Below, in pieces: positions 1-64,000 of a DNA stretch of 64,000 bases. This DNA is from Balamuthia mandrillaris (lineage: Eukaryota), in NCBI GenBank assembly GCA_031835245.2, contig JAVKOQ020000081.1:1-64000 (forward strand). The letters run 5' to 3'. The notes beneath the pieces were generated by a model that was given only the letters and a program-made list of their open reading frames with translations, was not told the origin of the DNA and ran no database searches. The position numbers and the translations under genes are program-made. Positions within the stretch are counted from its first letter, which is position 1. Every line of letters begins with the position of its first letter.

Positions 1-131
1 AAACGCAACCCAACCCATAAATAGTCTTGCTCTCTTTACGCTTAATGCAGTCACACCTTTTTTTTTTTGGATCTGTACAAACAATAAGAATCCAGCCCAC
101 GCCAAGAAAAAGGAGAGAAGAAGCACGTGTG

Positions 132-1432
132 CTAAAGGGCTCCCTTGCTGGTCCCTCTTTTGCTTTCCTTCTTCCGCTTTTTCTTAAGCTGCTTAGGCAC
201 CATGCCAGCGTTACCACTGCTTGGCACTGAAACATCACTGCTAGGATCAATATCACTAGACTCTGACTCTTTTTGAGAGTGCTTATCCTCTGATTGTAGT
301 CGCTGCTCGTTCTTGCTGCTGACAACGACCACACTCTCTACCACTGTTGTGACCTTTTTCTTCTTCTTCTTCCTCTTAGTCGTCGTCTTGGTAATAATCT
401 TCTGAGTTGTTGGTGTTGATGTAGCTACCGCTTCTTTGGAGCTTTTGTCTTGAACAGCCTTCTCCAGCTTCTCGTCTCCCTTTTTGCTTGTCAACTCTGC
501 GTCAACGCTCTTTACAGAGAGGATACTTTCAGTTTCCTGTTCTTTACCTTTGACGGTAGTAGGCTGCTTGGTCTCCTCCTTGGCGATCGCTGTTTCCGTA
601 ACGGTTTTCTTTGCTTTGCCACTCTGCTTCTTGTGCTCTTTTGTAGCTTCTTTCTCCTTCCCCTTACCATCGTCAACGCCTCCGTATACCTTTTGTGTCT
701 CCTGCTTAGTTCGGTCCTTGGTTTCTTCGTTATCACTGGAGCTGGAGCTTGCTTGACTGATGGCTTTGCGTTCCTTCTTTTCTGCCATCTCTTCTTCGGA
801 GCTATACATAAATGCCTTGCGTGCTGACCTTCTGTCTTTTTTATGCCTCGGAGGTTTGCTTCTTGTTGGGGAAGGGCACACATGGCCAAACATGTACTCT
901 TTAAAGCGCGAGGCATACAATTTTGGATGTACCGCAGATATGGAATCCTGTAATGTTCTTGTTCAATATGGGGAAGAGGAGGAAAGAGAAAAGGGGAAGA
1001 GAGTTACCCCATCATATCGAAGGGCTTTAAAAGTGTGTTCCACTCTTTTCCGAATATTGTAGGGCTGTAAGATGTCAATAATTCCCATAAAATAGATTTC
1101 GTTGGCGGGATTGTTATTTTTGTCTGTCGACTGAAAGCCGCCTTGGTCTTGCGTAAACTTTGTGATGTGATGCCTACCAACAAGGAAACACCTGAGTTAC
1201 AACTGAAAAGAATATCTATCACTCCAGAAACGTACTTGTATTCATCCTCGCTATCTGTCGACCAATAATCGCTATCGCTATAACCAAAAGTTGTGGCTCC
1301 AATCTCCTCTTCCGCTTTTGGAAGATACACCATCGAAAGACTCAATCTCCGGTCTACCATTTGAGCAGCCCGGCGGTCGTGTATTCCCAGTAACAGGCTG
1401 TAGTCCATTATACCCAATCTTTCCAATAACTT

Positions 1433-1467
<35 letters not shown>

Positions 1468-3357
1468 GACGGTAAACAGACAACGGCGTTGAAAATAAAC
1501 GAAGCACAGGAACGTACGTACATCTACATCTTTGGTTACTTGGTCTATAAACAGAGCTTCCTTGTCTGGTCCTAAATATATTTTTTTATTTAGGCGGTCA
1601 AAGTCTTGATCTTTCATCACAACGTTTGGGTCATTCTTAATTTTTTCTTCAGGCGTCACGCGACCAACGCTCGATCCCTATGCCAAACCACAAAGAAATG
1701 GTCGATTAATCATAAGAAGAAAAAAAACTGTGGTTTTTTGCAAACCTTCAAGTCAAAACGATAACTGATCTCAAGGTTCTGAGCAAAAATGTTGCCCATA
1801 ATAATGAAGTAATGTTTGCGGTCCTTATGAGGAGTAACTCTATGAAAGCCAAAGAACCTCGCCAACAACGAATCTGGATTGTTCATTATGTGCTATGTGG
1901 TGAAAAAGAAAGGGTAAGAAAGGATTCCATGGAAAGCAAGTAGGGTAATACACTACCTCGTAGTAATGAGGCAAAATTGCTTTGAGAAACTTGGACTCTC
2001 CTTTGGTGATAGTCTTCAACATGAACCTGAGATCGTACGAGAAATAAAAGAATTGCCCACTTTGTCCTGGTGATACCAACTCAGAAAGAACATAGTCCCC
2101 AGTTAAAGATACCTTTTATGTGAGCCAGTAAGCGAAAAAATGGTGACAGTTGAGAGCGAGAGAACGAGAGAGAGAGAGAGGGAGAGAGAGAGAGAGAGGG
2201 AGGATTGAAGGCAAGGGGTTAGTACCAGGTAATCCGCAGAGTCAATGCCAAAATGTTCTCGCAAGCGACGAAAGACTACGGGTGAGTAGTCAGTGAACTT
2301 GAAGTCTCGCTGAGAGTGAGCAGGAGTAGGCATGGGTCCTGCCGAGCTACCAGAACTCGGAAACTTGAGATTGGTTTTTGTTCGAAACTCGTAGGGCTTT
2401 ACTTCTGTATGGCGCAGAGCTCTTGCAGAGACACGAGACACTGTAACACGAATGCCCAATAACATATCACATACAAGTTCGTAGCTTTGTGTCTCTTTTG
2501 TGACAAGCTTTCCGATCCTTGGACGATGGAACTGTTGAGGTTATCAGGTCAGCGACAACAAGAGGAGAATTGAAGCGGTGAAAATGAGAAGAGGAGAATG
2601 AAGAGAAAGAGAACAAAGTGGAGGGAGTGTTGACCTTTCGCTTTTCCTTGACCAGCTTGCGTCTTTCCTTTCGCAGTTGCTTCCTCTGGAAACGTTCTTG
2701 TTGGGACAGCTCCTTTTTCTCTTTCTTGTATTCTTTCTTTTCTCCAGGAGTAAGTGTTCTCTTGAATTCCTTCTCCTTTTCTTTCCATTCTCTTTTGACC
2801 TTCTTGTATTCTTTCTTTTCCTCGTGGCCCATTCCTTTGATCTTCTTAGGCTTCTTTCCAAGGGTGTCTGCGATCAATGAACCCGCTTTCTTGCTGTCCG
2901 TATCGTCATCTGCTCCTCCATCTTCTTCCTCCTCTGTATAAGAGGTAGAGGAGGAGAAAGAAGAGGAAGACTCGTCCTCTTCATCACTCAAGTCAGCCCT
3001 TTCATGGGGGTCGCTGCTGTGCTCTACTTTGTCTTTGCCTTTGTCTTGCTTCAACTGTCCTCCTTCTTCAGCAGTTGACTGGTCGCTCGTTCCTTGGCCT
3101 TCCTCATCGTCCGAGGAGGAGCGGCCTGTGGCTGCAGCCTCTTTTTCTTCTCAGGAATAGGAGAGCAAGCATGAAAATGCATGAGCAAACAAAAAGAGGG
3201 AGAAGGCGGTCGAGAGGAGGGAGGAGATCCAGGAGAGGGTCAACCCTCAAAAATTAGCGAGAGCTTACTTACCTATGTGAGAAGGCTTGTCCTTGGCTGG
3301 GGCTGAAACACCAGAGTCTGTCTCAACATCCGTGGAGGAAGACGATGAAGTGCTCAT
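132..3357 (-). CDS. Phosphatidylinositol-phosphate 5-kinase (PIP5K family), multi-exon, with Lys/Glu-rich N- and C-terminal extensions
   Basis: Exon peptides FKFTDYSPVVFRRLREHFGID, SPGQSGQFFYFSYDLRFMLKT, MDYSLLLGIH and YFMGIIDILQPYNIRKRVEH are PIPK catalytic-domain motifs. ATG at 3357 (MSTSSSSTDVETD) is followed by a GTAAGT donor. Confidence 0.9.
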
Positions 3358-3571
3358 CGTTTGCGTTGCTTGTTAGTAGTCGTCAGGGAAAGTGGCTTTT
3401 TGTTTGTGTTTCTGGCAACAGCACAGTGGGAAGCAGCACAACAGGCAACGCAACCAACCGCCTGCCACTGGCAAGAGTGAGTTGTTGCTTCCTCCTCTCG
3501 GCGTGGCCGCTCTGGCCCCCCTTCTTCTTTCAGGGATTTCTGTTTTCTTTTCAACTATAAATAAAGGACTA

Positions 3572-3690
3572 ACGCGCAATGGTAGGGTTTGACAGTGGTC
3601 CTTGTCGACACTAATTTTCCCCCGCTGAGAGTAGCGGGGAAGCGTAGGGACTTTTTTGCTGCCCTTTTTTCCCTCGCCATTTCTTTTCAG
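3572..3690 (+). repeat. Dispersed ~120-bp structured element, copy 1 (copy 2 at 42999-43116)
   Basis: By-eye alignment to 42999-43116 gives roughly 85-90% identity. Contains the hairpin CCCCGCT-GAGAGT-AGCGGGG and a following T6 run. Confidence 0.85.
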
Positions 3691-4008
3691 TCTAATAATA
3701 AAAAGGACGCAAGGCCTCTGCTGTCCATTCCTGCGCAACTGCTAACCTCCATAAAACGTACTTTTGCCTCTCAATCGCCCTGCAACGGCCGCAAAGAGAG
3801 CAGACCACAGAGAACACAGAGAGCAGTGGCGGACACCAAAACAACACACGGAATAATAAATACAAAAGAATGGTCGTTGTTCTCCATCAAGAAAATAAGA
3901 AAAGGGGCAGTGTGCACAGCATCAATACTCCAAAAACTGCTCTGGGCTGTGTGTTGCTCTTTGGGCGGCCACACTCCGCAGGGAGAGGTGCACTAGCAGC
4001 AGAGAGGA

Positions 4009-4500
4009 TCAGTCGTGGACCCGCACATTGGAAAAACCAGCCAGCTCGTTCAAATGTTCCCTCATAAGAGGCTGCCTCATGGACTCTGTTCTGCTGAGAT
4101 AACTTCGTCTTTCCTTAGGTTTGGCAGCGTTTTCAGGAATTGTTCTTAGCGCATTCCACTCCTCCTTCTTGGTTGTTTCGTACAATTGTTCGAGGGCGTT
4201 AAGTTCGGAAAGGACCTCGGAGCACTCGGGTCTCTCCTCTGGAACGGGGTGCCAGCACTTTCGAATGAGGTCGGCGATCTCAGTTGGCATGTTATCCGGT
4301 ACCGTTGGTCTTAGCTGGCTCTTGGCGGTCTTGATGATGACCGCGAAGCCAAGTGTCAGCTGTGGAAACTCGCTGTAAGGTTTTTGATACTTGCCAGTAA
4401 GACACCTCACAAAAAACTCCCATAGAATTATCCCTATACTGTTTGGCGAAGTGTAAGAAACAACCAACAAGAGAGAGAGAGAGAGCGAGAGAGATAGAGA

Positions 4501-4532
<32 letters not shown>

Positions 4533-5775
4533 GGATAACAAACCTATATACATCAGATTTTGTTGTGAACTTGGTCTTAAAGTAGATTTCGGGTGCACAA
4601 TAGGCATATGTGCCCCTAAGCTTGCCCAACGTCGATGCATCCTCCTTTTCCACTCTACTTGCTCCAAAATCGCAAACCTTTATGCTCCAATCTTGATCCA
4701 ACTATCGTTTTTTAAACGAGAGATTAATACGCATGTAACTTAAGCCCGAGTTGTGGGGTAGAGGGAGGAGAGAACCAGCAAGTTTGGAGTCTTAAGGTCT
4801 CTGTGGAAGATGGGTGGATCGTTGTTGTGTAACGCCTGAATTGCAAGGACCATCTCGTGAGCCCACTGTTTTTACATGGAGAAAGAGTAATTCCACCAAA
4901 TATTAGACAAGAGTACCACAAGAAAGAGAATAAAGCGAGAAGGGCTGTCAAGGATCAGTTCAAAAGACGCCACTATTTAAATGAGTGGTATCCAGTGGTA
5001 GTTATCCTTTTGTGCTTTTGGCACGAGATAAAAAAGTTCCGTCTGAAACTACGGAGAAGTGACAACCGGTGCTATCGTGTCTTCACATAACAAACACAAA
5101 CACAAACAAAACAAAAACAAAACACAAACACAAACACACAAACCTTGAAACATCGGCCCCAAGTAATGTCCATAGTTTCATCTTGGAGTACGTCATACAA
5201 GCTTCCCCGAGAGCAATAGTCCACCACAATACAAACTTGGGGCTCAAGACAGCTTCCATAAAAGCGTAAAATATATGGAGAGCTCACTTTGCTGCAACAT
5301 ATGTCAAAATAAAGAAACGCCTTTCAGCAAAACCACCACGCAGGACTTTAAATAAAAGGAGGGCAAGCAAGAACAGAGGAGATAGATAGAGTTACCTCAT
5401 AATCTCGCACTCATGTTCAAAGTCACGAATAGCTCGCGCATCTGATCCATCTCCCTCGAACTTGTGCTGTTTGAAAGAAAGAAAATAAAATAGAAATACA
5501 AAAAAAAAAAAAGAAACAAGTCTTAAAGCCCGCAACAACAACACCCAACAAACATGATCACCAACCTTCAATATTTTAATAGCCACTTCTTTGCCCTGGT
5601 AAAGCCCTGAACGCAGAATAATTGTGTGAGTGGTCAGAACTTGTTAGAGAACAAGGCAAGAAAGCAAGCCAGCACCTTTGTAGACTTTGGCGCTTGCCCC
5701 TGCCCCCAGTTTATCGGTGAAGGTGAGGGCGGCCGGGTCGATTTTCCACTCGTTGCGGTGGCGTGGGCTGTGCAT
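4009..5775 (-). CDS. Tyrosine-kinase-like (TKL) protein kinase, multi-exon
   Basis: WKIDPAALTFTDKLGAGASAKVYKG, VAIKILK, HRDLK, KVCDFGASR, GTYAYCAPE, KSDVY and LIRKCWHPVPEERP motifs across exons. Confidence 0.9.
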
Positions 5776-6153
5776 GGCGGGCAAAACAACAACAACAACA
5801 ACAAACGTTGAAGGCAAGGAACTGGCTCTCCTCTTCTCCTTCCCTCCAAACCCAAAGAAAAAAAAAAAGGGAAAGATCTTCCTCTTTCCTCTCTCCTTCT
5901 GTCGGCAGCAGCCTGATAATAATAAACAGCAAAACCTTTTTTTTTTTTTTTGTTTTGGTTGGGATAAAACCCTCTCTCACCCAACGGCCGTGTGGCCGTG
6001 GTGACACACGTAATTAAGTTTCGGTAATATCTCGGGTCGTCATTATTGGCCCGTCACGCTTGAGGAGTGGCGCTTTTGGACTCAGAAAAATCTTTGGTGG
6101 GGCTCTTCTTCTCTCTCAACTTTTCACCGCAAACCGCCAACACAATAATCCAA

Positions 6154-6811
6154 ATGTGGCGACCCACCATCACAAGGAGCTGCACGACCAGAGCAGCAGG
6201 AGCGTCGGTTCGATGCACGCTCAGTGGGGCACCTCGCCTCCTTTTCAGCACCACCGCTCGAGATTTGGGCACTGGAGCAACGGGCTCGCAGCACCCGAAG
6301 AAACCACAACACGGCGAGAGGTTGGATGAGCCTTCAGCAGAAGTGCAAGCAGGAACAGGTTTTTGCTGCACACCATAAAATAGTGGTAGTCTAACGTTCA
6401 CGCCCTGACTGCAACGTGAAAAACAGGCGAGGAGGCAGAAAGACAACAGGCCGCCGAAGAGATAGCCCATCTGTTGCGTACCCGCTCACAAAGAGAACCA
6501 GTGCACCAAGGTCCCTATTTCCAAGACGTGGCCAAGGAACTAAAAGAGTACGCCCGAAGGTATTCTTGCACCGCTCTCCCTACAGTCATTCGTGAAAGTG
6601 TAATGCTCACCCTACCCCAATGCTGTTTGTTATTTTCAGAGAAGGAGAAGCGTTGAAGTCCGAAGAACCGACCGAGCAATACGAAAAGGCGCAATGGGAG
6701 ATACACCAAGTATTAGCGCGAGTTCGTGAAAAGCACATCAAGAAGGCGGGCTCTTCTTCTTCCGCTTCAAGCAAAGGCACTGTTATAAACGTGGATGCCA
6801 ACCGCCGATGA
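6154..6811 (+). CDS. Small uncharacterised 3-exon protein with a mitochondrial presequence-like N-terminus
   Basis: MWRPTITRSCTTRAAGASVRCTLSGAPRLLFSTTAR is R/S/T-rich with no acidic residues. GT-AG introns at ~6359-6426 and ~6560-6638 join three ORFs in frame. Confidence 0.6.
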
Positions 6812-7574
6812 TACGAGAAAAAGACAGAGAAAGAGGAAACAGAACAGAAAGTGAAAAGAGACAGAGAACACGATTGCACAGAAAGAGCTTTGATAATAGG
6901 CAAGAGAGAACGGAAAGGAGAGAAAAAGGAAAAGAGGACAAGAAAAAGAGACCAGAGAAAGAGAGCAACGGGGGAAGGGAAAGAGAAATGAAGAGAAATA
7001 AAGTAATGAGAGGAGAAAGGGATAGAGGACCAGAAGACAAAGAACAAGACATAAAAAGGCGAAGGCTATCACAGAGAAATAGAAACAACAAACAGAAAAG
7101 AGGAGTAAGGAAATGATTCTGACTTTATAAATACAATGGATGATGACAGTAAGAAGCGTTGGTGGTGGTGATAACAAAAACAAAGAAAAAATCAAAAAGG
7201 CAGCAGGAGCAAGAACGAACAGAAGAGGAGAGTAATGCTTCTGCGATCGACTTTTCCTTCTGGCGGAGGTCTTGGTGGCGGCGGAGGTGGCAGCTGCCAC
7301 CACAATCCGCATGCAAGCAATACCAAGACCAACGCCAATAAAAAATTAAAAAAAAACTAATAGAATAAATAAACATGGTTATAGTACGAGGGCAGTGGAC
7401 AGACTGGTGTGATTACGGCCAGTCAAATACGATGCGGGGTGGGCGTCGCTACGGAAATGTTGTTATGGTCGATGTGGTGTCGCTGTTCATGTTGTTGTTG
7501 TTGTTGTTGATAAATGTACATATGTACCGGAAGAAATGTCCCATGAGCGCAACTTCCAAACCGCTTGATGAGTC

Positions 7575-9403
7575 TCACAAAAGAAGCTCTTCCATCCACG
7601 AGGGGGGAGCAGTGCTGCTAGTTGTGGTGGCAGTTGCGGTGGTTGTTGTGGTAGAGGACGCTGCGGCGGAGATGGAGGCGCTGTGCTCCACAAGGCCATT
7701 GCAGGAGCAATTTCCCTCGAGACAGCATATCCAACCAGTTTCACATCCGGAAGAAGAATGCAGGGGATTGCAGCCCATTGTTTCATTGGAGGAAGTAGGA
7801 GCAAGGTAGAGCATGTCAGGAACATTCATGTGAAGGAGATTCTGCTCCACAGCGTGAGGGTAAGAAGAATAAGCCACGGAAGGGTGGTGGTTGGAGGACA
7901 CTATCGAAGGGAAGAGAGGCAAACAGGAGTCCTCTGCCATAAATTTCCTCTGGTAGGACTCTTCTCCGAATTCCTCCTTGACAGGTAATAGTGCTTGAAG
8001 GCTTGTCATCGCGTGGTGGTCGTTGACTCCGTGAAACTCAAAGGGCTTCATCTCCATATCCATGCCACCAACGGTGCCACGTCTTTCTCTTTTCTTTGGG
8101 CGGGCGTCTTCGTCCTCACTCTCGCAACCATCAAAATCCTCGCCAATGGTCAGGTCCGGCAGACTTTCCCGTGGGCGTGAATGCTTGGTGGCGAAGGGCA
8201 TCTCTCCAGTCTGAGATAGGGGTATAAAGGAGCTAGCAGCCGCATGGTATACTGGTTTTTGGGCGTCCACGGATGACGCCACCGGTTTTGCGGGTGGGTG
8301 GGTGCTGCTGGCATTGCTGGGCCTTCTGCCTCTCCTATTGCGTTGCATAGGACCGTGAGAGATGTCCATGTTGGCCAGGTTCACTTGGTTCGGATCCAGG
8401 CCTAGAACCAAGTTAGAAAAGAGAGGAGGAGGGATGAAGAAAAGAGAAAGAATACATACCGTATTTAGAGTACGGGAAGTTGACGTTATCCAAATACCAG
8501 GGTACGACTGGCTCAGCAGACTCGTGGCTGACGGGATGCGAGAGACCAGTGGCCCTCTGGTCCCGATCGGAGGGACAAAGAAGAGAGGCAACGGCAGTAG
8601 TTGTGGCGCTGGAGTTGACTCGAACAAAGGGTACGTCATTTCCACAACCAGACGGAGTGGGGTGGGCAGCGGAAAAGCCGAATGATGGCGTGCTTGACAT
8701 TCCCAACGAAGAAGTTGCCAAAGATCCAAACAGGTGGTCATCTGCGAAAGGCACTGTAGAGTCGCTGTCCGTCCAGAAGGGAGAACGGGTTGCAGCGGAG
8801 GGGGAAGAAGGAGAGGAGGAAGTGGAGGAGGCAGGAGAGGGAGAAGGCGAGGAAGAAGGCGAGGACGAATCAGCAGTTGCCGGAGAACCAAAGGGGGAAC
8901 TGCTTCCTCGTAGCTCAATAGCGTGGGGTTTGCAATAGTAGGCATTGTGCGCGTTGTGATCCATGTCACGAAGAGATTCGGGAGCGTCGGAACCGTACTG
9001 ACTGCTCTCAGCACCATCCCTTCGTTTCAAGTGTAAGTAGAAATGCCTCAAGCGGTACTTGTCCTTCTTCCTGCAAGTCTCTCTCTCCGGGAAGGCAGCA
9101 TGGAGTAAACGGCCAAAAGCAGCGGAGGAAGTAGGGCGGATTCCCTTTTGTTTGCAAGCTCGTTTGTAGTGATTGTAGACGTCCTTCTTCTCCAGCAAAG
9201 GAGCATGACCCGGAGAGATCACATAGTTGTCCTTCAGCCTGCAGAAAAACACGATTACAAAGGTGCGAGGTCAGTGTTGTGCCCTTCTTGTTGTTTGCCC
9301 CCAAGTTTGCTGGAAACTTCACAAGGGCTGCTCGAGGATAGAAAATTACGAACCAGTCAACGACGCCCTCAATCCTTAGTTTCTTAGCTTCTACTGTCTC
9401 CAT
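7575..9403 (-). CDS. RFX-type winged-helix transcription factor (divergent), with low-complexity middle and Cys-rich C-terminal patch
   Basis: VVDW|LKDNYVISPGHAPLLEKKDVYNHYKRACKQKGIRPTSSAAFGRLLHAAFP fits the RFX DNA-binding domain pattern (WLxxNY...VYxHYxxxC...P.xAAxFGKL...FP). Two introns. Confidence 0.75.
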
Positions 9404-10435
9404 GTTGGTTGTGTGTTGTTGCAGAGAGGAAGTGGCACGACAGTAAAACAAAAAAATATTCACAGTGTTGTGGAATAGCAGAAGGTTGCGGTAACTGTGG
9501 GGAAAAAAAGAGAAAGAAACAAAATAAAAGAAACAAAAATAAAATTCTACAAGAGCATAAACGAAGTGGATGGGCTCACAAAATTCCACAACTATGCTTC
9601 GATGCGCGTTAAACGGTGCTACTCGCTTGTCAAGCTTACCTCCGTTTAACTGGCTTTGTTGGTTATTATTATTATTATTTTTTTTTTGCCTTTGGAAACC
9701 AAAAAGGATTGTCAAAAAAATAACTGTGACGGGAATAAAATGTGATGAACTGCCAAAGGAGCACTTCAAAAAGAAGAAGGAAGAAAGAAGAAAGGAGCGT
9801 ACGCTTTTCTCCCTTTGACAATCCAAATTAAAACCGACAGGGGTAGAGGGTTCCGCCGTTACTTAAAAAACAAAAATAAAATAAGTAACACGTTTGACAG
9901 GTTTTACCGGCGTTCATTCAAGTGGCCACTCTCACCAAATTAGCGCAAAGCGTACAACCTGCGTCAAGCTTCCTGACAAGCGTACTACAACTCTTCGACA
10001 AGGTTCGTTCAGGATCTTGGCGAGTGGAACTTCAGAAGTGCTGGCCAGGCCAATGGCGGACATTCCGGTGCGATCGGAGCTTACCTTAAACTCCAAAAAT
10101 GGTTGGGCTGAGTTGTACCTCCAATGAGAAACAGAATGACCCGGCGAACATTCGGGGAGGAAACAGACAAGTTTAAAAGAAAATGTCAACAGCAAAGGGT
10201 CACAGACGGAAATTGCCAATTCGGAGGGTGAAGCGTTTTAACCGCACGTGATACTTTCCGCAGGCCAGTATCACAACCATAAAAAGTAATGTTTGAGATG
10301 ACGTCAGAAATTTTAACACAAATTTCTGCAGGAAACTTCACTCAGAAATTTCAGATGGGTACGCCGACGTGGACCCTACTGCATCTCATCGCAGCCCTAA
10401 CCTAGCCTAACCAACCAAAGAAAGGAAGCGCAAAG

Positions 10436-11674
10436 ATGGAGGACAACCAACTAAACCCCAGATTCGTTTCCTCTGCAACACTCGGCACCGCCGGTGGCGT
10501 GGCATCGACAGGAAAGACCCTTTTGTCAACAAGTTCTTCTTCCGACTCTGACGAAGAACTGGACGCTAAGCTCCCGCAAATTGATCGGAAAAGAGATTAC
10601 TTTCCTCTGTGCATTGTTTGGTGCCCACTACCAGTTCTAAGGTGCTTCTTTCCTCCTTTTTGTCCTTTTTTCTTTATCCGTCCTAACCAAGGAAAACTTA
10701 CATGGTTGGCACAGTTGGATCTGTCCCTTTATAGGGCACTTGGGTATCGTAACCTCCAAAGGGGTCATCCATGACTTTGCGGGGCCTTACCACGTCAATG
10801 TAGTTTAATCCCATGCCCTTCTACTTCTCCACCCTTTTCATTTTACCACTCATCCCCTCTTTTCCTTTTGTTGGTGTTTGCATGCAGAGAAGCGAGCAAA
10901 GCCTGATATTCGGCCGTGCCACGAAGTACGTTTGTTGGCTTTATGGAGGTGGTGGGGTTTGGGGTGCCATGTTGGATATCCTCCAACTCCTTCCCTTAAA
11001 GGTACTACAGAGTGCAGTTGAAAGACCTGAAGGCACTCTCCCGGATAGACAGCAAGCGAACTAAAATGCGGAAATGGGATGCCACTATAGAGAACGCCTC
11101 GGAGAAGTATGACGAGCTAATGGTCAGTACACAGCTTCTCCCTATTTAACTCCTTTCTGCTAACTTGGCATATAGCACAATCTCATATGGTAGGCATTGC
11201 CAATGCTCTCTGGTTAAGGCTGTGGCCTCCCACGTTGTGTTGTTGTGTTGTGTTGTGTCCTATGATAGCCGGTATGTATGTGTTTATTGTTCTGACAGAG
11301 CCACGCTACGGATTTGTCTACAGTAATAATTGCCATAGTCACGTTGCCTATGTGTTGAACAAGCTCAAATTCAAGAACATAACATCCTGGAATACTCTCT
11401 TTCTCATAATCTTTCTCATGTTTAGCGGTAGATCAGTAAGGTATTTTCTCCCGCCATCATCCCCTTCTTCCTTGCAGCCACGTTCTTGTGGTCCCTTTTA
11501 GTTTCTTATCGTTACTCATATCAATTTCTACCCTCCTTGCTTCTCTTGCAATATGATACCAAACTGACGGCAACTCGCCTACACAGCTTGCCTCGATTCC
11601 TCAAGACATATGTACCGTTCGTTGTGTGCCTCTCCCTTGTGCTTGTGCCCGCTTTATTGGTTCTGCTACTTTAG
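10436..11674 (+). CDS. TMEM222: TMEM222/RTE1-like (DUF778) membrane protein
   Basis: FPLCIVWCPLPVL, PFIGHLGI, IHDFAGPY, FGRATKY and HNLICNNCHSHVA motifs; C-terminal transmembrane helices. Confidence 0.88.
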
Positions 11675-12035
11675 ATAATAGGATAAACAGGGAGCACAAC
11701 GCGGAGGCAGGCGCTCGCTCTGCTGCTTATTTTTTTTTTGGGTCTTTTTCTTAGGGAGTGTGTTCATGTCGTCATGATTAGCCAAAAACAAAAAATGTTC
11801 AAAGGTGGAGGTGAAGAGAAGAAGGAACACAGCTGCTTTGCTTTGCTTGAATTTTTATTTGCTGTGAAAAGGGCAGGGTGTGGTGGGCAAAAGAGAATGT
11901 TGGGAGGTACCATCATACGTTTTGGGCTAACGTTTGCCTCAGGATGGCGGCGCGGAGGAGGCAGGAGGGCGCGGAGGGGTGGAACTATCTTGGGATCGTA
12001 CGACAAGGGAAGGGTTTTGCCGCGTTTTGATGGGA

Positions 12036-13787
12036 CTATCTTTTCTCCCCTGGGTCCTGTCCAAGCATTGTGTTATCATCAGTTGGCAGGGGCGAGAGAG
12101 AAGAAGAAGAGAACGAACAACGCGAGATGATGTACCGTTTCGAAAAAAAGTATTTACAAGAGGGCAGAACCATGTCCACAGAAGGAGCCTGGCTCAGTTC
12201 TTTCCAACTTAGGGAATGGGCCTTGGTAAAGTCAGCGTTATCCATGTAGGCTTCTTGCCCTTCGGAGCAGCGCCAGAGCACCCTTTCTTTGGTGCCAGAG
12301 GTAACACTCCGCAGAGCGGTGAGCTCTTTCACATGGAGGTTGCGTACATGGGTTGAAAACCTGGCTGATTTAGGCAGGAAATCGATTGGGCCATGTCCGT
12401 ATCCCTTCTTCACATTCTCCACACAACAGAGGGCGCAAATCCATAAGCTTGCACCGATCGTTATGGATAGAGGATGCTTGTGTTGAGATTCAGGTATGAG
12501 GTGGTAGACATCTTTCCAATACTTCGGTTTTACCTCTTCAGTGACCCTGTTATCTTTCGTTTTCAGCTTTTTCTTGTTTTTCTCTTGCATAACTTCCTCA
12601 TCTTCATCTGTGTCACTATCTGTCTGCTCGACTTCCTCCTCTGAGTCCACCTCATACGAACCGTCTGAGTCAAAGTCGCCATCACTGCCTCCGTCGCTAT
12701 CACCAACATATTCCCTGTGTTCTTCGAGTCGTTTTCTTACTTCTCTATTAGGATTGGGCACCTTGTCTTTCCCTTTGTCTACAGTCGGAGCAGGTTGTGT
12801 GGTTGATAGCTGGGAGTCTTTGTTAAAATCTTTCTCTGGTTTTGAGCGTTTGCGTATATTCTTGCTTAGGGTATTCCTTTCGCCATCAGTATGGCTGTTG
12901 TTACCTGAAGTAATAAGGGGCGGAGCAACAGTGGTAGATGTGACACTGGCTGACGTAGTGTTTGAGACCGACCCGATAAGTTGCTGGAGTGGCGTGCTTT
13001 GGCTTTGGTTATCGTTTTGGCCTTGATGCTGGTTGTGGGAAGCTGGCACGGATTGTAAGCTCGCAGAATTGGTTGGCAGCAATGGAGCAACAGGGGCGGC
13101 TGCTGCTGGCTGTGTTTGATAGTTAGGTTGAAGTTTGCGAAGCAAGTCCTGTCCACATCCGCCTGCATAACTAAACAATTGTGTATATCCCATTGTTGAA
13201 GCAGAAGAAGGTGACGAAGAAGAAGAGGAAGAAGACGAACGAGGAGAAGCTGAACAAGAAGAGGAAGGTATAGAGGATGCGGTGGCATGGCCATTAAGTT
13301 GGGGTGTAGAGCTCTTAGAAGTGGGCCAACATAAGCTTATATGCTTAAACTGCAACTCTGCTCTTACTTTGTCCACAAAGCCAAAAACGATGCCCACGTT
13401 TTGCAGAAATACGCCCATCCTGACGTAGGGGTTGCTCCCCGCATCGGTTTTGAAGAGGAAGCGAACGAGCACGTCTGTGGATAACAACACCTCCAGGGCA
13501 AGCTCTATAACGGCAAGCGTGCCCCTCTCCTCTTCGTAGTGGCTGAACACCTTTATGACTTCGTTCGGTATGTTTCCCTGTTGTATGATGTCCTCCTCAA
13601 AGTTGGTGATGATGACGGTCCGTCGCAGCGCCTCCGCACGCGAGTTAGACTGGTGGCCTGTGGCCGGCGCCACCTCCACGACACACCCGGCCGGGTGCTG
13701 TTTGGTCATGTTGCCCTCCAGCGCCCATTGCCTGGCAAGCATGGTGCAAAGCAGTAATATCTCTTGCTCCACGGAGTCTGCTTCCAT
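12036..13787 (-). CDS. Uncharacterised protein: helical N-terminal domain, S/Q/T-rich linker, acidic tract, C-terminal CxxC...HxxxxH zinc-finger-like motif
   Basis: Long uninterrupted ORF from MEADSVEQE containing WICALCCVENV...FSTHVRNLH. The 3' end may be spliced (donor near 12158). Confidence 0.6.
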   Translation of the reverse strand: MEADSVEQEILLLCTMLARQWALEGNMTKQHPAGCVVEVAPATGHQSNSRAEALRRTVIITNFEEDIIQQGNIPNEVIKVFSHYEEERGTLAVIELALEVLLSTDVLVRFLFKTDAGSNPYVRMGVFLQNVGIVFGFVDKVRAELQFKHISLCWPTSKSSTPQLNGHATASSIPSSSCSASPRSSSSSSSSSPSSASTMGYTQLFSYAGGCGQDLLRKLQPNYQTQPAAAAPVAPLLPTNSASLQSVPASHNQHQGQNDNQSQSTPLQQLIGSVSNTTSASVTSTTVAPPLITSGNNSHTDGERNTLSKNIRKRSKPEKDFNKDSQLSTTQPAPTVDKGKDKVPNPNREVRKRLEEHREYVGDSDGGSDGDFDSDGSYEVDSEEEVEQTDSDTDEDEEVMQEKNKKKLKTKDNRVTEEVKPKYWKDVYHLIPESQHKHPLSITIGASLWICALCCVENVKKGYGHGPIDFLPKSARFSTHVRNLHVKELTALRSVTSGTKERVLWRCSEGQEAYMDNADFTKAHSLSWKELSQAPSVDMVLPSCKYFFSKRYIISRCSFSSSSLSPLPTDDNTMLGQDPGEKR

Positions 13788-14381
13788 AGCGTGGCGGTCG
13801 CGTGCGCTTGCGCTTCCCTCTGAGGGTGTCGCCTTGCTTTGCAGGGACCTTCTGCTGTGCGGTTTGTAAATGGCCCCCAGGCAACAGGGGTGGTGTGGGG
13901 CCTCGCCGCGCTGGCGCTCGAGGGTCATCTTCGGGACTCGCCGCCTTTGCATCGACTCGGAGTGGTTGTACACGACACTTGGCCTCCCTCCCCCCCCCCA
14001 CCCACCCCTTTGTACACAACCCTTCATCTCAGGGTGCATCGTGGGAGGTGAGGCCTTGCTTGCTTTTTTTTGTTTGTACGGGTGTTTCCAATTCGTGTAA
14101 TTTGAGAGGGGCTAGGCCAAGTTGCCGATGGAGTGGGAGCTTTGCTGCGTTGCCGAGCTGCTGCATGGGTTTAATTTGTGGAACACGCCAAGCAAAGGTT
14201 GAAGAAAGCCAGAACGGCGGCCTTTTCCATGAACCGCTCTCGGTCGCCACCCTTGAAAAGCAAAAGGTCTTGGGTCCGAAGCCCCCCTCTTCTGGGTTTT
14301 TTGTTTTGTTCACGCCCCGCTTGTTGACCGTCCGCGGAGGAACAGCACACAACACAATCGCACCTCAGCCGAAGGAAAGGA

Positions 14382-16116
14382 ATGGATCTCAAAAGTGCGC
14401 TGCAAGCAAAGCTAGCGTCGCGACAGCACAACGACGGCAAGGTTGACCAACACGCCGCAGCGAAAGCTGGGAAACCCGAACAGAAGTATCCTGTCAACTT
14501 GTACGCTGTCGGGAGAGGGGTATATGGCCGCTTAGCCCAAGGTTTGTGGGCCTTTTTGTTTGTTCCTCCTCAGCGGCAGTAGAGATCACCTGACCCTGCG
14601 CATCTTTAAGGGGATGAGCAGTCGCACAGTCGCTTCGTGAAAGGGTTCGCTTCACAGCCAAACGTCGAGTTTGGACAGCTGGCCTGTGGTGCTGGTCACG
14701 TCTTGGTTATTACCGCTGTCTCTGCCAACTTGACCGAAGAGACGGAAGAAGGAGCAGAAGATAAAGGGGCAAAGCTACAACAGGAGGAGGGTTTGCTCTA
14801 CAGTTGGGGTAAGTGCCATTTTGGCCAGTTGGGACTCGGTCAGGAGGATGAGGACCGGCACCTGCCCACTCCAGTCATCGTTAGGGACTCAGCTGGACAC
14901 ACTGTTCGCTTCAAACAGGTGGCCTGCGGCGACTCCTTTTCGCTCGCCATCTCTGGTTGGCCTCCGTCCCTTTCTTTCGCTTCTCCCTTTTGTTCTTCTT
15001 TCCATTTGTTATGCTCGGCTCACGTTTGATGTTCTTACATTTGATGATACTGGTTTGCGCCCACTCCCTGACGATATAGAACATGGCGAGCTCTATTCCT
15101 GGTACGTTTGTTATAACCATCTCCTTAGCGCCCTTCTTTCTCACGCCCATGTTGCGTGTAGGGGATGCGGCTACTACGGCCCATTAGGACATGGCGAACA
15201 GACTTCGTATTCGCAGCCCAAGCTAGTTGAGGCCCTTTGCGGCAAAACAGTTGTGGCGGTGACCGGCGGCGCGTTCCACACCATAGCATTACTGGGTTTG
15301 CTTGCTTTTCTGTCGTGACTGCAATGAGCTCTCCTCATCCTTCTCACATCGCACCTACACAACCGCAACAAACCCAAACAGCGGATGGAACGGTCTACGC
15401 ATTTGGGAGGAACGAGCGAGGCCAATTGGGGTTGGGGGACACCCTCAACAGAAATGTACCAACGCCAGTTCCTGATTTGAGGAACGTTGCAGCGGTGGCT
15501 GCTGGACATGCTCACAGCCTTTGTGTCACAACGAACGGGAAGGTCTATGCATGGGGCTCTAATGAGTATCACCAGCTAGGACTATCGGACCAGGAGCAAG
15601 ATGTTCTCATCCCTGTCGAGGTACCTCTCCCTGCTGATGCTCGGTTTGTAAACTGCAAAGCTGGAAAAATATTCAGCCTGCTTCTTGATGGTAAGGTTCC
15701 TTTTCTTCGATGTGCTTTGTTGTTTGCTGAGTTTTCTCCATTAATACAGACGATGGCGGTGTGTATTCAACAGGCTACTTGCACAATTTTGCCAAGGAGC
15801 CTCATACGAAGAAAATAGTGGCTATCGCGTGCGGAGAGACTCATAAAATGGCCATCAGCGGTTCTTATCTTTCTTATTTTAGGGAAAGGAGTAGTCTCTT
15901 GGTCATCTAACGCTGCGCCTTGTGTTTTCAACGCTAGAAAAGGGGTCATTGTACACATGGGGCGACGCTAGTTTTGGAAAGCTAGGCCGCACAATTGGCT
16001 CATCGGCGGACTCGCTGCAACACGGGCGGGTGAATGACCTCCATAAGCAAGGCGTGCGGGTTGTTGCCGTTGCTGGAGGCGCTAACCACACCCTCTGTCT
16101 CGTTGCGCCATCCTAA
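14382..16116 (+). CDS. RCC1-repeat (RLD beta-propeller) protein
   Basis: Repeated LYSWGxxxxGQLGLG...VACGxxHSL units across exons. Confidence 0.92.
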
Positions 16117-16553
16117 AACCAACAACTCCACCTCGTGTGAGATGAATTGTACATCATGATCGTAAACCTGTTGTGCCTTGCTCTTGGCAATCTTCTTGAG
16201 AGAAATGCAAGAGAGAGAGAGAGAAGCGAAAGAAGAGGATAAGAGATAGTCTAGTACTAAAGGAGAAGAGAGAGGAACAGGTCGACAAAAACAACGAGAT
16301 CACAGCACCCCTCATGGTGGCACTGAAAAAGGATGGGCCAAGACCCCTCGCGTGCTTACCTTTACCCCTAAAAAAAGGCAGAAAAGAAAACAAAGAAAAA
16401 AGTGCGCAAAAAAACACAACCACGAGCAACCAAATTTGAGAGAAGACCGGGCTTCTCCTTCCTGCATTTGGTGGTTGTCCTTTTTGTCACCACTTTTTTT
16501 TTTCTCCCTTTCTTTCTTAAAGTGCACAGAGGAGGAGGAGGAGCAGCGGGAGG

Positions 16554-17221
16554 ATGAAAGAAACAAAGCTCATTTGGACGGTGGTGGTCGCCGTCGTTCT
16601 CTTTTCGTTCATTGGGATCGCCTACTTCCCGTTCTCTCCTGCCAAATGGGCTCATGAGCACAGCGTGCGTTTTTGTTTTTGTTTTTTATTTGTTTTTTAT
16701 TTATTTTATTTGTGTCTTTGGAGGAACAAAAACAACTCCTTACACCTCCAATCTGTTATTATGTCCTTCATTTCTTGCCCACCGTTTCTTACTTTCTTCC
16801 TTCAACAGTATGACAAACAAGAAAAGGTGACGCTGTACGTGAACAAGGTGGGACCCTTCCGGAACCCCCAAGAGACCTATAGCTACTACAGCCTTCCCTT
16901 CTGTCCACCCGATAAGATAGTCGAGTCTAAAACTGAGGGTCTTGGCGAGGCTCTCCTCGGCTATGAACTTATTGAAAGCAGAATTATCATTCGTTTTAGA
17001 GGTAACCTCTTTTGTTGTCTTGTTACTCTTTTCTTCTTTCTCTTTCTTGCTCTCTTTCTGTTGCTAAAACTTCTTTTGTACAAAACCAATGAATAGAGGA
17101 CATGCCCAGAGCAAAGATATGTGCAAGAACGCTCAACAAACAACAAGCCAAGTCATTTAAGAACGCTATCTTCCAGCATTACTGGTACCAACTTTTTTTA
17201 GGTACCGTTCTTTTCTTATCA

Positions 17222-17266
<45 letters not shown>

Positions 17267-19030
17267 TCCCTCCTCCATATGCCGCTTTGCTTGCCACACA
17301 TTATGTTACTATGATGAGAAAATGCTCCCTCTTCTGAAGCATTGCTACGGAAGAAGAACAGCAAACCGGAATCACTATTTTTTCTGAATGTGGCCTCTCT
17401 CTCTTCCCTCTGTCTTGTCGTTTCTTTCTCTCTTGGTGTTTTGTCGCTGATCTAACAATCCTTTGTTAATGAACATAAGATGATCTGCCCATTTGGGGAA
17501 TGGTTGGAGAGTATTTGGAGGATGATACCTCTCCTCAAGCCTTTATCTACACGCACAAGAGCTTTTCCATTTCCTGGAATGAAAACAGGGTGAGCATACC
17601 TTTATCTTCTGAACAATTGCAAGTGGAATTATACTCACTGTTTATATCTCATTAAAAGGTCATTGAGGTTAATCTTACTTCCGAACAACCTAAAGCTGTA
17701 GAGGAAGGAATGGAGCTGGAGTTCACCTACTCTGTAGAGTGGCATCACACCGACACTCCTTTTGAGGATCGCTTCAGGAAGTACCTCGACAGAAGCTTTT
17801 TCGAGCACAAGGTGTGTTATATCTCCTCTTTCTTTTGTACCAACCACGCATTAACTTTGTCGTAATTTTTGTTTTTTCCGGCAGATTCACTGGTTTTCCA
17901 TCTTCAACTCTTTCATGATGGTAATATTCCTGGTGGGTTTGGTCTCCATCATTCTTATGCGGACGCTGCGGAAGGACTATGCCCGCTTCGGCATCAAAGA
18001 CGACGAGGACGGTCAAGACGATGATATAAGCGACGAATCTGGTTGGAAGCAGGTTCACGGCGACGTGTTCCGCGCCCCTTCACGCCTCATCCTGTTTTCC
18101 TCCCTGGTGGGCACCGGCCACCAGTTGGTGATCCTCGTCTTGTCCGTGCTGTTCCTGGCTACGGTTGGAACATATTATGCCCGTCGTGGCACCGTTGTCA
18201 CCGCGGCCATCGTTTGCTATGCCTTCACTTCGTTTGTGGCTGGATACAGCAGCGGCGGATACTATGCACGCAATAATGGTAAGCACTGGATCAAGACCAT
18301 GCTTTGCACTGCTTCTCTTTTCCCAGGCCTCTGCTTTGTCATTGCGTTGGGTTTGAACTTCATCGCCCTCTCTTATGAGTCTCTCAACTACATTCCTTTC
18401 GGCTCTATGGTCAGTTCCTCCTCTATCAAAGTCCGCATTTCAACACACCACATACAAACTAAATTTCCATCTTTTATGATAATAGGTGGCTGTGCTTTCT
18501 ATCTGGATATTTATTGCCTTCCCATTGACGCTGGTTGGCACTGTCATTGGTAAGAACTGGAATGGGGACAACAACGCGCCATGCCGTGTTAACCAAGTCC
18601 CTCGGCAAATTCCTGAAAAGAAGTGGTACCTGCAACCATGGGTGCATGTTGCCCTCGGCGGTGTTCTTCCTTTCGGCAGCATCTTCATAGAGATGTACTT
18701 CATCTTCACTTCCTTCTACAAATACTACTATGTCTATGGCTTTATGTGCCTGGTCTTCGTCATCCTGATCATAGTGACTGTGTGCGTGACGATTGTATCC
18801 ACTTATTTCCTGCTCAACTCTGAAGACTATCGTTGGCAATGGACCAGCTTCCTTTCCGCAGCCTCCACTGCCGGATATGTCTACCTCTATGCCATCTACT
18901 ACTTCCTCGTGAAGACCAAGATGTCTGGTTTCTTCCAAACTGCCTTCTACTTTGGCTACATGGCCATGTTCTGCCTCGGCCTTGCTATTCTTTGTGGTAC
19001 CTATCATTTCTTCTTCCTCCCCCTTTTTCC

Positions 19031-19075
<45 letters not shown>

Positions 19076-19165
19076 TAACCACATTCAAAAAAAAAAGGTG
19101 CTATCGGTTTTATCGGCACATCCATCTTCGTTAGAAAGATTTACGGTATGATCAAAATAGATTAA
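16554..19165 (+). CDS. TM9SF: Transmembrane 9 superfamily (nonaspanin/EMP70) protein
   Basis: [70 protein letters not shown] and [10 protein letters not shown] motifs; ends IKID* (KxD/E Golgi-retention motif). Confidence 0.95.
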
Positions 19166-19300
19166 GTGGTCATCTGCCTGTGCCATCCTTTTTTTCCCTC
19201 TCCCATGCTTCCTGGTTTTTTGTTTTGTTTGTGAAAAAAATTGAACGTTTTCATCAATGAAACCTGCACATGATTTGCAATCTTTATTTTAGGAAGGCCA

Positions 19301-20486
19301 TCAGTTAGCAGAGAAAAGCTCTCGTAAAAGTTTGATGGTGTCATCTGGACTGGTGACGGTGTGCCCAATTGTCCTCTCATGCATAAATATTTCATAGTCG
19401 TTGCCGCCCTGTTGTTCGCCTCACTTTAGTACAAAGCAGCGACAGAAAGAGAAAGAGAGAGACATACCGGCATAGTCTTGTCACCAAAGAAATGAATTTC
19501 GTCAAAGTCTTGCAAGTAACGCAGGCAATAGGTCTTGTTCCATCCTTCTGGGAACACATCAAAGCTGATCTGACCACCAATGGAAAACTGAAGACCAAAT
19601 CCGCTAAAGTGTTCTCTCAACTGCTTCACCATGTTTTCCCTGATGTTGTGCTCCTTTTTATGTTTATGGTGAGCAACAGGGAAGTGAAAAAGAGAACAAT
19701 GAGAATGGAAGAACCTTGTCATACTGCTCAAAGGCCTCCCGTTCCTCTTGCGAGCAGTTACGACCAATGGGAGAAACATTGAACATTCCCTTACGGAATT
19801 CAATGAAAGTGCCTCTGCATTACCAGAGAGTGAAGCGAGAAGAGAGAGGAGAGAGAGAGAAAGGAAGCAAGTTCAATTGATGAACGCTAGCAATAAACCA
19901 GAAGCTGGATCAAACAAACCTCATGACAGGAATATCTTGATCAGCGATCAAGCGAAGAGTGTATTTTACGAACTCCTTCACTTTCTCTTCACCCAGGTAA
20001 CTCTTCAGGCTCTATTACACAAGCAAGTTAACCAACAAAACCAGTAGCAAATAACAAATAAGAATAATCAAAGCAAACCTCCTCGCCCAAGCGTTCACCA
20101 TCCTGGAAGGCATCAAGTCCGTTCTCCGAGAAGACATAGTCAAAAAGCTTCAACACTGCAGCCAGCAAGAAAGATATGTCAGAAACGAATAGAATAACAT
20201 TTTTGTTGCTGTGCATGCATTGTACCATCAGGGCCTATCTGTTCTTCTTGCTTCTTCAAGTCAGAACCACCAACAATGGCAATAGGCACACGCTTTCTTA
20301 GCTCAGCCAGCGCTGCCAACATCTGCGGACTGATTTGCTGAAAAAACGCTTTCATTTAGGAGGGAGGGAGAGAGAGAGGGAGAGAGAGGGGGAGAGAGAG
20401 AGCAAGAACACTAAAATTCTACAAACCCCCCTGGGCTTTGTGAGCGTTCCATCCACATCAAAAAGGGCCAACACTTTCTTCGACAT
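19301..20486 (-). CDS. PMM: Phosphomannomutase (HAD family, PMM2/Sec53)
   Basis: [56 protein letters not shown] and GGNDYEIF motifs. Confidence 0.95.
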
Positions 20487-20559
20487 GATCTGTTTTTGTC
20501 GGTCGATGGACAAGGTTGTTCTCTTCTGCTTCTTTCCTTTTTGTCAATTTTTTCCCATC

Positions 20560-20608
20560 CACGTCAGCGCCTTGCGTTACACGTCAGCCATTCCATGTCC
20601 ACGTCAGC
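20560..20608. promoter_or_regulatory. Three CACGTCAGC bZIP-type (CRE/UPRE-like) sites at 20-bp period upstream of PMM
   Basis: CACGTCAGC at 20560, 20580 and 20600; further copies at 20785 and 30059. Confidence 0.6.
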
Positions 20609-20943
20609 AAGCCCTCCGAAACCGACCCTGTTTTTTTTTTAAAACTCCGTTAAACAAAAGAGAGAGAGAGAGAGAGAGAGAGAAACGAAGCGCACGTACC
20701 GGAACCGCTCTGAATGACCTCGCCGTTCGCCAAAACGCCGTCAAAGTATTCCTCAGCAAAAGGCGCACTGCCCGGCCGCACTCACACGTCAGCACATTTC
20801 CCCTGGCGCTCCCTGGGGCCTCTAAAGCTAGGGGGCTCTAGTCGGAACTACTGCGTTATTTTGGATTTGTTTGCTTGTTGACACAAAAGTAGGGAAAAGC
20901 AAGGGAGAGTAGAGGGGTCGGCCTTTGTTATTTTTATTTTTGT

Positions 20944-21600
20944 TTATGTGGTGATGGGAGTTCTACAGCTGGCGCAGGACTTGTTTTGGAGGAGCCACTG
21001 ATCCACGCAGGAGGCATGGAAGTGATGGCGGCAGGGCAAGAAGCGAATCTCCTCCCCGTGCTCATAGTCGCAAAGGCAAATGGCACACATCCTGCTCTGC
21101 TCCTCTATGTTGCCAAAGTATTCCTCAAACTTTTGGCGCTCTTTGTGGTCATGGTTGTTGCTTTGCTCGCCGTTGTGCTTGCAGAACTTAACTTTGTTGG
21201 AGTTACGTTCGATCTGACCTTGAGAGGCGCCCTTCACTACCCCAAAGAATTGAGGCCGCATTTGGTAGATTGCCACGATGAGGCCGCATGTACAGAAGCA
21301 ACAGCACACAACGAGCCCCATGCTGGTTAGATGGAGCGCCATCAATACTACACAGGTTATCCATAGCACTGGCGCCTTGTCTTTCTGTTAACGAAAAGAA
21401 TGAAGAATGAGAACCAAGCCAAAAGATATGATTAAAAGGCAGGAAGAAGAGAGATGTACGCAATCAGTATCGGCAAAGGTCCAAGAGCAACCCACTATGA
21501 ACCATATAAACCAAAACATGTTCAATAACCGGTTGAACGAATAAGCTGTCACCAATGTGCCTCTTTTACAAAATAAAGTTAAATTACACGCTACGATTGC

Positions 21601-21641
<41 letters not shown>

Positions 21642-22257
21642 GTTCTGCACCTCTCTTCATTAAAAACGTTGGATACTAACCTGGGAACATTGGGGTGGCG
21701 GTGCAGAGAGTCGAGGTTGAGAGAGCCACCAAATTTACAATGGATGAGTAGAGTGAGCGCCGCTTGTGCCACAACAATACAAATCTCAACGGAGGCCCAA
21801 GCACGCAGCGGCTTCTCGCAGGTATTGCTGCCATTTACCGACAGAGCTGTAACAAGAGCCACCACTACCGCCGTCAAGCTGCTCAACATAAAGCACAAGT
21901 AGCTCCTATTAACAGTCAGCATCTTCATATTTGTTTTACGAGATAAATAACGTTGCAGTAACAGTACCAGTAGCAACCTGAAAGTACTCTGCGAGTGCTT
22001 GGGCTAAGGTCCGGTATTCCCACTGCTTGCTGGTCCTCCTGTAGTGGCTGGTCCCCGCTGGTGGTTGTGCTGCTATCAGCTGTCATGTGTGCTTCCTCGC
22101 CGCCTTCTTCGTCTTCTTCAGCCCATAGAGAAGGCGGGCTTAGGTGCTGCAGCAGACGGGCAAGGTCGCCATCCTCACCATCTCTTTGAAAAGCTCCTTC
22201 AGGCCGTCGCCCTTCCTCCAGGTCCACAAAATTGTTGTGGTGGTTGGCGGCTTCCAT
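20944..22257 (-). CDS. Multi-pass membrane RING-H2 E3 ubiquitin ligase
   Basis: C-terminal [42 protein letters not shown]; upstream transmembrane segments with CEKPLRAW and WFIVGCSW. Confidence 0.9.
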
Positions 22258-22791
22258 CGTAGCTCCTTCCTTGCTGCTACTGCCACCACCACCACCACTC
22301 CCTCCCTTCCCCTCGTCTGACCAAAACAAAAACAAAAACAAAAAGTGACAACGTAGCGCTGCTACGTTTATATTTTTTATTCCTTTGGAACAGCTTTCTT
22401 CTTTGTGCGATGTTGTTCCGGTGTCTCTTTTGTCACTTCCGTGTTCGGTTGGAAACATGGGAGTGGCCAATGGCCTTTCGTGCTGGGATGTCCGCAGATA
22501 GACTCACCAATCGAAAATCAACGAGCTCTGTCCTAACCTTTCTGCCCCTCAGCTTACCTTTTCGCAATGGCAATTCTTTTTTTCATTGCTCTTTCTGACG
22601 CAGCACCTGCGGCGTGTGCGAGCGGGAGGACTTGGGTCCGCTACTGTCTTAACAACAGTCGGCGGATAAAGCAACAACCTTTGTTTTTTAAAAAACAGTT
22701 TTAGTCACAATACACACATTTCCCAAAAACCTTGTTACTGCTCTGCTTATACCAATACCTCGATCTCAAAGAGAAGAAGGAGGAGCGACAG

Positions 22792-24319
22792 ATGGAGGGA
22801 CTGCCGGATGAGTTAGTCTTGCACATATTTCAGTTTTTGCCGGTGGCTGTTGTGCTCAAGCGATGTGCTCTCGTGAGTCAACGGTGGAGGCAGCTCGCTC
22901 AAGATGAAGCCCTTCCTCGCCCCTTCCTTTTGCAGAAGCTGCCAGCAAACTTGAAGGAAGCTTTGGACGAGCAGCTGCACTTTTTCGAGGTGTACCACTA
23001 CCTCGCGCCAGATCAACCTCCCGTACCTTCTGGTTGGATCACGCTCTCTTTTTATTCGCTGTTGCACAAAGATTACTCACCTCATACTCAAAAAAAAGTA
23101 CCTGGCTCAGAAGGCAAATTGCCATGGAAGTACCTGTATGGGAGACGCACGCTGTGGTTTCCAGTGTTCAAGTTGTTTGGCAAGGAGAGTGGTCGCCTTC
23201 GTCCCTCTCAACGAACTCGGTTTGAAAAGCTGTGCGCCATCGTGTTGTCCTTTCTGCTTCGGACCTCTGCTAGTGACAGGTCTCGCCTTCTTTCCGCTTC
23301 ATCATTCTCGTTCTTCTCTTCGTCGTCCTCTTCTCTTTGCTCCAACTTCCTTTGATTTGCCTTGGCTGACAGCCAACATCACAGTGGAGGAGAATTGTTG
23401 TACATTCGGCACAAACATGGGAAGTGTTCCCAACTTGCTGTTTGCGAGCAACTCTTCCATTTGACCAAGACCTTGGCCAGAGTGTTCAGAACGCAGTGCC
23501 TGGCCAGCCTGTCCACTGAAGACCAGTTATGGAAGGCTTTTGTCATTACTTTGCAACAGTTGCCATTCTCGGAGCATCGTAACAGTCGCGTCCTTGTCCA
23601 ACCGAGTGATGCTGTAGGCAATTCTTGTTATGGCTTGCCCTATCCTGACCAGGAAACTATCAGATGGCACCTTAGCAAACTCAGGTGTGTTTTGCAACAA
23701 CCCATATTATTCTTACGTTTGCTTCCAACGGACTTAACTGACTTGTTTTCTTCTTCTGCTTTTCACTTTATCTGCCCCATTTTTGTTTGTAAGGGAGCGT
23801 TTTACCAACAGACGGGTAACAGTACTAAAGCCAGGTGTTCCGCGTGGCTTCGATGTAGTCTTTACCAACCAATCGGCAGTACGCAGTTGGGTGGGTAGTC
23901 CAGTGCCAGCCATCCAGAAGGGAACGCTTTGCTCCAAGCCGCAATGGCAACTGCTGCAGGACGCGTGGAAGGCCTCCGATGTACTGTTGAAAGAGGGCAT
24001 GGCGCTCCTATTTGTAGACCTTTGGAGAAATCTACATTGCCCACAAGAAGAAGTGAAGACGGTGGTCATTCTTCTGGACTTTGGTGGCGCTGCGCAGTCA
24101 CAACAATCGACAGCAGGACCGTTGTCAGAAGAGTCTGACCTAGTTCAGTATGTGTGGCGGACTCTAGCTAACCGGACCGTGCCTCCCCCTCCCCCAACGT
24201 ACCCTTCCGATAGCGACGACTACGACGACTACGACGACGATGACGATGACGATGGCGGTGATGATTACGATGCTAGCGACGTTTGGAATGGCGTAGATGA
24301 TACCGATGAAGACCCATAA
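22792..24319 (+). CDS. F-box protein with acidic C-terminal tail
   Basis: MEGLPDELVLHIFQFLPVAVVLKRCALVSQRWRQLAQDEAL is an F-box; ORFs are joined by GT-AG introns. Confidence 0.8.
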
Positions 24320-24485
24320 CAACGGCACTAAACAAATTCTCCGTTCGGCGGGGTGTCGGCAAGAAATTAAATAAATGCAGACATCGTCGACAATAAATAA
24401 AAAGAAGAATTTCCTCAGAAAAGGAAAAAAAGAAAGAAAAAAAGAGTAGCGGAAGAAGACACCACACACACACACACACAGAGCC

Positions 24486-26294
24486 ATGCCCAAAGAGTCC
24501 AAGGCCAAGGGGGTCCACCGGCATAAGCCGTTGGGCACAGAGATTGAGGAGGACAAAGAGCGAGCGGAGCGCGTGCAGCCTCGCGCCGCACAACGCACGA
24601 AAGCCCGGCGACAAGAGCGAAAGGCCAAACAATTAGAGAAAAGGGTAACGGGAAATGTGTTCTTGGGTGGAGTGATTGATTTTGCTTATTTTTTTTTCAG
24701 ACTTTTATAGATAAAACACTGAGTCAAAAAGCGTTAGCTTTGGCTCAGGAGCAACAAGCCGAAGAACGAAACGAAGAAAGGTATGTTTATTAGTGTTGCG
24801 AGAGGAAGCGATCAGGTTTTCTCACTGTCCTTCTTTTTAAAAAAAGACAAAACGCAACAAGACAATTTTTCCCCAGCAAAGATGAGGAGGAAGAACCGGA
24901 GGACGGAGGATGGGGCTCCGAAGACGAAGAGGAAGGAGAGGACTATGACGTGGAGGACATTGAACTGACGGAGGAGGACGCTCGTGCATTGCAAATGTGG
25001 ACAGGACCGCTGCAACCGCGACGCACTCTTGCCGACATTATCATGGAGAAAATCAAGGAACACGAAAAAGAGGGAGACGCCCCCATCGAACAGCGACTCG
25101 ACCCTAAAGTGGTGGAAGTCTACAAAGGGTTTGTCTCCTCTTTCATTTCTTTCCTTTTGCCTCTTTCGAGTTTCTTACTTTGTTGGTTGACCTTCTGTGC
25201 GTACTAGCGTGGGGCAAGTGCTTTCAAGATACAGAAGCGGGGCTATGCCCAAAGCTTTTAAGATTATCCCTTCGTTGTCCAACTGGGAGGAGATCCTGTA
25301 CCTAACAGACCCGGACCATTGGTCACCTCCTGCCGTGCGCATGGCCACCCGTATTTTTGCCTCTAACCTCAACGCCAAGATGGCACAACGGTACTGTTAC
25401 TGCAATTCCTCATTCGTCCTCTCTCTCTCTCCTCTCTCTCCCTTCTCGTGATGAAACTTTAGCCTTAGAGAATCGCGCCGCTGGCCGGTGATGATACCTT
25501 AATGTCATAGTTACACTGACTCTATCCGTCATTCTCCTCTATTTTCTCCTTTCTGCTTGGTCCTTCTTCAGTGCCGCTAATGCTTACAATTTTGTTTTTG
25601 TTTTGTGCTGTATGTTTGACGACAGATTCTATTCACTGATCTTATACCCACGAGTGAGGGATGACATCCAAGAACACAAAAAACTGAACTGGCACTTGTA
25701 TATGGCCCTCAAGAAGAGTGTCTTTAAACCAGCCGCCTTCTTTAAGGGCATCATTTTGCCACTGTGCGAGGTGCGTTGTTGTTGTCTTCATTGCATCTTT
25801 ACATATAACCGGGCCGGTCACTGATATTTGACCAACAGGCAGGAGATTGCACACTCAGAGAAGCAACCATCATTGGAAGTGTTGTGGTGAAGGTATCCAT
25901 CCCTGCACTACACTCGGCGGTGGCACTGCTCAAACTGGCAGAGATGGACTACTCTGGCGCCAACAGTATCTTCATCCGGATCTTATTGGACAAGAAGTAC
26001 AATCTGCCGTACCGCGTCATCGACTCGCTCGTTCGGCACTTTATGCGCTTCTTCGAGGAAGAAAGGGAGCTGCCAGTTCTTTGGCATCAAGCCCTTCTTG
26101 TATTTGTGCAGCGATATAAGGAGGATCTCACCCCGCAACAGAAGAAACAATTGAAGCGGCTAATCAAGACCAAGAACCATCGTGTCATCTCTCCCGAAAT
26201 TCACCGCGAGTTGGTCAACTCGAGAAGCAGGGGCGAGGCTGCCCCTTCTCCTTCTGCAGCTGCTGGTGGCAGTGGCATGGTCATTGCTTCTTAA
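24486..26294 (+). CDS. BYSL: Bystin / Enp1 (40S ribosome biogenesis factor)
   Basis: [58 protein letters not shown] and [17 protein letters not shown] motifs. Confidence 0.96.
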
Positions 26295-26339
26295 CAAGGG
26301 TAGCTTTTTTTAAATATTTGCTCTTTTTTTATTCCCGTG

Positions 26340-28173
26340 TCACCCAAAAACGCTGGTAGGTTCCCACTTGGCACGGTGGCTATGGTAGGCGGAGAGTCGA
26401 AGGTACGGATTGCCATTTGCACGGAGGTGTTCCGTGATGATGTCCTGCAGCCCCGCAGATACTTTGCCTGGCACACGCAACCGACGGAGCCGCGGACAGC
26501 CTTTCACCAGCGCATCAAACCCTTCATCCGTTATTGTGTCAGCGGCGGTGGTTGCTTCGCTCCCGCCCTCCCCGTCTTTCTCGAATAGATGGTTGTGTGC
26601 GGATGCCTTGCCGTAGGCGGGGAGCAGAAACAGCTCGTTTAGGTTGGGGCAATGTGCGGCTATTTGCTGCAGGATGTTGTTCGTCATGAAGTTATGGTTT
26701 GGGCTTGCTTGTGCTCCTGCTTCTTCTTCTTCTTCACCCTCTCTTAGGCATAGCTTCTGTAGCAGGGGGCAGGCAGAGAGCATGCGTGAAAGCCCTCTCT
26801 CTGAGACTACTACCGGCTCCAAAAATAACTTGCGAAGGCTACAGAAACTATCCTCGCCGCCACTGCTGTCGCTGCTAAGAAGGAAGGCCTGCAGAATGGC
26901 GTCCGTTAATGGCTTGCCACAAAGTTCAAGTCTCAGCTTCTCCATACGACGGCAGTCCAGCGCGGCAAAGAGGGCAACGAAGGCCCTCTCCTCGATCTCC
27001 TGCGAGCAGCACAGCTCCAACTTACGTAGGTTGGGGCAGTGAATGCCCAACAGGGAGATTCCTCGCTGCGTTAGGTCCGCATTCCTCAAAGCCAAGTCGG
27101 TTATTCTCCAACCCAGCATTTGATGTTGTCGTTCCTTCTTCTTTCTCTCCTCTCCCCTCGCCTTGATACTTGTCCCGGCTTCTTTCTCTTCTACCTCTGC
27201 GTCTGCTGTTCCTTGTGGGCACACCAAAGCAGCAAGATGGTCGTCGGAGAAGCGCTCTCTGGCTCGAAGGCAGGCCACCACGCCCAACCTGGAGAGCCGC
27301 GTCAGCCGCTCACCTATGGAGCGCATGACGGCCACATCCGCAGCGGTCATCTGCAAATAGCTGCCCCATCGCAGCGTCCTGAGCTCGGTGCAGTAGGTGG
27401 CCACGTACTGCAGGCTTTGCTCCCAGGGCACGAAGCGGTAGTCGTCAAAGCAGCCCACTTTCAGGGTCTTGAGGTGAGGCCCTAACTCCTGGAACAGAAC
27501 AAGGTTCTCCTCGTCGCCGAGAGAGCGACAGCCCCGCAGGTCCAACGTGTGCAGGTGTCCTTTCCACCGCGTTAGTAGCCTCACTAATGCCTATTGTCTC
27601 CAATAATCGGATGAGAATAGACCAAGCAAGAGGAGAGGGAGAGCGAGAGAGAAGAGAGCAGGGAGCAACAAGAGACCTTGGAGTTAACGAAAAAGTCGTT
27701 CGTGGCAAACTTGAAGTGCCTGACGTTGGTGTAGCGAATCTGCTCCATAAGCCTCCGCGACTCTGCCCTAAAGTAAGTATGCTTCACACTTCGATTAAAA
27801 CCCATCTTGATAAAATACAGATCTAAAACTTTCTGATAAGATGCGTTACATGATTGCGGTGTGGCCCCTTGCCGCGTAAAATGTTCAACGAGTTCAGCGT
27901 GGGGCTCAAGTCGACCGCCTTCCAACAGTGCTGGTAGATCAAGTCCCTCCAGTAGTGGCAGGTGCAGGCCATGTTGCCCAGCGTGCTGGCCGGCATGCTC
28001 TCTAGGAGCAGCACCACCAGGTCCATCGGCAGTTCGGCAAGGAGACCTATCTTGTCTTTGTTGTTGATGCTGTTGTTGCGGTCTTGTTCGCATGTCGCGT
28101 CTCCCTTTTGCTCCTCCCTCTCCTCCCCAGTCGAAGCATTACCGCCCTGCTTCTCTTCCTCTTCCTTCTCCAT
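26340..28173 (-). CDS. F-box/LRR-repeat (FBXL-like) protein
   Basis: LAELPMDLVVLLLESMP...MACTCHYWRDL F-box, followed by cysteine-containing LRRs (HCPNLRKLELCC, GCPRLRRLRV). Confidence 0.85.
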
Positions 28174-28469
28174 TTCCTTTTTTTTTGTCCTTTTTTTTTT
28201 CTTTCTCTGAAGTGGAGAGAGAGAGAGAGAGAGAGAGAGAGGAAGAAGAAAAGAAAGGAGAGAGACGAAGAAGAAAAGAAAGAAGAGAGACGAAGAAGAA
28301 GAAAAAGAAGAAGAAAGGAGGGAGCAAGAAAGCTTGGTGTATACAAAAAAATGAGTTATGTCTTGTTATCAAAAACTCGTTATTGTGGCCATCTGTTGGA
28401 GGATAGGTTATTGTTGTGGATATTGTTGCGGTGGTTGTTACATTTGGTTTGGTTCGTTGTTTGAGGTGT

Positions 28470-29641
28470 TTAAAACGTGATGACCACTTCTTTCTTGAAT
28501 CCGTTGAGGGTGGCCGTTATCTTGGGTTCCGCCAGAGCAAACTCCTTGAACTCTTCGAAAGAAAGCTTTCCATCTCCTATTTTTCATTTTTGTTAACAGA
28601 AGAAAGGCAATGTGAGAGAGAGAGAGAGAGAGAGAGAGAACTATAAAGAGAAGCAGTGACAAGAGAAGGGAAGAGGAAAAATACCATTGGCGTCCAATGT
28701 CTCAAAAGCATTATCTGCAAAGAGGCCGGCCATTTCCTCAGAGAACTCGTTGAGGTCGTCTGTGCTCAGTTCTTCCGTGCTGTGAGTGCTGCAAAGAGCC
28801 TTGAAGCCGGCGATCCAGGCCTGTTTGAACATAAGGGATAACTCATCTTTGGTGATGTAACCATTACCGTCCAAGTCATAGGCCTGGAAGGACACTTTAA
28901 AAGAATGAGAATGTTAGTCTTCGCTGAAAGCTAGAGCCAAACAGGCGCGAGAATGAGAGAACAAAAGAGCAAGAAGAACATACATCGCAATTTCTCTTCG
29001 GGAGTACCCTTGCAAAGGAAGGAAAGGCCGCTGATGAATTCCTGAAGGTCAACCACGCCATCCCCGTTCAGATCCAGCAGGTCAAAGAGGCGGTCGGGAA
29101 ACGGCGTGTCGTCCATCTTCTTGAGGCCGGCCGCTTCCAGCAAGTCAAGGGCCTCCCTGAAGGCCGGTTTGTCTAACTTGCCATCTGTGGCGCATTGTTG
29201 GAACGTCTCAAACAACTTTTTGACCTCCACCTTGTCGACTAGCAATGTGGTGTGAGCGTTTTTTGGTGTGCTTCAATCATAATGGAAGAAAAAAACATAA
29301 TGATGATTGGGGAGAGGGGGAAAAAAGACGTACAGTGTGTTTCTTCTTGCAAATTCTTGGCGAGTGTTGGGTCGATAGTTCCATCTACAAACCAAAAGAA
29401 ATAAGATATAAAGCCGAAAGTCAAAAAAATCCTCCTCCTCCAACCCCAAACGAGTTTTAAACGATAAGACTTTTTTTTTGCAACAAAGGAAGAACGAGGC
29501 AAGTCTATCTATCTTCATACTACGGTGCGCCAAAACAAAAAAAAAAACAACAAGAAGAGAACGAAAGCGCAAACAAACAAACGTACACTTTTTGTTGGGC
29601 TTTTTGTTGCTCTTTTTCTCTGCGGTGGCCTTGTTACCCAT
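28470..29641 (-). CDS. N-myristoylated EF-hand calcium sensor (NCS-1/calcineurin-B-like)
   Basis: MGNKAT N-terminus; EF-hand loops DLNGDGVVDLQE, DLDGNGYITKDE and DANGDGKLSFEE; GTPEEKL linker. Confidence 0.9.
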
Positions 29642-30264
29642 TTTATTTTTCTTCTTCTTCTTCTGCTACTGCAAACGCTACTACTGCTGCTGCTTTGTGG
29701 GTTGGCGGCGGTGGTTATGCGACAAGTCAAAAGTTTCTTTGCTTCTCTTCTTCTTCTCCCCCCTTTCAACTTTCCCTTTGGGTATTTTTTTTGATCCCTC
29801 TTAAATTTTTTTTTGAATGGAAAAAATTGTTCAGGAAAAAATCGATAAATGAAAAAAAAAATAACCGAGAGAGAGAAGCGGGCGAAGTGAAGAGTTTTCC
29901 AAAAGTTGTGGCGAAAACAAAAAAAAAAGAATTTCCAATTATTGTCGATCCATTGGCACGCGCACTACTAAGCCCTGGCGAGGTCTTGCTATGACAGACG
30001 CCCGAGGAAAAAATCGTACCTTGAGGTAGGTAAGGTCGACACGGACGAAGAGGTTAGCCACGTCAGCGAAATTCTCCGTGCACGAGGAGCAAATTTAAAA
30101 ATATCGCCGCGTTTCTTCTTTTTTGTTTTTCTTTATTGTTACAAACAAAGAGGACTTTTGCTCTCGTTTGCTGGTTCCTTCTCTCTCCACACTTTCTTTT
30201 TTTTTCTTTCTCCTCCTGGCCGCAGGTCGCTTGGTACTCTCTCTTCTCCTTGTTTTTTTCCCCC

Positions 30265-30296
<32 letters not shown>

Positions 30297-30421
30297 CTCA
30301 TCATTTTGATATAGAAAAACCATAACTTACTTTATTTATTTTTTCTGCTACCGTTTTTTTTGTATACCTGCTGTTTTTTTTTAGCTTTTACAAGTCTTAA
30401 ACGAACACTCACCCCAACAAC

Positions 30422-30915
30422 ATGGAAGGCGCCTTTCAGAAGATCAAGGTTGAAAACGAGGTGGTTGAGCTTGACGGTGATGAAATGACCAGGTAACCTT
30501 TGCTTTTTAAGAGAGGAAAAAAATGTTAATCTTTATCACTGATGCTCTGCCAACGTACCAAAAAAAAAAAAAATAGAGTCATCTGGCAAATGATCAAGGA
30601 CAAGGTATAACCTCCTTTCCGAGCGAAGCTCTTTTCCACACCGCCGCCCTCAGCGTTCCCTTCGCCGCTTGCCGCGTGTGTTACAAGTTTTTGTGCAACT
30701 GACGACTTTATTATTATTGTACTTTCTATATAGCTCATCTTGCCCTACCTCGACCTGAAGATCAAGTACTTTGACCTGGGCCTGCCCTACCGTGACCAGA
30801 CCAACGATCAGGTGACCATTGAGGCCGCTGAGGCCATCAAGGCCTGCGGAGTGGGCATCAAGTGCGCCACCATTACTCCTGACGAGCAGCGCGTGGAGGG
30901 TTGGTTTCTCTTTCA

Positions 30916-30951
<36 letters not shown>

Positions 30952-32073
30952 TCTTTTAGCCGTAGACTTACTTCCTTTCTTGTTCTTCATTAGAGTTTGG
31001 CTTGAAGGAGATGTGGAAGTCCCCTAATGGGTACCCTATCTACTTTAGTTTTTCGATGCTTTGCTTGCTATCGACCTAGTGACCAACATTTTTTCACACA
31101 AATACTTATACAGAACCATCCGTAACATTCTTGGAGGAACAATCTTCCGTGAGGCCATCATTTGCAAGAATGTGCCTCGCCTCGTGCCTGGCTGGACCAC
31201 TCCCATCGTGGTGGGCAGACATGCCTTTGGCGACCAGTACCGTGCCACCGACTTTGTGGTGAAGGGCAAGGGCAAGTTCCAACTGGTCTTCACCCCCGAG
31301 GACGGCAGCCCTCAGCAAGTCTACAACGTCTTCGACTTCCCTGAGGATGGTGGTGTGGCCATGGGCATGTACAACACAGACGAGTCCATCAAGGGCTTTG
31401 CTCACAGCTGCATGAACTTTGCTTTGGACAAGAAGTGGCCGCTCTATCTCAGCACCAAGAACACTATCCTCAAGAGGTACGACGGACGCTTCAAGGACAT
31501 CTTCCAGGAGATCTACGAGCGGTACGTCTTTGATCTTTTTCTACTTTAAACACAATGGTGATGACATACTTATTATTCGTTCAATAATTTTTTAACGAAT
31601 ACAACAGTGACTACAAGGCTAAGTTCGAGGCTGCTGGCATCTGGTACGAGCACCGTCTCATCGACGACATGGTGGCCTACTGCCTCAAGAGCCCTGGTGG
31701 ATTTGTGTGGGCCTGCAAGAACTACGACGGAGACGTGCAGTCCGACAGCGTGGCGCAGGGATTTGGCTCCCTCGGCATGATGACCTCCGTGCTGCTCACC
31801 CCCGATGGCAAGACCATGGAGGCAGAGGCCGCCCACGGCACTGTCACTCGCCACTTCCGCGAGCACCAGGCCGGCCGCAAGACCAGCACCAACCCCATTG
31901 CCAGCATCTTTGCCTGGACGAGGGGCTTGGCGTGGAGGGCCAAGCTTGACAACAACGAGCCCCTCGCTGAGTTTTGCAAGGCCTTGGAGGAGGTCTGCAT
32001 CGCTACCATTGAGTCTGGAGCTATGACCAAGGATCTTGCCCTTTGTGTCCGTGGCTCTCTTGATAAGTTCGTA

Positions 32074-32111
<38 letters not shown>

Positions 32112-32247
32112 GTAATGCGTTGCTCGTCTCTTTATCTCTGTAACAAACAGGGTGAAACCTGGAGACTACCTCCACACGGAAGACTTTTTGAGCAAGTTGG
32201 CGGAGAACCTGGAGGCCAGAATGAAGGCCTTCCGTGCCAAGTTCTAA
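30422..32247 (+). CDS. IDH: NADP-dependent isocitrate dehydrogenase, ending in PTS1-like AKF
   Basis: [58 protein letters not shown] and [12 protein letters not shown] motifs. Confidence 0.97.
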
Positions 32248-32543
32248 ATCTTGGTGTCGTTTGTACTAGCAAATACATGATAGTCACTTTAACGAACTTC
32301 TCTCTGTCTCTCTCTGTCTCTCTCTCTCTCTCTTCGCTGCACTAACATGCAAAAAAGTGTTAACAGCTTTGCAGTGTAGATCTTTGCTTTTTGCTCTGCA
32401 GCGAATTCTCCTACCAAAAAGCAAAGAGCTACACCGCAAAGCTGCCATCTGGTTGTTTATAGACATAAAAGAAAGTGAAGGATGGGCAAAAAAAAAAAAA
32501 CAAGACACAGCCATGTGAAACAAAAAAAAAAAGGAGACAACTT

Positions 32544-33562
32544 TTACTGTTTGGGAGAAGATAAACTGGAGCTGAGTCCACCAGTGATGCCTTTCTTCTT
32601 TTTCTCCGCCGATCCGTCTTGTTGCTGAGGAGAAGCTTTCACGTTAAACCTGTAAGGAGCTGCAGATGCAGAAGTGGTTTCCTTGCTGAGCTTCTCGTCA
32701 AGGTGCTCGCTGATGCTCTTGGGAGGAACCACTCGCTTGCCTTCCTCCTCTCTTCTCCGCTTCATCTCCTCCTGCCACCACAGCGGGCCGCTGTCCTCCT
32801 TCGTGGCGCGTTCGTGCTCCTCCCTCATCATGGTCTTCTGCGCATGACCAAAGTGCTTGCGCTTGAGGTTCCAGGGCCGCCTGCTCACCCGCCGTCTGCT
32901 GATTAGGTACTCAAACTCCTCCTTGGCCTTTTGGTCCTCCTCGGAGAGAGGGGGCGGCTCCGTGAATTGGCTCAGTCGGTCAAAGACGATGTGGCGGGGA
33001 TAGTCCGTGGTGGGGTGCGTCACCAGCTGGTGTGGCTTTACTTTGATCACTTCTTTCTCATCCAATAGCTAACCAAACGAAAAGAATTGAGTGAGCAGAA
33101 CAGAATACAAGCAGCATCGCAACAAAAACAAAAAAAAAGGAAAGCAGAAGAACAAGAGGAAGAACAAGAAGAAGGAGAAGGAGAACAAGAACAAGAGAAC
33201 ACAAGGAAAGCGAAGAAGAAGATGAACATAAAGCAGAAGGAGAAGGAGAGGAGAAGGAGAAGGAGAAGGAGAAGGAGAAGGAGAAGGAGAAGGAGAAGGA
33301 GAAGGAGAAGGAGAAGGAGAAGGAGAAGGAGAAGGAGAAGGAGAAGGAGGGAATATACTACAAGATTGTATTCACGCCACATGAAACCGCCGCGGCTCCT
33401 GTAGCTCACCAGTTCTCGCAAAGGCAGCAGAAGAGGGATGTCTGGTTGGCCCAAGCCCGCTCGGATGACACCCGGAATGAGGCCTTTCTTTCTGTACTGC
33501 TCACAGTGAATTTTACCAGACTCAATCTTGGAGTAGGCCTCAACCCAGTCTCTCGCAGCCAT
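32544..33562 (-). CDS. Ribosomal protein bL25-like (probably mitochondrial) with C-terminal extension
   Basis: Spliced GKIHCEQYRKKGLIPGVIRA...FMWREYNLV|LLDEKEVIKVKPHQLVTHPTTDYPRHIVF resembles the L25 pattern GKxxxRxLRxxGxIPAVIYG...VxxxxxQxHPxxxxxxHVDF. Confidence 0.6.
33237..33348. repeat. (GAGAAG)n hexamer microsatellite inside an intron
   Basis: Direct reading; it generates spurious poly-R and poly-L ORFs. Confidence 0.95.
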
Positions 33563-34189
33563 GCTGTTGTATTTTTAACGTAAGCAGTGTTCGAATCGAT
33601 TCAATTAAGAGTCACGGCTGAGAACTAGAAAAGGTTTGTTCCAACAAAAAAACGTACTGAGGCACGATGCGAGAGAGCACAGCGGATTTCCTAGCATGAT
33701 CCGACAGCCCCCATCGCCAAAGGTGGTCGTAGCCAACCGGTCGGCTCGACTTCATCTTCTCTCTCTCTCTCGCTACTCTCCGCCTCCCTTTTATTTTTGC
33801 CTGAGGGGGCTAATAAATTCTTTGCATTCCTTGAATTGCACCCTGAAGTCATTCACAGCACCATTTGACCAGGGGACAGGAACATGTTCTAATAGGTTAG
33901 GCAAGTAAATAGGGAAACGTCATAGGTTGTACGAAAACAAAAAAGAAAAAATATTTGGCGAAAAAGGTAGCAGCGGCGAGTGGCACTGGTTGTTTTGGCC
34001 TCTGGGAGAGAGGAGAAAGGTATGCTTCTTGCTTCTTGCTTCTTCTTCCCCTACTTTTTTTTTTTGCTTTTTTATTTGTCGCCTCTTGTTGTGTGCTGCT
34101 CTTCTATGTCTTTAAACATGTATTGGTTTTTTTTAAAAAAAAATTATGTAACGCGAAAATCCACAAAGGGAAGAGAGGGAAACAAAAAA

Positions 34190-34994
34190 ATGTTTTCAAA
34201 GAGAGGTGCTTCCAATGAGAGTGCGCCTCCCGCCTCTCCTTCCCCGTTTGTCTCGGCAAGAATGCTGGAGCTGCGCTCCGAGATTGAGCGGCTGAACGAG
34301 GCCCTCCACGACCAGCTGGACCTCCTCCAGGCCCACTGCCAAAAGCTCATCGACCAGAAATTCGGCAGCGAGGCGTTGCTCGACCAGTTGGAGGAGCTCG
34401 AGAAGAAGGAGGCCGAGCTTCAGTCCCAGCTGGTGACCGCCATCAAGGATCTCCTCGTGGCCACACAAGAAACGCGCAAGTCCGTCCTTCAGGACGCCCA
34501 AAACCAACTGACCTCCTCTTACGACTCCTCTTCTTCTGATTCTTCTTTCAGTTCTTCCTCTTCCTCCAATTCTTCTTCGATGGTTTCCAACAGCCTTTTA
34601 TCGCGCACTTCTGACCTGCTCTCCAACTCGGTGGGCGTCAACCTCAGCCAGATCAGCACGCAGATCTATCGCGGTGGCAGCACTCGCACCGCCCTCAAGA
34701 GCAAGCGCGGCGACAACCCCTTTATGCGCTCCGGCTCGGGAGGAGCCTCAGGAGGAGGAGAGGAGGAGAATGGTGGCAGCCTGCTTCATGACATATCGAC
34801 GTGGGAGCTGCAGAGAGGAGAGATCAATGTCCTGCCGGAGCTTCTTGGAAAGGGCAGCTTTGGCTGCGTAAATAAGGGCCTGTTGAGGGGCAAGCATGTG
34901 GCCGTTAAGACCATCACCCCCAACTGGGCTTCTGACAAGGAGGTCATGGAGGTACTTGATGACTTTAGGAACGAGTGCGCTGTCATGAGGTTGG

Positions 34995-35029
<35 letters not shown>

Positions 35030-35330
35030 TCCTCCCTCTCTCTCTCTCTCTCTCTTGTTGCTAAATAAAACAAGCTAATTAACAAATCGTGTTTTTAAAA
35101 AAAGCAAAGCGTTACATCCAAACGTATTGCTGTTAATGGGAGTATGTATAGAGCAGGATCAAGAACAAAGCAAGCTGTTGATGGTGACAGAGTTGATGCC
35201 AAATGGCAGCGTCCACAGTCTCATCCATAATCCGAAGAACAAGATACCTTTCAAACGGAGGATCCGGTTCGCCAAAGATACAGCCCTTGGCATGAACTAT
35301 CTGCATCTTTCTACTCCTCAGATCATGTAA

Positions 35331-35362
<32 letters not shown>

Positions 35363-37046
35363 TCTGTGCAGCCGTTTAGGATAACACAACATTTAAAAAA
35401 AGGCATCTTGACTTGAAAACTCAAAATCTGCTCGTTGACGCTCACTATGTGGCCAAAGTAGCTGGTACTTACCAACCTTCTTTTATTTTGTTGTCACTGT
35501 AAACCTAACCTCTTTTTAACGACCAATTTACAGACTTTGGGTTGAGTCGGGTGAAGAAGGCCGGAAGCAACAAAGGAGCAACTGGCTCTCCTCTTTACAT
35601 GGCTCCGGAAGTTTTGGCAGATAAGCCCTATGATGAAAAAGCGGATGTTTATAGGTACGCTACATTCTCTATCACGAGGATGTATTTTTTCCATCGCTTC
35701 TCACAATTCATTGTGCCTTATTTTGTTCTCTTCGTTCAGTTTTGGAATAGTGTTGTGGGAACTCGTCACACAACAAAAGCCTTTCAAAGAAGAAGCCTTT
35801 GAGACTTTAGAGGGTATCAATGTTTTTGCTCTATTCTGCATTTTTCTTTAGTCTCTGCTAAATCTCTCTCTCTCTCTCTCTCGCTCTCCACAGACATATT
35901 TCAACATGTTGTTATTGACGGAGACCGACCTGAAATACCGGCAGCATGTCCTCCTAAACTTGCAGAGCTTATTAAAAAGTGTTGGCATGCTGACCCACAA
36001 GTGCGGCCTTCTTTTCAAGCAATACTGGAAAGCAAAATACTTGATGATGGTTTGTTAGAATACCCATGAATTGAAGAGAGAAACGCAGAAAGTACAAAAG
36101 AAGAGCGGTAACATTGAAAACTTAACCCCTTTTCTCCGATTTTTTTCCTGCATCGGTGCAGTGATTGTGGATGCAATGATAAGCGATGTAAACGCGGAGG
36201 CCAGAGAGTTCTGGAAAGAAAAGTTCACTTCCAAAGAAGCCATTCCGGAGGATTCCGTAGACTGGAAAGTCTTTGCAAAGGGCCTTGTCGAGTTTCTTGA
36301 GTTGGAATACCCGCAAGGCACTGTGCTTGATAACGTGCTAGAGTTCAAAGTTCTTCGCCTTTGTTTAGGTTTGATTTCCTCCCTGCTCTCTGCTCTCTTT
36401 TTATGCGCACATTAATACTTCTTTTCTTCAAAGCTGATAAGCAGGACAAAGTTACACTGGAAAACTTTGCAGCAGTAATTGAATGGTTTGGACCGTTCAC
36501 CAAAAAGAAGAGTGAGAAAACTGGGGCCAACCTGTTCCTAGCAAACATGATGACCATTGCCTCTCTTGGGTTCCGTTCTCTCTCATTCTCTTTGTTGTTT
36601 CTCTGTCTAACCTATGCTTTTTTTTTAAAAAAAAGAGGTTTCTGGGGAGATATATCCAGCCAGCATGCAGAGGTAAAGATGGCTGGCCAGAAGCCAGGCT
36701 ATTACATGATTCGGTTCAGCTCGCAACAACCAGGCTACTTTACCATCAGTGCCATGAGCAAGGACAACACTCTGAAGCACTTTCGAATTAAGCACAGAGC
36801 AGGCCTCAATTTTCTTTTGGGCAATTCAGAGTATCCCAGCATCAAGGCTCTCCTCAGGAAACACAAAGATGATCTGTATCTCAAGGTTTGTTCTCTCTCT
36901 CTCTCTCTCTCTCTTGGCTTCAAGTTGGCTAACAGTTTCTTTTTCTTCAAATGAAGCACGCTGTCAAAGGATCTCCTTATGCTCAGCTCTTCTTGCATCA
37001 CGACGAAGGCCCTCAGTCAGCCTACGTTGAGATGCTTTTAACTTGA
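34190..37046 (+). CDS. SHK-type kinase: coiled coil + TKL kinase + C-terminal SH2 domain
   Basis: LGKGSFGCV, VAVKT, HLDLKTQNLL, DFGLSR and GSPLYMAPE, then SH2 FWGDISSQHAEVKMAGQKPGYYMIRFSSQQPGYFTIS...HFRI. This is the architecture of the Dictyostelium Shk family. Confidence 0.88.
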
Positions 37047-37331
37047 TGGATCGCAGTAGAAGCTTTTATATGACTATTTTCCCAAAAAGAAAAAAATTGC
37101 ACCCGCTCCCCCTTCAATAGTGGTTCCTATATCACTCCTCTCTATTGAAGAAACCGTTTGCACTTTTTCCATCTCCTCTCGCCCCGTTCTTTCCACGCAG
37201 GAATGCCTCCTCCACTCTGTTACAGCAACGAAGTTCGGTCAGAGGGCCTTCTGGTTAAGGCCTTCGACGAAGCGAAGGCTCAAAAATTGGTTTTTTTGTT
37301 TGTTTTTTTTGTTTACGCAGTTTACATTTTT

Positions 37332-38346
37332 TCAATCTTCTTCTTGTTTTGTTTCGATGATACGTTGCGTTTCATCCAAAGCTACCGTCGTTGTGATGGT
37401 TGGTGTCGCAACAGTAATAGACGACCGACGCGATCCGCTCTCATCATTCATGCTCCTTCTTCGGGTTGCTCTCTCCGCGTCATCTCTTTCTTTTCTTTTC
37501 GCTGGAATGATCGACGAGGAGGAAGAACATGCGTCGTGTTCAGCAGAGTTGGGAGAGAGTCGTGGAGAGGCTAAAGCCGCTTGAGCTTCCAAAATGCCTT
37601 CTAAAGAGCCTTTCACTTGTTGCGCTATGCGGAAGGAATCTCTTTTCTTGACCAAACGGTCAAAGTTGGCCTGGAAGGCGTCCATCCATTCCTTCTTCTC
37701 CTCAGCGCTGCTGGCTTGAAAACAGAAACGGAAACGAGAGGTTTGAATCATGATGACAGGGATGTAAGCCTGGTCTCCTTGCACGTTCGTCTCTCGTTTC
37801 GCTGCAACCTCACGCAAGGAGGCGCCGGCCAGGAAGAAGTGAAACTGGTACAGATATCGCTTTTCTTTCTTGGCGAAACCAAACTTGGATTGGGCGTTGA
37901 TAGTGCCTATGAATAAGTCTACAAGAAGAGAACGACGAAAGAATAAAGTAAGAATGGTGAGTGGAAGGGAAAGAGGGGAAGCAGAAGAGGATGATGACTT
38001 ACCGTTGAAAAGGAAACAATAAACGTCCTCTGCTTGCCGTCCTTTGTTTGTCAACAGTTTGAGTTTGCCACTATAGGAGCGCAATATGCAAAGAGAGAAG
38101 AAACATATGTTAGCAGACAAGAGAGAGAAGAACGAAGGAGAGTTTTTTTTTTAAAAAAAAAGCAAACCTCTTTGAAAGTCTGCGATGAGGCACCACCAAA
38201 TTGCCATCGAATATTTGAGTGGGCTCCGCAGATTGATGATGGCTGAGCGCTGGGGAGTTTGGGGCCGACATAGAAGTAGGTCTGGAGTCATCCGCATTCA
38301 TAACTTTGTCATCTATACAAAAAGAGGGTTGTTAATGAGAGGAAGT

Positions 38347-38385
<39 letters not shown>

Positions 38386-39833
38386 TAACAAACCACTTCC
38401 CGCAACAAGAGAGCTGTTTCGTCTGCTGCGAGACTCAGAATTCGTTGTTGCATTGTTGCTTCCACGAATACTGCGGCCAGCACTCAAAGAACTTCGCAAC
38501 GCAACTTCGTTGTAGGGACTGTTTCTCGCATCTTGCAAGCCCTCGATCTGGTTCTGCACTCGAAAGACTTCATTGATGCTGTCCGCCTCTTGATGCTTCT
38601 GGTCCAAGCGATCAGCTAGCTTGGCCATCTTCTGACTCGCTGTTGCCACGTCTTCACGATCGGGATGGCCGTCCCATGTAAACCGCTCTAAATCCTTTTT
38701 TTTTGTTTTTTGTTAAGCATTTGCACGAGTGCCTTATTGCAAGGAGAGAGGGAGAGAGGGGGAGGGAGGGAGAGAGAGGGAGAGAGAGAGGGAGAGAGAG
38801 AGAGAAGGAGAGAGGGAGAGAGAGGGAGAGAGAGAGAGAAGGAGAGAGGGCAAGAGAGAGAAAGAGAGAGAGAGAGAATTACACTTAGCAATAGGACATA
38901 ACGGGGAATACGCTGTACAGGTTGGATTAGGTATCCAGGCAAGCTTTGGTTTTTGTTGGCTTGCTTGAGCTTTGCTTCGCATTGCTAAATATTAGCCGGG
39001 TAAGAACGAAGAGGTTATTATACTCATACAAATGACAAAGGAAAAAGAGAAAGAAAGAACCTTAATGAACATGGCAAAGTTCTTATTTTGTTCGCGTTGG
39101 CTGAGAAGAAGCAACGCTTCGTTGTAATTGTTACAATAGTCTGAGTATACATGAAAGTAATCCATCTTTGTTCGTTGCAAATGGTGTTAGAGAATGATAG
39201 CAAATATAAGAAATAGAAGAAGGAGGAGAAGGAAGGAGAAGGAGGAAGGAGAAGGAGAAGGAGAAGGAGAAGGAGAAGGAGAAGGAGAAGGAGAAGGAGA
39301 AGGAGAAGGAGAAGGAGAAGGAGAAGGAGAAGGAGGAGGAGAAGGAGGAGCAGAGGAGGAGAAGGAGGAGCAGAGGAGGAGAAGGAGAAGGAGAAGGAGA
39401 AGGAGGAGGAGGAGGGAAGGAGGAGGAGGAGGAGGAGAAGGAGAGGAGGAGGAGAAGGAGGAGGAGAGAGGAGGAGGAGGAGGAGAAGGAGAAGGAGGAG
39501 AAGCAGAAGAAAAAAAAGAGGAAAGTTATGGAAGTACGTACCACGCTCAAAAAGACGTCGCCAATGCGCTGGTCAACGTGCCAATGCTTAAGGCGGTCCC
39601 GTAACGACTCGGTGAGGTGTTGGCTAAAGTTAAAAATGACTTGTGTGTGAGAGAAAATGTTCTTGATGTCATTCTCAGAGAGCAAAAGCTCGCTCTGAGT
39701 GATGCCCGCAAACACGGAGGCTAGTCCCGTCTGTCGGGGTGACATGGGCTGCTCCGACGCCAGTTTTCTCATCGGCAATAAATAATACTATGTGGTTTTT
39801 ATGAACACCATCAACACGAGTTCGTGCAAGAAG

Positions 39834-39883
<50 letters not shown>

Positions 39884-40350
39884 AAAAAGAAAGTGGAGAC
39901 GAGAGCACGGATTCAACGGGAGGAAGAAAGCATTACCTCGACCATGTTTTGCAAAGCTTCCAAATACTTTTCTTCGGAGCTAAGTATTTCAGCAGCGATG
40001 TTATGTCGTCTCACTATATAAACCCCAAAAAATATATAAACATATGATAAGAAAAAAAAACGACGATGATGGTTTGCTTCGCGAGGAGGAATATACGTGC
40101 CTGCCATTTTGTAACGACGACGAGCTTGACGACCTCTCCATAGCGCCTGCACGCGGACCAGTTGTTTCAGTTGTTGCGGGGTGTAATGGTAACGACGACG
40201 AGGGGAGGCAGAAGGGTCGGTGGCAGGGGAGGAGGCGGAAAGAGCGGCGGTCGAGGCGGCACCGCCTGTCCACCGACGCACCAGAGAGAAGCCAATGCCC
40301 ATGGTATAGATCGCCACAAACGTATAGAAGAGCAACCATTCAAAGAGCAT
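37332..40350 (-). CDS. IQ-motif + DH-PH RhoGEF with a putative N-terminal membrane anchor
   Basis: LVRVQALWRGRQARRRY (IQ); RHNIAAEILSSEEKYLEAL, YSDYCNNYNEA and LIQPVQRIPRYVLLL (DH); YCFLFN...FQASSAEEKKEWMDAF (PH). Confidence 0.9.
38744..38878. repeat. Intronic (GA)n/GAGG polypurine tract
   Basis: Direct reading. Confidence 0.9.
39215..39500. repeat. Intronic (GAAGGA)n/(GGA)n polypurine tract
   Basis: Direct reading. Confidence 0.9.
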
Positions 40351-40751
40351 ACTACTAATAAATAAAAATTAAAAAAAAGAAGAGTTGCCTTGGTGGTGGT
40401 CGTCGTTGGACCCCTTTTTTTTTTGGGTTGTCGTATAGCGCTCCAATTTGTGTTATATGTGTTTCTTTGTTCTTATTTGAGCTCTCGCTTGGCCCCTTAA
40501 TTCATTATACACTTGGCTCCTCGTTCTTCACACAGCTATACGCACGCTTTCATCCTTGGATCTTTTCTCTTCTCCCTCCCATCTCTTCCGCCTCTTCTCT
40601 CCTCTCCCGTTTCCCTTCTCTTCCTCTATTCGCTGCTTCTCTTCTGCTTCTCCTATCTCTGTGTTATGCTGTTCTCTCGCTATCTCTCCCCCTTTCTTTT
40701 TTTTTTCTTTTAGTCCTTTATGCTTTCTTAGGTGTTCAAATGTGTTGTTGT

Positions 40752-41124
40752 TTACAAAGAACGAGGAGAAGAAGATGAGGGGGAAGGGAGAGCTGAAGGA
40801 GAAAGGGAGGAAGAAGATGATACAAAAGTTGGATGATAAGAAGAAGAAGGAGGGGGAAAAGAGCAGAAGCGACGTTGAAGCGCGGCAATGACCACAAAGA
40901 CGGGAAAGAGAAGCATCCAAGGAGATGCCGCCGAAGGACCGTTGGGCGATATGGAAGAGGCCGAAGAGGACAAAGAAGTCATGAACCAAAACGGCCATAG
41001 AGTGGCAAGGGAGCTTCGCGCCCAGGAGAGGGCTAAGCTCAAAGGATGATGTCGGTTGGAGACAATCTCTCTCTTGAACGAGGTGAAGCGATTAGAACCT
41101 CCTGAGGAAGACCTTGCGAATGAG

Positions 41125-41160
<36 letters not shown>

Positions 41161-42762
41161 AGAAACGAGGTAGGTTCGGAAGAAAGAACGGTGGTGGCGG
41201 AGAGATCTTTGGAGGAGGGATGGATGTAAGAGGAGAGAGGGACGATGAGGGCAGTCATATCGTCTATCTTGGGTTCTCTTCCTCCCATTGCGGATTCCTC
41301 TTCCCTACATCGTGCTTCCTCCACCAATAGTTGTGCTACTGTTGTTGCTTCCTCTATTCAAAGAAATGCGATAAGCGACTACCAGCAGGAGAAGAGGAAA
41401 GAAGAAAGGGCGGAGAGGAACCTGTCTTTAGCTTCTCATGGATAAAAGAAATGACCGCTTGATTGCCTTCGGGAAAGGCGTTGTAGACGCCATCACTCAG
41501 CAAAACCAAAAACTCGTCTTCATCAGACCGTATGTATTCTTTGCATACATGTACAAACCGCTTGTCAAAAGCATCTGACCCAAAGTTGGTGTCTTATTCG
41601 TGGTAATGTCAGTTCTCTGAGAACGAGTGATGAAAGCAGAAAGAGACAGAAAAGACAAGCTTACCAGGGCAAGAATCAACTGAAAGTTGAACAGCCTTGC
41701 TGCACCGACAAAGCAATGCCCTCGAGTCTCCACAGTTAACTACAGTTAGAGTGGCATTGTCTTCGCGGTTGCTAGCGGCCGCCACCTCTTTCTTTCCAGC
41801 AGCAAAAGCAAAGGAAGAACTGCAAGATGGCCTTTCGATAAAAGCAACCACTGCTGTAGAGCCGCTTCCAATCATGCATTGGGGTCGCAAGTCCTGGTGT
41901 ACTTCCTCCCATTGTTGCCTCAAAAAGGCTTTCTCTTCTTGCTCCTTCATTCCGTCTTCCTCTTCTCCTTCGTGTTCATGTTCTCGTTCTTCTCGTTCCC
42001 GTCGGGACCCAAGTGTACATCTTCTTCCAAGTTGCCTCTTACCTTTCCGTTCTATTCCATTCATCTCTCTTCTAGGCCGCTGTTGTTTAAGTTGTGCTTC
42101 TTCTTCCTCCTCCTCTTCAGCAAGAAAAAGAGAAGAAGAGGAGGAGGAGGACAGGAAGGATAAGGCACGATGGTGGCGCAAGCGTTCAAAGGCGCGGGGT
42201 AGGTGCTTGCTCAGGTAGCTAGACACGTCTCTAGGATCCAGTTGAGTCCGAATGTCATAGCTCAGCCTGAATAGCAATAGAGTTTAAGCAAGGACTTGAA
42301 GAAGAAGAAGAAGAAGAAGAACAAGAACAAGAACAAGAAGAAGAAGAACAAGAAGAAGAACAAGAAGAACAAGAAGCAGAAGTAGCAACTACAACAAGAA
42401 GAACCACAACTAACAACAAACAACAAGGTGAACGAGAAGAAGCAGCAAGTAGTGAGGAGGTGGTACTCAACCCCATTGCAGCAGCAACAGAAGGCCATTC
42501 ATCCTCACTGACGCCAATGATGGAGAGCAGAAGCTCCTTGGTCTTGCCATTGCCTGGCCAGCCAAAGTTAGTTTCCAGCTTTTTCATCAAAAAAAAAGAA
42601 ACAAAACAAAAACACAAAGCAAAGCAAACCATCATACACTCCAAAAATGCCCTCTTCGACGTTCATGCTGTAGGCATCCTCGTTGACCTTCCTGCCCGAG
42701 CTGTCCCTGCCCGCCAAGGAATAGCAGCCCGCTTCTACCCCTCCATCCTTCCTCTGCTCCAT
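40752..42762 (-). CDS. PP2C/PPM-family phosphatase (divergent) with hydrophobic C-terminal tail
   Basis: NEDAY, IFGVYDG, GSTAVV, VNCGDSRALL, DEFLVLLSDGVY and DDMTALIV motifs. Confidence 0.85.
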
Positions 42763-42998
42763 GATCCACCAAGACTTTGCCTCCTCGATTGGTGGGGCTC
42801 AAGCCTGCCTTCCAAGAAGAGTGAAATGAAACCTTTTCTTCTTTTCTCTCTTTTCTTTTTATTTTTTCTGCAAAAGAAATTCAGCTAAAAGAACCATGCC
42901 TCTCATCGGATTCGAACTGGCGGCATCTGACACAAGTGACCAGCAATTCTACAGCATTTGAAGAACATTTTATGGCGAGTTTAAAATAATAACGACCC

Positions 42999-43116
42999 AC
43001 GCGCAATGGTCAGGTTTGCGGTGGTCCTGGTCGACACGAATTCTCCCCGCTGAAAGTGGCGGGGAAGCGCAGGGACTATTTTTGCTGCCCTTTTGTCCCT
43101 TGCCATTTCTTTTCAG
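42999..43116 (+). repeat. Dispersed ~120-bp structured element, copy 2
   Basis: Aligns to 3572-3690; hairpin CCCCGCT-GAAAGT-GGCGGGG followed by T5. Confidence 0.85.
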
Positions 43117-43258
43117 CCATTTTTTTTTTGGTTTTTTATTTATTTATTTTTTTTCGCTTTTGTTTTTCTGTATTTTTGTTTTGTTTGCAGCAGAGCAACT
43201 TGCAACGCTAACAAACAATGAAGAAGAAGACAACAACGAAAACGAAAGAAAGGGAGTA

Positions 43259-45838
<2,580 letters not shown>

Positions 45839-46067
45839 CTTCTTACAAGAATTATTCACTGCAAGAGTGCCAGTTCCTGGTCGACAAGAATGTATTTTTG
45901 TCGACGATTTGATAGTGAAAAACAGGGAAAATTGGGTGAAATAATTTTAGTACATTATTTTTAGGATCTGGCACCAACTTCATTTTTCCAAGAAATAAAG
46001 GTTAAGTTAACTTTTATTTACAGCGATAAACAAAAAAAAAAAACAAAAAACAAAAAACAACACAAAC

Positions 46068-48322
46068 ATGCCACGTGCAAAAAGAGTCAAACGCCAACCG
46101 CCTTATGTTTGTGAGCACCTCTACTGTTCACCACAACGGTTTGTTGCACAGGATACCTCCACCCTCAATCGACATGAAAGGCGCAAGGGAGGAGGAGGGC
46201 ATACGTGTAATGCAACTAATTGCACAACCTGCAAGCGATGGGAAAACCATCGACTTGGAAAGAAGAACCCAAACGACCTGAGGTTCGAGTGCCGTCACTC
46301 TGTTTGTGGCAAACGTTACAAATCAGAAGAGTCAAGAAGAGAGCATGAAGCAACAGTTCAACATACCTGCTCACCTGATTCCTGTGCCCGTTGTAAGGAG
46401 ATAGCCACCCGCCAGGATGAAAAGGGAAAAGAGAAGGAAAAGCAAGAGCAGGCAAAGGAAGAAGTGAAGAAGCAACGCGAAGAAGAAATAGAAGAAGCTA
46501 AGCAAGACATCATGGAGGCGATTGAAACGAAGGTGACTTGGGATGTTGAAGGAAACGTGCGAGTAGCTGTAGCAAAAGCAGCAGTGGAAGGAGCACTCCA
46601 AGTTGATGTAGTATTAGGAGTGGCTGCCATTATTCACTCTTCTCCAGTGATTGAAGGATGGCTACAAGCAAACCTCTCTACATCTACTTATCAACCTTGT
46701 GTGACAGACCTTGTCTGGTTGAAGAATGTGTTGCGTATACCAGATCGTTGTTGGGAGTTGGTTGTTCATATTTTCAAGCTATCAAAACAAGCAAGCCTAC
46801 ATCAAGTTCGAAAGAAGCAATGTGAGTTGTTAAACAAGAAGGAATTGGTTGCAACAAAAGGTGGAAAAGGAAGTATGTACCAGCCGAAAGAGTTTGTACA
46901 GCAACTCTTTTCATCTTCTAAACTTCAAGCAGCAGATCGACCTGTTTTAAAGCTTGCCTTTGATGGATCTACAGCAGCCAAAAAAACTCATCTACAAATG
47001 GAAGTTGGGACGATGGAGTTCATAAGCAAGAAATCCACATTGAAGGCGCTCAAATCGTCACACAACTGTCATCCTTGGCTGTTGTATTTAGGAAACGAAG
47101 ATGGAGAAACATTAATCAGAGAACTTGGTGATCAACGAGCAGTGCTCAACGACTGGATAGAAAAGGGTGTGCTACTTACTTCTTCTTCTGGTGAATTGGT
47201 GCACCTGTGGCCATACATTGTGGTTGACTTGAAGGCCTTGGCTGTTTTTAGTGGCATGTATCAATTCTATCGCAGCAACTCTACCTGTCGCTGTTTTTGG
47301 TGCAATGTCACAAAGCAGCAGTTAGCACAAGGTGAACTCTCAGCAGAAGAAACTCGCTTTCGTACCTTAGAGGATGTCAAAAATGATTGGAAAGCAGTTA
47401 TCAACTGGGAAGAGGCAACAAGGAGATCAAAAGCGACAGATCATCATGGACAGGTTTGTGTTGTTTTTTGTTTCTATTTGCTCTTCTGACTTTTGTTGGT
47501 GGTCTTGTTTGCTAAAAGGTGCTTGAACCTGTGTTGTTTTTAAATCCAATGCAAGTTATTCCAGATCTTCTTCACCTATTAATGGGCGTAGTTCGCAAAC
47601 TCATCAATAAGACAATTGAGCTCGCAGCAGAACGACCAAGGTTACAACAACTTTTTGTTGAACGAATGGCTGGAATTGGGATTTACCTTATTCCAGCAGC
47701 TTCTGGAGTTGGTTTCAAGAAGAGGATTAAAGACAGCAGGCTCAACAGACGTGAACATTTAATCATCCTTGAAAATCACACGTTCATTTTAGCAGACCTT
47801 GAGGAAGGCATGCCTAGAAGAGCACCAATTCGAACAACACTTCCACAAGTTCGTCAGGTTTGGGCAGCTTTCCATCGAACAGCCTGTTTAGCAATGCAGG
47901 AAAAGCTGAGCATCACGGATGAGGAATGGAAGCAAGAGGCAAAGGTGTTTTTGCAAGCCTTTATTCAGGCATGGAATGGAAGGGATGTTACTACATACAT
48001 TCACGTGTTTGTTGACCACCTTGGCTACTGGCTGGAGCGAGAAGGCTCGGTCGAAAAGTTCAGCAACTTTGGCATTGAAACCACGCACGCCGATCTCAAG
48101 CGGATGATGACGCAGTCAACACAAGGCTTCGCGGGAATCAATTCCGGTGATTGTTCTCTTCCACAGCAGCTCCTTGAAAGGCAAGCGCTTTGTGCTGAAG
48201 CTGCCGCTGCCTCTCCCGTTGTAGCAAAAGTTCAAGGTGCTACACAAAGAGGTGAAAGGTCATGGGCAGAGAGAAATCTTGAGCATTTTCCCGACCTTCA
48301 GAGATATATAAGAGAGCAATAA
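46068..48322 (+). CDS. RAG1/Transib/Chapaev-like DDE transposase or domesticated recombinase, ~729 aa, one intron (47454-47518), two N-terminal Zn-finger modules
   Basis: Ordered motifs LKLAFDG, NCHPWLLYLGNEDGETL, VVDLKAL, CRCFWC, PDLLHLLMG, TTYIHVFVDH and GSVEKFSNFGIETTH parallel the RAG1 core. A phase-0 GT-AG intron joins the two ORFs. Confidence 0.8.
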
Positions 48323-48748
48323 AAGCAAGCATACCTGTTCATTAAACTCATGTGGCCACTGCAGTGTGCCATGCGCATTGAAAACTTGGTAACGAAGGCT
48401 GATTTTTGTCCTGAACCTCTTGAAATCGTAGGACACCGTTACTTCGGGCGTGAGCTCTGCATAGCCGCCATCCGTGAAGTTTTTTCTCCTCATGTTTAAT
48501 GGGAACGGTGAAGCCTGAAACTGTTCCTCCGTCTTGTAGTGCACGGACTCAGTTGTTCCCCAAACAAAAGCATGAAAGGGCGGAGGTACCACTACTGCAA
48601 CAACAACTGGAAGCTTTCGTGGCTCTTGAGTCAGGTTCTTACAAATCTCCTGCCATAGGCAGCTAAACACAAAATAGCTTATGTCTTCCTCAGCGACAAA
48701 CACCCCCGCTCCTTGTCTTTGTTGTCGTTGTTGTTGTTCTTCTTCCAT
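48138..48748 (-). CDS. Small unknown protein convergent with, and overlapping, the RAG1-like gene
   Basis: ORF from MEEEQQQ. A CAG|GTATGC donor at 48334 and a polypyrimidine-TAG acceptor at 48240 give a 171-aa product ending at 48138; unspliced, the ORF is 162 aa to 48260. Confidence 0.55.
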
Positions 48749-49461
48749 CGTCGATCGCGTCGTGTCTTCCCTTTCTTCTTTTCCCCCTTTTTATCGTTTT
48801 TTAGAGTTTTTTTTTTTCGTGGCTTTGTCTACAACAAATGCCAATGTAATGGCAAAAGAGCCAAAAAACCCATATTTGGGTTAGTGCCAGGTCCTGCGGC
48901 ACGATTTTTAGAGGAAAAATTCTGCAGTGGCGGTTCCTTAAGGATTAGGAATTTTTTCCAGGAAAAACAATTAACAAAAAATGGTATGGTCAATTTGAGG
49001 AGCACTTGAGCAACCAAAGGCAATTAGCGGAATCTCTTTACAGACGCACGCGGCCCAGTTTTGTCTGCTGGAGTGAAGCGGGCAAACCCCGTGGAAACAA
49101 CCGGACGTGAACGTTCGCCATCAAGGATCCCTCGGCGTAACTGTCATTTTCGTTTCCCCCGCAAGAGAGCAGAGAAGCGGAGAGGCAGAGAGGCAGCAGA
49201 GACCATTCGCTCTTGTCATCCTTGTTATAACTTTTTTTGTTCTCCAAAAACATCTCTACCAAGAGAGAAGAAGCCCCCAGGTGAGTCCCTAAGGAAAAGC
49301 CTGCTTCTTCTTTGGCTTTGTCACCCACCCCCATCACCGGTGTACGTACGTCTCCTTGTTTTTTTTTTTTTTTTTGCCACCCATCTGATTGACTTGATCA
49401 AATTCTCTTTCGATGAACAAACAGAACATAAAAATCACTTCCATCGCAAACAAAAGAGAGA

Positions 49462-49769
49462 ATGGCAATCTTGGCTGACATTGCGGACCTCATGGGCGGC
49501 AAAGCAGAGCAGGTGCTCTACCTCGCCCTGTTGCTCCTGGCCTACCCGCTCTCCCTCGTCCACCGCTTCCTCATCCCCTCCGCCACCGGCCGCCACGTCT
49601 TTGGGCTGGCGTGCGGCCTGCTCTTCGCCTGGACGGCCTTCCAGTACGACATTGTCCACTTCTTTGCCACCGCCACGGGGGTCTACTGCCTCTGCCGGTT
49701 CGTGCCGGGCAAGACGGCTCCCATTCTTGCCCTCCTCTTTGCTCTCTTTTACCTTTCTTTCGGGTATGT

Positions 49770-49816
<47 letters not shown>

Positions 49817-51768
49817 TTTCGCTCTTCTCTCTCTTAACCCGTTTTGCTTCTGTTGATGGTTTGAACCACATCTCATCTCATCTCATCTCTCCAATAACAA
49901 AAAAACAAGACATCTTTGGCGTATGTATGAGGCTCACACGGACCGTCACTGGAGCTCTCCACAGATGTTGATCACCATCAAGATCACCAGCTTTGCCTGG
50001 TCTTATTATGATGGACAACGGCCTGCTGAGGTTCGCGTCCCGCAATGCTTCCTTCTTTTCTTGTTTGCCCTTTTGTTTTTCTCCTTCTCCCTTCCCTCTT
50101 TTCGTTTCTTCGTCATTGTTTTTGCAACAGTTTACTGATATTTTTCTTCTTTTTCACATCATCGAAACAGAGTTTGAGCGAAAGTCAAAAGGCTCGTGCC
50201 ATCCAAAAGTTGCCCTCTCTGCTCGAATACTTCAGTTACATCTTTTTCTTTGCCGGCTTCTTGACGGGACCTTGCCCCGAGTTCAAAGAATACAAAGACT
50301 TTGTTGACCGTTCTCTTTTCAAAGCTGAGGTTACTTCTTCTTTCTTCTTGTTTGTCGTTCGTTTTTCGTTATCTGAATTGTGGGCTGCTCTCTCTCTCTC
50401 TCTCTCTCTGCCAACAGGGAGGTAAGATCCCGGAAGGCTCCTATTTCGCCGCCACTCGACAACTCATGATGGGCTTGTTGTGCCTTCCTTTGCACTTTGT
50501 CTACCAATACGTGCATGAAGGCTACACCCTCACAGATGAGTTCTATCAACACAACTTCTTCTGGAAGTGCGTCTCTTTCGTTCAACTCCTCTTTTCTCTC
50601 TCTCTTCTCTTTCTCTCACGCCTTACTGACGTTAAACTCGCTTTCAAAAGATATGGTTATATGATTGTATCGGCAGAAATTGGCTTCTACAAGTACTATG
50701 TTGTGTTCTTCCTTGGGGAGGGAGCATGCATCTTATCTGGGCTTGGTTACAACGGGCGAGACAAACAAGGCAGAGTACAATGGTTGGATCGCTTCCTCTT
50801 TGTCATGTATCTTTTCCTTGTTAATCGTTTGCCATTACTTTCTGGCGTTGCCTATACTTTAGGGACCGAGTACTTATGTTGAAGTTCTTCCCGTTCAAGT
50901 TGGCACAGGACCCCAGCACCCTTGCCGCCAACTGGAACATTCCTTCCGCAAACTGGCTCAAAAGATGTAAATTATCTCTCTTTCTATCTCTCTCTTTTCT
51001 CTTTCTCTGCTAATGATTATTTTTCAAAGACGTCTATGTAAGATTGTTGCCACAGAGGCCCGCCAAAGGTGATACTTCCTCTGAACCCGCCGAAGAGAAG
51101 CAAAAGAGCAGCCAAATGCAAAAGATGCTCCCTATGTTTGCCACATTCTTCGTTAGCGCATTTTGGCATGTGCGTATTTCATCCTTCACGAAGCTTCTTT
51201 CTCCGTTTCTGACCCTGTTTTCTTTTTGCTCCTTTATAACAGGGATTCTATCCTGGATACTATATGTTCTTCCTCTCTTTGGCATGCTTCGCAGCGCTTG
51301 GTGGACGTAAGTCTCCTTTTTGTGTTTTTCTTTCTCTTTTGTCGTTTCTCTCTCCACTGCTCTTCGTCTGTTCTCTTATTTTCCACCACACTAATGGACT
51401 GCTTCAAATCCAAAGTGAATCGGCTGTACATCCGGCCTTTCTTCTTGGAGGAGGATGGCAAGACGCCCAAGTATCCCATCAAGTACCTCTACGACTTTAT
51501 GTGCTGGTTCCTTACCTTTATCGGTCTGGACTACCACATCATCGTCTTTCGCACGCTCACCTTCAGCAACGGCATGAAGGCCTGGGGCAGCGTCTACTTC
51601 TTCCCTCACATCCTTGGCCTCCTCTGCGCTCTCTACTACATCATTATCGGGCCACCACGACGAAGGTCCCGCAAACCACAACAACAACAACGCCCTTCCT
51701 CCTCCTCTTTCACCGGCAAGGAAGAACAAGCCAAAAGGCCGGTGCTGGTCATGGCGAAAGAGGAGTAG
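49462..51768 (+). CDS. MBOAT-family lysophospholipid acyltransferase (Ale1/LPCAT-like)
   Basis: QMLITIKITSFAWSYYDG, PSLLEYFSYIFFFAGFLTGP, KYY...EGACILSGLGYNG, WNI...WL and TFFVSAFWHG FYPGY motifs. Confidence 0.93.
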
Positions 51769-52323
51769 AATAAATGAATTGTGGCAGCTAACCAATGGGA
51801 AAACAGAAATCTGGAAAAATGTGAAGATTAGATACGTGTCGTCATGAATGATATTCTGAGGGTTCATCCGATTGCTGTTTTGTTTTTGATTTTCTCTGAA
51901 TCCCCTCCGCAGCAGCAAAAACAAGGCGGAGGAGGAGAGAAGAGAGAGAGAAAAGGCGGAGAGCTTTTTTTTTTGGTTTTGAAAGGGAAGACAAACAAAC
52001 AGCTGAAACAGTCAGTGAGCGAGTTTTTTTTATTTGGGGGGGTCGAAAACAAAGTAGCACAAAAAGAAGAAGGGAGAACGCAAAGACGGGAAGGAAAGGA
52101 AACGTGACACATCAAACAAAAAACACGACAACGAAACACACACACCACACACACACACACAAAAGAAGTAGTGGCCAGTTGTGATATGTGCGGTTTGTGG
52201 TGAAGCGCTTGCAGCGAAAAAAAAAACAAAAAGGTAACCAAGTCTTTTTGTGTGTCCACTCCTCTTGTAGATTCTGAAGCTTTTTTTTTTTCGATTGCAA
52301 AAAAAGAATAGAGAGAAATAAGA

Positions 52324-55300
52324 ATGCCAGCACGCAAAGGAGCAAAAGTGCAAACGCCAGCCAGCAGTGAGGAAGTTCGCTTGCGGGAAGCTGCCGAATT
52401 GAAAGAGGCCTTGAGGTTAGTATTTCTCTCTCACTCTCGCGGAAACGCTCGAAAAGTAGAGAAGCGATTGGAATTGACGCCGTTTTCGTTTTTTTTTCTT
52501 GAATAAGACGATCGAGAGAAGAGACCTCTGCCATGACTTTACTGTCTGAGAAACCAACCAGCAAAGCCTGGACCGGGGGCAACACTGTGGCCAGACTGGA
52601 GGCCGCACAGCATGGCCTGGACGAGGAGGACCTCATGTTGGATTCTTTCCTCCAGTCCAAAGGCCTCGTCCGCAAGCATACGCCCAAAGACGGAGCTTGC
52701 TTGGTACCTAATCCTCTCCTACCGCTACTGCTGCTTTCTCGCCGCTGTTTGAAGCTCCTCTCACCCATGTTGTATCGCTACAGTTCCGAGCCGTGGCGGA
52801 ACATATTTATCACACTCAGTCGATGCACGCGAAGGTGCGCAAGCAGTGCGTCGAATTTCTGGAAGGTCACCATAAGGATTTTGTGGACTTTGTGTGCACC
52901 AGCAACATGCCGTACAAACAATATCTCGCACACATGAGACAGGTTCGCCTTCCTTTTATTTGTCTGCTGTTCTGTTCTGTTCTGTTCTGTTCTTCTTTTA
53001 TTTTATTTTATTATAGCTTTGATGCTGACACTCTCTACTCTGTGATGGACAGCCAAACACGTGGGGCGGCGAAATAGAGCTTAAGGCCCTTGCACGGGCT
53101 TTCGACTGTGCCTTTCACATCTACCAACAATCCCAGGAAAAGCCAGTGGTCATCCAGGGAGATGATGGCGAACAAAGAACGCCAAAGACGCTCTATTCCT
53201 TGAGCTTCTCACACAACAACCACTACGACGTGGTATATACCAAAGAGGAATTGGAGAGGTTGACTTTTTGTCAGGGTTTGGTCTATGAAATGGTTGATAA
53301 AGCATTGGGAGGAAGCGATGAGGGCAGCACATCCGCTCAGGGGCAAACAACTTTCAAGAACATAGAGCTGGAGTCCTGGAAACATGAGATGAAGAGAAGA
53401 GAAGAAGAAGATCTGATGTACGCAGCGGTTATTGAGCGAGAAAGCAACGGTTATACGAATAATTCACAGGAAGACGATGAAGGAGAGTTTATAACGGTAG
53501 GGCGAAAGAAGAGAGGAAACGCAGCAGCGAAGTCCTCGTATTGGGGCAAAACGGGAGGCAAGGAGAGCAACGGAGTGGGAAGGGGTTATGGCGACGTCAG
53601 CCAACAAAGAGGGGCAAAGCACAACAAAAGCTTCAACGGAAACAAACCGCGGGCACAGGGAAAGCAACATTACTTTGGCAATGGACACTATAAAGAAAGA
53701 CCCGTTCGACCGGACGACAAAGATAGCTTTCCGGTGCTTAAAGGCAGCGGATTGCGACTTCAGAGCTTTGAAGGTAAATCAACGGCACAACGGAAGGAAA
53801 AGGCAATCCAAAACGGGGAAGCGACCAATACGGAACAGAAGAACTCACAAGAAATGGCGCAACAACAAACAACAACGACACAAGAAACCACCCCTGCTGC
53901 GACTACTCCTGGCACTACCTGGGGTGCTAAGAACTGGAGCTCCATCTTTTCTCAGACAGAACCCGCGGTGAAACCTGAACCTGTCGCAAACAATCATGTT
54001 CCGGAAAAGAGCAACGAAGAGCCTGCCAAACAACACAGAAAGGGTTCCATGGAACGAGACCCCGCCACGAACAAACGAAGCAAGACCAGACCAGAGCGTA
54101 AAACCTCAGACAAGGGGAAGGCTAAGCTCTTTACTCAAAACGGGACATCCGACGCCACCGCCATTACCAAAACGGACGAGCAATCACAACCAGAAAATAA
54201 AGCTGAGTCACCCGCTCCTCTCGTTCCTCCGCCTGGTGCTAAGGGAATGTGGGCCACACCAAAGAACTGGTCCCAAACTTTTCTGGAACCTGTCTCTACA
54301 CCAGCACCAACCACAACTTCATCCCAACAGCTTCACGACAGCCAACAAAACATCGACACTTCTTCTGCCACTGAAAAGGCTACAACAGAGGCAAGTCCAA
54401 TTGCAAGCAATGATTCCCAGGAACAACAACCTTCATCACCCTCTTCGTCACAAGAAAAAACAGGAGACGCAAAGGCTGAAGTTCCTCAAAAATCAGAGAA
54501 TCAGAACGAAGAGGGGCGTGACTTAGCAGATACTCGCGCAACTAACACTACTGAACATAAAGAGAGCAACAAAACCATCCCCATCGACGAAGATGCAATT
54601 TCCTCTTCAACGAACCTTGGTTTGCAAACCGAACACACTGAACAAGCATCCAACAATGAAACCGAAAAGCCAACTTCAAAGCCAACAGCATCCCCTATGA
54701 CTGAAGAGACATCTGTCGCTACTGCTGTTACTTCAAGCGGCGAGCAGCTTGTTGAACTGCAACAACGCAATGCAGCCGCACAGACGTTGGAAGATGAGCT
54801 TTACGACATACATCAACTGAATCACGCCATCAGCAACGCCATCACCACGAAGAAGCACGCAGCTGCTCTCTTCTCCCTCTCTTCTATCGCTTTTGGATCA
54901 TTTACCGCAACAAATGATCCAACTACTTCCTCCGCTCAGAAACAACAAGCCTCCTCATCTTCTCAAGACTCATCTACCGTCGCGACCACAACTTCCACCA
55001 CAGCCTCCGCCTCGCTCGTCGATGTAGATATCTCCAAAGCAACAGCGGAGAGCGAGGGTGCTATTCACTTCCAGTTTGGCACCTTCTCTCCCCGAGAGAA
55101 GCATTCCGCTGAAGAAATCTCCGCCAAAGAGGAAATAAAGTCGGAAAACAAACAACAAGGACACACCAAACAAGAATCTCCTTCCACCTCTCCTTCTGCT
55201 TCATCCCAAAACGAAGCTACAACTACTGCCGATGAAAAGCAGCCACACAACAGCCATCACACTCATAAACCGCCCCGCGGCAACAACAAGTCACACCAAC

Positions 55301-56187
55301 ACAACCGCACCAGCCCATCCTACCAACAACGCAACAAACACAACCGCCAAACGAACAATAGCAATTCTGAACCGTTGACCAGCGACACTGCTGCGCTTCC
55401 AACTCCTCACCAATCCAGCTATGCCCCACCCCTTCATCATCCCCACGCCTATTCTCCCCATTACCAACACCCCCACCCATACGTCCACCACCAACAGGCC
55501 TATCACTATCCTCACCAACAACAAGCCTACTATGCGCCTGCCGCCTATGTGCCTGCGCCCCATGCTGCCTACTATCCTTCTCACCCTCATTATAACCATC
55601 ACCATCCTCAATACCACCCTGCCGCTATGCCTTATGCCTCTCACCACCTTCATCACCAAGGCATGGCCCCTTCTTCTCCTCAGGAAGGAGGAGCACAACC
55701 TTATTGGACTCCTTCCTCCACGGCATATGATGGTGCTGCCACCTACGAAACTTACGATGCTGCTCCCGCTGGTGTGATGTATCACGATGGTTCCTATGAG
55801 GGTGGCGTTGCTTACGAGGGTGGAGGCTATGAAGCTTATGCTCTCGCTCCCCATCCTGGCGCCATGGCGTATGCACCTCATCCTCACCATCCTCATCAGA
55901 TGTATGGTGCTTATCATCCTGCTGGTGCGTATGATTACTCTGCCTATGAACAACCGGTGTACGCGGACGGACCTCCGGGCAGCTCTGAGCAAGCGGTTGT
56001 CTATCCTCACAGTCATCATCACTATTCGCCAAGCCAGCCTGATGCCTACACTCCTCCTTCCTCTTATTCCTCCACATCTTCTTCTGTTCCTTATTCATCC
56101 TCCGCTTCTTCTGCATCTTCCTCATCTTCTTCTTCGTCCTCTTCTTCTGCGTCCTCCTCTTCCTCCTCCTCTTCCACTTCTTCTTAG
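52324..56187 (+). CDS. OTU-domain deubiquitinase (OTUD4/ALG13-like) with long disordered, H/Y/P-rich tail
   Basis: KDGACL|FRAV (catalytic D/C), TWGGEIELKAL and SFSHNNHYDVVY (catalytic H); exon 1 MPARKG splices in frame. Confidence 0.88.
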
Positions 56188-56581
56188 GGCTAAATAAAAA
56201 ATTGCTCTCCTATTTAACCAAAAGAAGAGAGCAAACGACGCAAAATTTGTTTTTATTTCGCCATCCATGTCTTTATGAACGGGACAAAGGTGGCCTCGAC
56301 TGTGCCAAAGTAAGGATCGCCTCGAATAGCAGAGTCTGTCCGTCTTTCGTTTGCGTTACTTGTTTGCAGCCACACACACTCCCAAAAGCTTACTTTTGTC
56401 TTAGTGCTTTCCCCTTCATTTTGACTGAAGAAAGAGATGAAACGGCTTGAACAAGTTACAGTTTCTTTTTGGCATACAATGCCCTCCATTTGCGTGAGTC
56501 TGCCAACTCTCAATAGAGGACAAAAATGAAGAGCGAAAACCGATTTTACTTACAAATAAGAAAAATAAAAAAACATGGGTT

Positions 56582-58436
56582 TTACGTTCGGAGCCTTTTT
56601 TCAGGTGGTGTAATGTCTCTGAGGCCAAAGGAGGGCGGCGGGAAACTCTTTCCACCACTACCACCACTACTATTGCTGCCCATGGCAGATGATGCGGGTG
56701 GTGAACCAGAGGATGAGCCTTGATGGTGTTGTTGTTGGCTAAAGGAAGATGAGGACGAAGAGGAGTAATTGTTGTTGGGTTGAGAATAAGAGTGATTGTT
56801 GTTGGAATAGCCGCCAGAGCCAGAGGCAGTACTGGTACCAGGAGGAGCCGTGGAACTGATGGGTTGGGATTGTTGTTGGGAGAGAGGAGTGGCGGTGGCC
56901 TCGTAGCCTCTCTTCCCTCGAGAGTAAGGAGGTACGGGAGTGGCTTGCGAATCAGCGGAGAGACTTTCTAGCAAATGTGCATCGGTTGCTGTATGATGTG
57001 AACAGAGGATTAAGAAAAGCAGAGAGAGAAGCATAGAAGTTAGAAACGTACAGTCTTGAGACAACGGTGGAAGGCCTTGTTGTTGCGAGTAATAAGGGTT
57101 TGTAGAGTTATTCATCTGACTTGGTGCGGTTCTAATAGTGGGCGAAAAGTGAGGAACAGAGTTGATGCCTCCTTGTTGTGGTTGTTGTACATCGACGGTT
57201 GTTTTCAAAGGAAGAGGCTGTGAGACAGAACCCACAGACGAGTTGGAAGGCTGTTGCTGTGTGAAGGAGGAGCCTTGAGAATACGAGCCATGTTGTTGTT
57301 GTTGCGGTTGTGGGCTGGTGAATGAATAAGGCTTGTTATTGATACCAGTTGATGACGACGTCGAGGAAGAAGGTGAAGACTGGCCATAACCAGTTTGGGA
57401 TGGTTGATAGGGAGACGCGATATTTTGTAGTTGTGGAGGTTGTGGATAGGCCGTAGGAGGAGCAAAGCCCTTCGCAGCAGACAGGTCGTGAGGATTGTGA
57501 GCTGCTGCCGAGGGAGCTGCTGGTGGCTGCATCTGGGAAATAGCCGTTGTGGAGTAGCCGTTGATGCTGTTGGACACATATGGATTAACCGGACTCTCCT
57601 CCAAGAAACCCGCTTCGCCCTAACACACACAAGAAGAAAACAAAAGGGCGCACAAAGAATAAGAGCAAAGTGGAAAAGAACATAAGCAAGAAACAAGAAC
57701 CTTTTTGGTGGATTTCAACTTGGTCAAATGTTGCTTGTCGTAGAGACAGTTGCCGAGAGCATTGCCGTACAACCTGAGGGCACGCTTCCGGGCGTCCGAC
57801 ACGGCCTCCTTCTTGGCGTGCTCGATAGCGCTGCCTTTCTTCGGGTGTTCGGACATGCCGTAGCCCACGTCCTCGTGGTAGGTCCCATCCTTGAGGCAAA
57901 CCTTCACGATGGCCGTCACTCCAACAGAGTACCTTCCTTGTCGTGTCTCTTCAATCTTTGTTAACGTTTTTTTTGTTAGGAAGGAACTGTTGTTGCACAA
58001 CAACAGAAAGAAGAAGAAGAAGATTGGAAAAGAACGAAAAAAAACAGTAGAAGTAGGTACATAATCAGGCACAATGTCAACAACAGAGCAGCTCCACCCG
58101 TTGAATCCGAAAATCTGATTGGCAATCTCGATCGCTTTCCAACTTTCCACATAGGTATAATGTGCTGCCCAAGGCGGGTTTTTTTTGTGAGCCAAAAACA
58201 AAAAAAAAGAAAGAAAGAAGAAAGCGCTTACATCCCGCAGCGCCAGGACGAGTGGCCAGATGTTCCTTGCCCAGCTTCTTTTGCAAGAGCTCGCGCACGA
58301 TCTGCCTCTCGCCGGGGCTGAACTCCTGGTGCCCAAACAGCCTGGGTTGGTTCGTGGAGGAAGAAGAAGAAGAAGAGAAAGAGCCCTCCGACTTGTCTCT
58401 ACCTCCCCCACCGCCACCTTCTACATTTTTCTCCAT
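56582..58436 (-). CDS. RAD52: Rad52/Rad22 DNA annealing and recombination protein
   Basis: LQKKLGKEHLATRPG, YVESWKAIEIANQIFGFNGWS, LKDGTYHEDVGYG and AKKEAVSDARKRALRLYGNALGNCLYD motifs. Confidence 0.96.
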
Positions 58437-59247
58437 TTACTACCACAGCTGCGGGGTGGCCCAACGTCTAGTATTCTTCTTTTTTTGTTTTGTTTTCTTT
58501 TGCGTTGGTTCTAAATTTTTTCGTGGAAGAGATTTGCATTTTTAATTATGCGAAGAGAATTTTCTGTTCCTGGAATTATTTTAAATGTTTGAGGAGCCTT
58601 CGATGATAAACATTGGCACAAGAAAGGAGGGCCGCCAAGCATGAGTGCTTTTTGCCGAGGTTCCTCTTTACTTGCCACCCTGGAAGCATGGAGTGTTACA
58701 GAACAACCTCGGTGACGTTCCTTTCGTGTTATATAGCATAGTTTTCACTCCATGCAAAACAACACGATGTTCACTCTGCTTTACAACGAGTTACAGTATT
58801 CCTAGGAATGCGACAGAAAACGACTTGAGCGTTTTTTTTTTTTGGCAGTGTGACGGGAACAACACGGAAGAGAGACATTCACAAAAGGCCTTCCTTCGAT
58901 GTGTCATGCGAAATCAAAAATGCTTATGCCGGGAGTCGAACGGCCTCCGCTGACAGATAGCCACGAAATTTCATCCATCCAACCTTTGTATTTTCTTCTT
59001 CCGGCCGCTAGACTTGCCACCAGTTTTCTTCGAGATCCACAATCAAACCAACTTTGAAGTTGTAAAGCCTCCTCCACTGGTTTGATTTTTGAACTTCACC
59101 AGGCTCCCCTTCTCTTAGTTTTTGTTTTTTCTGTTTTAGAAACCAAAGAAACAGGAGAAGTGGCACCAACTTCCTTGTTAACCAAGTTCAACAACCAACC
59201 ACAACCATAAACCACCACGAAAAATAATCACGAAACAAAAGACCGAC

Positions 59248-61923
59248 ATGCATAAAATGCAATGTGCAACGAAGGTGCCTGCCCTGCGCAGAGAGGCGCT
59301 CTCCGCTTTGACCACCCGCAACAAGGCCCTGCTTCCATCCACCACTTCCTCTTCCCTCTTCTCCTCCTCCTGCTCTGGAAGATCCTTGTTCACCTCCAGC
59401 TCTGCTTCTCATAAGGTCTCTCCTCTCCTTCTCGCTGCCAGAAGGGAGCTTCAGTCTTCTTCCGTCTTTTCCTCCAGAAGAGGTTATGCTGTCTTCAACC
59501 CGAACCATGGCAAAAAGTCGAATGCCTTCAGCCATAAGACTGCCTGGCTGGTGGGAGCGGTCGTGACTGGAGGATATCTGCTCTATATGATGGAACGCCT
59601 GGAGAGGGACGTGGACAAGACCGATGCCAAGCTGGCCGGGGCCAAGGAGCCGGCCAGAGAGAAGGCCAGAGAGGCCGGCGTACGGGAGGACCACGACATG
59701 ACCGCTCTCACCAAGAAAGGTTACGACAAGCTGAGAGAAGGAACCAGTACCGCCATCAAGAAGACCACCGGCATCGAGGTCGGCGAGCAGAAGGACCATA
59801 GGAGCAAGGAGGAGAAGAGGGAGGACGCTCGCATGCAGGACGCTATGCAGAGAAGCAGAGAGGAGGCCAAGAAGAACCATCCAGAGCTGTACAAGCGAGC
59901 GAAGAGGGAGGGACGCGAGGCGTATGGTGAGTACCAGGAGCATTACGAGAAGGTGCCCACCTTGAGGGAGGAGGCAGCCGAAACGCTGCAACAAGCCAAA
60001 GAGAAGACGAAAGAGGTGGCAGAAAAAACAAAAGAGACGTATCGAGAGGGCAAAGAGATGGCCCGTGAAGTCTCCGACAAGGCTAAACAAACCTATCAAA
60101 AGAGCAAAGAGAAGGTTGGCCAGATGGCAGAAACGGCGGAAGAAACTTACGAACGAGGCAAGAAGAAAACGGGGGAGGCTTGGCAACAGGGAAAGCAGGT
60201 GGCTGAAGAGGTCGCGAAGAAAGTGGAGGAGACCTATGAAAAAGGAAAGGAGTTGGGAGAGAGAGCCAAAGAACAGTATCAGCGAGGGAAGGAGAAAGCA
60301 GCTGAGGTGGCGGAAGAAGCGGAGGAGACTTACGAAGAAGGTAAAGAGAAAGCTAAACAAGTTGGAAGAACCGTTCAGGACAAGTTCCAACGAGGCAAAG
60401 AGAAGGTGGGAGAAATGGCTGAAGAAGCCGAAGAGACCTATGAAAAAGGCAAAAAGAAAGCCAAGGAAGCAGCCAGAACTGCTCAAGACAAATATCAACA
60501 AGGAAAAGAGAAGATTGGAGAGATGGCAGAAGGAGCAGAAGATATTTATGAAGAAGGTAAAGAGAAAGCGAAAGAGGCAGCCAAAAAGGCTTCAGTCAAG
60601 TACCAACGAGGCAAAGAGCAGATGGAAGATACTTACAAAGCAGGCAAAGAGAAAGCCAAGGAAGCAACCAGAAGTGCTCAAGGCAAGTATCAACGAGGCA
60701 AAGAGCAGATGGAAGATACTTACGAAGAAGGAAAGCAAAAAGACGAAGAATTAGGAGAACGAGCCAAACAACAGCTTCAACGCGGCAAAGAGAAAGCAGA
60801 AGAGTTGTATCAACGAGGCAAGGAAAAAACTGGAGAAACCTACGAAGAAGGAAAGAAGAAGGCAGAAGAAGGATACCAAGGAGGAAGGCAAAAAGGCGAG
60901 GAATTGGGAGAGAGAGCTAAACAACAACTTCAACGAGGAAAAGAAAAAATCGGCGAGGCGATGGAAGCTGGTAAAGAGAAAGCAAAACAAGTGAAGGAGA
61001 AGACCCAAGAAGCGTTTGAAAGTGGAAAAGAAAGAGCGAAGGGAGCTGCTGAAGAATTGCGTAAACAACAACGAAGCGGACGCGATGAAGTAGAACAAAA
61101 AGGGATGTTGCAGAAAGCCAAAGAAACGGCGGTAGACACTTACGAGCAAGGCAAAGAGAAAGCCAAAGAATTGGGGCAAGAAGCCAAAGAAGCGATGAAG
61201 CCGCGTCCTGAACAATCACCAAAACAACGTAACGTGGGAGAAGAAGCTAAACCAAAGCAGGACCAACAACAACCTGGTCTGCTACAGAACATTGCGATGG
61301 TGGGACACGAGTTGGTGGACAAAGTGGCTCATAAAGCTGGTGAAATTGTAGGAGGAAACCGAAAAGAGGATGACGAAGAGCGACAGAAAGCCATCGAGAA
61401 AGAAGCGGAACAAATTCGACGAAGAAATAGAGGAGAAAACGAAGAAAAGGGAAGAACCGGCGGAGAAGTAGAAAAAGGAATGATGCAGAGAGCCTCTGAT
61501 AAAGCTCACGAACTGGACGAAGCCACAAAAGAAGCTCTAGATCAAATGACTGACGAAGAGAAAGAGCAGAGAAAACGATCCTCTTCTCTCCCTCCTCCAA
61601 AACAACCTACCGAACCAACAAAAGAGCGAAAGGAGGAGAAGGAAGGAGACGTCGCTCCTTGGATGAAACCAGACACGAGACATCGCAACCTGGACAAACG
61701 CTACCAAGCCATCAAAGACTCTGCGGAGGAAGTCAAACGCAAACCCTTTGAGAGAAGAGATGCTGCCTATCGCGCTCGCAAAGAAGGCTCTTTGAGGCAC
61801 TACAACGATGCTCAGTCCACCTACACAATGCACGAGACGCCTCATATCGACGGCAAGAGCCTCGAGCAGACCAGAGAGGCAGCCAAAGGCACCACTCGCG
61901 GCGTTCGTCAAACCAGCAGGTGA
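59248..61923 (+). CDS. LEA-like (group 3-type) hydrophilin with mitochondrial presequence and one transmembrane helix; intronless
   Basis: S/R-rich N-terminus ending near SRRGY; hydrophobic AWLVGAVVTGGYLLYMM; many 18-22-aa repeats of type ETYE.GKEKA.E / KYQRGKEK. Confidence 0.8.
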   Translation: MHKMQCATKVPALRREALSALTTRNKALLPSTTSSSLFSSSCSGRSLFTSSSASHKVSPLLLAARRELQSSSVFSSRRGYAVFNPNHGKKSNAFSHKTAWLVGAVVTGGYLLYMMERLERDVDKTDAKLAGAKEPAREKAREAGVREDHDMTALTKKGYDKLREGTSTAIKKTTGIEVGEQKDHRSKEEKREDARMQDAMQRSREEAKKNHPELYKRAKREGREAYGEYQEHYEKVPTLREEAAETLQQAKEKTKEVAEKTKETYREGKEMAREVSDKAKQTYQKSKEKVGQMAETAEETYERGKKKTGEAWQQGKQVAEEVAKKVEETYEKGKELGERAKEQYQRGKEKAAEVAEEAEETYEEGKEKAKQVGRTVQDKFQRGKEKVGEMAEEAEETYEKGKKKAKEAARTAQDKYQQGKEKIGEMAEGAEDIYEEGKEKAKEAAKKASVKYQRGKEQMEDTYKAGKEKAKEATRSAQGKYQRGKEQMEDTYEEGKQKDEELGERAKQQLQRGKEKAEELYQRGKEKTGETYEEGKKKAEEGYQGGRQKGEELGERAKQQLQRGKEKIGEAMEAGKEKAKQVKEKTQEAFESGKERAKGAAEELRKQQRSGRDEVEQKGMLQKAKETAVDTYEQGKEKAKELGQEAKEAMKPRPEQSPKQRNVGEEAKPKQDQQQPGLLQNIAMVGHELVDKVAHKAGEIVGGNRKEDDEERQKAIEKEAEQIRRRNRGENEEKGRTGGEVEKGMMQRASDKAHELDEATKEALDQMTDEEKEQRKRSSSLPPPKQPTEPTKERKEEKEGDVAPWMKPDTRHRNLDKRYQAIKDSAEEVKRKPFERRDAAYRARKEGSLRHYNDAQSTYTMHETPHIDGKSLEQTREAAKGTTRGVRQTSR

Positions 61924-62136
61924 ACGCGACGAAGGAAAGAGGATGATGACCTCCCCTCTCTCTATTGTATAGCTTTTCACACCTTCAAAAGAAAAAGATG
62001 TTTTTTCTAATATGTTTTTCATTTTAAAAAGGACAAACGATTGAATGGGTGTGTCCTTTTATGGAGCGGCGTTGGTGTGTCTCTTCCTGAGGAAGGATGG
62101 GAATGTCGTCTTCACCAGCCGAGGTACCAGAGAGGA

Positions 62137-64000
62137 ATGGGCTGTTGGAAGGGGAGGTTTTGGCGGTGGTGGTTGGTCTGGACCGTCTTATACGGTCTGA
62201 CGGTGAACGGCCAGTTCTTCTTCCCAACAACCGACATCGAGGTTTGCAGAAGAGAAGAGTGCGTGACATTGTTCCTTCTTTATCCCTCAGCGACGTGCTC
62301 CGCTGACTTGAACTTTAAAAAGCTGCGATGTGAAGATATTGGTGAAAGCTTATCTTACCAATGAAGGGCACAACTGGGAGCTAGAATACACGCTGGATGA
62401 TGGTAAAACCTTTCTTTCTTTCCAATTGCAAGCCGTTAACAACTAGCGACAAAGACGTAAGTTTCAAGGATCAGTATGACCGCACATGGAAAGCAGCCGA
62501 ACCTATCCAGCTCCGTCTTCGTCGCACCCTGTCACGAATAGGTCCTCCTTTCGTTTCTCTTTCATGCTAACTCTTTCTTTTGCTTCCGCTGAAACAGACT
62601 CTGTCTCACTTTAACAGAATACGGAATGACCTACGAAGGAGCCTACAAGAACGCATACGAAGTTCGAACGGGACGGACTTCCTCCGAGCGTTGTCCCGCC
62701 GATCGCGTGTGCTGCCCCAACGACGCCTCCTTCTTCCCTCTCATCGGCTCCGAGAGTTACTTGGCCCAAAACCAAACTCTCTATCGCTCCTTCTCCGTCG
62801 GAAGAGGCAGCTGGGTCTATGCCGTCGAGGTCACCGCCACGCAGGGAACCGCCTTTGAGAGCTTGCGTCTAAGCAACCTCAACCCCTCCGACTCGATGCC
62901 CAGTTTAACCGCTCAAGTCTCCAGCAGTTCGCTGGTGCTCTCCTCGTTTGCCGACTTTAGTCCCTTTCGCTTGGTTTCATCGGAGGAGGAGAGCAAGGAG
63001 AAGGCCTTTGTGGTGCCGCTGCACTGGTTCGGCACCGACGTGAACAGGATCGGCATGACCAAACAGAGTTGGATGAACCACAAGCGATGCGAGGCTTCTC
63101 CTGAAACCTCATCGCTTACCGCTGTCGATGGAGGTTCCAGGTTTGCTTTTCATCTTTAACGGGAAGCTAGCGCTTCAGTCTTCTAACCACTAGTGTTGTT
63201 GTGTCGTACGAAGATATGATCAGTTTTCAAAGTTTCGAGGAGACACGGTGAATACTCTGGCAGAAGGGTGTCTGCTCATACCAGAGCTCTCATTCACTGA
63301 TCCCAGTAAACCTTCGCAGCTTAAACAGGTTTTTGCGTTCGCTTCCGCTTCCTGTTTGCAATGCTTCTCACTCTGTTCTTTCTCTCTCTCTTTATAGTCG
63401 TTTGACTGCGAAAACGTTGGCTCGCTAAGGGTTATGATGGAACTCTCTACGAGTTCCTTTCGGCTGAGAGCTTTGTTTGGCCGTCCTTTCATAACCGTTC
63501 GTGCTCTTCGCTCTCTTCTCGCTGCTTTATCGTCTTGTTCTTTTCTGACTTTCAACAAAAAAAGGCATCGGGCGTGTTTCCCATCCAAGAAGGCGATACC
63601 CAAGCTTTGTTATGTAAGCACAAGCGTTCGTTTGTCTGGTTGTTCTTTCGTTTCTGTCTCTTCTGATGACTATGGTTTCCTTCTTCTTCGCGGATGCAGA
63701 CATTGATTGCAGCAACCAGGGAGATAGCACAAGCGTTTTTGAGTTTCAGCCGGTGAGATGTTGCATAGAGCTGGCTAGTCGCTTGCAAATGGATTGTGAG
63801 GTTGACCTTCTTCTTCCCCTTCTTCCTCTCCTGTTTCATTCTGTGCGCAGGAAAAGCTAAAAGAGTGAGTGTAGAGTGTTTCATTTGCGCGTGCCCTCTC
63901 CAGAACTATCGACAAAGACGAAACCGCACGAGTGATATTCACGATCCATAACGAGGTCCTTCTTTCTTCTTCCGTTACAAGGTTTTTTGTCTTCTCATTC
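62137..64000 (+). CDS. Divergent HAP2/GCS1 (fusexin)-like secreted or membrane protein, 5' part; probably runs off the window
   Basis: Signal peptide MGCWKGRFWRWWLVWTVLYGLTVNG; hand-spliced exons give PIQLRLRRTLSRIEYGMTYEGAYKNAYE, LYRSFSVG...YAVEV, NRIGMTKQSW...RC, SLRVMMELSTSSF and YIDCSNQGD in HAP2 order. Confidence 0.5.

Follow-up and report, generated by a model that had tools for sequence, protein, structure and literature searches.

Balamuthia mandrillaris most probably carries a 3.07-kb multi-copy cut-and-paste transposon, likely recently mobile, that encodes a DDE transposase with a predicted RAG1/Transib fold and a small convergent partner, ORF2, which would aid or control transposition; we set the probability of this reading at roughly 0.8. 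What the data show are both genes and, in one run, how they are spliced, as well as the element's ends, its copies, filled and empty alleles, and conservation of the gene pair in distant relatives. The element lies in the window, by which we mean the whole 64-kb stretch of DNA that was analysed, and its features are listed in Table 1.

Table 1. Coordinates of the element and its genes in the window.
Feature	Position	Strand	Comment
Whole transposon, 3,073 bp	45857-48929	+	depth steps, loose ends, empty-site alleles
Left terminus CACTGCA	45857-45863	+	loose ends 45856 or 45857 in X1, X3, X6
Right terminus (TGCAGTG on +)	48923-48929	-	7-bp perfect inverted repeat of left end
Subterminal 12-bp motif GTGCCAGnTCCT, copy 1	45867-45878	+	
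Subterminal motif GTGCCAGnTCCT, copy 2	45963-45974	-	
Subterminal motif GTGCCAGnTCCT, copy 3	48884-48895	+	
Transposase exon 1	46068-47453	+	aa 1-462; ATG at 46068
Transposase intron	47454-47518	+	GT..AG, 65 nt; joined in run X6
Transposase exon 2	47519-48322	+	aa 463-729; H481, H624/H629, E649, helical tail, stop
ORF2 exon 1, 138 aa	48335-48748	-	entire conserved domain; outside transposase coding sequence
ORF2 intron	48240-48334	-	GT..AG, 95 nt, phase 0; X6 joint 48239>48335, depth 564
ORF2 exon 2, 33 aa + stop	48138-48239	-	antisense to the 3' end of the transposase; unconserved among relatives
Antisense introns (four)	47291-47365, 47079-47179, 46797-46880, 46300-46366	-	GT..AG, X6 only, inside transposase gene

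The element, its ends and its copies

The transposase reading frame comprises 729 aa in two exons with a single terminal stop, as an earlier note on this DNA had described, and run X6 joins the exact intron. The spliced product is 100% identical to NCBI KAL6066024.1 (P0006) of B. mandrillaris. Codons 46962, 47226 and 48077, proposed in that note as the catalytic triad, indeed encode Asp, Asp and Glu (D299, D387 and E649), and the seven motifs of the RAG1 core are all present in the order given there. Exon 1 encodes two tandem Cys/His modules (~aa 15-109), followed by a long helix (107-155), and also the RNase H core with D299, E344 and D387, plus C409/C412. The zinc motif is formed by C409-x2-C412 and H624-x4-H629, and D387 and E649 are spaced 262 aa apart. 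An alignment of 66 sequences, counting the rows that have a residue at the column, shows D299 in 40/40, D387 in 50/50 and E649 in 42/45; likewise C409 is kept in 52/52, C412 in 51/52, H481 in 55/55, H624 in 45/47 and H629 in 41/42. The catalytic and zinc residues are thus invariant or nearly so across the family, which places the motif set above chance.

Contigs of public runs X1, X2 and X3 mark the boundaries: depth, which is here no measure of copy number, rises several-fold at 45855 and falls in the bin 48900-49044, and a low-depth X1 contig reaching the right flank begins at 48901. We infer the right end to within about a base, no right-hand loose ends being present among the matches listed. 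The view that there is no clear TIR has to be given up, as 7-bp inverted ends (CACTGCA/TGCAGTG) lie at the run-confirmed boundaries, 45857 and 48929. The pattern GTGCCAGnTCCT, picked after inspecting the element ends, occurs three times in the 64-kb window, each time no more than 120 bp from an end, and these sites likely bind the transposase or its partner. GTGCC stands at +11 on the left and +28 on the right, making bipartite, RSS-like ends possible.

The neighbours of the insertion site, both assigned by Pfam, are a minus-strand gene for a RecQ-type helicase and, on the plus strand, an MBOAT gene. Empty-site alleles join 45841 to 48949 (X2) and 45853 to 48949 (X3). They depart from the window sequence right at the junction, so that they do not display a clean insertion or decide for or against a target-site duplication (TSD) at this locus. 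At the window copy, whose flanks read TTATT on the left and GCGGT on the right, we found no TSD of 2-10 bp, in agreement with the earlier note, and moving the ends by as much as 3 bases gave none either. The candidate ends of two environmental relatives, L011 and L012, have none either, and both observations count against our reading. Cut-and-paste elements of the CMCT clade, introduced below, are expected to leave a TSD.

In several left flanks TATT or T directly precedes CAC (window 45850-45856, L011:2430-2437, L010 and one X2 contig), which hints at a target rich in A/T; the sites of Transib and RAG are GC-rich. A 10-bp palindrome, TCCTTAAGGA, lies at 48935-48944, shortly to the right of the element, and is partly missing in both empty alleles. 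We considered the empty alleles as footprints of hairpin excision but did not adopt this reading, since the first of the extra bases is no P-nucleotide and the changes extend over ~20 bases. Elsewhere in the window, 53029-56187 (plus strand) is a 1,052-aa low-complexity frame, a host gene with a weak OTU protease match at its start (E 0.001).

One assembly contains 15 near-identical annotated copies on 15 contigs, each of another length (a 90% cluster of 14 plus P0002), a count that haplotype duplicates may inflate. Four other full-length copies differ from the window copy by 1, 3, 3 and 5 substitutions, and several of the remaining copies are truncated. Loose ends common to several runs also lie inside the element, at 47894, 48200, 48333 and 48351, and point to truncated or internally deleted copies elsewhere in the genome. 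The same assembly holds at least three further transposase families.

A domesticated host recombinase, one of two outcomes that the earlier note had allowed, would fit the intact frame, its splicing in X6 and the absence of a TSD at the window copy. Such a gene is a single fixed locus without ends, whereas the window element is multi-copy with ends: its near-identical copies lie on different contigs, many of them truncated, and share a sharp end with different flanks at a site that is empty in other alleles. We hold domestication to be very improbable. The 15 near-identical copies, the intact ends and the empty-site alleles identify a multi-copy transposon, likely recently mobile, and not a domesticated gene. 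The other outcome, a new transposon lineage, is supported. Transposable elements of Balamuthia await annotation, according to the available part of bioRxiv 10.1101/2025.02.25.640156, and with this one a source of insertion polymorphism in the B. mandrillaris genome, so far uncharacterised, is named.

Fold and relatives of the transposase

As single sequences the exons have no match in Pfam or among PDB sequences, and word-indexed homologue searches returned Balamuthia proteins only. A full HMMER scan gave 302 transposase relatives at E<=0.001; the ten looked up include two further Balamuthia families and one protein each from Planoprotostelium fungivorum and Heterostelium album. With this element the range of RAG1/Transib-fold transposons extends to Amoebozoa. 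Relatives of the transposase were absent from the pattern matches in viral contigs (0/333) and from those in GTDB genomes (0/68). Balamuthia family members P0017, P0022, P0172 and P0174 bear the NCBI labels 'Trichohyalin-like', 'unconventional myosin-VIIb-like' or 'Caldesmon 1', which likely stem from the charged helix of the transposases. An 805-aa family member (P0023) has a C-terminal fusion to an Ulp1-type peptidase C48 (E 8.9e-19); peptidase C48 fusions occur in other DNA transposons too.

A 66-sequence profile, made from the query together with P0016 and 64 picked by length from the 150 of 302 matches listed, matched amphioxus RAG1L (BbRAG1L) at E 1.7e-11, zebrafish RAG1 at E 1.5e-4 and mouse RAG1 at E 0.024, and did not match HzTransib at E<=1. 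The alignment-based model of the transposase reached a pLDDT of 88.1, against only 35.7 for a single-sequence model. In it D299 is within strand 293-304, D387 right after strand 382-385 and E649 within helix 646-661, so the triad sits on core strands and a helix of a predicted RNase H fold, as the earlier note had required. Foldseek matched the model to RAG1 (E 8.7e-13), HzTransib (1.2e-8) and BbRAG1L (3.1e-7). Likewise, VIA-align gave Z scores of 25.4 for RAG1 (rmsd 3.5, 443 aligned), 23.6 for HzTransib and 22.9 for BbRAG1L, with other transposases lower (P element 13.1, ISCth4 9.5, Hermes 8.5). Residues 208-700 superpose on mouse RAG1 460-1007, and the N-terminus (1-206) is barely covered by the comparison. 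Profile and fold thus bear out an enzyme of RAG1/Transib type. The transposase is predicted to have this fold at about equal distance from all solved members, with 11-14% identity to RAG1, HzTransib and BbRAG1L, and in the model it is not clearly nearer RAG1 than HzTransib.

In the ESM Atlas, RAG1 clusters scored 0.95-0.96, level with unnamed eukaryotic clusters, and 8 of the 10 best named matches belonged to RAG1 families or the RAG1 clan. A viral structure library gave a single marginal match of hAT type (E 9.5e-4).

The CMCT clade comprises EnSpm/CACTA, Mirage, Chapaev and Transib, along with Plavaka, ESTA and Lanisha, and its criteria include CA..TG termini and a TSD of 2-5 bp (available part of PMC12730594). 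The window element has the DDE triad in a predicted RNase H fold, the zinc motif and the CA..TG termini of the clade; a TSD of that length is unseen at the window copy, the only locus with verified flanks, where the alleles differ at the junction. The motifs that the earlier note took as a signature of the RAG1/Transib/Chapaev group are present and are common to the whole CMCT clade, as far as the accessible text of PMC12730594 goes. No Chapaev or CACTA structure is among the fold matches, so the fold gives no placement within the clade.

A Chapaev-related transposon would be compatible with the RAG1 match for that same reason. Chapaev has the C(2)C motif, the H(3-4)H motif and the CA..TG ends in common with the window element (PMC12730594, in the part available), the transposase N-terminus is a complex zinc-finger region, and one ESM Atlas neighbour has DUF1280 in 16% of its members. 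Chapaev transposases bear a Chapa zinc finger at the N-terminus, with RING or without it. Yet none of the 66 aligned family members matches DUF1280 or RING (Pfam, E<=0.01), and the best named ESM Atlas matches fall mostly, as given above, to RAG1. Chapaev TSDs are 4 bp long, and none of that length is found at the window copy. We regard this placement as quite improbable.

ORF2 and its environmental relatives

ORF2 is a second gene, missed in the first reading, that is convergent to the transposase (48748-48138, minus strand, 171 aa); the element leaves no room for a further one. Its exon 1 contains 2 Cys. Run X6 is recorded as 'DNA?' yet has the behaviour of RNA: the transposase intron is skipped, as is one intron in the RecQ neighbour, and depth is zero at 48755-49044. 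Five CT..AC stretches, 67-101 nt long, are skipped as well; they are canonical minus-strand introns, and none of these joints is present in X1-X3. The strongest of the five is the ORF2 intron. The four antisense introns of Table 1, seen in contigs of this one run with short sides of 27-30 letters, likely belong to a spliced antisense transcript, and suggest read-through from ORF2.

ORF2 has no informative match in Pfam, and its best match in PDB has E 0.85. Kelch or PHD domains were not matched in Pfam or PDB, by single sequence or profile; we rejected ORF2 as a kelch-PHD RAG2 on this ground and because it is far too short. In the ESM Atlas the best score was 0.78, under chance level, and none of 5 matches in viral contigs was a relative. 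A complex prediction for transposase 200-729 with ORF2 12-138, in which alignments were unused and the partner fold was uncertain, scored 0.00 and speaks neither for nor against an interaction.

Metagenome contigs hold at least 21 transposase-related loci, collapsing to at least 15 distinct elements. Among the matches listed, ORF2 homologues occur in 11 of the 21 loci (7 of the 15 distinct elements), and every one lies immediately downstream of its transposase, on the minus strand. The window ORF2 as sole query finds L010 (8e-10), L007, L008, L003, L011 and L012, and a profile of the first homologues extends to held-out L004 (1e-13), L015 (1e-10) and L002/L016 (3e-8); the best E in reversed-sequence controls was 0.27. 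As for elements without a match, L001, L009, L018 and L021 stop within 500 bases of the transposase match, L014 is a fragment and L020 a distant branch; L017 has a weak match (E 0.15). L005/L006 have no ORF2 in 4.5 kb of downstream DNA, though their transposase is in the same clade, so the partner may be dispensable.

Divergence of ORF2 is highest at the third codon position in 26 of 28 pairs (L010/L003: 0.41/0.24/0.61), which is the codon-position pattern of a coding gene, one that protein-guided alignment somewhat favours. The transposases accompanied by ORF2 are 27-31% identical to that of the window and form one clade (FastTree support 0.92) in a tree of 35 sequences, all family members, with no outgroup. 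Co-divergence of ORF2 and transposase was not significant (Mantel rho 0.23, p 0.08, 8 elements). A two-gene RAG1-fold transposon lineage spans amoebozoans and environmental eukaryotes. The two-gene layout recurs in L010, which measures 3,159 bp and has ends that read CACTGCG; the end CACTTCGAGT is common to L004 and L011, and 5'-CA..TG-3' termini are found at L010 and L004 as well. CA..TG pairs in L001, L003, L005 and L009 were regarded as chance and not accepted as ends.

Further frames accompany the transposase in two relatives. The L004 element, 4.6 kb long with 10-bp inverted ends, has an extra 194-aa frame without a Pfam match between transposase and ORF2 (L004:3211-3792, plus strand). 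Next after the transposase of L005, in convergent orientation, comes a gene for a PD-(D/E)XK_2 (Rpn-type) nuclease (L005:4477-5412, minus strand, E 4.9e-14).

ORF2 stays within the ends, in a fixed position, over great divergence, which argues for an accessory to the transposase. We lean somewhat towards a component of the transposition complex that works together with the transposase; a role in regulation or anti-silencing seems less probable, and any other improbable.

Place among known elements and proposed mechanism

Vertebrate RAG1 and the RAGL/ProtoRAG elements (BbeRAG1L-RAG2L, AanRAGL) have the same predicted core fold as the window transposase, in which the BbeRAG1L active-site residues D/E/D/H/E have conserved equivalents and which, like RAG1/RAG1L, has a zinc-domain insert of RAG1 length. 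As in most RAGL, two convergent genes lie between CAC ends. However, RAG2L is a six-bladed kelch plus PHD protein, whereas the window partner has 138-171 aa and no kelch/PHD match. The N-terminus also differs from RAG1/RAGL, having two Cys/His modules in tandem while no match to RING was found, and the 5-bp TSD of RAGL is not seen at the window copy. A CCGHC C-terminal tail (CTT1) is a RAGL feature (available part of PMC10629977; PMC9435367); by inspection the C-terminus of the window transposase has no such tail, and its sequence no GRPR motif. With no RAG2L and no CCGHC tail, this is not a RAGL element.

Transib, with its Subgroups I and II of Tao et al. 2022, resembles the window element in fold (Z 23.6 to the hairpin-forming HzTransib complex), in its ~700-aa transposase, its 3-kb size and its CAC..GTG ends; the perfect terminal match of the window element is only 7 bp. 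Transib is a single-gene element (PMC7204232, available part) with a 5-bp GC-rich TSD, whereas the window element has two genes and no such TSD at its one verified locus. It is not a canonical Transib.

It could nonetheless be a divergent Subgroup I Transib, or a basal RAG1L, with ORF2 as a passenger outside transposition. The insert between D387 and E649 is RAG1-like in length, at 262 aa against 252 for BbeRAG1L D811-E1063 (available part of PMC7204232), and the zinc-domain region is retained in RAG1L and Subgroup I Transib (PMC9435367). The profile matches RAG1L and RAG1 though not HzTransib, the CAC ends and the length of 3 kb accord with Transib (from what is available of PMC1131882), and the lack of ORF2 in L005/L006 is as expected of a passenger. 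Against this, the 5-bp GC-rich TSD is missing and the left flanks are A/T-rich, the CCGHC-type tail and the GRPR motif are absent, and identity to RAG1 and HzTransib is low. Moreover, ORF2 has held its place across transposases as divergent as those above, a long retention for a passenger. This placement is improbable in our judgement. The element fits no named lineage tested and its partner gene is outside known families; we place it near the CMCT clade as a new lineage with two genes, related to RAG as a cousin and not as its ancestor.

In current models the RAG transposon arose when a single-gene Transib captured RAG2L. This distant, apparently mobile RAG1-fold lineage, with a different convergent partner kept among elements only ~30% identical, shows that enzymes of this type gained a second gene on more than one occasion. 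Relevance to the origin of V(D)J recombination outside animals, as first claimed, was overstated, given 12-14% identity to RAG1 and a fold not clearly nearer RAG1 than HzTransib; the element does not move that origin. A true RAG1L-RAG2L transposon (AanRAGL) is already published from the alga Aureococcus, and Transib-like proteins are known in fungi, plants and bacteria (PMC9435367). The supplementary text of that paper mentions none of the amoebozoan genera looked for, nor Naegleria or Chapaev, and its text-free figure pages may contain a species survey. Among the literature titles and abstracts listed, none describes this amoebozoan lineage or its partner gene; Repbase may hold related entries.

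RAG1, BbRAG1L and HzTransib cleave by a nick-hairpin route (available part of PMC10629977). By homology to these enzymes, a transposase dimer would bind the CACTGCA ends, likely also the subterminal GTGCCAGnTCCT sites, nick the DNA and make hairpins on the flanks. The excised ends would then be joined to a new target via D299/D387/E649, with C409/C412/H624/H629 as the probable zinc site. ORF2 would assist the transposase within the transposition complex, and antisense read-through from the ORF2 side may dampen transposase expression. With its intact, near-identical copies the element lends itself to testing if its partner behaves as RAG2 does.

A bolder reading, which we consider unlikely, holds that this is an old protist RAG1-fold lineage in which an unrelated small transposase-binding cofactor fills the RAG2 slot, convergent and tail to tail within CAC ends, and integration leaves no TSD. 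If true, the two-gene design of RAG would be older than RAG2 or have had two origins, and the element would be a live RAG2-free system in which to ask what a second subunit gives a RAG1-type enzyme.

In the profile alignment, R536 (motif DSRLN) aligns with the Arg of MRMNGN in zebrafish RAG1, 55 residues past H481 compared with 53 in RAG1; alignment confidence is low in this region, where the BbRAG1L alignment is shifted. This Arg corresponds to mouse RAG1 R848. An Arg at the R848 position suppresses transposition in jawed vertebrates, and the residue is typically Met in RAGL (available part of PMC10629977). The window transposase may have an Arg at this position.
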